Shown here one piece after another: positions 1 to 64,000 of a stretch of DNA of 64,000 bases (positions are counted from its first letter, which is position 1; every line of letters begins with the position of its first letter). This DNA comes from Candidatus Woesearchaeota archaeon (GTDB taxonomy: Archaea; Nanobdellota; Nanobdellia; Woesearchaeales; UBA10216), in the NCBI GenBank assembly GCA_016180085.1, contig JACPBX010000003.1, positions 83,582 to 147,581 of the forward strand, given 5' to 3'. The notes beneath the pieces were generated by a model. That model searched no databases, was not told the origin of the DNA, and worked only from the letters and a program-made list of their open reading frames with translations. Position numbers and translations under genes: made by a program.

Positions 1-63
1 GACCCTGCCAAGATGGCCCTGGAGCTTCTCAAACTCAGGATTCAGCTCATGTTTTCTTCCTAG
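1..63 (+). CDS. 3' end of an upstream gene (partial, ...DPAKMALELLKLRIQLMFSS*)
   Basis: Frame 1 is open from the window edge to TAG at 61-63, followed by an AT-rich spacer (TTTATAAA near 92). Product unknown. Confidence 0.3.
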   Translation, partial: DPAKMALELLKLRIQLMFSS

Positions 64-142
64 GCCGGCAGAGCATTCCTGACCGCAACCTTTATAAAAT
101 TCCGCAAGGTAGCTTTTTTTATGAATTGCGTGGCTGGTTTTT

Positions 143-796
143 ATGGCTGAGATTGACCTTCTTGACCGCTATCCGAGGACTAAGCGCAATCCTGACGAGA
201 GGGCAGCCTCCCTCACTGATGAGGACAGGAGGGTTGCGAAGCAGTTCGGCAGCGAGTATTTTGACGGGCCCAGGAACAGGGGCTATGGCGGCTACAGGTA
301 CGATGGGAGGTGGGTTCCTGTTGTCAAGCGCTTTGCGGAGCACTACAACCTGACCGGCAGCAGCAGGGTGCTTGATGTTGGCTGTGCCAAGGGATTCATG
401 CTTCACGACTTCAGGCAGGTTATTCCTGGCATCACGGTTGCAGGCATTGACATTTCGCAATACGCCATTGACAATTCCATGGAGGACGTCAGGCCTTTCC
501 TAAAGGTTGGAAATGCAAAAGACCTCTCAATGTTTGGCGACAAGTCGTTTGACCTTGTCATCTCAATTAACACAATCCACAACCTGAAGCTTGAGGAGTG
601 CAAGAAGGCTTTGAAAGAGATTCAGCGTGTTGGAAAGCGTGCCTTCATTACCATGGATGCCTGGCGCACTCCCGAAGAGGAAGTCAGGATGAAGAAGTGG
701 AACATTACAGCAGAGACTTTCATGCACGTTGACGACTGGAAGAGGCTTTTCAATGAAGTCGGGTATACTGGCGACTACTACTGGTTTATTCCTTAG
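143..796 (+). CDS. Class I SAM-dependent methyltransferase (sugar-cluster associated)
   Basis: SAM-binding motif VLDVGCAKG and post-motif FDLVISINTIHNL. Confidence 0.85.
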   Translation: MAEIDLLDRYPRTKRNPDERAASLTDEDRRVAKQFGSEYFDGPRNRGYGGYRYDGRWVPVVKRFAEHYNLTGSSRVLDVGCAKGFMLHDFRQVIPGITVAGIDISQYAIDNSMEDVRPFLKVGNAKDLSMFGDKSFDLVISINTIHNLKLEECKKALKEIQRVGKRAFITMDAWRTPEEEVRMKKWNITAETFMHVDDWKRLFNEVGYTGDYYWFIP

Positions 797-1849
797 ATGA
801 GGTTAAGCAAGAAAATGAGAATCAGGGCAGCAGTTCTTTACGGGCAGCACAAGCCTATGGTGGTAGAGGAGCTTGAAACTCCGGAGCTTGGCAGGGGCCA
901 GGTTCTGGTGAAGGTCCTTTACAGCGGAATCTGCCAGACCCAGCTTAACGAGCTTAAGGGCGTCAAGGGCCCTGACAGCTTCCTGCCCCACCTGCTTGGC
1001 CATGAGGCATCTGGCATCGTTCAGGACATTGGCGGGGGCGTTACCAAGGTTAAGCCTGGTGATTATGTGGTGCTTTCATGGATGAAAGGGTCAGGGCTTG
1101 AAGTTCCTTCTTCGCAATACTCGCTTGGCGGGAAAAAGATAAATGCCGGAGCAGTCACGACTTTTCAAACGCATTCTGTTGTTTCAGAAAACCGCATCAC
1201 AAAAATTCCTGAAAAAGTGCCTGCCGACGTTGCCGCCCTTCTGGGCTGTGCAGTTCCTACAGGTGCGGGGATGGTCAGGAACACTCTTAAGGCCCAGCCC
1301 GGCAGCACTCTTGCGGTCTTTGGCTTGGGAGGAGTGGGCCTCAGTGCAGTGCTTTATGCCGCTTCGGTTGGCTGCGGAAAGATTATTGGCATTGACATCA
1401 GGAAGCAAAAGCTCGGCCTGGCGATGAAGCTGGGCGCAACCCACGCAATAGACGGCTCCGAAGGCAATGTGCTTGAGAAGATTCGGGAACTCACGCAGGG
1501 GCAGGGCGTTGATTTTGCAATAGAGTCCTCAGGCGTAAGGGAGGTCATGGAGCTTTCATTTGAGGCCATAAGGAATGGTGGCACTGCGGTCCTTGCAGGC
1601 AACATCAGGAAGGGAGAGAAAGTGGGCATTGACCCTTACGGCCTGATTTTTGGGAAGAAAATACTTGGGACGCATGGAGGAGAAACCCATACTGACGAGG
1701 ACATCCCGTTCTATGCCGGGCAGTACCTTGCCGGGAAGCTTAAGCTCGAAAAGCTCATCACCCACGTTTTCACCCTTGACAAGGTCAATGACGCCTTTGC
1801 AGAGCTTGGCAAGGGAAACGTCGGCAGGGCTTTGCTAAGGCTGCACTGA
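797..1849 (+). CDS. Zinc-dependent alcohol dehydrogenase (MDR family)
   Basis: GICQTQ Zn ligand, GHEASG motif and GLGGVG Rossmann motif. The structural Zn Cys lobe is absent. Alternative start at 815. Confidence 0.9.
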   Translation: MRLSKKMRIRAAVLYGQHKPMVVEELETPELGRGQVLVKVLYSGICQTQLNELKGVKGPDSFLPHLLGHEASGIVQDIGGGVTKVKPGDYVVLSWMKGSGLEVPSSQYSLGGKKINAGAVTTFQTHSVVSENRITKIPEKVPADVAALLGCAVPTGAGMVRNTLKAQPGSTLAVFGLGGVGLSAVLYAASVGCGKIIGIDIRKQKLGLAMKLGATHAIDGSEGNVLEKIRELTQGQGVDFAIESSGVREVMELSFEAIRNGGTAVLAGNIRKGEKVGIDPYGLIFGKKILGTHGGETHTDEDIPFYAGQYLAGKLKLEKLITHVFTLDKVNDAFAELGKGNVGRALLRLH

Positions 1850-2488
1850 GAAGTCGCTGATGCTTATGCCTGTGAAGCTGTCAACGGTTTTGTCTGCGAT
1901 TGAAATGTTCTGGTCTTTTGTGTGCTCTGTGAGCAGGGCTATGCACATCATGCCTGCATTTTTTGCTGCCAGGATGCCTGATTCAGAGTCTTCTATGACA
2001 GCGCACTCGCCCGGCTTCAGCCTGAGCCTTCCCGCAGTCTCGAGGTAAATGTCCGGCGCAGGCTTGGTTTTTGCCACGTCTGAGCCCGTGACCACTATTG
2101 CGAATGTTTTTTCCAGCTTTAGGAAGCTCAGGACATTCTGGACCTTTGTTTTTGAGCTGCTTGATGCAAGTGCAATCGCGTAATTGCTTGCCTTGAGTTT
2201 TGCCACGAGCTCGTGGAAGCCGGGATTTGGCTGAAGGTTGAGCTCCGCCATGGCGCTTTTCAGGTGCTCTTCGCGCTTTGCCACGAGTTCTTCAAGATTT
2301 GCTGTAATCCCGTGCTGCTTCAGGATTTCGTCGTAAATCTGCTTTCCGGGCTTGCCCGTGTGCCTCAGGTATTCCTCTTTGCCGATGTTCAGCCCAACGC
2401 TGCCCAGCACCTTTGAGTCGGCAACGAAGTTGAGCTGTGCAGTGTCTACAACCACTCCGTCCATGTCAAAGATTACAGCTTTTATCAT
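1835..2488 (-). CDS. HAD-superfamily phosphatase (beta-PGM/CbbY-like)
   Basis: Motif I FDMDGVVVD, motif II LASSS, KPAPDIY, motif IV EDSESG. Confidence 0.9.
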   Translation of the reverse strand: MIKAVIFDMDGVVVDTAQLNFVADSKVLGSVGLNIGKEEYLRHTGKPGKQIYDEILKQHGITANLEELVAKREEHLKSAMAELNLQPNPGFHELVAKLKASNYAIALASSSSKTKVQNVLSFLKLEKTFAIVVTGSDVAKTKPAPDIYLETAGRLRLKPGECAVIEDSESGILAAKNAGMMCIALLTEHTKDQNISIADKTVDSFTGISISDFSVQP

Positions 2489-2541
2489 GTTAATCCCCTC
2501 TTTCCTTTCCTCTCAGGTTTCTGCGGCAATAAAGGGCAATA

Positions 2542-2680
2542 TATAGAGGACTTTGAATAACCGCTCATATTTAATTTTTGTTTAAAGTCCTCTCAGCGTA
2601 TCGCTGAGGGATGTCAGCTCTAAGCTGACATTCTCTTAGACAACTTTGCTATACGACGGGGTTAATCAAAGTTGTCTATA
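2542..2680. repeat. Composite inverted-repeat element (four consecutive hairpins, imperfect 15-bp terminal IRs)
   Basis: Stems read directly: AGAGGACTTT 2545-2554 / AAAGTCCTCT 2584-2593; CTCAGCG 2592-2598 / CGCTGAG 2602-2608; ATGTCAGCT 2611-2619 / AGCTGACAT 2623-2631; TAGACAACTTTG 2637-2648 / CAAAGTTGTCTA 2667-2678. The ends TATAGAGGACTTTGA and (reverse complement) TATAGACAACTTTGA match at 13/15. Confidence 0.8.
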
Positions 2681-2724
2681 AATCTTATTTTGCATGCTTG
2701 CAACCTGTTTCACTCCCTAACTAT

Positions 2725-2739
2725 CGAAAACTTTAAGTA
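2725..2739 (+). promoter_or_regulatory. Archaeal BRE/TATA promoter
   Basis: CGAAAAC-TTTAAGTA about 30 nt upstream of ATG 2770. Confidence 0.6.
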
Positions 2740-2769
2740 AGGCTGCTCTGGATGCTTTTGCTATTCACT

Positions 2770-3873
2770 ATGGCAAACATGAAAAAACTCTTTATTCCCG
2801 GGCCGGTTCAGGTGGACAGGCGGGTTCTCGAGGAAATGGCCCGCCCTATGATGCATCACCGTTCTGCTGAATGCGTTGCTCTAATCAGGGAAATAAACGG
2901 GCTGCTGTCAGAGCTCCTTGGGACAAAGGACAGCATATTTCTCCTCACAAGCTCTGCTACCGGCGCCATGGAGGCCTGCATAAGGAGCTGCGTCATAAGC
3001 AGGGTGCTGTGCATTGCCAACGGCGAGTTCGGAAGGCGATGGCATTCTGTGGCAGTTTCAAACGGTAAGGATGCCAGGCTGCTGGACTTTGGCGATGGCG
3101 CGCTGGTTGACTACGGCGCTGTGGCTGATGAGCTGAGGAAAGGCGATTTTGATGCTGTGACCTTCATAATTAATGAGACGTCAACAGGCATGGAGAACGA
3201 CTCAAAGGCGCTGAAAGCAGCTGTCCAGGCTGCTTCAGGGGATGCCGCAAAGGACATTATAATATTGGCAGATGGAGTTTCTGCTGTCTTTGGGACAAAG
3301 GTTGACATGGCTGACTATGATGCGCTGCTTTTTGCAACGCAGAAATCCCTTGCGCTGCCTCCGGGCATGTCCATAATAATTGCGAACAGCCGGGCAATTG
3401 GCCGTGCCAAGCTGGTCAAGGGCAGGGGCTACTACTTCGACTTCCTTCTCCTCAAGAAGAGGAGCGATGAGAACATGACAACAACAACGCCTGCCCTGCC
3501 GATTCTTTATGCCCTGAGGTACAGGCTGCAGGAGATTGGGAAGCAGGGGATTGGCAGCTACATTAACAGGCATAAAGCCATGGCCGAGCTTGTCCGCAGC
3601 AGAATCAGGGGCATGGGCTTCAGGCTTTTCGTGCCAAGCAGCTACTCAAATACTGTTACTGTCATTTCAAATAACCTTGGCGTTGATACTGAAGGGCTGA
3701 TAAGGCTTCTTTCTGAAAAGGGCTATGTCATTGAAAACGGCTACGGCCCATTGAAGAACAAGACTTTCAGGATAAGCCACATGGGCGATATAACCCCTGC
3801 TGATACAGGGGAGCTGCTTGCCGAGATGGAGAAAATCGTGAAATCGCAGCTGTCAGCCAGCAGCTTGCCGTGA
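2770..3873 (+). CDS. Class V PLP-dependent aminotransferase (serine-pyruvate/alanine-glyoxylate/archaeal SerC-like)
   Basis: LFIPGP N-terminus, NETSTG, ADGVSA, PLP lysine in ATQKSLALPPG, FRISHMG. Start moved from 2752 to 2770 to fit the promoter position. Confidence 0.9.
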   Translation: MANMKKLFIPGPVQVDRRVLEEMARPMMHHRSAECVALIREINGLLSELLGTKDSIFLLTSSATGAMEACIRSCVISRVLCIANGEFGRRWHSVAVSNGKDARLLDFGDGALVDYGAVADELRKGDFDAVTFIINETSTGMENDSKALKAAVQAASGDAAKDIIILADGVSAVFGTKVDMADYDALLFATQKSLALPPGMSIIIANSRAIGRAKLVKGRGYYFDFLLLKKRSDENMTTTTPALPILYALRYRLQEIGKQGIGSYINRHKAMAELVRSRIRGMGFRLFVPSSYSNTVTVISNNLGVDTEGLIRLLSEKGYVIENGYGPLKNKTFRISHMGDITPADTGELLAEMEKIVKSQLSASSLP

Positions 3874-4961
3874 ACGGGAATGATGGAAAAGTGGGAAAGG
3901 CCAGGGTTTTTGCACCGGCAACAACAGCCAATGTCGGCCCGGGCTTTGACATCTTTGGCGTTGCACTTGATGGCGTAGGCGATATTGTCGAAGCTGACTT
4001 GTCTGATTCTTTCAGTGGTGTAAGGCTGGCGGAGGTTGCTGTCGGTTCAGACAGCGAAAGCTTAAAGGACCTTCCAATGGATGAGGCAAATCTCGTTTTT
4101 CCCGTTGCAAAGGCAGTGTATGATGCGGCTTGCAAAGCTGGCCGCAAAGACACCGGCGTTGAGGTAAGGCTGATTAAGAGGATGGGAATAGGCACAGGGC
4201 TCGGCAGCAGCGGCTCAAGCTCTGTTGCTGCTGCCGTTGCAGTTAATGAGGCTTTGGGCGGGGTTTTTGCCCGTGACAGCCCCGAGATGCTTGCTGCTGT
4301 CCTGGAAGGCGAATTTGTTGCCTGCGGCTCCAGGCACGCTGATAATGTTTTCCCTGGCCTTCTTGGCGGCTTTGTCTTCATCGAGGACCCAGCCTCATTC
4401 AGGTTCAGGAAGTTTGACGTTGGCAGAGACGTGTTTTTTGTAGTTGTTACGCCTGAAATTGTCGTCAGCACAAAGGAAGCAAGGGATGCATTAAGGGCTT
4501 CGCCATACAACATCGGTGAGCTTGTAAGCCTTTCCAGCTCAGTGGTTAGGCAATACCTTGACTCGGGCAGCCGCAGCTCAGGCAGTATTCCTGCTTCAGT
4601 TGTTGGCACTGGCTCGGCTGATGTTGTTTCAGCTTACCTGGAGGGAACGGTTGAGGTTCTAACAGGCCTGATTGGCAATGATGCTGAGCTGCTTGGCAGG
4701 GGCACGCTGAAAGATGGCATTGTTACCCCAATAAGGGCAGGGCTTATTCCGGGCTATTACGATGTCAAGAAGGCCGCCCTTGAGGCTGGCGCAAAGGGGT
4801 TTTCAATTTCTGGCTCAGGCCCTTCTGTTTTTGCAGTGGCTTATGAGGAAGATGCTGAGGCTGTAAAGAAAGCCATGATTGGCAGGTTTGAGGGCCTGGG
4901 CAAAAGGGCGAGCGGCATCATCTCAGCCGTAAACAACAAAGGCGCCTGCCCGGTTGAGTGA
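3870..4961 (+). CDS. thrB: Homoserine kinase (GHMP family) with an internal insertion
   Basis: APATTANVGPGFD, GTGLGSSGSSS, HADNV and ISGSGPSV motifs. The GTG start overlaps the upstream stop (GTGA). Confidence 0.8.
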   Translation: MNGNDGKVGKARVFAPATTANVGPGFDIFGVALDGVGDIVEADLSDSFSGVRLAEVAVGSDSESLKDLPMDEANLVFPVAKAVYDAACKAGRKDTGVEVRLIKRMGIGTGLGSSGSSSVAAAVAVNEALGGVFARDSPEMLAAVLEGEFVACGSRHADNVFPGLLGGFVFIEDPASFRFRKFDVGRDVFFVVVTPEIVVSTKEARDALRASPYNIGELVSLSSSVVRQYLDSGSRSSGSIPASVVGTGSADVVSAYLEGTVEVLTGLIGNDAELLGRGTLKDGIVTPIRAGLIPGYYDVKKAALEAGAKGFSISGSGPSVFAVAYEEDAEAVKKAMIGRFEGLGKRASGIISAVNNKGACPVE

Positions 4962-5027
4962 TTTTATTTTGGAGAAATTATTTAAAGGAGCGTTTCAGGC
5001 AGCCTTTCCTTGTTGGAAGTGGAATGC

Positions 5028-6257
5028 ATGATTGATGTTGGCAGGTTCAGGAACATACAATATGGGAAAAGGACAAGGTGCATGGCTTGCGGGGCAGCTG
5101 TTGGCAAGCCGCTGATAAGCCTGCCTGATTTTCCTTTGAGCGAGATTTACACGGACCGCCCTGTTAAGGAGAAAGCAGGATTTGTTGACCAGGAGTTCTG
5201 CCTTTGCAAAAGCTGCGGCCATGGCCAGCTGCTTAACATAATCCCGCCGGAGCTCCTTTACTTTGGCAGCAGCTACTTTTTCAGGACTTCGCAGAGCAGG
5301 ACTGCTGTGCCAGCTGTTGACTTCTTTCTCGACTTTGTCGAGGGCGTTCTTAAAAGCAGGGCTTACGATACCATTGCTGACATTGGCTGCAACGACTTGT
5401 ACATGCTGAAGAAGCTTGACGCTAAGGCAAAAAGGCTTTTGGGGATTGACCCTGTCCTCGCAGGAAGGGAGAAGGAGCTTTCTGAGGGGAAGACCGTTGT
5501 CATTGGGGACTTGTTTGAGAATGCTGTTGCCAATCACAACGTATCTTTCGATAAGGACCTTGTGCTTAGCAGCCACACCCTGGAGCACGTGAAGGACCCT
5601 AAGTGGCTTGTCAAGACTGTGCTTGACAGTTCAACAGATAACACGCTGTTCGGTTTCCAGTTCCCGGGTTTCGAGAGCCTGGTGAGGGATGCAAGGTTTG
5701 ATCAGGTGTTCCACCAGCACTATAACTATTTCACTTTGAAGTCAGTCGTCCGCATGCTTACGGACCTGGGCGCAGAGCTTGTTGCTTACAAGGTGAACCC
5801 TTACCACTGGGGTGCGCTGATGATAGTGTTCAGGAAAAACCCCTCAGGCTCAACAGCCTGGCACAAGAGGTTTGAGCATGATGCTGTGCAGCTCACTGAT
5901 GAGGCAGTCCTCTCGCAGTACCGGGTTTTTCAGGATGCCATGAAGCTGGCAGGTGAGCGCCTTTCAGCGTGGAAGGGCAGCACGGTTTACGGCTACGGCG
6001 CAGCAAACATGCTTCCCGTCCTGAGCTACCACATGAAGAACGACCTTTCCTGCCTTCAGGCTGTATTGGATGATGATGAGCGCAAGCAGGGCATGCACTA
6101 CATCAACCTTCCTGTTGCCATAAAGTCCCCTTCTGTTGTTAAGGACTTCAAGGATGTTGTGCTGTTCCTTACAGCCATTGACAATTCCAGGATACTTGTG
6201 CCAAAGCTTATCTCGCTCGCACCAAAGAAAATTATCCTTCCCCTTAACATTGTGTAG
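5028..6257 (+). CDS. NDP-sugar C-methyltransferase-like protein (Zn-ribbon + class I MT + C-terminal domain)
   Basis: CMAC...CKSC Zn site, ADIGCND, FHQHYNYF, YGYGAANML, DDDERKQG and C-terminal IILPL, matching the architecture of NDP-hexose C-methyltransferases. Confidence 0.75.
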   Translation: MIDVGRFRNIQYGKRTRCMACGAAVGKPLISLPDFPLSEIYTDRPVKEKAGFVDQEFCLCKSCGHGQLLNIIPPELLYFGSSYFFRTSQSRTAVPAVDFFLDFVEGVLKSRAYDTIADIGCNDLYMLKKLDAKAKRLLGIDPVLAGREKELSEGKTVVIGDLFENAVANHNVSFDKDLVLSSHTLEHVKDPKWLVKTVLDSSTDNTLFGFQFPGFESLVRDARFDQVFHQHYNYFTLKSVVRMLTDLGAELVAYKVNPYHWGALMIVFRKNPSGSTAWHKRFEHDAVQLTDEAVLSQYRVFQDAMKLAGERLSAWKGSTVYGYGAANMLPVLSYHMKNDLSCLQAVLDDDERKQGMHYINLPVAIKSPSVVKDFKDVVLFLTAIDNSRILVPKLISLAPKKIILPLNIV

Positions 6258-6325
6258 CCATTATGCAGCGCTATGTGATTCTCCTCCATAAAATTTCGGG
6301 CTATGACGGTAAGAGGGGGTAAAAT

Positions 6326-6333
6326 TTATATAC
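6326..6333 (+). promoter_or_regulatory. TATA box for the SDR-ThDP-kinase operon
   Basis: TTTATATA preceded by purine-rich GTAAAA, upstream of ATG 6405. Confidence 0.5.
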
Positions 6334-6404
6334 TCTCACGGATTCGGGACAGCTTCCGGAAAACAGCTGCGTGTTTGCAGCAGTCTTGAAGGGGGTTGTT
6401 TTTT

Positions 6405-7190
6405 ATGGATTTTGGTCTGACTGGCAAGAAAGCCTTGGTTACTGCAGCGAGCCGCGGCATTGGCGCGTCCATTGCAATAAACCTGGCAAAGGAAGGCGCG
6501 CTGGTTGCTATTACAGCGAGGAGCGAGCCTGACCTTAAGGAAGTCATTGCAAAGATGGGCGGCGAAGGTAAAGGCCATTACATGGTTGTTGCTGACCTGA
6601 CTGCCGAGGACGGCCCGAAGAAAGTTTTTGACAAGGTTCTGAAGGATTTTGGCTCCCCTGACATTCTTGTCAACAACCTTGGCGATACGCTTGAGCTCCG
6701 AGACCCTTTTATCCCAATCAGTGACTGGAGAAAAATCATAAGGCTCAACCTTGAGGTCGCCATTGAGCTGAACAATCTTGTTATTCCGCATATGGAGCAG
6801 AGGAAATGGGGCAGGATAGTTAATGTTTTGTCAACAGCATCTTACGAGAACAACGGGCCTGTCCCTTACTGCACTGCCAAGGCTGCCTTCTCGGCTTATA
6901 CGAGAAGCATGGCCAGGGTTTTGGCAAAGACAGGCATTGTTATGTCCGGCATTGTGCCTGGCGCTATTTTCACAGAGGGCGGTGCCTGGGACATTGCCAT
7001 GAAGACAAGGCCTGAGCACATCCGCAAATACCTGGAGGAAAGGCTCCCCCTGGGCAGGTTTGGCGAGCCTGATGACATAGGTACCATGGCTGTTGTGCTG
7101 TGCTCAGAGCAGGCAAAGTTCTGCCAGGGCTCCATTTTCCCTGTTGATGGCGGCCAGAGCAGGCACTATTTTCGGGCTGCCACTGATTAA
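6405..7190 (+). CDS. Short-chain dehydrogenase/reductase (SDR)
   Basis: TAASRGIG, DILVNN, YCTAK (YxxxK) and C-terminal PVDGG. Confidence 0.9.
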   Translation: MDFGLTGKKALVTAASRGIGASIAINLAKEGALVAITARSEPDLKEVIAKMGGEGKGHYMVVADLTAEDGPKKVFDKVLKDFGSPDILVNNLGDTLELRDPFIPISDWRKIIRLNLEVAIELNNLVIPHMEQRKWGRIVNVLSTASYENNGPVPYCTAKAAFSAYTRSMARVLAKTGIVMSGIVPGAIFTEGGAWDIAMKTRPEHIRKYLEERLPLGRFGEPDDIGTMAVVLCSEQAKFCQGSIFPVDGGQSRHYFRAATD

Positions 7191-7191
7191 A

Positions 7192-8991
7192 ATGAAGCTG
7201 TCTGACTATGTTGTGGAGTTTTTGGTTGAGCAGGGCATAAGGCACGTTTTTCTAGTTTCAGGAGGGGCGGTTGCGCACCTTGTTGATTCAGCAGCAAGAA
7301 ACCCCAGAATGACTTACGTGTGCCCTGAGCATGAGCAGAACGCAGGCTCTGCTGCTGATGCCTATGCGAGGATAACGGGGAAGATGGGTGCCGTGTTCAC
7401 GACGAGCGGGCCTGGCGCCACCAACCTTGTGACGAGCGTTTGCAACTCATATTTTGACTCAATCCCTGTTATTTTCATCACAGGCCAGGTTGCGACATTC
7501 CGCATAAGGCCCAGCGAGAGGCTTCGCCAGAAGGGCTTTCAGGAAACCGATGTTATTTCCATATTTAAGTCAATCACCAAATACTCGATACAGCTCAGGA
7601 AAGCAGAGGACATCAAGTTCGTCCTTCAGGAAGCTGTCCATGCAGCCACGTCAGGGAGGATGGGTCCTGTCCTTGTTGATATTCCTGATGATTTGCAAAG
7701 GGTCGAGATTGACCCTGAAAAGCTTCGGGATTTTAAGCCTTTGGCTGCCCAGGCAGGTGCAGTAAACCCGGCAAATGACCTGTCAGCTGTTAAGGATGTC
7801 TTTGCAGCCATAAGGTCTGCGAAAAGGCCTGTGCTTATCCTCGGCGCGGGCATCAGGCTTTCAGGCACAGTTCCTGAAGCCCTGAAGTTTGCCGAGCATT
7901 TCCGCATTCCGTTCCTTTTGACGTGGGGCGCTATGGACATGGTTGAGCACGGCTATGAGCTTAACATGGGCGGTGTTGGCGTTTGCGGCCCAAGAGGAGG
8001 TAATTTTGCAGCCCAGACGTCAGACCTTGTTGTTGCGCTTGGCACAAGGCTTTCCCAGATGATTACAGGCGGCAAGCAAAACCTTTTCGCTCCCTATGCG
8101 AAAAAAATCATGGTTGACGTTGATGCTGAGGAGCTTAACAAGTTCTCGCCAAGCGATGTTGTCCTTGACGTGAAAATCAGCTGTGGCCTCAGGGATTTTT
8201 TTGCAGAATGCGAAAGGCTTTACAGCGGCACCGGCCCTGCCGAAAAGGGCAGGCTGAAGGAGTGGAGGCAGCAAATCAATGAGTGGAGAATGAAATACCC
8301 AATCTGTCCCGGGTCAAACTACGGCAGGAAGGAAAGGGTTGATGCATACGTTTTTATCAGGGAGCTGTCAAAGGCAGCCAAGGAAGGTGATGTCATTTTC
8401 ACCGATGCAGGCGGCAACCTGAGCCAGACCATGCAGGCCTTCGAAGTGAAAAAAGGCCAGCGCCTCATCTCAGCCTGGAACCACTCGCCCATGGGCTATG
8501 CGCTTCCTGCAGCCATTGGCGCTGCGTTTGCAATCGGCCAAGGCAGCGGCAAGGACATCCTGTGCATCATCGGCGATGGCGGCATTATGATGTGCCTTGA
8601 GGAGCTTGCGGTTATTGCCAAGCACAACCTTCCAATAAAAATTTTCGTTTTTAACAACCATGGCCATGCAATCCAGAAGCAGACCATCGATACCTGGCTT
8701 AACTCGCATTACGTGGCTGTTGACGAGTCTTCCGGCCTTGCTTTCGCTGATTTTGACAAAATCGGCCCGGCCTTCGGGCTTCCGGCTGTTGCCATAAGAA
8801 ACCACGAAGAGCTTAAGGCAAAGCTTGGCAAGGTCCTTGGCGCCAAGGGCCCTGTGCTGTGCAATGTTGAGATTGCTGTAGACCAGAGGATTGTTCCGAT
8901 GCTCAGGTTTGGCGCAGGCATTGAGGACCTGGACCCAAAACTGCCTAAGGAAGAGGTTGAGGCAATCATGGCTGTTGGCAGGAAAAGGTAA
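7192..8991 (+). CDS. ThDP-dependent enzyme, acetolactate-synthase-like (YerE-type branched-sugar synthase candidate)
   Basis: HEQNAG, TSGPGATN, ITGQV, GPVLVDIPDD and ThDP motif GDGG...NN. It starts 1 nt after the SDR stop, so the ORF-track start at 7093 is too early. Confidence 0.85.
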   Translation: MKLSDYVVEFLVEQGIRHVFLVSGGAVAHLVDSAARNPRMTYVCPEHEQNAGSAADAYARITGKMGAVFTTSGPGATNLVTSVCNSYFDSIPVIFITGQVATFRIRPSERLRQKGFQETDVISIFKSITKYSIQLRKAEDIKFVLQEAVHAATSGRMGPVLVDIPDDLQRVEIDPEKLRDFKPLAAQAGAVNPANDLSAVKDVFAAIRSAKRPVLILGAGIRLSGTVPEALKFAEHFRIPFLLTWGAMDMVEHGYELNMGGVGVCGPRGGNFAAQTSDLVVALGTRLSQMITGGKQNLFAPYAKKIMVDVDAEELNKFSPSDVVLDVKISCGLRDFFAECERLYSGTGPAEKGRLKEWRQQINEWRMKYPICPGSNYGRKERVDAYVFIRELSKAAKEGDVIFTDAGGNLSQTMQAFEVKKGQRLISAWNHSPMGYALPAAIGAAFAIGQGSGKDILCIIGDGGIMMCLEELAVIAKHNLPIKIFVFNNHGHAIQKQTIDTWLNSHYVAVDESSGLAFADFDKIGPAFGLPAVAIRNHEELKAKLGKVLGAKGPVLCNVEIAVDQRIVPMLRFGAGIEDLDPKLPKEEVEAIMAVGRKR

Positions 8992-8996
8992 GAAAA

Positions 8997-10040
8997 ATGG
9001 GAAATGAAGACGTTATTTCAGCAGTGAAATCAAAGTATCCGCTTTCCAGGCTCAAGGAGATGCTTGAGGGCCTTGGAAGTGTTAAGGCGATGGTGGTGGG
9101 CGATACCATAATTGACGAGTATCACTTCACAATCCCGAAGGGCAGGGCCACGAAGGACCCTATTTTGTCCGTTGACTACATCAACCACGAGGTTTATGCC
9201 GGCGGCATTTTGGCAATTGCCAACCATGTCAGCAACTTTGTTGGCAGCGTTACGTGCGTAACGCTTCTGGGTAATAAGGACGACAGGAAGGGCTTTGTTG
9301 AAGGCTCGCTTAACAGGAACGTTACCCTGAAATCCTTTATGAAGGAGAACTCACCTACAACTGTTAAAAAGCGCTATCTGAACTATCTTCGCAACGAAAA
9401 GCTGTTTAAGGTTGAGTACATTAACGACAGGCCCATATCTGAAAAGCTTGAGGCTGAACTGATAGCTTTCCTTAATGTTGAGCTGCCCAGGCACGACCTT
9501 GTCCTGGTCGGTGACTTTGGCCACGGCATGATAACCCCGGCAATTATTGAGGTATTGGAGAAAAAGGCGAAATACCTTTGTGTCAATGCGCAGAGCAACA
9601 GCTCAAACCTGGGCTTCAACTTTGTGACAAGGTATCATTTGCCCGCTTTTGTGACAATGGACGTCCAGGAGCTCCAGTACGCTGTTGGCGACAGGTTCAG
9701 CCCCATGCCTGTCCTTATTCAGAAGCTGCACGAAAAGGCAGGCTTTAACAAGTTCCTCGTGACTATGGGCAAGGATGGCGCTGGCTTCTTCAGCAGCGGC
9801 AGGCTTTCTTTTTTCCCTGCCTTTGTGACAAGGCCTCAGGACACTGTCGGGGCTGGCGACGCTGTCTTTTCCATCGCATCCCTTTTCTCCTACAGCAGCC
9901 ATGATGAGCTGATTCCCTTCATTGCCAACTGCGTGGGAGGGATTGCTGTTTCGTACATGGGCAACAAGGAGTTCATAACCAGGAACGCGCTTGTCAGCTT
10001 TGTTGAAGAAGTGTATAATGGCAATACGAAGGTGCGGTGA
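8997..10040 (+). CDS. PfkB-family sugar kinase (HldE/RfaE kinase-domain-like)
   Basis: VVGDTIIDEY, VGDFGHG, VTMGKDG and anion hole DTVGAGD. Confidence 0.85.
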   Translation: MGNEDVISAVKSKYPLSRLKEMLEGLGSVKAMVVGDTIIDEYHFTIPKGRATKDPILSVDYINHEVYAGGILAIANHVSNFVGSVTCVTLLGNKDDRKGFVEGSLNRNVTLKSFMKENSPTTVKKRYLNYLRNEKLFKVEYINDRPISEKLEAELIAFLNVELPRHDLVLVGDFGHGMITPAIIEVLEKKAKYLCVNAQSNSSNLGFNFVTRYHLPAFVTMDVQELQYAVGDRFSPMPVLIQKLHEKAGFNKFLVTMGKDGAGFFSSGRLSFFPAFVTRPQDTVGAGDAVFSIASLFSYSSHDELIPFIANCVGGIAVSYMGNKEFITRNALVSFVEEVYNGNTKVR

Positions 10041-10064
10041 TTATAGCGCTTATCGCTTACTTCG

Positions 10065-11213
10065 TCATCTTTCCATTACCTTGTCAAACTCGTTCTTCAG
10101 CTCTTCATAGCTTTTGTCTGTGACGTCGATGAATGCAGCATTGGCGTTCCGTGCCATGCCGGCGTCGTCTTCGCTGTTGCCGATAACGGCTGCCTTGTCA
10201 AACTCCTTTATGTTCTTGCCCAGCTGCTGTAAGGCCTGCAGCAGCATCTCGGGGCTCGGCTTCCTTTTTGTTTTCTTTTTTACAAAATCCGGGTTGAAAT
10301 TAGCTTCTTTCTGTAAGGCGGCATAGTCCGCATCAGCGTCTGGGCAGTATTGCCAGTTGTTTATTATAACACCTTTTCTTCTCAATAATTCATGAATGTG
10401 CTTGTTTACAGCTTCAACTTTTTCCGCATCAAAATAGCCCCTGGCAACTCCCTGCTGATTTGAAATAACGACCCTGACAGTGTCGTACTTTGTCTGTATG
10501 TAGATGAGCAAGTCAACAACTTCTTTCTTTAGCTTTATCTGATCTCTCCAGTTAGAGTCTTTGCCCAGAAAATTAACCTTCTCCACCAATGTGCCGTCCC
10601 TGTCAATCACCAGCAGCACTTTTTCGCTCTTTGCATTTTCCTGTATGTGCCTGATGATGGCCGTTGTTGACATTTTCTGGTCTGTGGTATACTTTATTTC
10701 GCCGCCAACAGCCTTTATCGCTTCTCTCTCGGAAGTGATTCCTGGTGTTGTCTTTTCAGCAAAATCGGGCCCTTTTATGTAATAGGCAGGTTTTAGCATT
10801 TTAATCAGGTCGGTTGCTTTCTCAAAGTCGCTGACAATCACGTAGTCAACATACCGGATGCTTGCAACTGAATAAGCCCTTAATGCCTCTGAGAAGATTG
10901 GCCTGCCGCTGCCTTTCCTGGCTGCCACAAACCTGTCTGCGGTTACTGCAACAAAAAGGCAGTCGCAAAGCTTTTTTGCTGATTCCAGGTGCTTTATGTG
11001 ACCTGGATGAAGAAGGTCAAAGCCGCCGTTGCAAAGCCCGGCTTTCCTTCCCTGCTTCCTCAGCTCCTCGCTTTTTTCCACAGCCTCGGCAAGGCTTATG
11101 ACCTTGTCGGACCTGTAGTTTTTGGGTGAGTCTTCCTTTATCATCTGCAATGCAGCCCTATTTGCCGCCTCCGCCTCCTGCAAGCTTTTTAACCTTCCTG
11201 ATAATTGCTTCAA
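10065..11213 (-). CDS. Fusion: RfaE-II-type nucleotidyltransferase + GmhB-like HAD phosphatase
   Basis: N-domain GGFDLLHPGH, VAVTAD, KGPDF and STTAII; C-domain IDRDGTL, SNQQGVARG and RKPSPEM. The true start may be 11144. Confidence 0.85.
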   Translation of the reverse strand: MKQLSGRLKSLQEAEAANRAALQMIKEDSPKNYRSDKVISLAEAVEKSEELRKQGRKAGLCNGGFDLLHPGHIKHLESAKKLCDCLFVAVTADRFVAARKGSGRPIFSEALRAYSVASIRYVDYVIVSDFEKATDLIKMLKPAYYIKGPDFAEKTTPGITSEREAIKAVGGEIKYTTDQKMSTTAIIRHIQENAKSEKVLLVIDRDGTLVEKVNFLGKDSNWRDQIKLKKEVVDLLIYIQTKYDTVRVVISNQQGVARGYFDAEKVEAVNKHIHELLRRKGVIINNWQYCPDADADYAALQKEANFNPDFVKKKTKRKPSPEMLLQALQQLGKNIKEFDKAAVIGNSEDDAGMARNANAAFIDVTDKSYEELKNEFDKVMER

Positions 11214-11895
11214 GCCAGACTTCGGCGAATAGTTTGGGTATGAAGGCCGTTACCCCTAATATGTTTTTCGCCCTGAACATCTTTGAGCTGGGCTTCGGCG
11301 CTATGTTGACTGGTATTTCCTCATAGCTGTGGCCCCGGCGGAGCAGCCTTACAAGTATTTCCGCCTGGAAGGCGTAGCTGTTGGTTGTTATCCTTGCCTG
11401 CCTTGCGAGGCTTGTTTCATAGCACACCATCCCGAGATAATATTTCAGCCTCAGCCCGAAGAGCACGTTGAGTGTTGTTGTGAACATTGTTGATATCAGC
11501 CTTCTGTCTACTGGCCTTGTTTCCCTGTTGGCAACATATGCTACGATGATGTCTTTTTCGCCAACGTGCTGCAGGAATGCCTTCACTGATTCGGGTGGTA
11601 TGCCGCCGCTGCCAGGCAGAATCATGATGTACTTTTTGGCTGCAGCTGTAAGCCCTGCGCGGTAGCTGTAGCCGACGTTCATGTTTTTCCTGTTGTGGAT
11701 GACCCTTATCCTGTGGTTTTCCCTTGCAAGCCGGTCTGCCATCTCTGGCGTTTTGTCAGTGCTTCCGTCATCAAGGATTATTAGTTCGTAGTCGTTGAAC
11801 ACGCTGCCGACAGCTTCAATGATGTTCCTGACCGCTGCTGAAAGGTTTCTTTCCTCGTTATATGCAGAGATTAGGATGGTTATTGACCTTTCCAT
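11158..11895 (-). CDS. GT2 glycosyltransferase (polyprenol-P-sugar synthase-like)
   Basis: ISAYNEE, DDGSTD, SYAFQAEI. Confidence 0.85.
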   Translation of the reverse strand: MERSITILISAYNEERNLSAAVRNIIEAVGSVFNDYELIILDDGSTDKTPEMADRLARENHRIRVIHNRKNMNVGYSYRAGLTAAAKKYIMILPGSGGIPPESVKAFLQHVGEKDIIVAYVANRETRPVDRRLISTMFTTTLNVLFGLRLKYYLGMVCYETSLARQARITTNSYAFQAEILVRLLRRGHSYEEIPVNIAPKPSSKMFRAKNILGVTAFIPKLFAEVWLEAIIRKVKKLAGGGGGK

Positions 11896-11935
11896 GCTGT
11901 CATGCTCCCACATAGCTATGTTATTAATTAAGCTG

Positions 11936-13066
11936 TTAGAATGGCCCCGTGAAGCTCGGGTCTGGCACGTCGGGCTTGGCAGGCAGCTTCTGCCTCTCTG
12001 ACTCGGCTATGGCTTTCGCCTGCCCTTCCGGCACATTTGCCAGCTCGCACACCTCTTTTATTATGTCGATGTGCGATGGATAATAATGCTTGCTCAACGC
12101 ATGGCTCGTTGGTGTCGGGATGTCCGGCAGCGTCACCCTTTTTGGCGCTGCTTTCAGCCTGCCAAACAAGGATTTGTTTTCGCTGACCCTCGCTATGATA
12201 TCGCCTGCAAGCCCGCCTGAGTAGTAGCCTGAGTCGATGACAAGGAGCTTGCCTGTTTTTTCAACGCTCTGCCTGATTGTTTCGAAGTCCAGAGGCTTTA
12301 TCGTCCTTAAGTCTATGATTTCAGGGCTTACTTTCCCGGCCAGTGCATTTGCCGCTTTCATAGCCTGAACAGTCATGTAAGAGCTTGTTACGATTGTCAC
12401 GTCTTTTCCTTCCCTGAGCACCTTTGCCTTTCCAATGGGCACTGTGTATGGCTTTTCAGGCACATACCCTGTTATGTTGTGCAGCCACCTGTGCTCTATG
12501 AATATGACTGGGTTGTTGTCCTTTACGCTTGCGATGAGAAGCCCTTTTGCATCATAGGCGTTGCTTGGCATCACGACTTTCAGCCCAGGCGCATGTGCCA
12601 GAATGGCTTGCAGGTTTTGCGAATGCTGGGCTCCCTGCCCCCAGCCCTGCCCTATTATTGCCCTTATGACCATTGGCACGCTCAGCCTGCCTCCAAACAT
12701 GTAGTGCCATTTCGCTGCATTGTTTACAATCTGGTCCATGGCAAGGAGGATGAAGTCGAGCCTTTGGTGCACCATAATCGGCCTTAGGCCTTTCAGTGCT
12801 GCCCCTATGCACACCCCTGTGAGGCCGTTTTCCGATACCGGCATGTCAAGCACCCTGTTTTTGCCGTGCTTTTCCCGGAGCCCTGTTGTTGTGCCAAAGA
12901 TGTGCTTCGGGTCAGGCACGCCTTCGCCTATTACGAACACAGAGCTGTCCATCTGCATGCACTGGTCTGTTGCTTCCAGCACTGCCTCTGCGTAGGTTAT
13001 CTTTCTCTTCCTTTCATCTTTAGCAGCTTCAGCCGTTGTTTCCATTTTTTCCATTTCCATCAGCAT
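11936..13066 (-). CDS. 2-oxoacid dehydrogenase E1 beta / transketolase-C subunit
   Basis: DMPVSE, GAQHSQ, PGLKVVMP, FIEHR, DLRTIKPLD. Confidence 0.9.
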   Translation of the reverse strand: MLMEMEKMETTAEAAKDERKRKITYAEAVLEATDQCMQMDSSVFVIGEGVPDPKHIFGTTTGLREKHGKNRVLDMPVSENGLTGVCIGAALKGLRPIMVHQRLDFILLAMDQIVNNAAKWHYMFGGRLSVPMVIRAIIGQGWGQGAQHSQNLQAILAHAPGLKVVMPSNAYDAKGLLIASVKDNNPVIFIEHRWLHNITGYVPEKPYTVPIGKAKVLREGKDVTIVTSSYMTVQAMKAANALAGKVSPEIIDLRTIKPLDFETIRQSVEKTGKLLVIDSGYYSGGLAGDIIARVSENKSLFGRLKAAPKRVTLPDIPTPTSHALSKHYYPSHIDIIKEVCELANVPEGQAKAIAESERQKLPAKPDVPDPSFTGPF

Positions 13067-14067
13067 TAGTCAGCGTAAAGGTTGTCTGCCAGGGTTTCCT
13101 TTGCAGGGAAAGGGCTCTCCTTTGCGAACCTGAATGCCTCGTTCACTTCTTTCTTTACAGTTTCGTCAATTGCCTCAAGCTCCTTTTCCGTTGAAACCCT
13201 TTTGCCGAGCAGGGTTTCCCTGAGTTTTTTGATTGGGTCTTTTTCCTTCCATTCTGCTATTTCCTGTGCTGTCCTGTAGCCGAGCTTTGAGTCATCGTTT
13301 GGGCCGACGTGCTCAAGCCACCTGTATGTTGCAAACTCAAGGAACGCCGGTCCGGCTCCTGACCGCGCATGCTCAACCGCTTTTTTCGCTGCTGTGTAGA
13401 CTGCAATGGCGTCGTTGCCATCCGCTTTGAAAACTGCTATGCCCTGTGCTTTTGCGAGCTGCGTTATTTCGCGCTCAGGCTGCCTTTCCCTTATGTGCGT
13501 CTGGCTTGCGTAGAGGTTGTTTTCGCAGGCAAACAGCACAGGCAGCCTGTGCAGTGCTGCGAAGTTCGTTGCCTCGTGGAACGCCCCCCCCTCAACAGCC
13601 GAATCGCCAAAGAAAGCAACCGAAATTGCGTTCTTCTTTTGCATCCTCGCTGCGAGCGCAGCTCCTACAGCAACTGGTATCGTCCCTCCAACCAATGGAG
13701 TTGAGGCAACAAAATTTGCTGCCAGGTCAATCAGGTGCATTGAGCCTCCCCTGCCTTTTGCGCAGCCGGTTTCCTTTCCGTATAGTTCTGCAATCATGGC
13801 TTTCAGGCTGCCTCCCTTTGCAAGGTAATGGCCATGAGCCCTGTGGTTGGAGAATGCGCTGTCTTCACTCGTCAGGTTTTGGCACACGCCCGCAGGCACT
13901 GCCTCCTGGCCTATGCAGAGGTGCACCGGGCATCTCATTTCCTGCTCTGGGTAAAGCTCGGCTATCCTTTCCTCTGTTCTCCTTATCAGGAGCATCGAGC
14001 TGTAAAGTCCAAGAAGTATGTTATTGTCAGGCAGATTTTCCATTTTTTCATCATCAGCGTTTTCCAT
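13066..14067 (-). CDS. ThDP-dependent dehydrogenase E1 alpha subunit
   Basis: HLCIGQEA, SNHRAHGH, GRGGSMH, ThDP motif GDS...ENN, YRWLEH. Confidence 0.9.
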   Translation of the reverse strand: MENADDEKMENLPDNNILLGLYSSMLLIRRTEERIAELYPEQEMRCPVHLCIGQEAVPAGVCQNLTSEDSAFSNHRAHGHYLAKGGSLKAMIAELYGKETGCAKGRGGSMHLIDLAANFVASTPLVGGTIPVAVGAALAARMQKKNAISVAFFGDSAVEGGAFHEATNFAALHRLPVLFACENNLYASQTHIRERQPEREITQLAKAQGIAVFKADGNDAIAVYTAAKKAVEHARSGAGPAFLEFATYRWLEHVGPNDDSKLGYRTAQEIAEWKEKDPIKKLRETLLGKRVSTEKELEAIDETVKKEVNEAFRFAKESPFPAKETLADNLYAD

Positions 14068-14175
14068 CGTTTTTCGGGGTTTCGTGGCAGCCGTTGCCTT
14101 TAAAAACTTTTTTGAGGTTTGGGGTTTTTGGAATATGGAATAAATTTAAATAATGCATGAGCCGCGCTGCAGCCA

Positions 14176-16479
14176 ATGGGGTTTGTTCCGGTTTTCGTGT
14201 TTTTGGCATGCACCTGGGGCCTTGGGTTCTCTGTCCTGAGGCTCGCCAGGGCTGGGGAGCAGGATAGCTTTCTTGAGCGCAACGTCATGAGGATAGGCAT
14301 AGGCCTGTCATCCTTTGTCGTGCTTGGAGTGATATTTAACGCTCTTGGAATCCCCCTGGACTACAGGGTTTTCCTTGTTTTTTCCGGGTTGATGCCCGCC
14401 TACGAGCTTCTGGTAAGGAAGGGCTTCAGGAAAACAAAGGCAACGCCATCAGCAAACTCGCAGGAAAAAACAGGCGGAAAGGCAGGCATGAAGCTGAAGC
14501 TATCTGACATCAACGCTGTTGTTGTCCTGGTGATATTTGCCGCAACACTCATCATGTATCTGTCAGGAGCGTTCAGGTACCCATATCTTGAGGATGACGA
14601 CCCGTGGGGGCACGCGTCTGCTGTAAAGTACGTGTCTGTGGAGAAGACAGCCAATGACCCGGCTACGCTTGATTTCCATTACATGGACCCGTATCCTCCG
14701 GGCTATGACATGGTATTGGGCATTCTGAATCAGGTTTCGTCATCAACAGCATGGACACTGAAGTTCTTCAATGCGCTTTTCATCTCCCTTAGCATCATGT
14801 TCTTTTATTTCTTCACAAAGGAGTTCTTTGGCAACAGGAACAAGGCGCTCTTCGCGGCCTTTGTGCTTGCGTCAGTGCCTGCCTACCTGAGTCATTTCAT
14901 ATGGGCGCCTGCGCTTGCAATGGCTGTTTTTTCCCAGGCAATGTATTCGTTGGAGATGTTAAAGCATGACAGGAAGTGGTGGGCTGTTGCAGGCGTCTGC
15001 TTTGCAGCAATATTGCTCTCGCATCCAACCCATGCAGTCAAGCTGACAGGGCTTGTGCTGATATATGTTGGCGTGAAGGCTGTTGCCAACCTTACGTTCA
15101 GCACAAAATCTCTGCCTTTGCTGCTGCGTCAGCTGCAGCCGAGCCTCGGCAATTTTGCCGCAGTTGCTTTTGGTGTTTTCCTGTCCTTGTTCTGGTGGGC
15201 AGCCAAGTGGAAAGGCTTTTTCGGCGTGGCAAGGGGAAGCTTCAGGGCAGGGAGCGAGGCTGTAACAGGGGCTGTTGGAAGCTCAGGCAGCATGCTTGCA
15301 AAGCTCCTTTCGCTGCCGGCAAGAATCTTCAACGCAGAAAGCGGCACAGCAACAAGGGTCTATCTGCTGAGGGATTTCGCGGTTGTCCAGGGCAACAACA
15401 TGATAAACAATCCCGTGGGGCTGGGCTTTTTTGCCTTCGTGCTGATGGTTGCAGGGATTGTTTCTGCTGCTTCAAAAATTGTAATGCATTTGCCAAAGAG
15501 GAAAGCCGCAATAGCTGCGGCAGCTGCGGCGGTTATAGTCCTGGCTGTGATTATAGCTTCAAACACTTATGAATACCAGACAAACCTGTACGAGACCGGG
15601 TCTAGGTTTGCACAGTTTCTGCAGTCGCCGCCAAGCTATGCAAGCGTGTTTCTCATGTCGCTGATGTTAAGCTCATTGGCGGTCGCTTTTGTTCTTTCAA
15701 TTGCTGCCATAATTATTTTGAGGCGGAAATCCCACAGCCAAGGCGACCAAGGCGACCAGGAGAATCAGCAAAACTGGCAAAGCAGCCTTGTTATAGCAGC
15801 GATACTGCTGGGTTGGCTGCTTTTTACATTTTTGGGCGTGAACAGCCGGACGTTCAACCTGCCTGTGGGGCTTTTTGCATTCAGGTTCTGGATGATTTTT
15901 GCCATACCTGCTGCAATGCTGGCTGCCGAGGGGCTTTTTTCCATGCTGGGGCTGGTTAAGGCGCTGAAGCTTGATGCCGCAACAGCAACAACAGTGAAAC
16001 TGGCAATAATAGCTGTTGTTGTCGCGGGAGTGCTTTTCACTTCTGCGAAGCAGAAGTATGACACAAACACTAGCTGCTGGCCATCCGGTGCGTTCTGGAG
16101 CGGGGAGTTTGTGCTTGAGCCAGGCTCTAACTGCCCGGTCCAGGCAGAGCTGCTGTCCTACCAGTGGCTGAAGACCCTGCCTGCAGGGACAAAGGTGTTT
16201 ACTTTTTCCAACCCTGACCAGGTGATAGGGTTTGACAAGTACTCGTGCGGGTGGTGTGCGCCGGAATATGGCATGCGGCAGAGGTTCTACAATGTCACAG
16301 CATCAGAACTAAACAGCTTCATGGCCGAGAACAGTTACGAATACCTTATTCTGGGAGGAATTGAAGCCAGGAACTACGGTCTGAACAGGACAGTCCAGCT
16401 CATAAACGAGTTTGCTGAGTCAAGGCTCTTTACTGTTGCCTACAACGGCCAGTCAGCGGTGGTGTTCAGGACAGCATGA
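14176..16479 (+). CDS. Multi-pass membrane protein, GT-C/AglB-N-terminal-like glycosyltransferase candidate
   Basis: Many hydrophobic segments, first-loop acidic motif EDDDPWGH, YPPGYD and a soluble C-terminal domain. Confidence 0.65.
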   Translation: MGFVPVFVFLACTWGLGFSVLRLARAGEQDSFLERNVMRIGIGLSSFVVLGVIFNALGIPLDYRVFLVFSGLMPAYELLVRKGFRKTKATPSANSQEKTGGKAGMKLKLSDINAVVVLVIFAATLIMYLSGAFRYPYLEDDDPWGHASAVKYVSVEKTANDPATLDFHYMDPYPPGYDMVLGILNQVSSSTAWTLKFFNALFISLSIMFFYFFTKEFFGNRNKALFAAFVLASVPAYLSHFIWAPALAMAVFSQAMYSLEMLKHDRKWWAVAGVCFAAILLSHPTHAVKLTGLVLIYVGVKAVANLTFSTKSLPLLLRQLQPSLGNFAAVAFGVFLSLFWWAAKWKGFFGVARGSFRAGSEAVTGAVGSSGSMLAKLLSLPARIFNAESGTATRVYLLRDFAVVQGNNMINNPVGLGFFAFVLMVAGIVSAASKIVMHLPKRKAAIAAAAAAVIVLAVIIASNTYEYQTNLYETGSRFAQFLQSPPSYASVFLMSLMLSSLAVAFVLSIAAIIILRRKSHSQGDQGDQENQQNWQSSLVIAAILLGWLLFTFLGVNSRTFNLPVGLFAFRFWMIFAIPAAMLAAEGLFSMLGLVKALKLDAATATTVKLAIIAVVVAGVLFTSAKQKYDTNTSCWPSGAFWSGEFVLEPGSNCPVQAELLSYQWLKTLPAGTKVFTFSNPDQVIGFDKYSCGWCAPEYGMRQRFYNVTASELNSFMAENSYEYLILGGIEARNYGLNRTVQLINEFAESRLFTVAYNGQSAVVFRTA

Positions 16480-18023
16480 ATAAGCTGTATAAGTTATCAA
16501 GATTGTTTGGAAACGACAGCTATGCAAAGCTGGCCCTGGCAGTTATAATAATAGGGGCTATAGTGAGGTTCTCTCTTGCAGCGCTTAGCCATCCTGCCGG
16601 TGACAGCTGCTGGCACCTTTCGGTTGCGAGGTTTATCGCCGAAAACGGCAGGATACCGCTTCTTGAGCCGTTCGGCATAACAGACAGGCAGGTGTTTACA
16701 GCCCCTCCCCTGTTTCACCTGATTGCTGCAGCTGTTTACAAGGTTTTCAGCCTGGTAAGCATACCTGCTGCCGAGCTAGCATACAAGCTCGTCTCTCCGC
16801 TATTCGGCGCATTAACGCTGCCTGTGGTTTTCCTGCTTGGCAGGAAGCTGTACAATCCAAAAATTGCGTTCTGGGCCACGTTCTTCCTGGCGTTCCTGCC
16901 GCTGCACATGAACTCCAGCGTTGTGTCGTTTGTTGATTCGCTCACCACTTTGCTTGCTGCTCTGGCTGTTTATTTCCTTGTTTCAAGAAGGGTGCTGGCC
17001 GCAGCCGTTTTCCTGGGCCTCGGCCTGGCTGCAAAGCAGACCATGATAGCCCTGGTGCCTGTGTTTTTCCTGGCCCTGGCAGTTTTTTACAGGAAAAACC
17101 TGAAAGCCCTCATAGCAAAGTCATTGGCCTCAGCGCTCATAGCCGCAGTGATAGGGCTGCCGTGGCTTATCAGGAATTACGTGCTGCTCAAAAATCCTGT
17201 CTGGCCTTTCCTTTACAAGCTGATAGGAGGCACAGTAGCTCCGGAAGTGGCGGAAGGGTTTTCAGCAGCCTACCTGTTCTCAGCTGGCCATGCCCTGAGG
17301 TTTTTCCTTGAGCTTATGGGAGCTCCTCTTGGAAGCCTCGGTGCTGTGGCATTTTTGAAGCTGCCGTTTGCTGGCGCAGTCAGTGTAATGCTTGCAGTAT
17401 GGCTTGCGCTGGTGATTATTTTTTCCGTGCCTGTTATTGCCGGAGTCCTTGCCAGGGGTGTAAAGCACCGCTGGCTGCTTTATGCATGGATGGCGGCATT
17501 CCTGCTGGTAACCATGGTTTACATAATCAACGTAGGCATGGGGTCTGCAAGGTTTTTCCTTGCATCAGCGCCGGCACTCGCGATTATATGGGCAGTCGGG
17601 ATTGACAGGATACTCGGCAAGGCAGGCAGCATTCAAGGCATTGAAGGGATGCGCAGGCTTAGTGTAACAGCACTTGTAATTATGGTGGTTGTAGGCAGTG
17701 TTGTTGCATTTGCTGCTGTTGAGGCTGCAAAAACAATTACCGGTGCCAATGAGTGGGCAAAGTACGAAGAGGACTTCAGCTGGATAAGGCAGAACACGCC
17801 CCAAAAAGCGCTCATAGGATACAGGGGGCAGTGCATGAGCTACAACGTGCACCGCTTCTCGAACTTCAAGCTCGACAAGGTTGACTACCTATGGGTAAAC
17901 CAGGGCTTCAGGCTTGAGCCTATAAGCATTTTGGAGCCGCAACTGCTTGGGCAGGTTCAGGGTAATTTCACCAAGGTCTACGATAACAGCGCAACAGGGA
18001 CCGTGATTTACAAGAGAAAATAG
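16476..18023 (+). CDS. GT-C (ArnT/PMT, GT39/GT83-like) membrane glycosyltransferase
   Basis: GDSCWH, PPLFH, AKQT, PWLIRNY..LKNPVWP, ARFF and C-terminal WIRQNTP. Confidence 0.75.
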   Translation: MNKLYKLSRLFGNDSYAKLALAVIIIGAIVRFSLAALSHPAGDSCWHLSVARFIAENGRIPLLEPFGITDRQVFTAPPLFHLIAAAVYKVFSLVSIPAAELAYKLVSPLFGALTLPVVFLLGRKLYNPKIAFWATFFLAFLPLHMNSSVVSFVDSLTTLLAALAVYFLVSRRVLAAAVFLGLGLAAKQTMIALVPVFFLALAVFYRKNLKALIAKSLASALIAAVIGLPWLIRNYVLLKNPVWPFLYKLIGGTVAPEVAEGFSAAYLFSAGHALRFFLELMGAPLGSLGAVAFLKLPFAGAVSVMLAVWLALVIIFSVPVIAGVLARGVKHRWLLYAWMAAFLLVTMVYIINVGMGSARFFLASAPALAIIWAVGIDRILGKAGSIQGIEGMRRLSVTALVIMVVVGSVVAFAAVEAAKTITGANEWAKYEEDFSWIRQNTPQKALIGYRGQCMSYNVHRFSNFKLDKVDYLWVNQGFRLEPISILEPQLLGQVQGNFTKVYDNSATGTVIYKRK

Positions 18024-18025
18024 GC

Positions 18026-18982
18026 CTAATCTTTCCCGCCTTTCACGCTTCTCGCTATCCTGTCAAGCCATTCAATGATTTCGTAGCCGCTGTCAATGCC
18101 TGTGAGAGGCTTATTCCCGTTTCTGATGCAGCTGATGAAGTGCTCAACCTCGTTCCTCAAGGGCTCTTTGGCTGTGACTGGAGGCAAATGTTGGGATGGA
18201 AAGAGCCTTAGCTTCTCTTTCTCTTCAACATCGTCAAAGACAGCTACGGCCTTGTCACCGACTACGGTCATGAGCCGCGTCTTTTTGGCTCCAAACCACG
18301 TTGTTATCAGCGTTGCTGAAAGGCCGCTCTCAAACCTTACAGTGGCTGCTGTGAAATCGTCAAAGCCGCTTTTTGCGTCAGATTTCGCACCAGAAACAGC
18401 TATGCTTTTCCCGCCAGCCTCCACAATTTTTCCCGGGCTGAGCAGGAATTGGATTAGGGAAAGCTGGTGGGGTGCAGCATCCCAGAAGCTGCCAATGTCT
18501 TTCCTTACAGGGAAGCACATGTGCTCGCCAACAACGTATCTGGCCTTCCCCAGGCCTCCATCGCCTATCAGCTTTTTCAGGAAGCGGACATAGTCGTTGT
18601 AGACGTACTGGTGCCCAACCATAAAAGTTGAGCTGCCCTTCCTGACAATTGCCCTGAGCTGTTTTGCTTCCGCAAGGCTTGTGGCCATGGGCTTCTCGAC
18701 AAGGACGTGCTTGCCATGCTCCAGCGCCTCAGCCACAAAAGCGAGGTGGGTTGATGGGGGGGTTGCGATGACAACGCAGTCAACATCCCTGTTCCTGAGT
18801 ACAAGCGAGGCATTTGTGGTGGCAACTGCGGATTTGGGAATCGCATCCTTAATCCCGGCAAGCGACTCATTAGTCCTTGTGGCAACAGCTGAAAGAACAG
18901 CGTCAGGAATGCTTTGGAGAAGTTTGACATAGTTCCTGCCAAAATAGCCAACGCCAATCAAGCCAAAGCGCAGAGGTTTCAT
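18026..18982 (-). CDS. Gfo/Idh/MocA-family oxidoreductase
   Basis: GLIGVGYFG, IATPP..H, HVLVEKP, WDAAPH. Confidence 0.9.
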   Translation of the reverse strand: MKPLRFGLIGVGYFGRNYVKLLQSIPDAVLSAVATRTNESLAGIKDAIPKSAVATTNASLVLRNRDVDCVVIATPPSTHLAFVAEALEHGKHVLVEKPMATSLAEAKQLRAIVRKGSSTFMVGHQYVYNDYVRFLKKLIGDGGLGKARYVVGEHMCFPVRKDIGSFWDAAPHQLSLIQFLLSPGKIVEAGGKSIAVSGAKSDAKSGFDDFTAATVRFESGLSATLITTWFGAKKTRLMTVVGDKAVAVFDDVEEKEKLRLFPSQHLPPVTAKEPLRNEVEHFISCIRNGNKPLTGIDSGYEIIEWLDRIARSVKGGKD

Positions 18983-18988
18983 TTTGAG

Positions 18989-21283
18989 TCAGCCGGCGTT
19001 ATCCCGCAGCCAGGCGGCTGTCCTCAGCAGCCCTGCTTTGAGGCTGACCTTGGGTGAATAGCCAACCTCATTCTTAATCTTGGAAAGGTCAGGGCATCTT
19101 CTCCTTGGCTCGTCCTGCGGATAGTTTGCAGGGTAGCTTATCAGCTTTACGTGGACTTTGTTGCTGAAGACCTCTCCGGCTATTGTTTCTGCAAGGGCAA
19201 GCATGTTGATTTCCTCAGCGTCATTGCCAACATTGTAGACCTGGCCAGCCCTCCCGAGGAGCAGGACCTTGAAAAAGCCTGTGACTGCATCTGTTATGTA
19301 GCAGAATGCCCTTGTCTGGTTGCCCTTGTCATAAACAGTCAGCTCCCTGCCCTGAAGTCCCAGGCTCAGCATTGTTGGTATTACCCTGTAATCCGTGCTT
19401 TTCATGCCGGGGCCGTAAACGTTAAACGGCCTGACAATCCTTGCCGGGGTTTTGTGGACGCTGTAATGGGCCATGCACATTGTTTCCCCCATGCGCTTTG
19501 ATTCGTCATAGCAGGACCTCTCGCCGATTGAGGAAACATTGCCTTTGTACGTTTCCGGAGTTGGGATAAAGTTCGGGTCAGGGTCTCCGTAAATCTCGCT
19601 TGAGCTGAAGTACAGGAGGGCATTCACTTTTTTCTGCCCGGCCAGCTCAAGCGCGTTTTTAACCCCAAATATGGTTCCTTCTATTGTTTCTATGGGGTAG
19701 CGCTTGTAATATATGGGTGAGGCGACTCCTGCAGCACTGATTATGTAGTCTATGGGCTCCTCAATGGCAGCAGGAAATCTGACATCGTGCTTTACAAACT
19801 TTATGTGCTTGCTGTTGATTTCCTTCAGCATGTTGTTCCTGGAGTTCTGGCCTGTGATGTGGATGTCCAGGGAGATGACTTTGCACGGCTTCGCAAGAAA
19901 CTTTCTGTTGAGGAGGTCAATTGTGGCAACAATGCAGCTGCCTATAAAGCCAGAGCCCCCTGTAATCAGGACAGTGCTTCCTTCGAGCATGCCAAGCATC
20001 CTGGCATCTTCCTTTATTGCCCCTGCAATTGTATCCAGGTCCTGCTCGACAATGCCATTGATAACCTGCGGCTCCGGAACAGGAATGATAAAGTTGCTGA
20101 AATCAGCGCACTTCTTCATTATCGGCTCGGCAAAGTTCCAGGCAAGTATGAGGATGTAGTCCGGCCTGTGCTTGTAAAGCTCGTCGAACGCAACAACAGG
20201 AATGTGCGTGCCCGGGGTGTGCATGCCCTGTTTCCACGGGCTGTCGTCAACAATGTAGTCAAGCACTTCGGGGCCAATCTGGAAATAATTGAGAAGCGTG
20301 TTGCCTTTTGCAGGTGCCCCATAGCCTACAATCTTCTTGCTCCTGGACTTCAGCTCTTTCAGCAGCTCTTTCAGTTTTACCTTGTTCTGCTCAATCTTCT
20401 TCGCGAACTCAGCGTACGTTGCCGCTTTTGAAAGGTGCCTGGCATCTTCCATTTCCGTGAACTTTCCCACAGATTCCTCAATCTTGTATGGGCCGCCGGA
20501 TTTCTGGGCGAACACCCTGAGAGAGCCGCCATGGGTGTCTGTTTCAGAAACATCAAACACCTCCATGCCAAGGCGGTGCAGCAATTTTGAGGCTGTCTTT
20601 GCAGTGAAATACGAGAGGTGCTCATGATAGATTAGGTCAAACAGGTTTTTTTCCAGCAGCTCGTAAAGGTAGTAGACCTCAATGATAAAAACGCCGTCGT
20701 CAGCAAGAAGCTCCTTTACGCCGCTGACAAAGCCATCAAGGTCATCAACGTGGGAGAAGACGCTCGTTGCTGTTATGGCTTTTGCCTTGCCATACTTTCT
20801 GGCAATGTCCTTGGCAATTATGGGTGTGAAAAAAACAGGCAATGTCTCGATGCCGCTTTTGGTTGCCATTGCAGCTATCTTCTCTGCCGGGTCAATGCCC
20901 AGAACCTTCATTCCCTTCTCTTTGAACGGGCGAAGCAATACCCCGTCGTTGCTGCCAACATCAACTACAAGGGAACTTGGCTTCAGCTTGAAGCGCTTAA
21001 TAACCGTGTCTGCGAGGTCCCTGAAATGCTGCACAAAGACCGGGGAGGTTGAGGAAACGTAAACATAATCCCTGAAGAGGAGCTCTGGGGAAACAACGCT
21101 GGTAAGCTGGACAAAGCCGCAGTCGCTGCAGAAGGAAAGCCCAAGGGGGAAAAACTGCTCACTATCAGTCGGGCTCTTGATGAAGGCGTTGGCAGGCGGG
21201 GTGGAGCCCAAAGACAGCACATTAGCCAGCTTCCTGCCTGTGCATACCCTGCAGAATGTTTTTTCCTGTACAGATTCAGCCAT
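18989..21283 (-). CDS. Fusion: NDP-sugar C-methyltransferase + UDP-glucuronate decarboxylase (UXS)-like SDR
   Basis: N-half has CRVC/CSDC, VDVGSNDG, YHEHLSYF, YGAPAKGNTLL and LAWNF. C-half has ITGGSGFIG, SSSEIYGDP, RSCYDESKR and DEPRRRCPD. One continuous frame. Confidence 0.85.
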   Translation of the reverse strand: MAESVQEKTFCRVCTGRKLANVLSLGSTPPANAFIKSPTDSEQFFPLGLSFCSDCGFVQLTSVVSPELLFRDYVYVSSTSPVFVQHFRDLADTVIKRFKLKPSSLVVDVGSNDGVLLRPFKEKGMKVLGIDPAEKIAAMATKSGIETLPVFFTPIIAKDIARKYGKAKAITATSVFSHVDDLDGFVSGVKELLADDGVFIIEVYYLYELLEKNLFDLIYHEHLSYFTAKTASKLLHRLGMEVFDVSETDTHGGSLRVFAQKSGGPYKIEESVGKFTEMEDARHLSKAATYAEFAKKIEQNKVKLKELLKELKSRSKKIVGYGAPAKGNTLLNYFQIGPEVLDYIVDDSPWKQGMHTPGTHIPVVAFDELYKHRPDYILILAWNFAEPIMKKCADFSNFIIPVPEPQVINGIVEQDLDTIAGAIKEDARMLGMLEGSTVLITGGSGFIGSCIVATIDLLNRKFLAKPCKVISLDIHITGQNSRNNMLKEINSKHIKFVKHDVRFPAAIEEPIDYIISAAGVASPIYYKRYPIETIEGTIFGVKNALELAGQKKVNALLYFSSSEIYGDPDPNFIPTPETYKGNVSSIGERSCYDESKRMGETMCMAHYSVHKTPARIVRPFNVYGPGMKSTDYRVIPTMLSLGLQGRELTVYDKGNQTRAFCYITDAVTGFFKVLLLGRAGQVYNVGNDAEEINMLALAETIAGEVFSNKVHVKLISYPANYPQDEPRRRCPDLSKIKNEVGYSPKVSLKAGLLRTAAWLRDNAG

Positions 21284-21329
21284 AAAAAACACCAGACCTT
21301 GCCAATTGCGTATTGCGCGTTATAGCGTG

Positions 21330-21722
21330 CTATATCAGCCTTACCCTGACAGTGTCTTCCTCATAAGCCCGCTGCGACCTTGACTCGGTGGCGAGAGCCA
21401 GAAAAACAGAGTCCTCAACGAACCTCATGGCATGCACAGTCATGGGATGGCTTAGGACCATGTCGCCGGCCTCAATCACCACTGACTCCTTCTTGCCCTT
21501 GAGATTTCCATTGCTGTCAACCGGCTGCTCGGTGTACTCCATTTTGCCTGACAGGAGGTATGCGTAATGCCAGTCCTTCTTGTGGTAGTGGTTTGCGCGG
21601 ACAGAGCCTTTCCTGCAGGTTATGAGCAGCACGCTTCTTATCACGGTTTTGCCGTCATCCAGTATTTTGGAAATTTCCCCCCTTTCGTCAGCAAACTCAG
21701 GCCTGATTCTGAACACTTCCAA
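21330..21722 (-). CDS. Cupin-fold sugar epimerase/isomerase (RmlC/FdtA/WxcM-like)
   Basis: RANHYHK and HPMTVHAM cupin motifs. TTG start with GGTGAG RBS and TTTAAATA TATA at 21764-21757. Confidence 0.7.
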   Translation of the reverse strand: MEVFRIRPEFADERGEISKILDDGKTVIRSVLLITCRKGSVRANHYHKKDWHYAYLLSGKMEYTEQPVDSNGNLKGKKESVVIEAGDMVLSHPMTVHAMRFVEDSVFLALATESRSQRAYEEDTVRVRLI

Positions 21723-21781
21723 CGCAGCTCACCGAATCTGGCAGAAAAGCAGGGCGTATTTAAAGTTTTGCGAATTTAAGG

Positions 21782-21921
21782 CTCTGTCCTGAATCTTCAG
21801 TTTTGCGTGCTGCCGTGGTGTTTAGCAACACTCCCTTTCTCCCTCCTTCGCCTAAGCGTGGAGGGAGGAAAGTGACCTTGCGTAGCAAGGCACGGTAGCT
21901 AAAACGACTTTTAGGACAGAG
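21782..21921. other. Structured intergenic element (four-way-junction fold; ncRNA or REP-like element)
   Basis: Outer stems: CTCTGTCCT 21782-21790 / AGGACAGAG 21913-21921; GTTTT / AAAAC; GCTGCCGTG 21809-21817 / CACGGTAGC 21891-21899. They enclose hairpins GTGTT-TAGC-AACAC, CTTTC-TCCCTCC..CGC-CTAA-GCG..GGAGGGA-GAAAG and CCTTGC-GTA-GCAAGG. Confidence 0.7.
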
Positions 21922-21928
21922 TCCGAAT

Positions 21929-22645
21929 CTAATCGAAGAATCTATATTTCAGCAGGTACCAGATGCTGATTAAGCCGTCCTTCATGCCGATTTTCTTTCC
22001 TGCGCCATACCCTCGGTGGCGGAAGTGGATGGGGACTTCAACAAACACCTTTCCCTTCTTTTTCAGCTTAATCATCATTTCAAGGTCAAAAACAAAGCGG
22101 TTGGCCTTCATGCTGACTTCTTTTAAGTCGCTGAGCCGCATGAGCTTGTAGCACGGGTAAATGTCGGTCAGGTTATGGCTGAAGAGGAAATTCCAAAGCC
22201 ACTTTATGGCCATGTTGCCGACGTAGTTCATGAAAAGGACGTTCTTTCTTTTGCCGAAAAGGTGCTGCTTCCTGCCCAGGAAGCGGGAGCCTATGACGAC
22301 ATCGGCAAGGCCTGATTCCATCAGTGGCAGCATATACCTGAAATCAGCAGGCTCGTATTCCAAATCGGCATCGTGGAAGACAATGTAATCGCCAGTGGCA
22401 TGCTTTATGCCTTCTTTCAGGGCTGCGCCCTTGCCCGTGTTTCTTTGCAGAAAAACAGCCTTGACCCCATGAATTTTCCTTATCAGGTCAGAAGTCCCGT
22501 CACTGGAGCCATCGTCAACGACAATTATTTCCCTGCCGTAATCGCCTATGTCAACCCCTTTGGTGTGCTCGACTGCCTCAACAATGGTGTTCCTTTCATT
22601 GTATGCGGGAATGACTATGGACAATTTTTTTTGCGATTCTGCCAT
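21929..22645 (-). CDS. GT2 glycosyltransferase (DPM1-like)
   Basis: IPAYNE, DDGSSDG, GKGAA, DADLEY, GSRF. Confidence 0.9.
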   Translation of the reverse strand: MAESQKKLSIVIPAYNERNTIVEAVEHTKGVDIGDYGREIIVVDDGSSDGTSDLIRKIHGVKAVFLQRNTGKGAALKEGIKHATGDYIVFHDADLEYEPADFRYMLPLMESGLADVVIGSRFLGRKQHLFGKRKNVLFMNYVGNMAIKWLWNFLFSHNLTDIYPCYKLMRLSDLKEVSMKANRFVFDLEMMIKLKKKGKVFVEVPIHFRHRGYGAGKKIGMKDGLISIWYLLKYRFFD

Positions 22646-22852
22646 TGGAAGCCAGCCGCAGACCGAGATTTATAAAGTTTACTTCAGCCTCAACATGTTC
22701 AAAGCATTAAGTTTATAAAAACTTCAGGCTGCACGTGCAGGAATGGGAAAAGTCAAACTGGCAGCTGCCCTGCTGTGGATGATAGCAATATTTCTGGCAT
22801 ACTACTGGCTGAAAACATCTGAAATAATAGCCTTTTATCTGGGGGGATAAGC

Positions 22853-24766
22853 GTGGCTCTGCTGGTTATGGCCCTAAGCCTTCTGATGCTTGCTGTCTTT
22901 CTCACGGTAGCTTTTGCCTCTGGCCGGAAGCTGCTTGCATTGTTCCGGGCCGATTTCAATTTTAGCAAGGCCGAGGAATTCTTAATCAGCGTTGCCCTGG
23001 GGGCAGGGCTCCTGATGAACGCCACAATCCTGCTCGGAGTTTTTAAGGTTCTGTACAAGGAAGCCTACATCTTAATAGCTCTGGCAGTTTTGGTGCTGTG
23101 CTTCAGGGAGGTAAGGCGCCTCTGGCAGCTGGCAATGTCTTTTGCCATTCATTTGAGGCAGGTGCTGAAGCCAATGAAGCCAAGCGTTGCAGGGTTCCTG
23201 ACATTGTCCTTCCTGTTCTTTGCGCTGATAAACTTCATACCTGCACTGACTCCTGCTTACGAGTTTGACTCGATGGGTTACCACATGGCGTTTGCAAAGG
23301 TGTATGCCGGCAGCCACAGCCTTGTTTACCAGCCAAGCCAGTTCTACAGCACCATGCCGCAGGGCATGACCATGCTTTATACGATATCAGAGCTTTTCTC
23401 AGCGCCAAACCTTTCCCCTCTCATAGCTTACTCGTTCGGCATCCTTGCAAGCCTTGCCATATATGCGCTTGTCAGGAAAAACCATTCGGAAACAGCGGCA
23501 ACAGCAGGGGCGCTGCTGTTTTTCACAATGCCTGCCGTGATTGAAAGGCTGCCGCAAACAATGGTTGACATAAGCGTTGCATACTTCTTCCTGGCTGCAG
23601 TAATTGTCCTTTTCAAGTATGCCAGCGAAACCGATAACCGGAAGAGAATTCTGCTGGTGCTGCTGTGCGGCGCGCTGGTGGGGTTAGCAGCATCCATAAA
23701 GCTTACAGGCTTTTTTGTGGCTGCTGCCTTTGTTATTGGAATGGTGCTGTCACGACTCCTGTACGGGAAGGAAGTCGGATTAAAAGAAAAATCAATCCGA
23801 ACAGCTGTTGAAATTGCCGTATTCCTTGCTGTTGTGCTGCTGCTTGCAACCCCCTGGCTTGTAAGAAGCTATGCTTACACAGGCAACCCGGTTTACCCCC
23901 TGGCTTACGGCGTCTTCGGAGGGAAGTACCTTTTGCCCTCGCTTGGCACAGCGTATGAAACATATCACAGCAATGTCGGCCTTGATAAAAGCATTGCCAG
24001 CGTACTTCTTGTGCTTTGGAACATGACATTCAGAAGCGCGGCATTCGGCACAGTAATAGGCATCACGCCGTTTTTGATGATGCTCCTGCCTCTGGCAGCC
24101 CTGTTTTTCAAAGACATTGTGGACTTTAAGAAGTGGCTTGTGCTGTTTGCTATGGGTGCAGCCGTAATCATGATAACCTTTTTTGTTCACCCTGTGCTTA
24201 GGTACATGTTTGCCGGGCTTGCGCTTCTGAGCGCAGCGGCCGCATTAACGATGGAACCTATGCTGAGGCACAGGCTGCTAAAGGCAGCAATAGTCCTTAT
24301 GCTTGCCTTCTCGCTTGCGTTCAGCGCAGCCATATGGTATGGCATAAACGCAAAAAGCGTTTTATACATCGTTTCTGGGGAGAGCGAAAGCCAGTACTAC
24401 GGGAAGCTTACCGACCACAACGCCTATGGCGCAGCAGCATGGATAGCTTCCAACACACAGCCGGATGCAGTGGTGCTCCTGTTCAACGAGCCAAGAGGAT
24501 ACTTCCTTGACAGGGCGTATGTGGTCAGCTCGCCCTTCCAAAACTATATAGACTATTGGAGCATGAATGGCAGCGAAGGGCTGCTGGCAAGGCTGGAGGA
24601 GCTCAGGATAAGCCACATACTAATAAACGATGCGCTGCCTGACACGTACGGCAAGGCAGCCAACGGCACTCACGCCATTGAGCTCATGCGCAATCTCACA
24701 GAGGATGCTGGCAAGTCAGTGCAGGTTTACAATAAAAGCAATGTCAGGGTGTACGAGCTGAAATAA
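22853..24766 (+). CDS. GT-C (ArnT/PMT-like) membrane glycosyltransferase
   Basis: First-loop FDSMGYH, MVD, SIKLTG, PWLVRSY..TGNPVYP, LRY and C-terminal WIASNT. Confidence 0.75.
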   Translation: MALLVMALSLLMLAVFLTVAFASGRKLLALFRADFNFSKAEEFLISVALGAGLLMNATILLGVFKVLYKEAYILIALAVLVLCFREVRRLWQLAMSFAIHLRQVLKPMKPSVAGFLTLSFLFFALINFIPALTPAYEFDSMGYHMAFAKVYAGSHSLVYQPSQFYSTMPQGMTMLYTISELFSAPNLSPLIAYSFGILASLAIYALVRKNHSETAATAGALLFFTMPAVIERLPQTMVDISVAYFFLAAVIVLFKYASETDNRKRILLVLLCGALVGLAASIKLTGFFVAAAFVIGMVLSRLLYGKEVGLKEKSIRTAVEIAVFLAVVLLLATPWLVRSYAYTGNPVYPLAYGVFGGKYLLPSLGTAYETYHSNVGLDKSIASVLLVLWNMTFRSAAFGTVIGITPFLMMLLPLAALFFKDIVDFKKWLVLFAMGAAVIMITFFVHPVLRYMFAGLALLSAAAALTMEPMLRHRLLKAAIVLMLAFSLAFSAAIWYGINAKSVLYIVSGESESQYYGKLTDHNAYGAAAWIASNTQPDAVVLLFNEPRGYFLDRAYVVSSPFQNYIDYWSMNGSEGLLARLEELRISHILINDALPDTYGKAANGTHAIELMRNLTEDAGKSVQVYNKSNVRVYELK

Positions 24767-24767
24767 A

Positions 24768-25121
24768 ATGAACGCAATAGCCATTTTCCTCATGCTTCTG
24801 TTCACTGTGTTCTCAACAGCTGGCCAGTACTTCTACAAGCTTGGCGCAAGCTCACTGAGCCTTGAGCCTCTGGCTCTTATCACGAACTACCCTGTCATTA
24901 TTGGCTTGTTTTTTTACTTTGTTGCGGCAGTGCTGCTCACGTATGCTTTGAAGAAGGCCGAGCTTTCAGTGGTTTATCCTTTTATAGGCATGGGCTATGT
25001 CTGGGTTGCTTTGCTGGCGTTCTTCTTTTTCGGCGAGCAGCTCATGCTGGTTAACTGGCTGGGCATCGGCCTTATAGTGGCTGGCGTCAGCTTTGTCGGT
25101 TATGGTGCTGAGCATGGTTAG
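24768..25121 (+). CDS. EamA/SMR-like 4-TM transporter (ArnE/ArnF-like flippase subunit candidate)
   Basis: Four TM segments, GQYFYK, ELSVVYP, FFGE. Confidence 0.7.
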   Translation: MNAIAIFLMLLFTVFSTAGQYFYKLGASSLSLEPLALITNYPVIIGLFFYFVAAVLLTYALKKAELSVVYPFIGMGYVWVALLAFFFFGEQLMLVNWLGIGLIVAGVSFVGYGAEHG

Positions 25122-25485
25122 CGAGCTTATCGTTGCAGGGATTGTGGCTGGCTTTACAGTTGTTGCGGCTTTTGGCGCCCTCTTTTTCAAGAGGGGCTCT
25201 GCAAAATTTGCATTGTCGCTTAATCCCCTGAAGCTTGCAGCCGGCATCCTGGGTAACACAAACCTCCTCATTGGCGTTTTTCTTTACGCAGCGCCCACCC
25301 CCGTTTACCTCTGGGCGCTGAAGAATGCAGACCTCTCGTTGATTTACCCTGTCAACTCGCTTACCTACATCTGGGTTTCCCTGCTTTCTGTCAGGTTTCT
25401 TGGCGAGAGGATGAACAGGTTCAAGTGGCTCGGCGTTGCCTGCATAGTCCTTGGCGTAAGCATTCTGGCTTATTCGGCTGTTTGA
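25114..25485 (+). CDS. EamA/SMR-like 4-TM transporter, second subunit
   Basis: Paralog of the preceding gene (DLSLIYP, FLGE); the two genes overlap. Confidence 0.7.
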   Translation: MVSELIVAGIVAGFTVVAAFGALFFKRGSAKFALSLNPLKLAAGILGNTNLLIGVFLYAAPTPVYLWALKNADLSLIYPVNSLTYIWVSLLSVRFLGERMNRFKWLGVACIVLGVSILAYSAV

Positions 25486-25492
25486 ATCAGAA

Positions 25493-26509
25493 CTACTTCA
25501 GCCTTAATTCATGCATTCTTTTTATGTTGTGGTACATTGGGTTGTTCAGCGGGTCCTTGAGCAGACCTTTCCTGAATGCATCCGTGAGGGTTTCGATGGC
25601 ATCCTCAACAGTGTATCGGGCAGTGAAGCCGAGAGCCTTCAGTATCTTGTCTGAGTTTATGTGGTAGGACCTGTTGTCGTTGGTTGGCACAACTTCAAGC
25701 TCTACCTCTTTGCCGAGCGCCTTCTCAACAACCTTCTTTGCAAGCATCGCTATCTCTGTTACCTTCATGTTCTGGTAGCCCACGTTAAAGGTCTGGTGCC
25801 TCAGTTTTTCCCATGGAGCTGCAAGCAAAAGCTCGTATGCCCTTACCATGTCTTTGATGTTTATGTTGGGCCTTAGCTGGCTTCCGCCAAATATCTTTAT
25901 CTTTCTGTTAACAAGGGCGTTTATCGTAAGTATGTTGACCACAAGGTCCAGCCTGAGCCTTGGCGCATACCCGCACACTGTTGCCGGCCTTATCGTTACC
26001 CACTCAATGTCTTCCCCTTCCTCTTTCAGCACCTTCTCGCAGTCTGCCTTGTATTTTGAGTAGTCGGTCAGGGGCTCCAGCATGGCTTCTTCAACCACGT
26101 TCTTCTCTGATTTCAGTCCGTAAACGCTGGAAGTGCTTGCATAAATCAGCCTTTTGGCTCTGTTAACCCTTGCTGCCTCAACTACGTTATAGAATGCGTC
26201 GAAGTTGATTGACTTTCCAAGTTCAGGATTGAGCTCGAAGCTTGGGTCGTTGGAGATGCACGCGAGGTGGATTATTGCATCACAATCTTTTGCTGCCGCC
26301 ACTATTTTTTCTTTTTCCCTTATGTCGCCTTTTATCTCGGTCAGCTTTTTGTCTTTAATGCCCTTAAACACATCGCCGTAGATGTAGAGGTCGTAAACAA
26401 CAACCTCATAGCCTTTTGCCAGGAGGCTTGGCACGAGCGCTGAGCCGACGTAGCCGGCACCGCCAGTGATGAATACTTTTTTTATGCCAGCATGGTTAAT
26501 GTTTACCAC
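25493..26509 (-). CDS. NAD-dependent epimerase/dehydratase (extended SDR)
   Basis: ITGGAGYVG, ASTSSVYG, YSKYK, TVCG..PRLRLDL. Likely GTG start at 26509, overlapping the upstream stop. Confidence 0.85.
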   Translation of the reverse strand: MVNINHAGIKKVFITGGAGYVGSALVPSLLAKGYEVVVYDLYIYGDVFKGIKDKKLTEIKGDIREKEKIVAAAKDCDAIIHLACISNDPSFELNPELGKSINFDAFYNVVEAARVNRAKRLIYASTSSVYGLKSEKNVVEEAMLEPLTDYSKYKADCEKVLKEEGEDIEWVTIRPATVCGYAPRLRLDLVVNILTINALVNRKIKIFGGSQLRPNINIKDMVRAYELLLAAPWEKLRHQTFNVGYQNMKVTEIAMLAKKVVEKALGKEVELEVVPTNDNRSYHINSDKILKALGFTARYTVEDAIETLTDAFRKGLLKDPLNNPMYHNIKRMHELRLK

Positions 26510-27560
26510 CTTTCTCCTTTCCCAGGTACTCGAACCATTTTTCGGTTGCCTGCCCGATTGATTTTTCGTCCCAAAGCGGAGCAGCTTTCCAGTAATCAAT
26601 GTTGTCAATCATAATCTTCACCCCTTCTTCAAATGAAACCTCAGGCTTCCACTTGAGCAGCTTTGTTGCCTTTGCTATGTCCGCGTGGGTGCTTTCAGGC
26701 TCACCCGGCCGTTTTGGAATGTGCATAGTCTTCCCGTCTTTTCCGCCTATGAGCTTTGCCAGGTAGTTCACTGACTGGGGTTTGCCTGTGCCTATGTTGA
26801 TTATCTCCCCAACCACATCGGATTCTGCAGCAATCAGCGTGGCTTTTGCAACGTCAGTTACGAATGTGAAGTCCCTTGTCTGGGTTCCGTCTCCGACTAT
26901 TGTCAGGGGCTTGCCGTGAAGCTTTTGCGCGAGGAACACTTTGAACACTGCCCCGTATGTGTCGTTTGTCCTCGCCCTTGTCCCATACACGTTAAAGTAC
27001 CTCAATGATATTACGGGGAGGCCGTAGAGCCTGTGCCAGAACATCGTGCAAAGCTCTCCAACGTACTTTGTGAACGCGTAAGGGTATTGCGGCCTTATCT
27101 CAGCAGTCTCGGGCGTAGGGTACTGGTCCGGTATGCCGTAGCATGACGACGACGCGGCATATATGAATTTTCTGGCGCCGTATTTTCTTGAAGCTTCCAG
27201 CGCCCGTATTGTGCCTGTGACGTTTGCCTCGTGGTACTTCAGGGGCTGTTCAATGGAAGGCACTATGTCTGCGAGCGCTGCCATGTGGAAGACGTAGGTT
27301 GCGTCCTTGAATGTTGAGTCGTTAAACTCCTTTGCGAGGTCTATCCTGTGGAACTCGTAGTCCGGATTGCCTTTGAACAGGTCGATGTTGTCCTGCTGGC
27401 CGTTGGACATGTCGTCTATGGCAATGACGTGGAAGCCCTTGCTGAGCAGCAGCTCCACCATGTGTGAGCCGATAAAGCCTGCGCCTCCTGTGACAACAGC
27501 TCTCTTTTTGTCCTTCTTCATAGGATTAGGATAACTGCGGGCTTTCTTAAAATTTTCCAT
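26496..27560 (-). CDS. NAD-dependent epimerase/dehydratase (WbpP/GalE-like)
   Basis: VTGGAGFIG, ASSSCYG, YAFTK, LRYFNVYG, GDGTQTRDF. TAATG coupling to gmhA. Confidence 0.9.
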   Translation of the reverse strand: MENFKKARSYPNPMKKDKKRAVVTGGAGFIGSHMVELLLSKGFHVIAIDDMSNGQQDNIDLFKGNPDYEFHRIDLAKEFNDSTFKDATYVFHMAALADIVPSIEQPLKYHEANVTGTIRALEASRKYGARKFIYAASSSCYGIPDQYPTPETAEIRPQYPYAFTKYVGELCTMFWHRLYGLPVISLRYFNVYGTRARTNDTYGAVFKVFLAQKLHGKPLTIVGDGTQTRDFTFVTDVAKATLIAAESDVVGEIINIGTGKPQSVNYLAKLIGGKDGKTMHIPKRPGEPESTHADIAKATKLLKWKPEVSFEEGVKIMIDNIDYWKAAPLWDEKSIGQATEKWFEYLGKEKGGKH

Positions 27561-28165
27561 TACTGTCTGCCGTGCTGGGAAGATTCAGAATGTTCCTGTA
27601 TCTTCTTCTGGAGGTAGTAAGTTACCAGGTGGTGCAGCATGTCGTGGCAGTCTTCAACCCTGCCGTAGTTGTTTGATCTGACGTGGACATGGTGGTCAAC
27701 TATGTTTTTCAGTTTCCCGCCGTCAAAGCCGAGGAAGGCTATTGTTTTTGCCTTGAATTTTTTTGCCAGCTCGACTGCCTTAATGACGTTTGGCGAGTTG
27801 CCGCTGCCGGTCAGCGCAATAACAACATCCCCTTCATTCACGTAGTGGTTGAGCTGCTGCGAGAAAACGTCGTCGTAGGAAAGGTCGTTTGCGAATGCCG
27901 TCATAGTTGCAACGTTGTCTGTCAGGGACATGACCCTGAAGCGCTTTTCCAGGTGGTCGTAGACCCTCTGGAGCGTGCCTTTTGCTATGTCGCAGGCGAA
28001 ATGCGATGCTGTTGCCGCGCTTCCTCCATTTCCGAATATGAATATCTGCTTGTCGTTCTTCCACGCATCGAAAAGCACGTCAACTACCTTCGTCACGTCT
28101 TCGGGCTTTATTGTGTCTATTTCTTTTTTCAGCTGTTCGATGTATGCTTTGACGAATTCAACCAT
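27560..28165 (-). CDS. gmhA: Phosphoheptose isomerase (SIS domain)
   Basis: GNGGSAATASH, TAFAND, GSGNSPNV, GFDGGKL, EDCH. Confidence 0.85.
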   Translation of the reverse strand: MVEFVKAYIEQLKKEIDTIKPEDVTKVVDVLFDAWKNDKQIFIFGNGGSAATASHFACDIAKGTLQRVYDHLEKRFRVMSLTDNVATMTAFANDLSYDDVFSQQLNHYVNEGDVVIALTGSGNSPNVIKAVELAKKFKAKTIAFLGFDGGKLKNIVDHHVHVRSNNYGRVEDCHDMLHHLVTYYLQKKIQEHSESSQHGRQ

Positions 28166-28209
28166 TTTTTGTCAGGCAGCCGGCAGAAAAGGTGCATATA
28201 AAAATTTTG

Positions 28210-29034
28210 TCATAGCCTTAGCCGCTGCGCTTTTCTGCTCGTTTCTTCCCAGTTTACCAGTGGTGCCATGAAGTCAGAGTGGCAGTGTGTTGCCAGTGAA
28301 GGCATGCTTCCAACCAGCTTCCTTTTTGGGGTGGCGAACCAGAATTGCTTTATTCCCTGCACAAAATGCCAGGCGTTCTGCTCCCAGTTTGGGTAGAGGT
28401 AGCCTAAGAAAAGCACAGCATTGACCAGTTTCCTGAAAGTGCCATCCCGCTTTTCAACCCCCAAGCTGAAGAGCCAGAACTTCCACCAGTCCTTCATGAA
28501 TGCCTCTGTCCTTCCTCCCCAGGTCATTGTTGCTGAGGAGACTGTGCGCCAGTGGTTGTATTTGCCAACATAAACCCGTGCCTCTTTCATGCCTTCTGTG
28601 CGTATGTTCGCATACCTGTCCGGGTGGTCGTAAAGGGTTGCGTAGTCTGCATTTTTCATGGTGTTTAAGGCGTCAAGCATTGAGACGAAGGCGTTGTCAA
28701 GGTAAAGGTAGTCGTCCTCCCCGAAGTAGATATAGCCTGTGTCCTGCTTCCTTGCAAGCCCGTATATGAACCTGCATGACTCGATGTTTCCCTTGCCTCC
28801 TGTGTCGAAAATCTTGCCGTATTTTTTCATTAGCGCGAGCCTGTCTTGCGGAATGGGTGAGTCGTTGCAGAAATAGAACGTTTTTTTGCACTCATTGCTG
28901 CTTAGCCTGTTTGCGGCGTTAAGGAAGCTTTTGAGGCAGGCAAGCTTCGAGAAGTATGGCGGCCTTTTCTTCCTCAGCATCTGCTCCCTGCTTTCATCTC
29001 CTACTGAGCGGTAAATGAATGTTATCGATTGCAT
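28210..29034 (-). CDS. Putative GT-A-fold glycosyltransferase
   Basis: RPPYFSK..CLKSF, YIYFGEDDYLY (EDD motif), LYDHPDRY, PSLATH. Start uncertain. Confidence 0.55.
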   Translation of the reverse strand: MQSITFIYRSVGDESREQMLRKKRPPYFSKLACLKSFLNAANRLSSNECKKTFYFCNDSPIPQDRLALMKKYGKIFDTGGKGNIESCRFIYGLARKQDTGYIYFGEDDYLYLDNAFVSMLDALNTMKNADYATLYDHPDRYANIRTEGMKEARVYVGKYNHWRTVSSATMTWGGRTEAFMKDWWKFWLFSLGVEKRDGTFRKLVNAVLFLGYLYPNWEQNAWHFVQGIKQFWFATPKRKLVGSMPSLATHCHSDFMAPLVNWEETSRKAQRLRL

Positions 29035-29134
29035 CCAGGCATGCAAGCTGGCTGCTGTTAAATATCTTTCGTTGCCATGCGATAGCACGCGACAGAAACA
29101 TTTAAAAACCTTCTGCCAGCAGCTCCTTTCCTGT

Positions 29135-30124
29135 ATGGCGAAGTTTAGGGTTCTGATTACGGGGGGAGCGGGCTTTATAGGCCATCATCTGGTTGAGGGA
29201 GTTCTGAAGGAAACAGATTGGGAAATCGTAATCATGGACCGGCTGGATGTTTCCGGAAGCCTGGAAAGGTTAAGGGATATATCCATCTGGGAAAGGGAAA
29301 AGCACCGGGTCAAGTTTATCTGGTGGGACTTAAAAGCGCCTGTTAACCAGATTGCAGCAAACCAGATAGGCAAGCTGGATTATATCTGGCATCTTGCTGC
29401 TTCAAGCCATGTAGATCGCAGCATTCAGGACCCATTGTCATTTGTAATGGACAACGTTGTTGGAACGTGCAATATCCTGAACTTTGCCAGGGAAATTAAG
29501 GGCTTAAAGCTGTTCATTTACTTCTCCACTGATGAAGTTTTCGGGCCTGCTCCGGAAGGGGTTCTCTATAAGGAATGGGACAGGTACAAGTCAGGAAACC
29601 CTTATGCTGCCACCAAGGCAGGGGCAGAGGAATTATGCGTGGCATTTGAAAACACCTATAAGCTTCCGATTATTGTGACCCATACTATGAATTGTTTTGG
29701 AGAGCGCCAGCATCCCGAAAAGTTTATCCCGATGTGCATCAGGAAAATCCTGAATGGCGAAACCGTGACAATCCATTCGGATAAAACCAAAACAAAGTCC
29801 GGCTCAAGGTTCTATATACATGCCAGAAATGTTGGCGAGGCATTGCTGTTCCTTACCAAAAAATGCCAAATCGGGGAGAAATACAACCTGGTTGGGGAAA
29901 GGGAAGTTTCAAATCTTGATTTGGCGAAGTTTATAGCCAAGGTAGTCGGGAAAGAGCTGAAGTATGAGATGGTGGATTTTCATTCTTCCAGGCCCGGGCA
30001 TGATTTAAGGTATGCGTTGGATGGCACAAAATTAAAGGAACTGGGCTTTGAATATCCTAAAACGTTTGAAGAATCCATGGCAAAAACAGTTAAGTGGACC
30101 TTGGAACACAAGGAATGGCTTTAA
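29135..30124 (+). CDS. rmlB: dTDP-glucose 4,6-dehydratase-like
   Basis: ITGGAGFIG, HLAASSHVDRS, STDEVFG, YAATK, RPGHDLRYA. Confidence 0.8.
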   Translation: MAKFRVLITGGAGFIGHHLVEGVLKETDWEIVIMDRLDVSGSLERLRDISIWEREKHRVKFIWWDLKAPVNQIAANQIGKLDYIWHLAASSHVDRSIQDPLSFVMDNVVGTCNILNFAREIKGLKLFIYFSTDEVFGPAPEGVLYKEWDRYKSGNPYAATKAGAEELCVAFENTYKLPIIVTHTMNCFGERQHPEKFIPMCIRKILNGETVTIHSDKTKTKSGSRFYIHARNVGEALLFLTKKCQIGEKYNLVGEREVSNLDLAKFIAKVVGKELKYEMVDFHSSRPGHDLRYALDGTKLKELGFEYPKTFEESMAKTVKWTLEHKEWL

Positions 30125-30148
30125 ACAAGTGTGCAATTCTCTGATGTA

Positions 30149-31615
30149 TTACTTTCTTCCCGTTATTCTTCCAAGCATAGTTTTTGTAAGGTTCAGCTCA
30201 TCCTTCCCTATGCCTTTCAGCATTGCGAGCACTGAGAAGTAGGCTGCCGCTGCGATTGGCACAACCATCAGGAGATGAAGCTGCTTAAGCGAGGTTATCA
30301 CAGCTGCCATTGCTGCGGCAGCTATTAGCGGCTTGTACAGGAGCCTTGGAAGGCTGAGGCCGTAGCCGTTTTTCGTGCAGTAATAGTAAAGCATCACTAC
30401 AGCAATAAGCTGTGTTGCGACTGCTGCTGCCGCTGCTCCGATGTAGCTGTACTTCGGTATCAGGAAAAGGTTTAGCGCGATGTTCACGCCAGCATACGCT
30501 GCTGTGACTCCTGTGAATATGTGCTGTTTGTTGATTGCGTTCATCAGGAAGCCCATGAGGTAGTGCAGGAATATGAGAGCCTCAGCCCAGATAAGGAGCC
30601 TCAGGACAGTAATTGATGCCGTGAAGCCGGGGCCGTAAAAAAGAAGTATGACCCTGTCCGCAATGAGGGTGAGGCCTATGGCAGAGGGTATTGCTGCAAC
30701 AAGTAAGTAGTAGAATGTTTTTTCATACAGCGCCTTAACAGACCCTTTTGCCTGGGCGTGCAGCCTGCTCATCGTGGGAAATGATGCAGTGACTATGACC
30801 AGGGGTATGAGCCTCAGCGCTTCTGTTATCTTGTAGGCTGCGCCATACCACCCTGTTGCGGCGAATCCCTGCATGGCGCTGAGCATTATCGTGTCTGCCC
30901 TTTGGTAAACCATTCTCAGGAAGCCCGCTGCCCAGAACTGCATTGAGTTTCTGACTATGTGCAGCACAACTGCCTTGTCAAACCTTGGCGCGAAGCTGAA
31001 GAACTTTTTCCTGACAATGTATGCGTTCGTGGCGAATGCCGCAAGCTGTGAAACTATGTATGCGAGTATAACGTACTTGAGGCCGTATCCTGAAACCAGC
31101 AGCCAGAGTCCTGCGCCTGTGAACAGCAGCCTTTCGAAAATCAGCAGCCCGGAATAGTACGAGCCTTTCTCATGTGACATGAAAACGCTCCTGAACGGCT
31201 CTGTCGCGAAGTTCAGCGCCATGCCCACTGTTGCCATGACTGTTATTAGGAGTGTTTCAGGCGTTATGAAATTCAGGAAGAACGCCGCTGTTGCCGCTAA
31301 TGTGCCTATGGCGAGTGCAAGCGGCGCCATCATGAGGCGCAGCCCCAGCACGTTGCTCAGGTAAGAGCTTGCCAGTGCCCTGTTCTTGGCCATCTCCCTG
31401 TTGATGTACATCGGTATGCCAAGGTCGATAAAGTTCAGTATGAGGTCTATGAATGCAAATGCGAAGGCGTAGGCGCCCAGCCCGATATTGCCAAGGTATC
31501 GCGCTATTGCAAATACTAACAGAAGAGAAAGGGCTCTGGTTGTTACCTCTCCCACGAACAGGAAGCCGGTATTGCCAATTACTATTTCGGAGTCTGTCCT
31601 GTGTTGCTCAGCCAT
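30149..31615 (-). CDS. Wzx/AglR-type (MOP) flippase
   Basis: More than 12 TM segments, ARYLG..GLGAYAFA, DTIML, GWYGAAY, FPTMSRL, LIPKYSYIGAA. Confidence 0.85.
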   Translation of the reverse strand: MAEQHRTDSEIVIGNTGFLFVGEVTTRALSLLLVFAIARYLGNIGLGAYAFAFAFIDLILNFIDLGIPMYINREMAKNRALASSYLSNVLGLRLMMAPLALAIGTLAATAAFFLNFITPETLLITVMATVGMALNFATEPFRSVFMSHEKGSYYSGLLIFERLLFTGAGLWLLVSGYGLKYVILAYIVSQLAAFATNAYIVRKKFFSFAPRFDKAVVLHIVRNSMQFWAAGFLRMVYQRADTIMLSAMQGFAATGWYGAAYKITEALRLIPLVIVTASFPTMSRLHAQAKGSVKALYEKTFYYLLVAAIPSAIGLTLIADRVILLFYGPGFTASITVLRLLIWAEALIFLHYLMGFLMNAINKQHIFTGVTAAYAGVNIALNLFLIPKYSYIGAAAAAVATQLIAVVMLYYYCTKNGYGLSLPRLLYKPLIAAAAMAAVITSLKQLHLLMVVPIAAAAYFSVLAMLKGIGKDELNLTKTMLGRITGRK

Positions 31616-32375
31616 TTTTATCGCTGTTTTCCGTTTTCTTTTTCCTGCCATTCAGCTTTATTTCCTTTTTTGCATTTTTGGCCAATGTTTCTTTTACGCA
31701 CAGCAGCTGGAAGGCGTATTCCGGATGGTTTCCTGTGAACAGCTGCGTTAAGTCTGAAAGCAGGCTCCAGGCAAATTTAGGCTTTAGCCTTATCGCAGCA
31801 TAAGCCCCCCTTAGGGGTTTCCAGCCGTTGATGCCTGTGACTTTGTAGCCAAGCCTTTTCATCTCTTCTGCGTTCCATCCTGACTTGTGAAGCTGCCACG
31901 GGTTGCTCTCAAACTCGCCTTGCGGCAGGAAGCCGTTTGGCGTGAACACAATCACTTTTTCCCTTGCAATTTTTTCCATCATTGCCAAAAGCCTTAGTCC
32001 CTCCTCTTTGGTTAGGTGCTCTATGGCGTCTGAGGCAAGCACGCAGTCGAAAGAGTTCGGCTTGAATTTTCTTCCTATTTCGAGTATGTCCATCTTATAA
32101 TACCTGTCGTGTATGCCTTCTGCCTTGCTTTTCCTGATGCTTGGCTCAAACGCGTCCACGCCAACGCAGTATGGTTTATTGGAGAAATGCCTGACTGGTG
32201 AGTTCTCCCCGCAGCCAACATCAAGCAGTGTATAGGCGGCATTCGGCCGCCTATACGCATCGGCTTTTGCCGATGCTGTTTTGCAGCCTCCAACTGCTTT
32301 TTCAAGCTCTTTTGGGTAGTCCGGGAATATTTTCCTGTATATCGACTTAGCGATGCTGTTGTGCAGGTTTACCAT
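31608..32375 (-). CDS. Class I SAM-dependent methyltransferase
   Basis: LLDVGCG, FDCVLASDAIEHL, TPNG. Start at MVNLHN chosen to avoid the long overlap with the upstream gene. Confidence 0.8.
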   Translation of the reverse strand: MVNLHNSIAKSIYRKIFPDYPKELEKAVGGCKTASAKADAYRRPNAAYTLLDVGCGENSPVRHFSNKPYCVGVDAFEPSIRKSKAEGIHDRYYKMDILEIGRKFKPNSFDCVLASDAIEHLTKEEGLRLLAMMEKIAREKVIVFTPNGFLPQGEFESNPWQLHKSGWNAEEMKRLGYKVTGINGWKPLRGAYAAIRLKPKFAWSLLSDLTQLFTGNHPEYAFQLLCVKETLAKNAKKEIKLNGRKKKTENSDKNG

Positions 32376-33289
32376 GGCATCTTTCCGGAAAGGCTTTTCC
32401 TGTACATAATGCCTTGAATAAAGCCCAAAATTGCGGCTTTCGCGGCTGCGCTGTCCCTCTTCAGCAGCTTGTACGCTACAAGGGCTGCCAGCTCTGCAAG
32501 GTAAAAGGCGGCGAAGCTTGGCCAATGGCACCATCTTGCATTCTTCCGCATGAATATTAGCCTGTTTCTCATATTTTGCCTTATCATGAGCGGGCTCCCC
32601 TTCCTGATTGATGCGGACACCTTATGCCATATTTTTGAGGCTGGCACGACTTTTATGCCGTAGCCCTGCCTTTTTGCCCTTGTGCAGAAGTCAGCCTCTT
32701 CATAGTAGAGGAAGAAGTATGCGTCCAGGACTCCGATTTTTTCAAATACTTCCCTTCTCACAAGCATTGCGCATCCTGAGCCGTAATCTGTATCTGTGAC
32801 TTCTTTGAACTGGCCTTTGTCAATCTCGTTGAGGTGCTGGTGCCTTGCATCCCCATGCCAGAAGTTGAACGAAGCTCCGGCATACCAGACCCTTTTTGGC
32901 TCGTCATAATAGTATATTAGCGGCGACACTATGCCTGCCCGCTTGTCCCTTTCAGCTTCGGCAACGAGGTGGCCGAGGAACTCCTGATGGACTACAGTGT
33001 CATTGTTCAGCAGCAGGATATAGTCTGCCTTATCCTCAAGCGCGCGCCTTATCCCGACGTTGTTGCCTTCTGCGAAGCCGAGGTTTTTGCTGTTCTCTAT
33101 CAGCGTGAAGCTAAAGCCTTTTTTCCTGAGCGCCTTCAGCTTTGGCGCATCATTTGCCGAGCCGTTGTCAACCACAACAATTTTGAAATTTTGGTAGCTT
33201 ATCTTTTCCAGCGACTCAAGGCAGTCTTTTGTCAGATCGTAGTTGTTCCAGTTCAGCAGAATTATGCTGACAAGCGGCTTTCGCATCAT
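32369..33289 (-). CDS. GT2 glycosyltransferase (rhamnosyltransferase-like)
   Basis: ILLNWN, DNGS, NLGFAEGNN, LLNND, YFFLYYEEAD, IWHK. Confidence 0.9.
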   Translation of the reverse strand: MMRKPLVSIILLNWNNYDLTKDCLESLEKISYQNFKIVVVDNGSANDAPKLKALRKKGFSFTLIENSKNLGFAEGNNVGIRRALEDKADYILLLNNDTVVHQEFLGHLVAEAERDKRAGIVSPLIYYYDEPKRVWYAGASFNFWHGDARHQHLNEIDKGQFKEVTDTDYGSGCAMLVRREVFEKIGVLDAYFFLYYEEADFCTRAKRQGYGIKVVPASKIWHKVSASIRKGSPLMIRQNMRNRLIFMRKNARWCHWPSFAAFYLAELAALVAYKLLKRDSAAAKAAILGFIQGIMYRKSLSGKMPW

Positions 33290-33334
33290 GCCAATAAAAA
33301 TTTCGGCTTGTTTTTAATGCTTTCCTTGATACTG

Positions 33335-34726
33335 TCAAGACCCGATTAGGGCCCTGATGAGGGTTCCCGGTATCTCTGAAAGGGGCACTTTTGATGTGAC
33401 CTCCTTCAGCATTACAGCGAGCATGTTCACGAAGTTAGCAGCCACAAGTATGGCTACTGCCGCATAGACCGGCTTCATCCCGGCTTTTATCCTTGCAATC
33501 CTGATGAGCTCTGCTGTTCCAAGGGCGAAGAAGACACTCATCCCAAGCAAAAATCTCAGCCCGTAGCCGTTTAGCCATGCCGACCAGCTCGTGGTCAGCA
33601 ACAGCTGTGCTGCAACAGGCACGAGGAAGTACCATGCCGCTCCCTTTATCCTTTTTGCAAACAGGAACAGCCCCACCATTGAGAGCGGCAGGAGAGGCAC
33701 CCTCCACAGGCCTGCCTCTGTCGAAAGCAACAGTGGCAGCAGCTGCGGAGCTGTCCACTGGTAGAAATTGTATTTGACTGAGCTGGCGTAGGTGTTCACA
33801 ATGTAGCTTCCGTACATTTCTTTCCACAGGAGCATCTGCGGGAAGATCATTCCAAGGAAGCCAATGCCAAGCAGGCCAGAGTTAATGACGGTTTTCCTTA
33901 AGTTGGCAAAGCTGAGTTTTCCCGCCAGGCTTTTGAGCAGCTCGAGTCCGGGCAAAAACCCTATCAGCGCGTCCTGCTGCCTGATAAGGTAAACAAGCCC
34001 AAGGAGCACTCCAAGAAGCAGCCATTGCAGCTTTGTCCTTTTCCCCAGCCCCAGCGTGGTGTACCAGATGTACACAAACAATGTGACTGTAAGCATTGAG
34101 TTGATGTGTGACATGCTTGGCTCAATGCTCTGGTACCAGAAAAAGGCTGTTCCGTACCAAACCGCGACAGTGGCAAGCAGGGCTGTTTTTTTCTCGAACC
34201 ATTTTCTGCATAGCTTGTAAATCAGCAATGCCCCCAGAAGCCCGTAAACAAGGCTTGCAATGCCAATGCCCGCCTCATACAGGAAGCCAAAGCCATCTGC
34301 CCTTACATGGAGTCCGGCAATGTTCAAAAGCAGCGCAAGCGCATGCGCGGCCAAAAAGAAGGGGGCCCACATTATGGCATTTCCTATCAGGTAAATATTC
34401 TCCAGGTAACCTTTTTTTGTTTTCACTGATGGAATATTCTCAACCCTCTGGATGGCTGAGAACTTGCTGTAAGTGGTGTTATAATAAGTCCATTCGTTAG
34501 TGAAATTGATGTCCTTGTCAATTACCATTGACCTCAGGTATGAGTAATAGCCCCTGCCGTCATTATATACGACAAACCCCGTTACCATATAATGAAGAAT
34601 CATTATCACAGCAACAGGCACCAAAAACACCAGCATAAGCTTGGTTTCAGCGCTTATTCTCCCCATGCGCATGAACACCTCCGGATTATTTAAAAAGTTT
34701 TTTCTCACAGAAAGATATTTAAACAA
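33335..34726 (-). CDS. GT-C-like multi-pass membrane protein
   Basis: First-loop NDGRGYYSYLRS, EPSMSH, LIRQQD, GLRF. The start may be ~34672. Confidence 0.65.
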   Translation of the reverse strand: MFKYLSVRKNFLNNPEVFMRMGRISAETKLMLVFLVPVAVIMILHYMVTGFVVYNDGRGYYSYLRSMVIDKDINFTNEWTYYNTTYSKFSAIQRVENIPSVKTKKGYLENIYLIGNAIMWAPFFLAAHALALLLNIAGLHVRADGFGFLYEAGIGIASLVYGLLGALLIYKLCRKWFEKKTALLATVAVWYGTAFFWYQSIEPSMSHINSMLTVTLFVYIWYTTLGLGKRTKLQWLLLGVLLGLVYLIRQQDALIGFLPGLELLKSLAGKLSFANLRKTVINSGLLGIGFLGMIFPQMLLWKEMYGSYIVNTYASSVKYNFYQWTAPQLLPLLLSTEAGLWRVPLLPLSMVGLFLFAKRIKGAAWYFLVPVAAQLLLTTSWSAWLNGYGLRFLLGMSVFFALGTAELIRIARIKAGMKPVYAAVAILVAANFVNMLAVMLKEVTSKVPLSEIPGTLIRALIGS

Positions 34727-34747
34727 TCTGTCAGAGGCTTTTTTATC

Positions 34748-35452
34748 ATGAAGCTGTCAATTATTATGCCGGTTTATAACGAAGCCCGCTATATAGATAA
34801 AATCCTTGCCAAGATTTTTTCAGTGGAGCTCGGTAATGTGGAAAAGGAAATAATAGTTGTTGACGATTTTTCAACTGATGGCAGCCGCGAAAAGCTTGCA
34901 GAACTTGCCAAAGCCAAGCATGAGGACGTGAGGGTTGTTCTTCATGACAGGAACAAAGGCAAGGGCAGTGCCCTGAGGACAGGGCTGGCTTATTCTACCG
35001 GCGATATTGTGCTTTTTCAGGATGCTGACCTTGAATATGACCCCCAGGATTATGAAAAGCTCATTCAGCCCATTATTGAAAACCGCGCTGATGTTGTTTA
35101 CGGCTCGCGTTTCCTTGGCTCGACATGGCGCAATAAGCTTGCGTTGCCAACCCACTTTTTGGGAAACAAGATTTTAAGCCTTCTCACAACCCTCTTTTAC
35201 CGGAAGTGGATCAGTGACATGGAAACAGGGTATAAGGTTTTCAGGAGCAGCGTTATAAAGGGCCTTAGCCTGACTGCCCGGCGTTTTGAGATTGAGCCGG
35301 AGATAACTGCAAAGCTTTTAAAAAAGAACGTCAGGCTGTGTGAAGTGCCGGTTAGCTATTCTGCCCGCAAGTTTAGCGAGGGAAAGAAGATTACGTGGAA
35401 GGATGGCGTTAAGGCTGCATGGTGGCTGGTGAAGTGCAGGTTTAAGGGTTGA
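34748..35452 (+). CDS. GT2 glycosyltransferase (DPM1-like)
   Basis: MPVYNE, DDFSTDG, GKGSA, DADLEYDP, DMETGYK, RFEIEPE. Confidence 0.9.
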   Translation: MKLSIIMPVYNEARYIDKILAKIFSVELGNVEKEIIVVDDFSTDGSREKLAELAKAKHEDVRVVLHDRNKGKGSALRTGLAYSTGDIVLFQDADLEYDPQDYEKLIQPIIENRADVVYGSRFLGSTWRNKLALPTHFLGNKILSLLTTLFYRKWISDMETGYKVFRSSVIKGLSLTARRFEIEPEITAKLLKKNVRLCEVPVSYSARKFSEGKKITWKDGVKAAWWLVKCRFKG

Positions 35453-36201
35453 GGTGCTGGGGTCTTCTGCAAATGGCAACGCGTTACTCTGACGCAGGGT
35501 ATGAAATCATTGACTGCATACACGTGGCTCAGCGCTTTGTCAGCTGGATGTACGCCGTGGTAAGGCCCCATCTTTACGGGAACATCCTGGAAATAGGTTC
35601 GGGAAGAGGCACATACTCTGAGAGGCTTACAAGGGATTTTCCCGGCAGTAAGCTGATTTTTTCCGACATAGATCCCGATTATGTCAGGCAGTTAAGGCAA
35701 AAGTTCCGGTCAAACAAGGATGTGACTGTGCTTCTGCTTGACATGGGGAAGCCCGCTGATTACGGGAAAATCCGCCAGAGGGTCGACTCTGTTTTCGCTT
35801 TAAACGTCCTTGAGCATATTAAAGACGATGTCGCAGCTTTGAAGCACATTTATGGCATTCTGCCAAAAAACGGCAGATGCGTTATCTTAGTCCCAGCCCA
35901 TAAGATGCTTTACAACACAATTGATGTTGCACTCCGCCACTACCGCCGTTATTCGAAAAGAGAGGTCGTGGAAAAGGCGAAGCTGGCGAATTTCCGTATC
36001 AGGCACTTGTCCTATTTCAATTTCGTGGCAGTGCTTGGCTGGTTTGTTAATGGCAATCTGATGAGGAAAAAAGTTTTCAGCTATACCGGCATGCAAACGC
36101 TTAATGCCCTGGTCCCTGTGCTGCAGTTCATTGAAAAGCACATTTTGAGGAATAGCTTCGGGATTTCCATACTTGCCGTGCTTGAAAAGCCTGGCGATTA
36201 A
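35449..36201 (+). CDS. Class I SAM-dependent methyltransferase
   Basis: LEIGSGRG, NVLEHIKDD, VPAH, HYRRY. Overlaps the GT2 stop (TTGA). Confidence 0.8.
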   Translation: MRCWGLLQMATRYSDAGYEIIDCIHVAQRFVSWMYAVVRPHLYGNILEIGSGRGTYSERLTRDFPGSKLIFSDIDPDYVRQLRQKFRSNKDVTVLLLDMGKPADYGKIRQRVDSVFALNVLEHIKDDVAALKHIYGILPKNGRCVILVPAHKMLYNTIDVALRHYRRYSKREVVEKAKLANFRIRHLSYFNFVAVLGWFVNGNLMRKKVFSYTGMQTLNALVPVLQFIEKHILRNSFGISILAVLEKPGD

Positions 36202-37343
36202 GTTGGGGAGGATTCTTCTGCAAGATCATCTGCAATTTTCTCTGCCAGTTCCGCCTTCCTTCTTTTTTCCTCTTCAATCACGCCATGGGTCTCGTAATAT
36301 TCCTGCAGCGTTTCATCGTAAATTTCAGCATGCCTTTTTGCGATTTTTTCAAGGTTGGCATCCTGCCGGTATTTTTCCACTCCTCTCTGGTAAATGCCGT
36401 AGCTGCTGTGCACCTTCCTTATCCCGGCTGCTATCGCTTTTGGGCTGCGTGGCTCAACAACAACCCCGCATCTGAACTCTTTCACTATTTCTGCAAGTGC
36501 GCCTACGTCACTAACCACAACCGGTATTCCATAGGCAAACGCATTATGCAGTGTTCCTGACTGGTAAGGCGCCCAGATATAGGGGAAAACCATTATGTCT
36601 GCCTTATCAAGGTATTTCAGTTTCTCATTTTCAGGCACCCACCTTATGTCGAGCCTTACATTGCCCAGCTTGTTCTCTGAAGCGCTTTCCCTCAGCAGAT
36701 TTTCGTAGTCTGCCGTTACTGCCTTTCCTGCAATAGTAAGGTTGAAGCCTGGCAGCTCATTCATCGCCCTTATGAGGTATTCAGCTCCCTTGCCGTGGCT
36801 GAGCATTCCGAATAGCAGAATGTTTTTGCCTTTGGTGATGTGCATTGGCATAAGCTTTGTGATGAGGTGGTGGTAAACTGCATATGCCTGCTTTTTCTTG
36901 TACTTTAGCTGCAGGAACTCCTTCTGCTGCCTTGTGTGCGCTATGGCTGCAGACGCTTTTTTTGTTATCCACTTCTGCAGGAAGGACAGCGCTTTTTCCT
37001 TTAGCGTTTCTGTTGCTGTATGCACCTCATGGAACGTCACCACAACCGGGACTTTTTGGCTTAGCGCCACGAGGAGGTTGAGGTTCAGCGTCAGCTTTCC
37101 GAAATGGGGTGCTATGTATTGTATGTGCAGCAGGTCAAGCTTCTCTTCTTCGGCTATCCGCTTCAGCTGCGATTTCAAGGAGAACGACTTGAAATCAATC
37201 CTGTGGTGCGCTGTTGTTGACTCCCTGTCCCCAATCTTTACTACTGTGATGCCCGCCTCTTCAAGCCCCTCGCACAGGGCCGCAGAGTAAAGCGCTATGC
37301 CGTCCTGCTGCTCAGGGTATTTGCTTACCATTCCGATTTTCAT
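36198..37343 (-). CDS. GT4 glycosyltransferase
   Basis: DGIALYS, HIQY, FGMLSHGKG, FPY...QSGTLHNAFAYGIPVVVSDVG. Confidence 0.85.
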   Translation of the reverse strand: MKIGMVSKYPEQQDGIALYSAALCEGLEEAGITVVKIGDRESTTAHHRIDFKSFSLKSQLKRIAEEEKLDLLHIQYIAPHFGKLTLNLNLLVALSQKVPVVVTFHEVHTATETLKEKALSFLQKWITKKASAAIAHTRQQKEFLQLKYKKKQAYAVYHHLITKLMPMHITKGKNILLFGMLSHGKGAEYLIRAMNELPGFNLTIAGKAVTADYENLLRESASENKLGNVRLDIRWVPENEKLKYLDKADIMVFPYIWAPYQSGTLHNAFAYGIPVVVSDVGALAEIVKEFRCGVVVEPRSPKAIAAGIRKVHSSYGIYQRGVEKYRQDANLEKIAKRHAEIYDETLQEYYETHGVIEEEKRRKAELAEKIADDLAEESSPT

Positions 37344-37389
37344 TTTTGGTTTCCCTTGCTTTCCCCTTTTCCCCTGCCTTTTCCGCTTT

Positions 37390-39450
37390 CTAGCACTGCT
37401 TTAAAAGCGTTCTGCCTTTGTCGCCAAGTGCTTTGCCGAGGTCTACCCTCACAGCAGCAGCTGTTGATGTTTTGAAGTAGCTGTCCAGCCTGCACAGCCC
37501 TTCGCCGTAGCTGCTGCCTTTTTTGAACAGCGCATAAGAGTCTTCCAGCGCCACAAGGCCGTAGTTGCTGTTGTCTAAAAATTTGGCAACAAATGCCGTG
37601 TATTGTTCAGCGTTATAAGTCGGCCCTGCCATGCTTAAGTCCATTATCACGTATTCAACGTCGCCAGTGCCGCTGCCATAATCGCTGTTGTTTCCAGCGG
37701 TTCCATTCCCTTTCCCGAACATCAGCCTGATAAACGGGTTAGGGAACATGTAAGCCTCTTTCCTGTGGGCCAGGTGCGGCAGCATCTGCGGGTCTGCTGA
37801 TACAGAAGCAGCATCCGGAATCTCTTTCAGCAGCTTGTTTCCAACTGCGGCGTGCTGGCTTGGCGCAAAGTCTTTTACGTCGTATAGCGTTGAAAATGGC
37901 CCGTATGCAAATGCTGCTGCAATCGTTGAAACCAGCACAAATGCCGAGACTGCAACCCTGCTGTTGTATAGCTTTAGCATTGCCGGTAGCTTTGCCAGGC
38001 GCTGTGCCCCTGCTATCGTTGCCATATATAAGAACGGTATCAGTTCCGCATTGTACTGGTAGATGAGTGCTGTGGTTATGTCCTGCCCCCTCAGGAAGTT
38101 TATGGTGAAAAATGGTGCCCCAAGCAGCAGGTAAGGAAAGCCAAGCAGTGCAACAGCCGCCCCTCCCAGGGGAAGCAGCAGCAGCGCAGCATAAGAGAAT
38201 GTGTCAGCCGAGAGCAGCCTGCCTATCAGCAGCTGCGGGTGCAGTATGGCATTCCTTGCAGCCTCCGGCAGGCTGTTGCCCAGGTAGCTGTACCAGGACA
38301 CATAGCCATACCCCTGGCCGCTCGAGAAGTGAGGCAGCAGCACTCCGAAGTTGAGCGCCAGCCAGGCAATCCCTGCAGCAGCCATTGCGCTTCCGATAAA
38401 CTTTTTCTTCTGGAGCACGAAAATATAGGCCCCGAATGCAACCAGGGCAAGTGGAAGGTGCTCCTTGCTCATTCCGGTGAGAACCAGCATGGCAGCAGCA
38501 GGAAGATATTTCCTCGCTTCAACGAAATAAATCGCGAACAGCAGCAGCGGTGTTGCCAGAGCTTCAGGGTGGAAATCAAACAGGTTCATGTACTGCAGCG
38601 AAGGGTACAAGAGGTAAGAGAAAGCGATCACTGCAGCGGCTGCCGCATTTAGCCGCTTTTTAGCCAGCCAGTAAACAGGAAATGCCCCAAGGGCTAAAGC
38701 CAGTGATTGCAGCACAAGGAGGGCATCTGGCATTGGCAAAAGCTTGTAGAGTGGTGAGAAAATAAATAGTATGGGGTGCAGGTGGTCGCCGAGCAGCACG
38801 AGGCCTCTTACAGTGTTAAAAAAGCCAGGGCCATAGCCCTGTGAGTATCCCCACATGGTCTGGTCGAATATTGCAAGGTCGAAAGCAGTTGTGTTGAAGC
38901 TGTTGTGCTTCATAACCGAAACGATGGAGAAGAACAGGAAGTAAGAAACGACCGAAGCAACAACGGCAAGCCCGATTATTTTTTTAATGGTCTCGCTGTT
39001 AAGGGTTTCCTCAAGGCTTTTCGGGAATAAAACCGCCTTGCCTGCAATGTTTGCAGCTATCGCAATGCCGAATGCCATTGCTACAGGTATGTTTCCCAAA
39101 TTGCCGTACCTTCCGGTGTCAATTCCTGCTGCAGCTGTGGCTATTTTCGCGATTAGCGGGAGAAGCATTGGCAGGTATGTGAGGGAGTCAAGGAAAAGGG
39201 TTTTGTGCAATGCCCCTCCGAATCCCCTTCCAAAACCATCCCTGCCAAAAAAAGCTGCGGCAGCAGCAGAATACGCCATCCATGATGCAAAAAATATTGC
39301 GGCAACAGCAAGAAAGCTGAAGGCCTTAAGTACGGACACCTGCACAGCTGCTGCCGCTGCCCCGATTACGAGAAGCGAGAAGGCCAGGTGCGCCATTCTC
39401 ATTTCGCCCTTGGCAACAGCTCCGAGGTACTTAGCACTCAACATAGTCAA
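37390..39450 (-). CDS. DUF2079-type GT-C membrane protein
   Basis: FDLAIFDQ, LGDHLHP, DFHPE, KEH, QYNA. Confidence 0.75.
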   Translation of the reverse strand: MTMLSAKYLGAVAKGEMRMAHLAFSLLVIGAAAAAVQVSVLKAFSFLAVAAIFFASWMAYSAAAAAFFGRDGFGRGFGGALHKTLFLDSLTYLPMLLPLIAKIATAAAGIDTGRYGNLGNIPVAMAFGIAIAANIAGKAVLFPKSLEETLNSETIKKIIGLAVVASVVSYFLFFSIVSVMKHNSFNTTAFDLAIFDQTMWGYSQGYGPGFFNTVRGLVLLGDHLHPILFIFSPLYKLLPMPDALLVLQSLALALGAFPVYWLAKKRLNAAAAAVIAFSYLLYPSLQYMNLFDFHPEALATPLLLFAIYFVEARKYLPAAAMLVLTGMSKEHLPLALVAFGAYIFVLQKKKFIGSAMAAAGIAWLALNFGVLLPHFSSGQGYGYVSWYSYLGNSLPEAARNAILHPQLLIGRLLSADTFSYAALLLLPLGGAAVALLGFPYLLLGAPFFTINFLRGQDITTALIYQYNAELIPFLYMATIAGAQRLAKLPAMLKLYNSRVAVSAFVLVSTIAAAFAYGPFSTLYDVKDFAPSQHAAVGNKLLKEIPDAASVSADPQMLPHLAHRKEAYMFPNPFIRLMFGKGNGTAGNNSDYGSGTGDVEYVIMDLSMAGPTYNAEQYTAFVAKFLDNSNYGLVALEDSYALFKKGSSYGEGLCRLDSYFKTSTAAAVRVDLGKALGDKGRTLLKQC

Positions 39451-40195
39451 CTTTTGCCCTTTTCCTGTTATGGGTTATTTTGTAAGCAGCGAATGCCAGC
39501 AGGTTTCTCAGGTAATTGATGTATTCTGTGAATGTCAGCTTGCTTTTCCCGTAAAACCTGTTTCTGAACACGTAGGGCACTTCGCACACTTTGCGGTAAT
39601 TTCCCTTCACAAGGACTTCCAGCCCGATTTTGTAGCCTTTGGCGTTCAGGCTTATTCCATCAATTACGCCTTTTCTGAGGAAGAACAGCCCGCTCATTGT
39701 GTCTTTCACTGGCGTTAACGGCTTTGCCAGCAGGGTTGCAACCTTGCTCACTATCCTTCGGTGGAACGGCCATACCTCAACACCACCGCCCTTCACATAC
39801 CTGCTTCCAACGGCAATGTCCGCCTTGCCGTTGAGCAGCGGCGTTATAAGCCTTGGCAGGACCTCTGCCGGATGGCTGCGGTCAGCGTCCATTGCTCCCA
39901 GGATTTTGCTTTTCGATTCCTCAAAGCCCTTTATTACTGCAGAAGCCAGCCCGAGTTTTCCAGTGCGGTGGATGACCTTTACGTTGTATTTTTTTGCCAG
40001 CCCCTCAGCTACGCCTCCTGTGCCGTCCGGGGAGTTGTCATCCACGATAACGACTTCAATATCCGCGTTCAGCCCGCTGCAGCTTCTGAAAATCTCCGGC
40101 ACCAGTTTCTCGATGTTGCCGCGCTCGTTGAACGTCGGTATCACAATTGATACTTCTGTTTTCCTTGCTGTTTTTCTGCCCATTTTCCTGCCCAT
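39431..40195 (-). CDS. Polyprenol-phosphate-mannose synthase-like GT2
   Basis: IPTFNE, DDNSPDGT, KLGLASA, MDADRSHP, GSRY, FRNR..GKSK. Confidence 0.9.
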   Translation of the reverse strand: MGRKMGRKTARKTEVSIVIPTFNERGNIEKLVPEIFRSCSGLNADIEVVIVDDNSPDGTGGVAEGLAKKYNVKVIHRTGKLGLASAVIKGFEESKSKILGAMDADRSHPAEVLPRLITPLLNGKADIAVGSRYVKGGGVEVWPFHRRIVSKVATLLAKPLTPVKDTMSGLFFLRKGVIDGISLNAKGYKIGLEVLVKGNYRKVCEVPYVFRNRFYGKSKLTFTEYINYLRNLLAFAAYKITHNRKRAKVDYVEC

Positions 40196-40296
40196 CTATT
40201 GCGGGATTGAATGCGCAGCGTATTTAAAAATATGGTTGTTTTGCAGCCGGCACACCGCAGCATAGTTTTTTATAGTGCACGTGCTCCTTCCTTTTT

Positions 40297-41127
40297 ATGG
40301 ATGGCAGTGTTCGTTACGTTTACAGGTCGGGCAGGCTGGAAGCGGAAGCAGAATCCATCTCTGGGCTGCGGCAGCGTCTTTCAAAAGCTCCAGCCACTGC
40401 ATGGAAAAGGTCTGTTTCCATTATAGTTCCAACCTACAACGAATCCGGCAACATAGGCAGATTGGTTGAGGCACTGGCTTCAAGCCTGAAAAGCACTGGC
40501 AGTTCTGATTTTGAAATAGTTGTTGTTGATGACGATTCAAGGGATAAGACGCCTGAGGTAATTGACCGGTATGCTGCTGCAGGGAAAGTTTCCGCCATCC
40601 ACCGCTACGGCATAAGGGGAATATTCTCCGCCATAATGGACGGCGTAAAAATGGCAAGGAGCGGTACTGTTGTCATAATGGATGCTGATTTTTCCCATCC
40701 GCCATCAAAGGTCCCTGAGCTTCTTCGCAGGATGGGCGAAGGCGGCTTTGACATGGTTTCAGGCTCTCGGTTCAAGAAAGGCGGCGGGATTGAAGCGCCC
40801 TTTTTCAGGAAATCCGCAACTGTCCTGTTTAATTTTATAATCCGCTTCGTTATGGGCAGCAGCATAACCGACTGGACCGGCGGGTTTCACGCTGCCAAAA
40901 GGGAAAAGCTTCTGGGCCTTGATTTCCGCTACCGCGCCAAGTGGGGTGAGTTTGACCTCGAGATGCTTTACAGGGCAAAGAGGGCAGGCCTTAAAATTGC
41001 CGAGGTCCCGTTCATTTACAACTTCAGGGAAGAGGGCCAGTCAAAGTCTGCCGAGCGCTTCAGTTTCCTGCTTGGTTACGCTTGGCTTTATGGCAAAAGG
41101 GCATTCCAGCTTCGGTTTTTGGATTGA
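40297..41127 (+). CDS. Polyprenol-phosphate-mannose synthase-like GT2
   Basis: VPTYNE, DDDSRD, MDADFSHPP, GSRF, REEGQSK. Divergent from its paralog at 39431-40195. Confidence 0.85.
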   Translation: MDGSVRYVYRSGRLEAEAESISGLRQRLSKAPATAWKRSVSIIVPTYNESGNIGRLVEALASSLKSTGSSDFEIVVVDDDSRDKTPEVIDRYAAAGKVSAIHRYGIRGIFSAIMDGVKMARSGTVVIMDADFSHPPSKVPELLRRMGEGGFDMVSGSRFKKGGGIEAPFFRKSATVLFNFIIRFVMGSSITDWTGGFHAAKREKLLGLDFRYRAKWGEFDLEMLYRAKRAGLKIAEVPFIYNFREEGQSKSAERFSFLLGYAWLYGKRAFQLRFLD

Positions 41128-41215
41128 ACCTTTTTTCGAAAAAGGGTCATGCAGCTGCGGTTTTTGCCGTAAACCATCGTAAACTATTTAAGCCAAATGG
41201 TGAGCTTCTGCCGGA

Positions 41216-42433
41216 ATGGTGTCTGGGTTTGCCAAGAGGCTGCTGCTGTTCGTTGCCATTGTCCTTCTTTGTTTACTGGCTCTTGAGTTTGCCAGCAGGC
41301 TTCTCTTCCCCCAGTACAGCGAAACTGTAAGCTATGATGACCGCTACCTCTATAAGTACCTTCCCCACGCTGAGCGGGTCTTTGTAAACCCTCTTGAGAG
41401 CGATGGCAAGCACCACCTTCTTAAGGTTAACAGCTTTGGCTTCCGTGATGAGGAATTCAGTGCTGAGAAAAAGGGCAAGGTGAGGATTATTGTCTATGGC
41501 GACTCGTTCATTGCAGGCGACTTCTTCGACCTGAATGCAACATTTGCCAAGGAGCTCGAGTCTGTGCTGAATAAGGCGAATAAAGACGTGGGCAGGGCTG
41601 GTGTTGAGGTGCTGAATGGCGGCGTTACAGGCTACGGCCCTGACCAGGTAAGCCTGCGCATGGAGGATGAGATTGGCTTGTTTAATCCGGATGCAGTCAT
41701 AGTTTCCATTTTTGTTGGTAATGACTTTGGGGATAACATCCGCGATAAGATATACCGGCTGGATGCATCAGGCAACGCAGTTCTGAATAACTATTTCCTG
41801 AGCCCTTCAATGAAAGCCAAAAAAGCCATATACCAGCGTTCCCACCTTATCAGGGTTCTGCTTGCGTTGTCTGACACCCTAAGATGGTCTTCCGCGAGCA
41901 GCATGGAACTGTCTTACAGCCAGAACCTTGCCAAGAACAGGGAGGAGTGCACTGATTTTGTTGTGAACATGAGCAATGTTGTCACGAACCTGTTTGCTGA
42001 CACGTTTGATGTGGACATTTCAGTGGAGCCTGAGAGCCCCTGTGTTGAGTATAAGATGAATCTGATGGCCGGCATCATCAGGCGGATGAAGGAAGTGGCT
42101 GATGCGAAAGGCGTCCACCTGCTTTTGCTGGTTATTCCTTCAAAATACGAAGTGGAAGAGCCTGACTTCAGCGAGGCTGTTGCTTCTTTGAATGCTTCAC
42201 TGAATCTGAACAATGCTGGCTATGACAGGGAGTCCCGTTACCTGTTCCTTGACAATGTTGCCAGGGCAAGCAACATCTCTTACGTTGACCTCTTCCCCAT
42301 TTTCCTTGAGCGCTCCAGAGCCGAGCAATTATTCTGGGAGAATGGAGGCCATTGGAACGTGGCTGGCCAGAGCCTTGCGGTTCAGCTGGTAAAAGAAGAG
42401 CTTATGCTGAGCAATTTAAGCTGGTTAAGCTGA
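41216..42433 (+). CDS. SGNH/GDSL hydrolase-fold protein with N-terminal membrane anchor
   Basis: YGDSF (block I), NGGVTGYG (block II), VGND (block III), GHWN (block V). Confidence 0.75.
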   Translation: MVSGFAKRLLLFVAIVLLCLLALEFASRLLFPQYSETVSYDDRYLYKYLPHAERVFVNPLESDGKHHLLKVNSFGFRDEEFSAEKKGKVRIIVYGDSFIAGDFFDLNATFAKELESVLNKANKDVGRAGVEVLNGGVTGYGPDQVSLRMEDEIGLFNPDAVIVSIFVGNDFGDNIRDKIYRLDASGNAVLNNYFLSPSMKAKKAIYQRSHLIRVLLALSDTLRWSSASSMELSYSQNLAKNREECTDFVVNMSNVVTNLFADTFDVDISVEPESPCVEYKMNLMAGIIRRMKEVADAKGVHLLLLVIPSKYEVEEPDFSEAVASLNASLNLNNAGYDRESRYLFLDNVARASNISYVDLFPIFLERSRAEQLFWENGGHWNVAGQSLAVQLVKEELMLSNLSWLS

Positions 42434-42479
42434 TTGGGAAACTGAAAGATTTTTAAATCCGGGGGAGTGCGTTCTGCAT

Positions 42480-43625
42480 ATGGGTAATGGGCGTAGTGGG
42501 CAGAGTGGGCAGCCTGTCAGGCGAATTCCGGTCTCAGAGCCGTCCCTGTCAGGCAATGAGGAAAAGTATGTTCTTGAATGCATCAGTACTAACTGGATTA
42601 GCTCACTTGGGAAATTTATCCCGGAATTTGAAGGAGGTTTTGCAGGGTTTTGCGGCAGCAAATACGGCGTTGCTGTGATGAACGGCACTGTGGCCCTGCA
42701 GCTTGCCCTTGCGGCATTGGGCATCAAAGAGGGCGATGAGGTAATCATTCCTGACTTAACCTTTGTTGCAACAGCCAATGCTGTCCGCTACCTGGGCGCA
42801 AAGCCGGTGTTTGTCGACTCAGAGCCTGCCACGTGGAATATTGATGCCGGCAAGATTGAGTCTGCTGTCACAAAAAAGACTAAAGCCATCATTCCAGTCC
42901 ACCTTTATGGCCATCCATGTGACATGGATGTTATTATGGAAGTGGCCGAAAAGCATAGCCTGTCTGTTATTGAAGATGCTGCCGAAGCCCACGGGGCGGA
43001 GTACAAGGGCAAGAGGGTTGGCTCAATCGGCAGCATAGGGTGTTTCTCTTTTTACGGCAACAAGATAATTACCACAGGTGAAGGCGGAATGTGCGTAACC
43101 AGTGATGCCAAGCTGGCTGAGAGAATGCATTTTCTTAAAGACCACGCCATGGACAAGGTTAGGAAATACTGGCATCCCGAGCTTGGCTACAATTTCCGCA
43201 TGACAAACATCCAGGCAGCTGTTGGCGTTGCGCAGCTTGAGCAGATTGACAAGTTCATTGCTGCAAAAATAAGAAATGCAAAGCTTTATCGCACCCTGCT
43301 GCAAAACGTTAAAGGCCTGGCATTTCAGCCACAGATGACCTGGGCAAAAAGCGTTTACTGGATGCATTCTGTTCTGGTTGATGAGAAGGAATTCGGCTGC
43401 AGCCGCGATGCCCTGATTTTGGGGCTGAAGGAAAAGGGTGTTGACTCAAGGCCGTTCTTTTGCCCGATGCACCAGCTTCCGCCTTACAAGGGCAGCGGCT
43501 CTGACAAGGATTTTCCTGTTGCCGCGCAGCTTTCCCGGGCAGGCATTAACCTTCCTTCCTCTGTAAGGCTTTCCGAGTCAGACATCAGGTTTGTCTGTGA
43601 CGCTATCAGGAGCATCCAAAAATGA
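42480..43625 (+). CDS. DegT/DnrJ/EryC1/StrS sugar aminotransferase (perosamine synthase-like)
   Basis: NGTVALQLAL, PVHLYG, IEDAAEA, SFYGNKIITTGEGG, GYNFRM. Confidence 0.9.
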   Translation: MGNGRSGQSGQPVRRIPVSEPSLSGNEEKYVLECISTNWISSLGKFIPEFEGGFAGFCGSKYGVAVMNGTVALQLALAALGIKEGDEVIIPDLTFVATANAVRYLGAKPVFVDSEPATWNIDAGKIESAVTKKTKAIIPVHLYGHPCDMDVIMEVAEKHSLSVIEDAAEAHGAEYKGKRVGSIGSIGCFSFYGNKIITTGEGGMCVTSDAKLAERMHFLKDHAMDKVRKYWHPELGYNFRMTNIQAAVGVAQLEQIDKFIAAKIRNAKLYRTLLQNVKGLAFQPQMTWAKSVYWMHSVLVDEKEFGCSRDALILGLKEKGVDSRPFFCPMHQLPPYKGSGSDKDFPVAAQLSRAGINLPSSVRLSESDIRFVCDAIRSIQK

Positions 43626-44065
43626 GAAAAGCGCTTGATTCTGTTGAGATGTTCTTTTCCTATTTTGTGCCCTCGCCCCTGAAGAGGTATTATTTCCTGG
43701 CTGCCAGTTACTTCATCTTTGTCTTTGGCGGCCTTATCGGCTGGCTTATTCTCATAGGCTCCGAGCAGTTCCTGCTTGGCTTTGGAATATGGAAAGGCAT
43801 TGGATACGGCATTGGGCTTGTGCTGGCAATACTTTTCACGTTCGCCTATCACCGCCACGTTACTTTCGGGGTGAAGTCAGAAACCAAGGAACGCTTTGCA
43901 AAGTTTGCACCGCTCCAGGTTTTCATTGCAGCTGCCAACTGGCTGTTGTTTGTGGCAGCAACCCATTACTTCGGCTTTCCTGATGTGCAGGCAAGCTTTG
44001 TGATAACCTTTGTTTTGTCGCTTGTCAACTTCGCAGCGAATAAGCTGTTTATTTTCATCAAATGA
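43622..44065 (+). CDS. GtrA-like small flippase
   Basis: Four TM segments, F.YHRHVTF and NF..NKLFIF. Confidence 0.7.
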   Translation: MRKALDSVEMFFSYFVPSPLKRYYFLAASYFIFVFGGLIGWLILIGSEQFLLGFGIWKGIGYGIGLVLAILFTFAYHRHVTFGVKSETKERFAKFAPLQVFIAAANWLLFVAATHYFGFPDVQASFVITFVLSLVNFAANKLFIFIK

Positions 44066-44101
44066 ACAAAAAATGAGCGAAAGGTCCAGAACTGATTAAG
44101 A

Positions 44102-44854
44102 ATGAAGACTCTGCTGAAGGGATATTTCAAATACCTGTACAGTTCTGTAACAAGGCGTTACATGAAAGCCCTTTTTCTGCTTCTGGAAAAGAACCCCGAA
44201 GCTGTCCTCGTTGATGCAGGGTGCTGGAGTGGCGGCAATACTGCCGATTATGGAAAAGCGGTTGGCACAACAAGGCTGATAGGGCTGGAGCTTGTGCGTA
44301 GTGCTGCAAAAAAAGCGATGGAAAAAGGCATTAGTGTCCTTATTGCCGACCTCAACAGGAAAATCCCTATGAAGCCTGCAACAGCTGACGTGGTTGTAGC
44401 CAATCACGTAATAGAGCACCTTTACAACGTTGACGGCTTTGCAGGGGAGCTTTACCGCATCCTGAAGCCAAACGGTTACGTTCTGGTTGGCACTCCGAAC
44501 CTTGCAAGCTGGCACAACCTGTTTGCGCTGCTTATCGGGAAGCAGCCTTACAGCGGGCCAACCGTAAAGCTGCAGTCAGCCGATGGCGGTATGGTCTCTG
44601 AAATGAAAAGCGAAAAGAAGGAATGCCTGTTATCAGAAGTTGAAAACAAGGCAGAGGGAGAGCACGCCCTTGGCCATATCGTCGTGATGACTTACAAAAC
44701 ACTTGTGAGCCTGCTTAAGTCAAAGGGCTTCATAATAGAGGAATCACGCTGCTTTGGCTACCATCCCTTCCCTCCTTTTATTGCAAATGTTCTGGCAAGG
44801 CTTGACAAAAGCCATTCCCATTACGTTTTGGTGAAGGCGAGAAAGCCTGGTTAG
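44102..44854 (+). CDS. Class I SAM-dependent methyltransferase
   Basis: VDAGCWSG, ADLNRKIP, NHVIEHL, GTPN. Confidence 0.8.
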   Translation: MKTLLKGYFKYLYSSVTRRYMKALFLLLEKNPEAVLVDAGCWSGGNTADYGKAVGTTRLIGLELVRSAAKKAMEKGISVLIADLNRKIPMKPATADVVVANHVIEHLYNVDGFAGELYRILKPNGYVLVGTPNLASWHNLFALLIGKQPYSGPTVKLQSADGGMVSEMKSEKKECLLSEVENKAEGEHALGHIVVMTYKTLVSLLKSKGFIIEESRCFGYHPFPPFIANVLARLDKSHSHYVLVKARKPG

Positions 44855-44901
44855 CGACGCTTTGCAAATATTTATAAGTCTCGTTTATTGGCACTGGGTG
44901 G

Positions 44902-46713
44902 ATGGGGGAGAGTAAGGATGAGGAAGGGGTCAGTGTAAATGCTGCCTCGGTTGGTCCGGCTGGCTCCGGTGCTGGCCTCAGTAGTCTCCGTGTAAGTCCT
45001 AAGGTTCTCACTGTTGCAGCCGTTGCAGCGCTCTTTATTGTTTCGCTTTATCTCTGGACTCTGCCTTTCCGGGAGAACAGGCTGCCTTTTGGAGAGGGCG
45101 ATTCAGCTTGGCACTTCGCTATTGGCGATGAGATATCATCATCTGATAAGGCAACCTTCAGGCTTCCTTACTATGTTGGGGTGTGGTATTATGGCTTCAA
45201 CAGAATCCTGGGGCCTTTCGCCCTGGAATACCCTCCCCCAAACCATGTCAACTACGCCCTGATGCAGTTTTTTGGGGGTGAGCGCTTCATTCCTGTCTTC
45301 ATTTACAGGGCAGTGGCAAGCTTCCTTGGCGTGTTTTCCGTTTTTTTCCTTTTGTCAAGGCTTTTTGGCGTGTTGCCTGCTTTCATTGCAGGGCTGGGCC
45401 TGGTCTTCTCTTTTAGGGAGCAGATGATCTTCCTCTGGGGGCAGCAGCCCACCCTTGTATCCCTGATAATTATGCCTGTCGTGCTTTACTCGTGGTATAG
45501 CTATTTGGTCTCTTATTACGCAGCAGGCGAAAGGGGTGAAAGAAGGGTTTACCTTTATCTCGCCTTTGCCCTTCTTGCTTCCCAGTTCATGCTGCACATT
45601 CAGGGCTTCCTTGCAAGCCTGTTGGTTCTCGGCATTTTTACTGCAGTGATGGCTGCGAAGTTCAGGAAGCTTCCTGTTTCTAGGAGCAACCTTGTCCCCT
45701 TTGCTGCTGCTTTGGTGGCTTTCTCAGCTGTCGTTGCCCCTTTCGCCCCGATTTACTTGGGAGCGCCTTCTGATGTTCCACCGGTTTCATCGGTTGAAAG
45801 GCTGATGCAGTGGAACATTCCACACAACCTTGTTTCCGGCAGCTTCCCTGAGCCTTTCGTGCTTTTTTCACATGAGTATGCGTTTCCTGTCAGGCTTTTC
45901 CTTTTTGCGGGAATACTGCTGCTTATTGCAAGGGCATTTCTCATCAGGCCCAATTACAGGGAGCTGATGCTTGTCAGCTGGCTTGCTGGGCTGTACATCA
46001 TTTTCCACCTTGATGTTTTTGGCATACTTGACCAGGGCAGGGTCGCCAGGATGCAGGTGATAGAACCCGCATTGTTCTTCTCACTGGCTGCCTTAAGCGT
46101 TGTATGGCTTCCGCAGACCGTTTCCTCTATTCTGAAGCTGGGCGCCAGGTTTGTTCCTGCTGCAAATGCAGCGAAATACATCCTTGCCGCTGTCCTGGTT
46201 CTTGCTTTGTTAGGCGGCGGGTGGAGTTCCACTCAGGCAAGGCTGAAGGGCGCTTACGGCGGCCTTGAAAGGATTACGCCTCTCCAGGCAGAGTTTGCAG
46301 CTGGAGTCCTTCATTCGCTTCCGGAAAAAGCATTCATCTACGACCCTGTTCTGCCGAATGTTGGCAGCTTTTCTTACACCACCTGGCGCTATCCGAAGAT
46401 GAGGTGGATGCTGGCCATCAGCCAGCGTTATGTGGGCAGGGATTTCCCTGATGAGTTTCCGCATAAAATTGCCGACCCGAGCGAGGTTTATGTCCTGTTT
46501 GACTACTCTGACCTTGCCCTTCTGGCATCCTCTTCGGACCAGGGCACCAAGCAGCTTGGGCTGGCCTTGGCCAATGAGCTGCAGGCTGTTGAGCTTCGCC
46601 TGTTCAACAACAGCATTCCATTGTATGATGGCAATAACATGCGCCTTTACAAGTACCCTTACGAACGCCTTACCAACAGCAGCATTAGCAGTTCGGAGGC
46701 AGCTTCAGCATGA
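44902..46713 (+). CDS. Multi-pass GT-C/AglB-N-terminal-like membrane protein
   Basis: PFGEGDSAWH, YPPPNH, WGQQP and a soluble C-terminal domain. Paralog of 47372-49117. Confidence 0.6.
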   Translation: MGESKDEEGVSVNAASVGPAGSGAGLSSLRVSPKVLTVAAVAALFIVSLYLWTLPFRENRLPFGEGDSAWHFAIGDEISSSDKATFRLPYYVGVWYYGFNRILGPFALEYPPPNHVNYALMQFFGGERFIPVFIYRAVASFLGVFSVFFLLSRLFGVLPAFIAGLGLVFSFREQMIFLWGQQPTLVSLIIMPVVLYSWYSYLVSYYAAGERGERRVYLYLAFALLASQFMLHIQGFLASLLVLGIFTAVMAAKFRKLPVSRSNLVPFAAALVAFSAVVAPFAPIYLGAPSDVPPVSSVERLMQWNIPHNLVSGSFPEPFVLFSHEYAFPVRLFLFAGILLLIARAFLIRPNYRELMLVSWLAGLYIIFHLDVFGILDQGRVARMQVIEPALFFSLAALSVVWLPQTVSSILKLGARFVPAANAAKYILAAVLVLALLGGGWSSTQARLKGAYGGLERITPLQAEFAAGVLHSLPEKAFIYDPVLPNVGSFSYTTWRYPKMRWMLAISQRYVGRDFPDEFPHKIADPSEVYVLFDYSDLALLASSSDQGTKQLGLALANELQAVELRLFNNSIPLYDGNNMRLYKYPYERLTNSSISSSEAASA

Positions 46714-47060
46714 CTGGCATCAGGGTTAATCAGCAAGGCGTTGCATGGCTTTTTGCCCTGGCAGCCATAGCTGTGGCCGCATTTGCCCTCTTGGGCATTG
46801 CCGGCTTTCGCACAATTCTTGCGATTGCAGTTTTGTTTGTCATTCCCCCTTTGCTTATCCTGAAAAATGCCAATTTGGATATTGAAGAAAAAATATTCTT
46901 TTCCCTGTTTATTGGGATTGGCATGTTTCCTTTGCTTGCATGGGCGGTTAACCAGGTCCTGCCATCATTGAGGCTTTCGGTCATTGCGGCTTTTGCCCTT
47001 GTTGTTGCTGGCTTTTTCGCGCCCAGAATTTTGAGGAAAGGGCAAGCGAGAGCGCAATGA
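46710..47060 (+). CDS. Small 4-TM membrane protein
   Basis: Coupled to the upstream gene (ATGA). Motif LFVIP...EK. Confidence 0.6.
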   Translation: MTGIRVNQQGVAWLFALAAIAVAAFALLGIAGFRTILAIAVLFVIPPLLILKNANLDIEEKIFFSLFIGIGMFPLLAWAVNQVLPSLRLSVIAAFALVVAGFFAPRILRKGQARAQ

Positions 47061-47388
47061 CTGCAGCTGGGAGCAGTATTGTCTGGTTCTGTATTTTCAG
47101 CCCTGCAAGCCCCAGGTAATAGCTTGCTACTCCGCTTACCGCCATGGCAGCAACAGTGCCTGCAACAGTCCTTTCCACAAAGCCAAGCTTTTCCCTCCAG
47201 TAAAAGGTCAGTGCGTAGCCTGGAATCACAAACAGCCAGAAGAGGGATGCTGTTGTTTTTACTACTTCAATCAGCCCTTCTTTGTAGTAGGCTATCTTGA
47301 AAATGATTGTCGCAGCAATGAACGCAGCAACGGCAAATTTCGCTTCCCTTTTTAGCTCAGCCAGGCCGTAGTCAGGCAATGCAGTCAC
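46981..47388 (-). CDS. Small 4-TM membrane protein (paralog of 46710-47060)
   Basis: LFVIPG...FVER. Overlaps the stop of the upstream GT-C gene. Confidence 0.6.
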   Translation of the reverse strand: MTALPDYGLAELKREAKFAVAAFIAATIIFKIAYYKEGLIEVVKTTASLFWLFVIPGYALTFYWREKLGFVERTVAGTVAAMAVSGVASYYLGLAGLKIQNQTILLPAAVIALSLALSSKFWARKSQQQQGQKPQ

Positions 47389-49117
47389 CCCCGATGCCGT
47401 TGTTCCTGAGCACAGTCAGGTACTGGTTTTCATATTCGGCGCTCATGTTTGCATTGAGGAACTGTTGTATCAGGTAAAGGCTTGCCTGCTGCAGCGCAGG
47501 CTGTGGTGAAGACCTGTCTATCAGGTAATAGTCTGCGCTGCAAATGTCCACAGGGCCCCTGATTACGGTGTCCTGCGTGTGCTGCCCGAAGCTGAACAGG
47601 CCTTTCCTGTACGGCAGGCCTGAGCCGCTGTCTGAGGTATAAGTTACTGTCAGCATTCTGTCAAACTTTCCTGTAGTGATGAGCTTATTTATGGCCTCTG
47701 CAAACTCCGGTATGTCAAGGAAGTAGTTTTTTCTTTCAGTGTTGTATAGAACAGATGTCTGGCTGTACATCAGGCTAAATGGGACATACACTGTTGCCTC
47801 CTTTGGCGTGTTGTCCGCAATCCACCTCATCGCTTCCCAGTGCTCCTTCGTCATGCCGCCGCCTGATGTTGGCTCATAGTAAACAGCCAGGACAGCTGCG
47901 CCCAGCAATGCTGTGATTGCAGCTGCAGCAATAAACATGTTAAACTTTTTCAGGACAGGGCTTAGGAACAGCCGCACCAGCTGGTAGATGCCAAACCCTG
48001 CGAGAGGCGCGAGTGTTATTGGCCAGAAAAGCCTTGTCTGGAATGACCTGAGCCCGAATCCCGCATAAGTTCCCAGGCCGGCCAGTAGCATGTAGCCCGA
48101 AAAAAGCAGCGCCAAAAGCTTCGGGCTTGAAAATACCCTTTCAAGCTCGTCCCTTTTTTGCAGGACAAACAGCACAGCAAAAACAAGCCCTGCAATGATT
48201 GCAATCAGCATAAACCCGAAAGTAGTCGGGAAAACAGTGGCTGCCGGGAAGCTTGCACTTACGGTTTCAACATTGAAGCGGTAGCCTTGCATTTTTAGCC
48301 AGATGCCTATGAACAGCGGCCAGAAATAAAGCGTGGGTATTATCGCCAGGATGAGGCCTGTAAGGATTTTCCTGTTCTCCTGGAAGAAAATCTTCAGCCC
48401 TGCAAGCTTGTGTTTTGCTAAATTTGCTGCCAAAAGCACAGCAAAGGCTGCAGAAAGCAGTATGCCTAAAAAAAGCGTTTCTGACGTGTGCGTCATTATC
48501 GTTCCTGCGAGCGGCATTGCCAGCAGAAGGTAGCCCCTCGGCAGCTCGAGCTTGGTCAGCGCCCAGGCTGTTGTTGCCAAAAAAAGGCTTGAGAATGCAA
48601 AGGGCATTTGCCCGAAAGTCGCCATGCCAAGAAACGGCTTTCCTGTTGCTGCGAACAGTGTTAGTGGCAGAGCAAGCATGCCGACATGCCTGCCCAGGCT
48701 TTTGGCAATGTGGTAGGCCACAAGTGCCGCAAGTGCAAGGGCCAGGCCTATGACAAGCATCAGCGAATCATAACTTGCCTGTCCGCTAAGGTTTGACAAA
48801 AGAGCTGTTACGTGGTAAGTTACCGGCGGGTAAAACCCGAGCACATCCTTGAGCCCGGCCATCATGTACGGCGCTTCTGCCCTGTACTGCCCCATCTGCT
48901 TTATGGCTTCAGCCCTTGCCTGGTGCTGGTAGGAATCGCTTGCCCCATACCCAACAGGATAGTCATGGTTTATTTTGTGCCCTGAAGCGGTTCCAACCCC
49001 AAGAAAAAGTATTGCAGTGAAGAACGCAGCAAGGATGGCAACCTCAATAAGGCCTTCTACCCCTTTCGCGTTGCCTGCCGTATTGCCTGCTTCTCCTGCT
49101 TTTTCCTCTTCAGCCAT
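47372..49117 (-). CDS. Multi-pass GT-C/AglB-N-terminal-like membrane protein
   Basis: YPVGYGASDSYQH, YPPVTYH, FGQMP, HTSE and C-terminal WEAMRWIADNTP. Confidence 0.65.
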   Translation of the reverse strand: MAEEEKAGEAGNTAGNAKGVEGLIEVAILAAFFTAILFLGVGTASGHKINHDYPVGYGASDSYQHQARAEAIKQMGQYRAEAPYMMAGLKDVLGFYPPVTYHVTALLSNLSGQASYDSLMLVIGLALALAALVAYHIAKSLGRHVGMLALPLTLFAATGKPFLGMATFGQMPFAFSSLFLATTAWALTKLELPRGYLLLAMPLAGTIMTHTSETLFLGILLSAAFAVLLAANLAKHKLAGLKIFFQENRKILTGLILAIIPTLYFWPLFIGIWLKMQGYRFNVETVSASFPAATVFPTTFGFMLIAIIAGLVFAVLFVLQKRDELERVFSSPKLLALLFSGYMLLAGLGTYAGFGLRSFQTRLFWPITLAPLAGFGIYQLVRLFLSPVLKKFNMFIAAAAITALLGAAVLAVYYEPTSGGGMTKEHWEAMRWIADNTPKEATVYVPFSLMYSQTSVLYNTERKNYFLDIPEFAEAINKLITTGKFDRMLTVTYTSDSGSGLPYRKGLFSFGQHTQDTVIRGPVDICSADYYLIDRSSPQPALQQASLYLIQQFLNANMSAEYENQYLTVLRNNGIGGDCIA

Positions 49118-49167
49118 TGGGCGAAAGTGTGAATGGCAGGATTATAAAGCTTTTGCCGCCATTTGCG

Positions 49168-51573
49168 TCACTTGCCTGCGCTTTTAACAATCTTGACTGT
49201 GGCAGCAGCGAACTCATTCACTTTCCCTTTTTCCACAAGGATTCCCTTCTTTAGCACCTCAGGGTGTGAGCCAATCCTGAACGCAATTGCAGGCTTTCCG
49301 ACAGCGTTTGCCTCGCAATTATGTATTGCACCTTGTAACGTTGTATAACTTCGGTCTTTGCTTACTTCTATGTTGCAAACAGGACCATTGTAGGCCTTGT
49401 CCTGTATGCGGCGGATTTGGGTGTAGAAGTACCTGTCATCAAGCCAGTAACGGTTATGTGCCCCTCGGGCTTTATTAGTTTGGCACCTTTCTCCCAGGAT
49501 GTTGCAAAAAGCATGTTTGTATTGTCCGGTCACGCTTAAATTGTACTCTATGCCTTTATCTCCCCTGTTGGCAACATGAATATTGCAACCAATTCCTAAT
49601 CGGAAAAGCACGTCCCGTATCTGTTCCGCTAATTTTTGTGAAGCTGTGCTAAATGAAACAATCGTATTGCCTTTGGCATCGTTGAAAACGCAGCCGTCTC
49701 CTCTCCACAACCCCTTGACAAGCTCTTTTAGTTTATGTGGTGGCAGCCTAAGGAACTCGGCAGGAATCTGTTTGTTTTTAGCACCAGTCTCTCCTAAAGC
49801 TGAGAAAAGCCTGTTGAGCAGTTGTGAGGTGAAGAATATGCGGCAGCCGTTCTTTTTTATCTCACGATAACCTTCTATATCAAAAATTCTTTTTACCAGT
49901 GTTAAGACGTCATTTTGGTATGTTTGCTCGCCTGCATGAAACGAAAAGATTAGTGTTGATTTTGTCTTTGAAGCGTGTCCTTCAGACAGGTAGTAGCCAA
50001 ACAAGCGAAGGAAGTCACCATTAACTCTTACTTTGGTTGGTACAGAAATTTTTGCTCGTGGAACGTACCTCGCCTTTTTTAAATAAGCGCTGATTAAGAA
50101 ACGTTTGGATAGGCTTAGTTGGTTGGGAATATTATTTAGGTAGCGATATATTGCATTCTTACTTAGGCGCAATTTTTTCCCGATCGCTTCGTAGGTTTCT
50201 TTACCACGTTCGGTCTTCCTGCTGTATCTATAAAAAAGCCTGTCGTTTCCCTCAATTGTGCCGGGCAAATACCGTTTTAGATTTAAATATGTCTTATCAA
50301 CTATTTTGTTGTTATACGGGTAAATAAGTACATCCTTCTCATTTAATTGTTCTGCTTCTATCCATTCAGGCCGATACAGCAAATGGTACTTTTTTAAGCA
50401 CTTATGATTTGGTTTGCAAGTTCTGTTTGACTTGCACATCTTTGTTCGTAGCGCATAAATCCTGTGCTCTGGAGTTATTTCGAGCGGTATGTTACAGCCA
50501 TACACCCTGATGCTTTTTAACTTTCCTCTGTAAGCTCTTCTTGAGACAGCAGTAATAAGTTCTTCTCTGCCAAGGTGTGTAGTTACCTTATCTCCTGCTT
50601 TAAGGTTGCCTATTGCAGTATAGCCGTCATAGCATTTAATCAGGGATTTTGGCGTAAGACAAAGTGGAATATTGAACCCTTCCCACATGCTTGCAGTCAC
50701 ATATGCATCGCATGCGCCGTAGTAAGCTGGCAGTTCTTTGTCAGCAACAAATCCCGTGAATGCCACTCCTCCGATTTCCGCAGCCGTTTTTTGCAGCTGC
50801 CTTGAATATTTCGGAAAGGTATGCTTTCCGACAACAACCAGGGTTGCGGCAGGGATTTTCTCTTTTACCAGCTTAAACGCCTGAAGCAGCAGGTGAACTC
50901 CTTTATGGGGTGATATCCTTCCAACGTATAACAGCACCGGCTTCCTCAGGTTGTGTTTTTTCACAACCGCAGCAATCTCTTTTTTATATTTCGCAGCCGC
51001 ATTTTTATTGAACCTTTTTGTGTCTATCTTCACATACTTGACCTGGCTGTTGAGGCCGGTTTCCTTTTTCAGCTCGCTGCCGCAGAACTTGCTTATCGAT
51101 ATTGCCGCATCAGCATTCTTAACGGTTATTTTTGTGAATGCAGCGAATATCTTCATGTAAACCCTCTCAAAAAACCCGTCAAAAAGCTGCGGGTAGGCAA
51201 CTCCAACATCATAATAAACGTATTTCAGCCTCTGCCCCATTCTTTTCCTTGCCAGCATCGCAGGCAATGTCATCGGGTAAAGAAAGCTGATTGCCTTATC
51301 AAACCCGCTCAGCCTGTTGACAATTCTTATTACCTTCGCAGCATCAAGGAAGAAGAGTAATCTGTAAATTCTCTCCAGCAGCGGCTGCTTTGGCATTCCC
51401 AGCACTTCAACAGCTATGCCTTTCTTTTGCAGCTGCAGCGTATCAAAATCGGTTTTGAAAGTTATTACTGTAACATCATTCTTGCCTGCTGCCAGCTCTG
51501 TCGCTTCATTGTAAACTACCCTGTCAGGACCGGAGAACTTCGAGAAGGTTGGAGTGAGTATTGCGATGTTCAT
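49168..51573 (-). CDS. GT4 glycosyltransferase interrupted by an intein (353-aa extein)
   Basis: SGPDRVV, YVGRISPHKG; EGFNIPL|CEANAVGKP is reconstituted after removing the intein. Confidence 0.9.
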   Translation of the reverse strand: MNIAILTPTFSKFSGPDRVVYNEATELAAGKNDVTVITFKTDFDTLQLQKKGIAVEVLGMPKQPLLERIYRLLFFLDAAKVIRIVNRLSGFDKAISFLYPMTLPAMLARKRMGQRLKYVYYDVGVAYPQLFDGFFERVYMKIFAAFTKITVKNADAAISISKFCGSELKKETGLNSQVKYVKIDTKRFNKNAAAKYKKEIAAVVKKHNLRKPVLLYVGRISPHKGVHLLLQAFKLVKEKIPAATLVVVGKHTFPKYSRQLQKTAAEIGGVAFTGFVADKELPAYYGACDAYVTASMWEGFNIPLCLTPKSLIKCYDGYTAIGNLKAGDKVTTHLGREELITAVSRRAYRGKLKSIRVYGCNIPLEITPEHRIYALRTKMCKSNRTCKPNHKCLKKYHLLYRPEWIEAEQLNEKDVLIYPYNNKIVDKTYLNLKRYLPGTIEGNDRLFYRYSRKTERGKETYEAIGKKLRLSKNAIYRYLNNIPNQLSLSKRFLISAYLKKARYVPRAKISVPTKVRVNGDFLRLFGYYLSEGHASKTKSTLIFSFHAGEQTYQNDVLTLVKRIFDIEGYREIKKNGCRIFFTSQLLNRLFSALGETGAKNKQIPAEFLRLPPHKLKELVKGLWRGDGCVFNDAKGNTIVSFSTASQKLAEQIRDVLFRLGIGCNIHVANRGDKGIEYNLSVTGQYKHAFCNILGERCQTNKARGAHNRYWLDDRYFYTQIRRIQDKAYNGPVCNIEVSKDRSYTTLQGAIHNCEANAVGKPAIAFRIGSHPEVLKKGILVEKGKVNEFAAATVKIVKSAGK
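49318..50661 (-). mobile_element. Intein with LAGLIDADG homing endonuclease and HTH insert (448 aa)
   Basis: Block A CLTPKSLI, block B ITPEH, LAGLIDADG-like GYYLSEG and KGLWRGDG, C-terminal IHN followed by Cys+1. Confidence 0.92.
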
Positions 51574-51597
51574 GGCTTTGCACCGGTTTCTGCTATT

Positions 51598-52518
51598 TTA
51601 AAACGTTTTCGGTGCCGGCATTACTTCCTGCTTGGCAAGGTCTTCCAAAGTAACATTTCTCAGGTAATTCCTGATTTCGCCGTCAGAAGCGCCGGCCTTC
51701 AGTTTGACATCCACAGAGTCTCCTACCATGTAGGCAACCTGCAGCGTTCTTTCTATCCCTCTGTTGTTCAGGTACACGAACGGCCCTGACAGAGCTATGC
51801 TGAAGCCAAGCATAGGACTGAAGTACGAGAGCATGACTGCCACAAAGTCCAACAACAAATTTCTTCTATTTATTACCTCTTCCGGTGTGGGGCGCGCACC
51901 CAGAAGCAGGTTTTTCTCGTGAACGGGCATATACCTGTTAATGCCGTATCGTATGAAGCGCGGATCATTGAGAGCCTGTGCGACGCGTACGGTTGAAAAG
52001 TTGTCGGCTATTCTGCTCACTAGGGCTGCACCAGCCGAAAGCAGCAAAAGTCTTCTGGTGGAAGAGGGTTTTCGCGCACGATAAACGTCCCATAAAGTTG
52101 AGTATGTCCTCGCTAAAATCCTTCCTGATTGCGGAGTTTTTTCTGAAAATTGTCTTGGCGGCAGTTTCTTATCTCTTCTCATGGTAAGCTCTGCCCCAAC
52201 TATCGCCCCAGTGTAGAGGGTGGCTCCTATCACCCTATCATAATAATCAAAATCTTCTATTCTGCTCAGCAGTCTTCGGGCGGCAACTATTATTCTCGGT
52301 GCATACTTTGCGGCAGGGCTCTCTTCTCCTTTGAGCTGCGCAATCTCCTGTTCCCTTTCCCCGCTCTCCAGTAAATCTCCCCGGGCTGCTGCTAATGCCG
52401 CCAGCCCGCCAAACGAAACATATATCCAAGCCCTTCTTACAAATTCTCTTCTGGTAATCAGGGCGTTCTCAATCTCGTCTGCGGCTTTTTTGGTTACATC
52501 ATCCAATGGCATACGCAC
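51598..52518 (-). CDS. Hypothetical membrane-associated protein with twin-arginine-like N-terminus
   Basis: 306-aa ORF with TATA-like TTATAA upstream, TRREFV followed by a hydrophobic stretch, no recognisable family. Confidence 0.55.
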   Translation of the reverse strand: MRMPLDDVTKKAADEIENALITRREFVRRAWIYVSFGGLAALAAARGDLLESGEREQEIAQLKGEESPAAKYAPRIIVAARRLLSRIEDFDYYDRVIGATLYTGAIVGAELTMRRDKKLPPRQFSEKTPQSGRILARTYSTLWDVYRARKPSSTRRLLLLSAGAALVSRIADNFSTVRVAQALNDPRFIRYGINRYMPVHEKNLLLGARPTPEEVINRRNLLLDFVAVMLSYFSPMLGFSIALSGPFVYLNNRGIERTLQVAYMVGDSVDVKLKAGASDGEIRNYLRNVTLEDLAKQEVMPAPKTF

Positions 52519-52573
52519 TGCTAATTCGCAATCGTTTATAAGTTTTTTGTAGAATTACCTCTGAATAGTAGTG

Positions 52574-52948
52574 TCACTTTTTGAGTATCTCGTCAACCTT
52601 CTTCTCTATCCTGTCCAGCTTTTTAGAGATATCATTCCAGGCGTCAATCACTATTTCGTGCGGCGGCTTGGGCCTTAAATGCAGTGGCACTGGCTTATGC
52701 CCGCGTAAAAAATCCAAAATCCTCTTGTCTTTCAGAAAGTAATACTTTTTGCCTTCCTTCCACTCGCTTTCTACCAAGCCGATTTCTTCCAATAAGTTAA
52801 GGTGAAAATCCACTGTTTGCGGTTTTTTACTGACCTCTGCAGAAATCTCGCTTAGGTACTTTTCTTTTTTCGCCAGGCTAATCAGTATTCCCCTTCTTAT
52901 GTCCGAAGAGAGAGCTTTGTGGAATATCTCGTCATGCAAAGGAGGCAT
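52574..52948 (-). CDS. ArsR/SmtB-like winged-HTH transcription regulator with C-terminal coiled coil
   Basis: KALSSDIRRGIL, TVDFHLNLLEEIGLV, KKYY and tail KKLDRIEKKVDEILKK. Confidence 0.85.
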   Translation of the reverse strand: MPPLHDEIFHKALSSDIRRGILISLAKKEKYLSEISAEVSKKPQTVDFHLNLLEEIGLVESEWKEGKKYYFLKDKRILDFLRGHKPVPLHLRPKPPHEIVIDAWNDISKKLDRIEKKVDEILKK

Positions 52949-53008
52949 AGTGCTGTTTGACTTCGATATTACTATTAAAACCTTTTCATTCTATTTTACT
53001 AGAAAAGT

Positions 53009-53023
53009 CGAAACATTTATATA
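53009..53023 (+). promoter_or_regulatory. Archaeal BRE/TATA promoter
   Basis: CGAAACA-TTTATATA, nearly identical to 63827-63841. Confidence 0.7.
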
Positions 53024-53080
53024 CTTGCCCTACTTTCCACTATACTAGGAAACCCGAAAGAGTTTCTGTGGAGGTAAAAA

Positions 53081-53389
53081 ATGACAACTGTTGATGAATG
53101 CGTAAGGATGGCTCAAGAAGCCCAAGGCGATAATGCCTACGTAGCTGTCTTCATGCACTACAGGAGCGCGGTTGAAGAAGCGGGATACAGCTCAAATGCC
53201 GCACCTGTGCTATTGGCTGCGGTGCAATATGCGCAGGGGTTAAAGAAGGGCATGGACCGCACAGCTGTAGCAGCTTGGGGAACTAAAGCCATGACTATGA
53301 TGGCTTTAAATCCGGATTTGGAGGGAGTAATAGGCAAGGAAATCACAAAACTCCAAGCAAAGGGTGATGCAAATGCCGCCTCACCATGA
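53081..53389 (+). CDS. Hypothetical helical protein (102 aa)
   Basis: Strong RBS GGAGGT and an upstream promoter. Confidence 0.7.
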   Translation: MTTVDECVRMAQEAQGDNAYVAVFMHYRSAVEEAGYSSNAAPVLLAAVQYAQGLKKGMDRTAVAAWGTKAMTMMALNPDLEGVIGKEITKLQAKGDANAASP

Positions 53390-53603
53390 TTTCGCCATGC
53401 CGCCGCACGCATTGCCTGTAAGGCTGGAAAACAGAATAAAATTCCTCTTTGCCAGCTTTATCATCTCGTCATTGTTTACACTTACTTTTGCCTCGGTGCT
53501 AAAGTTTTTCGGCATACCAGTTAACGTCATAATTCCGTCAAGCGCTCCAATATGGATTGGGACATTGACCATCGGCTATATGGTTCAAGTAGAAAATAAT
53601 TAA
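53373..53603 (+). CDS. Small 2-TM membrane protein (76 aa)
   Basis: RBS GGGTGA 5 nt before ATG 53373; sequence MPPHHDFAMPPHA followed by two hydrophobic helices. Confidence 0.65.
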   Translation: MPPHHDFAMPPHALPVRLENRIKFLFASFIISSLFTLTFASVLKFFGIPVNVIIPSSAPIWIGTLTIGYMVQVENN

Positions 53604-53624
53604 AGTGAAACTGAGGTGAGAAAA

Positions 53625-53747
53625 ATGCCAAGACTACCGCACGAGTTTAATGAAAGGCACTATGAACGGCTGCCTCATGAAGAAATCTTAGAAAGACTCG
53701 ATAGAATTGAAGGCATGTTGAGGAGGATGGAGGATAAATCAAGGTAA
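53625..53747 (+). CDS. Microprotein (40 aa, below the ORF-track cutoff): MPRLPHEFNERHYERLPHEEILERLDRIEGMLRRMEDKSR
   Basis: Perfect RBS GAGGTGAG, own translation of the frame, and similarity to the ArsR tail. Confidence 0.65.
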   Translation: MPRLPHEFNERHYERLPHEEILERLDRIEGMLRRMEDKSR

Positions 53748-54002
53748 TTTATTTTTTTTCTTTTCCACGGCAGCCTTGAACATGCGTGCTTCCCTTTTAA
53801 TGTCTATCATGTCAAATATCTTTATTTTTGGGATGAGGGGCAGCAGCATGAGCACGAACAGCAGGGCTATGAGGTATCTTGCGAAGAAGTCTGACTGGAG
53901 GGGGTATAGGTTGAAGATGTAAATGCCAAGTATCAGCAGTATGAGCAGTAGCAGCGCGAAATAAAGGGCTATTGCTATCTTACTGCCTCTTTTTTTTGGC
54001 AT
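53739..54002 (-). CDS. Small 2-TM membrane protein (87 aa)
   Basis: Basic N-terminus, two hydrophobic helices, lysine-rich tail; TTTAAAAA upstream. Confidence 0.6.
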   Translation of the reverse strand: MPKKRGSKIAIALYFALLLLILLILGIYIFNLYPLQSDFFARYLIALLFVLMLLPLIPKIKIFDMIDIKREARMFKAAVEKKKNKLP

Positions 54003-54027
54003 GTTGCCCTACTCTGTTGCTGCGTTT

Positions 54028-55209
54028 TTAAAGCTTTTTGTATAGCAGCCCCGTGTAAGCGGACAGGTAATTTCTCACGTTTTCCTCAATCGTGAACTTT
54101 CTCAGCTTTGTCCTGTGGCACTTGCCATGAAACATGCCCACAACAGCATCTGCTATCTCCATGCTGTTATTTGGCTCAACAAGGATGTGCTTTCCGCTGA
54201 CAACTTCGGGCAATGATGTGGTGTTGCTTGCGACGATTGGCTTTCCCATAGCAGCCGCTTCAGCAGCAGTGTAGCCAAACCCTTCGCTTATTGATGGCAC
54301 AACAACGCAGTCTGCCGCCTTTATGTAGCTTGGCAGTTCGGAATGGGCGACAGGCTCAACGTTTATTATTCTGCCCTCAAGTTGCAGTTTTTTTATCAGT
54401 TGCATCAGCTGCGAATATTTTTTCGCGTATTGTTTGTCGCGGCTTAGCAGCAGCATCATTCTCGCATTTGGAATTTTTTGGCTTATATCCTTCATCGCAG
54501 TTATTGCATGCTCGATTCCCTTGCTTGTGCCCGGCCTTCCGTAAACGAGCAGCACATAATTTCCCAAGTCGCCTTTGGCGACTGGGCCCAATCGTGCTTT
54601 TGCACGATTTGGGTTCTGCAGCGAGTATTTTTTCCTTATCTTTTCGCCGCTGTATTTTTTAGGGTTAAAGTGCCCATAATCTACGCCGTTGTATATGGTG
54701 ATGGCGTTTTTCTTCCCTATCCTCAATAGTTGTTGCCGTGTTGAGTTTGAGACTGCAACGTACTTATCGACGGCAGGAAGCAGGTAGAGGAATCTTTCGA
54801 ACATGTCGTGAAGGAAAACCTTGACTGGGTTAAAGTCCGTGTACTCCCTCCATTTACCGACCCATACCTCATGAACAGTCACAATGAGGGGCTTTCGTGC
54901 AAATTTTGCAGCCACCCATGCGGGAAAGAAGCCGTTAAAGGTTGTTGTGTGCACGATGTCCGCTTTTTTGGCAGAGGCAATGGCAGCCGGTATAGAAAAA
55001 AACGTGAACAGCTCCCTGCTTCCGAAGCAGCTCACCCTTTTCACTTTCACCCCATTGATTGTTTCCTCTGCAGCCGTGCCTTTGAGCCTATGGGTTATTA
55101 TCGTTGCAGTATGGCCTCTTTTGACGAGTCCCTCTGCAAGGTTCCTGAAAACAACCTCAACCCCGCCTATGTGCGGCAGGTAGTTTTCTATCACGAAAAG
55201 TATGTTCAT
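54028..55209 (-). CDS. GT4 glycosyltransferase
   Basis: YLPHIGGVE, TVHE, YNGVD, YGRPGTSKG, EGFGYTAAE (EX7E). Confidence 0.9.
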   Translation of the reverse strand: MNILFVIENYLPHIGGVEVVFRNLAEGLVKRGHTATIITHRLKGTAAEETINGVKVKRVSCFGSRELFTFFSIPAAIASAKKADIVHTTTFNGFFPAWVAAKFARKPLIVTVHEVWVGKWREYTDFNPVKVFLHDMFERFLYLLPAVDKYVAVSNSTRQQLLRIGKKNAITIYNGVDYGHFNPKKYSGEKIRKKYSLQNPNRAKARLGPVAKGDLGNYVLLVYGRPGTSKGIEHAITAMKDISQKIPNARMMLLLSRDKQYAKKYSQLMQLIKKLQLEGRIINVEPVAHSELPSYIKAADCVVVPSISEGFGYTAAEAAAMGKPIVASNTTSLPEVVSGKHILVEPNNSMEIADAVVGMFHGKCHRTKLRKFTIEENVRNYLSAYTGLLYKKL

Positions 55210-55252
55210 AAGTTGTTTTTGATCAACCTTTTTCTTAAAAAGGTTGTGCTAT

Positions 55253-55828
55253 TTAAACGTGTTTATTTTTCCGAGTCATCGGTTCCTCAGTCAGGAAAAA
55301 CAGCGGAATAGTGTCGAGTATGAATATTGCGCCAAGGAGCAGGAATGCTATGCGGAATGGAATTACTCCTACAAAAAAGCCGCCGATGATGGTAAATACT
55401 GCTGAAAGCACTCCGATAATCATGACATACCTGCCAATGTCTGCTCCCCGGGAGACTTTCCGGGTAATGTCCGCAAGGAATGTCTGCTCAGCCACGCCGA
55501 ATATTGCTGTTATCAGGCCAATCAGCGCCTGAAGGACGTAAAGGTGCCACAGCTCCTGTATGAATACGTAGAGCAGCACAAGCAGGCCGGCAGCAATGCT
55601 TGAGAATACGAGCAGGGGTTTCCTTCCTATCCTGTCGGACGCCTTTCCGGCGTAGTAGGCGGCAACTGCGGTGAATATTCCCTGTATCGCGATTGATGTT
55701 GCGAACGCGCTATAGCCAAATTCAAAGAAGAAGACAAGAAAGAATGGTATGCTGAAGCCTCCCGATGCCGCTGAAATGGCATTGGCAATCGTCAGCAGGC
55801 GGTAGTTTCTCCTGTCATTCTTGCCCAT
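55253..55828 (-). CDS. Half-size (6-TM) MFS transporter
   Basis: MFS motif A GKASDRIGRK, LAD...RG motif, six TM segments then a stop. Confidence 0.75.
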   Translation of the reverse strand: MGKNDRRNYRLLTIANAISAASGGFSIPFFLVFFFEFGYSAFATSIAIQGIFTAVAAYYAGKASDRIGRKPLLVFSSIAAGLLVLLYVFIQELWHLYVLQALIGLITAIFGVAEQTFLADITRKVSRGADIGRYVMIIGVLSAVFTIIGGFFVGVIPFRIAFLLLGAIFILDTIPLFFLTEEPMTRKNKHV

Positions 55829-55863
55829 GAAGTATCATCCGGAGGAGTTCTTTATATTGGTTG

Positions 55864-56616
55864 CTACGCTGTTGTCTGTTTCAGGAAAGCCACTTCCTTT
55901 CTTCTTTGCTCCACGTCTAGAGGCGTTTCCAGGCACACGGGCTTGTTCGCCTTTTTCAGAATTCTCTTGACGAATTTGAGGTCTATGTCGCTGTTGAATA
56001 TTGTGGTGTGGTGCATGTTCGCAGCCAGTTTCACTCCGCTAAGCTGGAAATACTCCGGCCTGAGCCTCATGAGCTCTGCAATGTGGTCCCTGAAATCAAG
56101 CCCCAGCTGGTGTGCGGTTATTTTTGCGTGCTCAAAGTCCAGGCAGAATCCTATGCCGCTTTCTTCAATGACGCGCCTGAGCTGCTCGTAGCTGTAGCAT
56201 ATGTAGTGCTTGCCCTGGTCTATGTGAAACGTCCCTTTAGGAATGCTGTTTTCTATTAACAGCCTGCCGTAGCTTACGGTTTTTGCCAGCTTCGCTACTT
56301 TACTGAGGCCTTCTGCTATGGTTTCTTCGTCAGGATTGCCTTTTGCAAAGCCGCCATGCATTATCAGCAGCCTGGCCTTGAGCTTTCTTGCAGCTGTTAC
56401 TGCCAAGTCCAGCAGCTTTCTGCTTTTCTCCATGTTGACGAGCGGGCTGAAGCCGAATATCTCATGTGGCACATGTATGACATATTTGCGCTTCCTTCTC
56501 TGAAACTTTGAAATGCTGCTGGTGCTTGTGGGCAGCACTTCTATGAAGTCCGCAAAGTCAGCCTCATCAATGCAACTTACAGAATTCTTGCTCCACAGCT
56601 TTATACCTACTTCCAT
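55864..56616 (-). CDS. TIM-barrel metalloenzyme (xylose isomerase/AP endonuclease 2-like)
   Basis: IMHGG, LIEN, LDFEHA, CLET metal-ligand pattern. Confidence 0.65.
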   Translation of the reverse strand: MEVGIKLWSKNSVSCIDEADFADFIEVLPTSTSSISKFQRRKRKYVIHVPHEIFGFSPLVNMEKSRKLLDLAVTAARKLKARLLIMHGGFAKGNPDEETIAEGLSKVAKLAKTVSYGRLLIENSIPKGTFHIDQGKHYICYSYEQLRRVIEESGIGFCLDFEHAKITAHQLGLDFRDHIAELMRLRPEYFQLSGVKLAANMHHTTIFNSDIDLKFVKRILKKANKPVCLETPLDVEQRRKEVAFLKQTTA

Positions 56617-56685
56617 TCATTCACCTTTTTTACCACGCAAATAATATTTCCCGCAGCTAGTGTCGTTATAATTCCAATATCGCCT

Positions 56686-57072
56686 TCACTTTTTCAGCTG
56701 CGTTTTTTGATTGACCTTTTTAGAAAAAAGGTCATGTTGCTGTGCCCTTTCGAGCGCAGTCCTTCTGACAAGCTCTTCCAGTTTTTTCTGTGTTGTCCTT
56801 ACGACCTTGTATGTGTAGAATATGGCTGCTATCAGGAACATGAACCCCAGTATGATGAACAGGTCCAGCTTTCTCCCGAGCTCAAGCACTGCTATGACGG
56901 GGTCAAGCACTTGCGGAAAAAGGGAAACCGCGCTGAACGCCAGCGCAAACAGGCTCCAGAATGCCCACTCATTGAATGTGAACTCCTTCTTCTTCCACTG
57001 CAGGAACGTCATGTATAGCATGAACGCCCCAAACACAATCCCGAAGACCTGTATGCCAAGAGCCATGTGCAA
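56686..57072 (-). CDS. DUF2304-like membrane protein
   Basis: Three TM segments, LELGRKLD and tail KLEELVRRTAL; lies directly downstream of a GT2. Confidence 0.7.
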   Translation of the reverse strand: MHMALGIQVFGIVFGAFMLYMTFLQWKKKEFTFNEWAFWSLFALAFSAVSLFPQVLDPVIAVLELGRKLDLFIILGFMFLIAAIFYTYKVVRTTQKKLEELVRRTALERAQQHDLFSKKVNQKTQLKK

Positions 57073-57146
57073 TGATCGCTTTTTCCTGCTGGTTTAAATG
57101 TTTTTCTGTGGTTTTTCCGGATACGATTGTAATTGCAGCCGCAGCG

Positions 57147-57836
57147 TTACCTCGCCATCCTCCACCACAGCATTTTCAGCACAATGTTTATTCCGTCAAA
57201 GACTGTTGTGCCCTTGTACCTGTCTGAATAAAAGGTTCTTATAGGCAGCTGCGTGAATCTGAGCCTGTACTTGCCTGTTTTCGCGACTATTTCTGATTCT
57301 ATGCTGTAGTCGTTTGACATGAGATTCAGCTTTTCGTATGCTTGCCTTGTCATTGCCTTGTAGCCGCACTGGGTGTCTATCACGTTTATGTGAAACAGCA
57401 GCTTCATGGCAGCATCTATGAACCAGTTGCCAACCTTCTTCACAATTGGCATGTGCTGGCTTCTCCTGTCTCTGTAGGTGAACACGATGTCGTTGCCTTT
57501 CAGCGCCTCAATGATTCCTGGCAGGTCTTCCGGGTCGTGCTGGCCGTCGCTGTCCATGTAGACAATCACATCAGCTCCCTTGTCGTGCGCATACTGCGAG
57601 CCGGTCCTCAGCGCAGCGCCCTTTCCCAGGTTGATTATGTGCCTCAGCACAGTTACGCCCTGCTTTGCAGCCTCTGCTGCTGTCGCGTCTTTTGAGCCGT
57701 CATCAACAACTATTATCCTTTTGCCGCCAACAATTTTTTTGGCTCGCTCCAGAACCGCCCTTATGTTTTTCCCCTCATTGTAAGCCGGCATTATGGCGTA
57801 GAAGTCCATTTTTGAATTAGTTTTTGCAGCTGCCAT
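57147..57836 (-). CDS. GT2 glycosyltransferase (DPM1-like)
   Basis: MPAYNE, DDGSKD, NLGKGAA, DSDGQH, DTQCGYK. Confidence 0.9.
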   Translation of the reverse strand: MAAAKTNSKMDFYAIMPAYNEGKNIRAVLERAKKIVGGKRIIVVDDGSKDATAAEAAKQGVTVLRHIINLGKGAALRTGSQYAHDKGADVIVYMDSDGQHDPEDLPGIIEALKGNDIVFTYRDRRSQHMPIVKKVGNWFIDAAMKLLFHINVIDTQCGYKAMTRQAYEKLNLMSNDYSIESEIVAKTGKYRLRFTQLPIRTFYSDRYKGTTVFDGINIVLKMLWWRMAR

Positions 57837-57867
57837 TTTGACCTTTTGCAGATCTTGCAGGTCATGT

Positions 57868-60800
57868 TTATCCGAGCGTATCCCACTGGGCTTTGTAAAC
57901 GTACACGTTTGTGCCTGTCAGGCCCCGCTGGTGCGTGAGCGGCTTGAAGTGCCTGAGCCCCCTGCCTTCCATAAAGAACATTCTGGTGAACATGCCGGCA
58001 GCCTGCTCTGGGCTTGCAACGGCTGCGTAGTAGCCTGCATAGATGTTGCCATCCCATTGGCCCTGCGGAACCAGTATTACCGACAGCTGCTGCGGGACAG
58101 TGTCGTTCGCGTATATTCTCTCAACAATCTCTTCTGTTCCTGTCTGGTTCGTCATGTATACAAATGAGACGGGATGCAAAGCATTCCCTTCCTGTGTAGG
58201 GAAGTAGGCGTCGTTTGCAGTAAGGTTTACTATCAGGCCATTGTTGCATCTTACAAGCTTCTCCTGCTCGTTTTCCGAGCTTACGAGTATTGAGCATCCG
58301 CTTATTTCGCCGGAGAAGCTGGGCCATGGCGCTATCCAGCTGTTCGCCTCGCGGTCATCCTTTACCCGTGCCATATCACTGTAAACTGCTCTGGCTTTTT
58401 CTTCGGAATAGTTGAACATTTCCTCCATCGCGGCAACAGCCTCTTTCTGGCTCTTTCCCCTGAGCGTTTGCCATATTATGCCCTTCTCAAAGTCCCAGCT
58501 TCCGAAGTGGCCCCACACTCCGGATTTGCCTATCATGTCCTCTGATGCGATAACGTAAGCTTCCGGTGGGTTGCAATGCGTGTATCTGGTAACGTTTGCT
58601 GCTTGCTCTGCATTGAGGCCGTATTCCTGCATAAGTATCCTGTCAGCTTCGTTTTTTGATGTTGTTTGTGTCATCCTGTGCAGTATCTTTGTGGAATTGG
58701 GATAGTCGTTCTTGACGCTGTTTAGTGCGTCAAATGCCGTGTTGCTTCCGCAGTCAAGCATTCTTAGTATGCCTGCAGCTTCTGTCTCACTGCTTGTCAT
58801 GAAGAACTTCCCTACCCAGTGCGCCTGCTGCCCCAGCTGGGTTGTGCCATCAAATGTCACCCTCCTGTCTGTGATGGCCTTGAAGTGGTGCCCGAAGTCC
58901 CACCAGGAGGTTATTATTGCGTCTTTTGTTGTGCTGTTGGAGTCCTCCTTTATTGCGGTGAGTGCGTTATACCATGCGTCGTTCATTATTGGGACGTCGT
59001 TCCTGGCTATGTTGTATGCGCCTTTTATTGTGTCTGTTGAGTACGTTGCCATTGCCAGGACTGCAAATATTGTTGCTGCCGTGGCTATCTTGTTTATTTT
59101 CAGGAAGTTTTCGTTTGCCCACATTGCCGCCTTGAATATGAACCCCAGCGTAATTCCGAAGCCGAGCCCTACCATTGGGGCTAGCAGCAGCACAAACCTT
59201 ATTCCCTTTGTTGATGCGTAAATTGTTCCCACGAACCATACTGCAACGAGGGTCGCGAAGAATATCGAGTAAAGGGCATTTTCCTCCTTTGGCTGGAAGT
59301 GCTGCCTGAGCTTCTGGCTTGTTTGGTTTCTCATAAACGGCAGAAGGAAATGTATGGCTGCGAGAGCAATTAGCAGTGCTGCGCTTAGGGCCGAGAGCCA
59401 GAATATTCCTGGTTTTATCTGGCTTATGGTCTGCTGGAGGCTTCCTTCATTCAGCTCTGCCACTGTCGTGAGAACATTTGGCCAGTAAGAACTGCCAAGC
59501 ACTGCAGATTTCAGCTTGGCTACGCCGAATATGTTACTTAATAGTTGAAGGATTGTGTCAAAGTTCCTCAATATGCTGACAAAGAATGTTGTCGCTAGCA
59601 TGAATACGGCTGTTGGCACTGTGACAAGTTTTCCTACTGTGCCTGTTGTGGCAGCTTTTACCCCATCAATTGCTGCCGAGGCTGCGCCGCGACCTTTCAT
59701 CAGTGAGGAAATGAAACTGTTCAGTGCGCCTGCCGCAACTGTGGCTGCTGAGGCCATTATTATGAATATCAGTATGAACCACCACCCGCCCCAGCCTATG
59801 CTGAATACTGCAGCAGCCAGCCCTGCGAGCGCTGCAAGCGCAAGCCTCTTTACTGTCTTATTTGCGTAGATTGCCTCTATGAACAGCCATAGCGTGAGTA
59901 TCGCAAAAAGCATGACTGCTGCGTCGTTGTCGCCGTGTATTGTCCTGTTGACGAAAGCTGCGTGGAGCCCTGCCATTAGCGAGCCGAAGAATCCTGCCAC
60001 GTTGCCCGCTATCTTTCTGCCTATCAGGAATATGAGCAGCACGATAATGGCCGATAGCAGCGCAGGGTAGACATTTGTTTGCACTTCAAACAGCGTTGCC
60101 GAGTGGTTGAAGAACCTCACGGTCTTGTACAGGTAAGCGATGAAGTAGGGGAAGAAAGTGTCTACAGCATAGATTGGTCTCCCAAGAGGGGCAAGCTGGC
60201 GGTTATCCCACTCCACGCCATTCTTTACTTCGTCTCCAATATGGCCTGTCTCTACAATGTTTTTCGCGTAGCGGTACCAGTAGTACGGGTCTATGTCCGG
60301 GCTGTATGGCCTGCCGTTTTCGTCTTTGTAGAAGTCTTTTATGAATTCTGCTGTTGATTTGACCTGGTCCTTGATGTTTATTATCTGGCCTGTGTACTGG
60401 CCTGTTTTGAAGGTGTACGTTTTGCTTTTTCTGGCTTTGGCCACCTCATCGCTGAGTATCTGGTTTTTTCTCGCTTCCGGAAGGTTCGGGTATTGCTGGC
60501 TTATGGCGCTGCTTATGTCACTTTGGATTGTGCCAGAGACAGAATTCTGGGCCCATTCGTAAGTGAATGGCAGCCCTGCAACCTGCGTTCTCACGTTTGC
60601 AGTGATGCCCATGGCTATCAGAATGCCTGTTATCAGGAGTATCAGCGTTCCCCTCTTTTTGAGAAACTCGACTATGGCTTGCGGGTTGACAGAAACATCC
60701 TCGCTTTCACCAGCTTCTTTTTCCTTTTTTTTTCCCGCTTCTGTTTTAGATTCCTTCATGCCTTTGAATATGCCCTTTATGCCTGAAACAAACTTGCTGA

Positions 60801-61140
60801 CATCTATCTCTGATTCATCATCCTTTGCAGTTTTTGTATCGTGGCGCCATTCGTGATGAGGCCTGTGTTCATTTTCGTGGCCATGCTCTACCTTGTGCTC
60901 AGCTTTGTGCTCAGTTTTTGGTTCTTCCTTTTCAGCATCGGCAGAACCGATGCGCAGAGGCGCCTTCGCCGCCTCTGTTTCTTCTGCCTTTTGCTTGAAG
61001 AATGAGAAGACCCTGCCAAAATCAAAGTTTATCTCTATGTCCTTTTCTTCTTTCTCTTCAGGGTGGGCGTCCTTTACTACCTCTATGCCCTCCCCGAAGC
61101 CCTTCTCTTTTGCGTGCCCGTCTTTTCTGTCTTCAGCCAT
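57868..61140 (-). CDS. aglB: Oligosaccharyltransferase AglB (STT3)
   Basis: DIDPYYW, GDND, TVAE (TIXE-type), WWDFG, and MIGKSGVW at the DK/MI motif position. Confidence 0.95.
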   Translation of the reverse strand: MAEDRKDGHAKEKGFGEGIEVVKDAHPEEKEEKDIEINFDFGRVFSFFKQKAEETEAAKAPLRIGSADAEKEEPKTEHKAEHKVEHGHENEHRPHHEWRHDTKTAKDDESEIDVSKFVSGIKGIFKGMKESKTEAGKKKEKEAGESEDVSVNPQAIVEFLKKRGTLILLITGILIAMGITANVRTQVAGLPFTYEWAQNSVSGTIQSDISSAISQQYPNLPEARKNQILSDEVAKARKSKTYTFKTGQYTGQIINIKDQVKSTAEFIKDFYKDENGRPYSPDIDPYYWYRYAKNIVETGHIGDEVKNGVEWDNRQLAPLGRPIYAVDTFFPYFIAYLYKTVRFFNHSATLFEVQTNVYPALLSAIIVLLIFLIGRKIAGNVAGFFGSLMAGLHAAFVNRTIHGDNDAAVMLFAILTLWLFIEAIYANKTVKRLALAALAGLAAAVFSIGWGGWWFILIFIIMASAATVAAGALNSFISSLMKGRGAASAAIDGVKAATTGTVGKLVTVPTAVFMLATTFFVSILRNFDTILQLLSNIFGVAKLKSAVLGSSYWPNVLTTVAELNEGSLQQTISQIKPGIFWLSALSAALLIALAAIHFLLPFMRNQTSQKLRQHFQPKEENALYSIFFATLVAVWFVGTIYASTKGIRFVLLLAPMVGLGFGITLGFIFKAAMWANENFLKINKIATAATIFAVLAMATYSTDTIKGAYNIARNDVPIMNDAWYNALTAIKEDSNSTTKDAIITSWWDFGHHFKAITDRRVTFDGTTQLGQQAHWVGKFFMTSSETEAAGILRMLDCGSNTAFDALNSVKNDYPNSTKILHRMTQTTSKNEADRILMQEYGLNAEQAANVTRYTHCNPPEAYVIASEDMIGKSGVWGHFGSWDFEKGIIWQTLRGKSQKEAVAAMEEMFNYSEEKARAVYSDMARVKDDREANSWIAPWPSFSGEISGCSILVSSENEQEKLVRCNNGLIVNLTANDAYFPTQEGNALHPVSFVYMTNQTGTEEIVERIYANDTVPQQLSVILVPQGQWDGNIYAGYYAAVASPEQAAGMFTRMFFMEGRGLRHFKPLTHQRGLTGTNVYVYKAQWDTLG

Positions 61141-61222
61141 GAATCTGCCCCGTCAACCCAGGTGATGCCAGCTACTGCGGAAATTCAGGGCGTATTTAAA
61201 TGTGTTGTGGAATTCGCACGGG

Positions 61223-61561
61223 CTAAATTACACTAATTGAGAATTTATCTTCCCCTTCAACGTTCCACTCAACCTTTCGTCCTTCCTTGATGTGATAGAT
61301 CTCCTTTAAAACCTGAGGCATGGTGATTACTGCGCTTTTGCCAACCCTTCTCAGCTTGACTGTCAGTTCCCTGTTTTTTCTGGCACGGTCAATCTCTAGT
61401 GCGCGCTGTGCGTCTACTGGGTTGATTAGCTCTTCGCCGCATTTTCTGCATTTCCAAGCCCTCACCTTTATGCCTTTCCAGACCAGTTGCGTTTCCAGGG
61501 CGTTTTCACCGCATTCGCATACCAGTCTTAGGTTGCCCAGCCTTGCTTCCTCCATTTTCAT
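61223..61561 (-). CDS. Zn-ribbon (YgiT/MqsA-like) + AbrB/MazE-type DNA-binding protein; putative antitoxin
   Basis: CECG...CRKCGE, then KLRRVGKSAVITMPQ...IKEGRKV. Confidence 0.7.
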   Translation of the reverse strand: MKMEEARLGNLRLVCECGENALETQLVWKGIKVRAWKCRKCGEELINPVDAQRALEIDRARKNRELTVKLRRVGKSAVITMPQVLKEIYHIKEGRKVEWNVEGEDKFSISVI

Positions 61562-61567
61562 CTCCCT

Positions 61568-61855
61568 TCACCACTCCTCGTCGTGTAAGCCAAACCTGCC
61601 TTTCTTTTCCGTAAACTCTCCAACATGGATTATCTTACAGTAGCTGCCCACATCCGCAACTACGACTTTGACAATCTTTCCGCTTCTCCTTATGCCACGC
61701 TCTGCAATATTGCGTTTTCTTTTGCTTCTCGCACAATCAAACCCTTCTTCCAGTATCTCTTTCACTTTATGCATATCAACATCATGATGACTCATCTCGT
61801 CCAAAGCCTTCTTTGTAGGAATCAATGTCTTGCCTTTCCACTCGAACAAAAACAT
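61568..61855 (-). CDS. Small basic protein, putative RelE/DUF4258-like toxin
   Basis: PTKKALDEM...VKEILEEG...KVVVAD...IIHVG; first gene of a two-gene operon. Confidence 0.55.
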   Translation of the reverse strand: MFLFEWKGKTLIPTKKALDEMSHHDVDMHKVKEILEEGFDCARSKRKRNIAERGIRRSGKIVKVVVADVGSYCKIIHVGEFTEKKGRFGLHDEEW

Positions 61856-61881
61856 CCCTTACCACTTCAGCCATATTTGAG

Positions 61882-61898
61882 ATATATCGTTGATATAT
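61882..61898. promoter_or_regulatory. Palindromic operator candidate overlapping the TA-pair promoter
   Basis: ATATATC-GTT-GATATAT, next to the minus-strand TTTAAATATATA TATA-like box. Confidence 0.5.
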
Positions 61899-62069
61899 AT
61901 TTAAATTTTTCTATGCTTAAACCTTCTTCTGTTGTTTTTCGGGTTGATAAGCCTATGCCCGATATTCGAGAAATAATTCCGGTGCAAATGGAATTTTTGC
62001 CGGAGCAGCCGAATAAATTTCACAAAATTTCAAGAATGGCGAATAATTTACGGCTTAATTGAAATAACT

Positions 62070-63218
62070 TTAGAACCACGCTTTCTTTGCGAACAGCAGC
62101 AGCTTTGGTTCCCTCATTAAAAGCTTTAGCGCGAACCTTGACGGCTGGTCGCGGTCGTAGCTTTCCAGCACAGTTCTGTTCTTTTCCTTGGCGAAAGTCT
62201 CAACAAGCCTGTTGTAATCCTCATTGCTGAACCTTTCCATTGCCTTCCTCATGAGCAAAGAAAGATACAGGTCCATCCCCATTCGCTTCTTCCATAGCTT
62301 TTCATAATCGGTGTTTTTCGTTATCGCCTCTGCTGCAGCCTCTGCCCCGATCAGGCTTTGGTTTATCCCTCCCAGAGTGGGGGCTTTTACCATTGTTGCC
62401 GCATCCCCGACAAGCAGAACCCTGCCGTCCTTCGTTTTTGACTTCAGCCCTGGGTCGTACAGCGGTATTGGCCCGGCCTGCCTGCCGATTATCTTTTTCT
62501 CGTAATCCTTGCCGGCAACAGCTGTCAGGAACCACCTGAAGTATTGGTTTGCTTCTTTTTTAGCGGCAATCCCCACCCTTGCGACCTTCTCGTTTTCGGG
62601 CACAACCCAGGCTATGCCTTCCTCGCTAGGGTAAAAGTCAATCACGTTATCGTTTTCAACCGGCATGGTAACCTGCAGCCCGACGTAGAACTGCCTGTTC
62701 CCAAACAATCCTGCGGATTTTGCAACCGCGCTTATGGGCCCGTCAGCCCCAATGAGATAATCGGTTTCAATTTTTCTGATTTCGTTTTTTATTTTGTCTT
62801 TCACATCAACCATTATTTTTTTACCGCTTTTTCCCCCGCTGCCGCTGTTGGCATATTCAAAGCTTTCAAACCTGTGATTCGTGAAGTATTTTGCTCCCGC
62901 ATCCTGCGCCACCCCAGTAATGTGCCTGTCAAACCCCGCCCTGTCTATTATTATGTCGTTCTTCAGCCTGACCTCAACAAATTCCTTGTTGGGAGCGATT
63001 ATTCTCGCCTTTGCAATTCTGTTAACGATGAGTTCCCTTGGCAGCTGCAGCCGCTGCGAAAGGACATCGCCTGTTATGACTCCTGTGCAGGCCACCGGTT
63101 CCCCTATTGTTCCGTGCTCCTCAAACACATGCACGTCCATTCCTGATTTGGCAAGAAGGTAAGCCGAAAATCCGCCAGCAGGCCCTGCACCAGCAATTGC
63201 TATTTTTTTGCTTTCCAT
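62070..63218 (-). CDS. Geranylgeranyl reductase family FAD oxidoreductase
   Basis: GAGPAGG, PVAC, IDRAGFD, LIGADG, WVVP, VGDAA...PTLGGI. Confidence 0.85.
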   Translation of the reverse strand: MESKKIAIAGAGPAGGFSAYLLAKSGMDVHVFEEHGTIGEPVACTGVITGDVLSQRLQLPRELIVNRIAKARIIAPNKEFVEVRLKNDIIIDRAGFDRHITGVAQDAGAKYFTNHRFESFEYANSGSGGKSGKKIMVDVKDKIKNEIRKIETDYLIGADGPISAVAKSAGLFGNRQFYVGLQVTMPVENDNVIDFYPSEEGIAWVVPENEKVARVGIAAKKEANQYFRWFLTAVAGKDYEKKIIGRQAGPIPLYDPGLKSKTKDGRVLLVGDAATMVKAPTLGGINQSLIGAEAAAEAITKNTDYEKLWKKRMGMDLYLSLLMRKAMERFSNEDYNRLVETFAKEKNRTVLESYDRDQPSRFALKLLMREPKLLLFAKKAWF

Positions 63219-63407
63219 ACTTCCATCTCAGCTGCTGCCATGCACTGCATACAGTTTTTAATTGTTGCTGCATTTGTTGCCGCATCTGTTGCTGCAGCGA
63301 TTACGGCTTATCGTGTTTCTATTTTAAAGTAGCGTCACTTCCAAAAACTTTAAATAATAGGTCATCCTTCATCGTTTTTAACAGCGGTGGCTGGGGGGTT
63401 TCAAAAA

Positions 63408-63770
63408 ATGGCGTCGTTCAGGCTTTTCTTCATTTCAGTTGTTCTTCTTGTTGCTATCATCTCGGTCTCGGCGAATGCTGCGGCAGCAGAAAAAGCAGTC
63501 AAAATCACCAAGGTTTCGGCAGTCCAGAACTCCGAAGCGCTTGTTACTGTGAGCCTTGACTCGCAAAGGAAAAACACAGATTCAAAGGTTACTGTTTCTG
63601 TTCCTGAGCTTGGGTTGAGGGCCAGCCGCAATGTTGACTTTGCCAGGGCAAACAAAAAGACAGTCCACCTTGAGATTCCCTCACCAGGCATGTTCGACCC
63701 TTTCGTCAGGATAGTCTTTAGCAGCGACGGTGGCAGGAGGGTCAAGCACAGGCCGTTAATCCTGCAATGA
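63408..63770 (+). CDS. Secreted hypothetical protein (signal peptide + beta-rich Ig-like domain)
   Basis: Hydrophobic h-region ending ANA-AAA, then alternating beta-strand pattern. Confidence 0.65.
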   Translation: MASFRLFFISVVLLVAIISVSANAAAAEKAVKITKVSAVQNSEALVTVSLDSQRKNTDSKVTVSVPELGLRASRNVDFARANKKTVHLEIPSPGMFDPFVRIVFSSDGGRRVKHRPLILQ

Positions 63771-63826
63771 TTTGACACCACTATATAATAGATAACAAAA
63801 GTAACTACTCTTATATGCTAAAATAG

Positions 63827-63841
63827 CGAAATGTTTATATA
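63827..63841 (+). promoter_or_regulatory. Archaeal BRE/TATA promoter
   Basis: CGAAATG-TTTATATA. Confidence 0.65.
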
Positions 63842-63921
63842 GAAGCTTCGTTTATCGGAGAATGCATAATGCATAATTTTGTGCTAATTCAGTAGGAAAT
63901 AACAGTTGGGGTGGTTTGAAA

Positions 63922-64000
63922 ATGAATATGTCCAAGAGTGTGTTTGTTGTTCTTTTGATGTCGATTGTCAGCATGCTTGTTCTGGCTTCGTCAGCACTCG
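63922..64000 (+). CDS. 5' end of a secreted protein (signal peptide MNMSKSVFVVLLMSIVSMLVLASSAL..., truncated by the window)
   Basis: GGGGTGG RBS, upstream consensus promoter, classic n/h-region signal peptide. Confidence 0.6.
   Translation, partial: MNMSKSVFVVLLMSIVSMLVLASSAL

Follow-up and report, generated by a model that had tools for sequence, protein, structure and literature searches.

According to published surveys, most inteins reside in ATPases and in proteins of replication and repair. Among those with solved structures, PI-TkoII (2cw7), PI-SceI (1vde), PI-PfuI (1dq3), and TliVMA and PhoVMA (7qsu, 7qss, and 7qst; PMC8966425) each consist of a Hint domain into which a LAGLIDADG endonuclease with two motifs is set, along with further parts that bind DNA, and they interrupt V-ATPase, DNA polymerase, or RNR. 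Novikova et al. (2016; PMC4760082) listed an intein in the UDP-glucose dehydrogenase of Euryarchaeota and named no glycosyltransferase as a host. The element described here, found in a 64,000-nucleotide stretch of DNA from a Woesearchaeota archaeon (the window), has the same general construction as the solved inteins but lies in a GT4 glycosyltransferase. The euryarchaeal case, too, is an archaeal intein in an enzyme of envelope or sugar metabolism (COG class M), but it interrupts a sugar-nucleotide dehydrogenase rather than a transferase, at an unrelated site; a UDP-glucose dehydrogenase intein (P0031) is also a distant match of the present one. As an intein, the element is of the textbook kind; it is the host that is noteworthy.

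The precursor gene (P0001) occupies 49168–51573 on the minus strand, on which all the precursor's features given below also lie, and its translation runs through 801 aa without a stop, GT4 enzyme and insert sharing a single open frame. The N-extein (aa 1–304; 50662–51573) comprises the GT-B N-terminal domain and the start of the C-terminal Rossmann domain and ends in SMWEGFNIPL; the C-extein (49 aa plus the stop; 49168–49317) begins with Cys753, which doubles as the +1 nucleophile and the x7 position of the EX7E motif, followed by that motif's second Glu, Glu754. In Pfam, Glyco_transf_4 matches aa 15–176 and Glycos_transf_1 matches aa 204–304, where it stops at position 109 of the 172 in the profile, with a further stretch beyond the insert; these are the N- and C-domains of a GT-B architecture. 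The C-extein lines up with the C-termini of intein-free orthologues, and the exteins match orthologues of about 350 aa from end to end. The insertion point lies between x6 and x7, and once the insert is removed, WEGFNIPL joins CEANAVGKP to give E298-GFNIPLC-E754, an exact EX7E (in two orthologues of the same family, the second Glu is a Gln). NCBIfam assigns no specific family at its cut-off, and the solved GT4 enzymes BshA, PimA, and MshA are matches of an intein-free orthologue. By its architecture and its EX7E, the host is a GT4 retaining glycosyltransferase, the activity of which is predicted.

The intein (aa 305–752, 448 aa, Cys1 to Asn448; 49318–50661) is delimited by the sequence, Pfam, an AlphaFold (AF2) model, and Foldseek. 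It starts with CLTPKS and ends with GAIHN, directly before Cys753. Pfam finds Hint_2 at aa 305–368, and the nucleophile at position 1, Cys305, is invariant in five alleles and in an alignment of 24 inteins, where T63 and H66 of block B (the Thr367 and His370 of T-P-E-H; 50464–50475) and N448 are also invariant and H447 is nearly so. The C-terminal part of the Hint domain (blocks F and G; 49318–49461), seen in the sequence and in the model, which has strands at intein positions 411–447, ends in His751-Asn752 and is followed by Cys753 at +1, the C-terminal signature of class 1. All of the splicing residues are kept in this alignment and across five alleles that are only 48–69% identical. The insert is a canonical class-1 intein with a Hint domain, and its splicing is predicted. 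The first-pass annotation had placed a real intein at these positions, exact to the base, had seen that its removal restores EX7E, had listed Cys1, TPEH, two LAGLIDADG helices, His-Asn, and Cys+1, and had pointed to EGFGYTAAE at the homologous place in an intein-free GT4 of the window (54028–55209); the alignments and the model bear out these readings.

The AF2 model of the intein has a pLDDT of 88.9 and a pTM of 0.83, and in this predicted structure the Hint fold brings the termini together. Its best Foldseek matches, with E values from 1e-14 to 1e-20, are PI-TkoII (2cw7), TliVMA (7qsu), PI-SceI, and PI-PfuI, the top hits at 1e-20 being intein homing endonucleases. Cys1, TxxH, His-Asn, and the +1 nucleophile are common to all of these, yet sequence identity to the solved inteins is merely 11–16%, and a Cys-rich insert and a helix-turn-helix (HTH)-like module are peculiar to the present one.

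The endonuclease domain (aa 510–704; 49462–50046) is recognized by Pfam, model, and alignment: LAGLIDADG_3 matches aa 617–694 (E 1.8e-12; 47.8 bits, the cut-off being 22.5), and structural matches found by Foldseek include I-DmoI, PI-SceI, and I-Tsp061I. Both LAGLIDADG helices are present in the model, each with its acidic end residue. Across the 24 inteins, E227 in motif 1 (LFGYYLSEG, Glu531; 49978–50019) is nearly invariant, and K297 in block D (GAKNKQIP, Lys601; 49762–49800) and D322 in motif 2 (GLWRGDG, Asp626; 49693–49740) are invariant. The intein carries a single-chain, two-motif LAGLIDADG endonuclease, for which cleavage and homing are predicted. The Cys-rich insert, C-x5-C-x3-[H/C]-x-C (C380, C386, H390, and C392; 50398–50436), was found in the allele alignment, where the three Cys never vary among five alleles and position 390 holds His in three alleles, Cys in the other two; it is missing from the 24-intein consensus and limited to this GT4 intein clade. 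It forms a loop in the model (pLDDT about 75) and is a candidate zinc knuckle, which may bind metal. The HTH-like module (50074–50211), with three helices at intein positions 153–163, 168–175, and 184–196 in the model, lies between the N-terminal Hint part and the endonuclease; its turn and recognition helix match Pfam HTH_22, HTH_23, and TetR_N, all below threshold, and it is a candidate for an extra DNA-recognition domain.

Outside the GT4 group, the nearest relatives in sequence are the inteins of the IscU/NifU Fe-S scaffold proteins of DPANN archaea (P0007–P0020), which are of the same type, come from the same kind of organisms, and are 26–37% identical over the full length; they differ in their host, in their +1 context (CGD), in lacking the Cys-rich insert, and in forming a separate clade in the intein tree. 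Another intein of the same genome, considered as a paralogous source, was rejected, the best match being 26% and confined to the nuclease domain. GT4 enzymes are the commonest hosts among the nearest relatives of this intein (13 of 71 scanned; 25 of 150). In other GT4 families, the same 12–16 residues are entered by unrelated intein lineages at no fewer than four points: at least four insertion points lie in or beside EX7E, with a likely fifth directly after it and yet more in other parts of the protein. Such metagenome inteins (e.g., P0154, P0163, P0278, P0239, P0218, and P0221) belong to the same superfamily and occupy the same or neighbouring points of EX7E, but they sit in other GT4 subfamilies, represent other intein lineages, and fall outside the clade of five orthologues, with at most 39% identity. 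Two of these GT4-hosted families were not found in viral contigs, and in GenBank phages related inteins occur solely in RNR and tRNA-synthetase, none having a glycosyltransferase as its host. The earlier view of a surface-glycan transferase as an atypical host holds for published lists, in which no glycosyltransferase was found, but not for sequence space, where GT4 is the commonest host of the nearest relatives and EX7E is entered at several points. A literature search found no paper on an intein in a glycosyltransferase host or on an intein and EX7E; in two papers that contain both "intein" and "glycosyltransferase", the words are not linked. GT4 proteins of 700–1400 aa from DPANN archaea and metagenome bins are labelled "glycosyltransferase", with the intein unmentioned.

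The same intein occupies the same site in four other Woesearchaeota orthologues, with 48–69% identity. Intein-free orthologues, a search for which had been proposed with the first description, number more than 100, their identity to the N-extein being as high as 88% (P0032, the closest empty allele). Two of the sequences, P0035 and P0116, are oddly truncated. Among 401 genomes of the order, 40 have the gene and 2 have the intein (2/40, 5% occupancy). The five carriers are dispersed over the extein tree, every one of them as the sister of an empty allele, which requires five changes, and the gene neighbourhood is the same for filled and empty alleles. Intein and extein trees agree in the grouping ((P0001,P0003),P0004) and in setting P0005 and P0006 apart, and the divergences of the two are roughly congruent; none of the distant exteins share near-identical inteins. 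Because all pairs are saturated at synonymous sites, only dN is usable; it is 0.21–0.47 for the inteins, a sign of constraint, and 0.19–0.37 for the exteins, which are up to 88% identical to empty orthologues and are under purifying selection. Between P0005 and P0006, the inteins are 59% identical (dN 0.32) and the exteins 56% (dN 0.37). The endonuclease domain is conserved among the alleles about as well as the Hint parts (49–71% versus 50–68% identity). In the nearest empty alleles, the +1 residue is Val or Ala, not Cys, and the reconstructed 42-bp empty site is 45–62% identical to the empty alleles compared as DNA and 50% identical to the GT4 paralogue at 54028.

The GC content of the intein is 41.1%, compared to 45.6% in the N-extein, 50.0% in the C-extein, and 48.7% in the genome, where merely 2% of 1344-bp windows are as GC-low; its GC3 is 41%, that of the exteins 51–52%. 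The contrast first described, 27–43% in sampled 60-nt lines of the intein versus 50–55% in flanking genes, is only roughly right, the intein lines extending from 25 to 52%. In all four alleles compared as DNA, intein GC3 is 4–20 points below that of the N-extein (about 10 or more in three). Recent acquisition, as read from the low GC, was rejected, since GC poverty relative to the exteins characterizes the element in each of the four alleles and is no proof of a recent arrival in this genome.

These observations are best explained, with high probability in our judgement, by a selfish, mobile class-1 intein with its own LAGLIDADG endonuclease, lodged in the EX7E of a GT4 enzyme and having a history of invasion, descent, and loss. 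The host gene would belong to a surface-glycan cluster in a DPANN archaeon of the Woesearchaeota type, and EX7E would serve its product as the sugar-donor-binding motif. To judge from the conserved residues, Cys305, aided by Thr367 and His370, would attack the carbonyl of Leu304; the N-extein would then be passed to Cys753; Asn752, helped by His751, would cyclise and release the intein; and an S-to-N shift would leave a normal enzyme of 353 aa with the motif E-GFNIPLC-E. The freed 448-aa intein would act as a single-chain nuclease, through Glu531 and Asp626, which would cut intein-less alleles across the sequence encoding EX7E and so be copied in by repair, and rounds of invasion, vertical descent, and loss would allow it to persist in the orthologue family. 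It would reside in EX7E because no other target in GT4 genes is as conserved or as little mutable, and not because the cell uses it. The scattered carriers, each with an empty sister allele, fit a cycle of homing and loss, and together with the intact nuclease residues they also fit the mobility proposed in the first-pass annotation. Against this reading count the Val or Ala at +1 in the nearest empty alleles, the 45–62% identity of the reconstructed site to the empty ones, and the rough congruence of intein and extein divergences.

One alternative is that the intein still splices but no longer homes, being inherited vertically and kept only since an imprecise deletion would destroy the active-site motif; it would be lost only when recombination with an empty allele or, rarely, a precise deletion removed it. 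The intein identities that track those of the exteins, with the same grouping in both, the deep divergence of the alleles, and the lack of near-identical inteins in distant exteins all speak for it; the age of the clade, in which identities fall to 49%, means that much of the pattern could stem from vertical inheritance and numerous losses instead of recent homing. We nevertheless rate this as rather unlikely: the nuclease catalytic residues and the Lys of block D are invariant, in a domain conserved like the splicing domain, the P0005 and P0006 inteins are closer to one another than their exteins are, and the tree needs five separate losses or gains. That the intein is dead and the glycosyltransferase gene inactivated has nothing specific in its favour and is scarcely credible, given a frame open over 801 codons, splicing residues that are all kept in five lineages, and purifying selection on the exteins.

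Another possibility is a domesticated element whose splicing depends on redox, metal, or temperature, so that the cell gates the glycosyltransferase post-translationally; the Cys1/Cys+1 pair or the Cys-rich insert would be possible sensors. Disulfide control is known in archaeal inteins, the Cys-rich insert is conserved and specific to the clade, and an insert within the donor-binding motif very probably leaves the precursor inactive; in the model of the precursor, residues 298–304 and 752–756 at the junction have a pLDDT below 50, both domains being confident elsewhere. However, a useful switch would be expected to be retained more widely than in 2 of 40 gene-bearing genomes of the order, where the nearest relative of each carrier lacks the intein; the intact nuclease residues are the mark of a selfish element, and no regulator or sensor is linked to the intein. 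Such domestication is improbable, and it is most doubtful that thiol redox, or zinc acting through the Cys-rich insert or the Cys1/Cys+1 pair, holds a surface-glycan glycosyltransferase inactive until conditions allow. Neither redox-gated glycan synthesis, suggested in the first reading on the strength of that pair, nor any other conditional gating finds support, Cys1 with Cys+1 being the commonest nucleophile pair in inteins.

The preferred reading, that of a mobile intein in EX7E, widens the accepted host range of inteins to GT4 enzymes and, following P-loops, adds EX7E as a second clear example of a short catalytic motif that attracts inteins. For annotation, it means that long GT4 proteins may hide inteins under plain glycosyltransferase names, and for protein engineering, the five natural alleles provide new, diverged splicing domains with Cys at +1 and small hydrophobic residues at −1. 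If conditional splicing were true, inteins in EX7E would constitute a layer of post-translational control over how envelopes are glycosylated in archaea with small genomes and in their viruses.

Translation of the minus strand gives an open reading frame of 801 codons without a stop (49168-51573), in which a GT4 glycosyltransferase is interrupted in frame. Pfam places the GT4 N-domain (Glyco_transf_4) at residues 15-176 of this precursor, while the C-domain (Glycos_transf_1) ends at residue 304, which is profile position 109 of 172, and continues past the insert; between its two parts lie Hint_2 (residues 305-368) and LAGLIDADG_3 (residues 617-694, E 1.8e-12). NCBIfam matches GT4 families below threshold only and, in the middle of the precursor, intein-containing Tes, PolII, DnaB, GyrA, and RecA models. 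The insert (residues 305-752) corresponds exactly to 49318-50661. Its first residue is Cys, and it contains a T-P-E-H block, two LAGLIDADG helices (..LFGYYLSEG and ..GLWRGDG), block D (GAKNKQIP), and a terminal His-Asn followed by Cys753-Glu754. Excision in silico joins WEGFNIPL to CEANAVGKP and restores E-x7-E, the donor-binding EX7E motif, which reads EGFGYTAAE at the homologous place in the neighbouring GT4 (54028-55209). The first-pass annotation, which had seen an intein splitting this motif, was thus right in all its structural details.

A homologous intein occupies the identical site in four other orthologous GT4 proteins, P0003, P0004, P0005, and P0006 (69%, 58%, 49%, and 48% intein identity, respectively), two of which are annotated as Candidatus Woesearchaeota glycosyltransferases. 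Invariant in all five alleles are Cys1, the Thr and His of block B, His-Asn, Cys+1, both acidic residues of the LAGLIDADG motifs, and the Lys of block D, and these splicing and nuclease residues are invariant or nearly so in an alignment of 24 inteins. Conservation of the endonuclease domain equals that of the splicing domain; an intein dN of 0.21-0.47, with synonymous sites saturated, indicates purifying selection on the protein. AlphaFold models the intein with confidence (pLDDT 88.9, pTM 0.83), and the top PDB matches of the model (E 1e-14 to 1e-20) are the intein homing endonucleases PI-TkoII, TliVMA, PhoVMA, PI-SceI, and PI-PfuI, followed by free LAGLIDADG enzymes such as I-DmoI. From this we infer that the intein both splices and cleaves. 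A three-helix, HTH-like module (50074-50211, minus strand), which has sub-threshold Pfam HTH matches only, follows the N-part of Hint, precedes the nuclease, and probably adds DNA contacts. A LacI-type HTH match was also seen within the intein of P0194, a related GT4-hosted intein.

The intein has a GC content of 41.1% (GC3 41%), compared with 45.6% (GC3 51%) for the N-extein and 50.0% (GC3 52%) for the C-extein, and falls in the lowest 2% of same-size windows of the genome (mean 48.8%, SD 2.9). The contrast with flanking genes noted at first pass therefore has the right direction, but its figures were exaggerated. The GC3 deficit is common to the four alleles with the intein whose DNA was examined; it is a property of the element and does not date its arrival in this genome.

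A search with the N-extein returned more than 600 shorter proteins. Intein-free orthologues, for which a search had been proposed, were found: the best 120 matches, GT4s some 350 aa long and at most 88% identical, lack an intein and mostly read EGFDIP-I/A-V-E at the insertion point. The residue aligned with the carriers' Cys+1 (x7) is usually Val and in a few cases Cys (P0043, P0049, P0056, P0092, and P0096); this Cys may be the scar of a former intein, and none of these five is sister to a present carrier. Two same-family genomes, G326 and G059, have intein-free orthologues (L014 and L015) reading EGFDIPAVQAQ, where Gln replaces the second Glu, so this Glu is not universal among these orthologues. 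Two other close orthologues, P0035 (306 aa, 83% identical) and P0116 (291 aa, 50%), end five residues past WEGFD, within EX7E; the cause could be a frameshift, the end of a contig, or a different kind of interruption at this site.

Within the order, the orthologue occurs in 40 of 401 species genomes and the intein in two of the 40, the present genome and G167, which encodes P0005; these tallies take in the unpublished genomes G316, G206, G121, and G210, and one row of the synteny comparison is locus L017 of G206. The five carriers are dispersed over a 118-sequence extein tree, where each has an empty allele as its partner (support is 95 or higher for three of the pairs), and the five state changes needed are not below the number for shuffled labels. 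Filled and empty alleles share a neighbourhood: a second GT4, this GT4, a 581-aa protein with about 7 TM (47372-49117, minus strand), a 135-aa protein (46981-47388, minus strand), and a 603-aa protein with about 10 TM (44902-46713, plus strand). The 581-aa and 603-aa polytopic membrane proteins, which match no Pfam family, also adjoin this GT4 in loci L023, L025, and L018 and are possible GT-C-type or glycan-export partners. Intein identities roughly track extein identities, and the five inteins group together with good support, well apart from the rest. The element has therefore long resided in this orthologue family, where vertical descent, loss, and transfer have maintained it in some combination. 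The inteins of P0005 and P0006 are more alike than their exteins, which hints at transfer.

The best reading is that of a selfish homing intein that would splice out to leave an ordinary GT4, EX7E being targeted because no other DNA in the gene would be as constrained. Since the insert comes between the two Glu of EX7E, where the donor binds, the unspliced precursor is very probably inactive; in the whole-precursor model, both domains are confident and the junction residues (298-304 and 752-756) have a pLDDT below 50, a weak computational hint. Another explanation, proposed at first pass, is that splicing is redox-gated and holds the GT4 inactive until it occurs. A clade-specific C-x5-C-x3-[H/C]-x-C segment in the intein (C380, C386, H390, and C392; 50398-50436, minus strand) is the one feature that keeps it in consideration: three alleles have His at position 390 and the other two Cys, an alternation expected of a metal ligand, and the segment, which lies in a Hint-domain loop, may be a zinc knuckle. 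However, the intein has an occupancy of only 5%, every carrier has a sister without it, and Cys1/Cys+1 is the default nucleophile pair, so that redox gating finds no support and has a low probability.

The GT4 intein is not alone in this genome of about 1 Mb, which has at least four more LAGLIDADG inteins, hosted by the classical targets LonB, GyrA, RtcB, and a PilB3-like ATPase, as well as a free-standing 231-aa LAGLIDADG ORF (loci L030-L034 on contigs C20, C22 at 18.5-23.5 kb, C15, C29, and C11). No close copy of the GT4 intein was found among these other inteins.

Novikova et al. 2016 (PMC4760082) list UDP-GlcDH as the envelope-related archaeal intein host and no glycosyltransferase. The intein reviews found by our literature search do not mention glycosyltransferases as hosts, and two papers that use both words draw no connection between them; no paper was found that contains both 'intein' and 'EX7E'. 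When 1.84 billion cluster representatives were scanned in full with HMMER, 6318 relatives emerged, the best 150 all at most 39% identical. Glycos_transf_1 is the commonest host domain among the Pfam-scanned relatives (13 of 71), followed by NifU_N (six). With a profile of the orthologues that lack the intein, GT4 exteins are detected in 25 of the best 150, and nine such hosts were confirmed one by one with Pfam. The 'atypical host' of the first-pass annotation is thus atypical against the literature but not against these data. Overall, what was seen at first pass is confirmed, and its interpretation is supported in part.

The junctions show inteins inserted within or next to E1-x7-E9 at four or more points: after x6 (the present site, P0154, P0163, and P0278), after x5 (P0239, P0223, P0272, and P0236), after x2 (P0218, P0222, P0245, P0293, and P0029), and just before E1 (P0204, P0221, P0165, P0249, and P0270), with probably a further one three residues past E9 (P0252). 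There are also N-domain sites, in P0234 and for the first intein of two-intein proteins. The latter are metagenome GT4s of 1270-1420 aa (P0154, P0163, P0165, P0204, P0221, and P0249), each of which has a first intein in the N-domain and a second at EX7E or immediately ahead of it; they were sought in viral contigs and not found there. On the intein tree, whose deep branches are weak, the other GT4-hosted inteins fall outside the group of five from the orthologues, and those of the after-x5 and before-E1 sites are scattered, a pattern that points to repeated, independent invasions. The present intein is one of a sizeable number of inteins in the EX7E region of GT4s, of which we found no published description, and is itself a new allele or site of a well-known kind.
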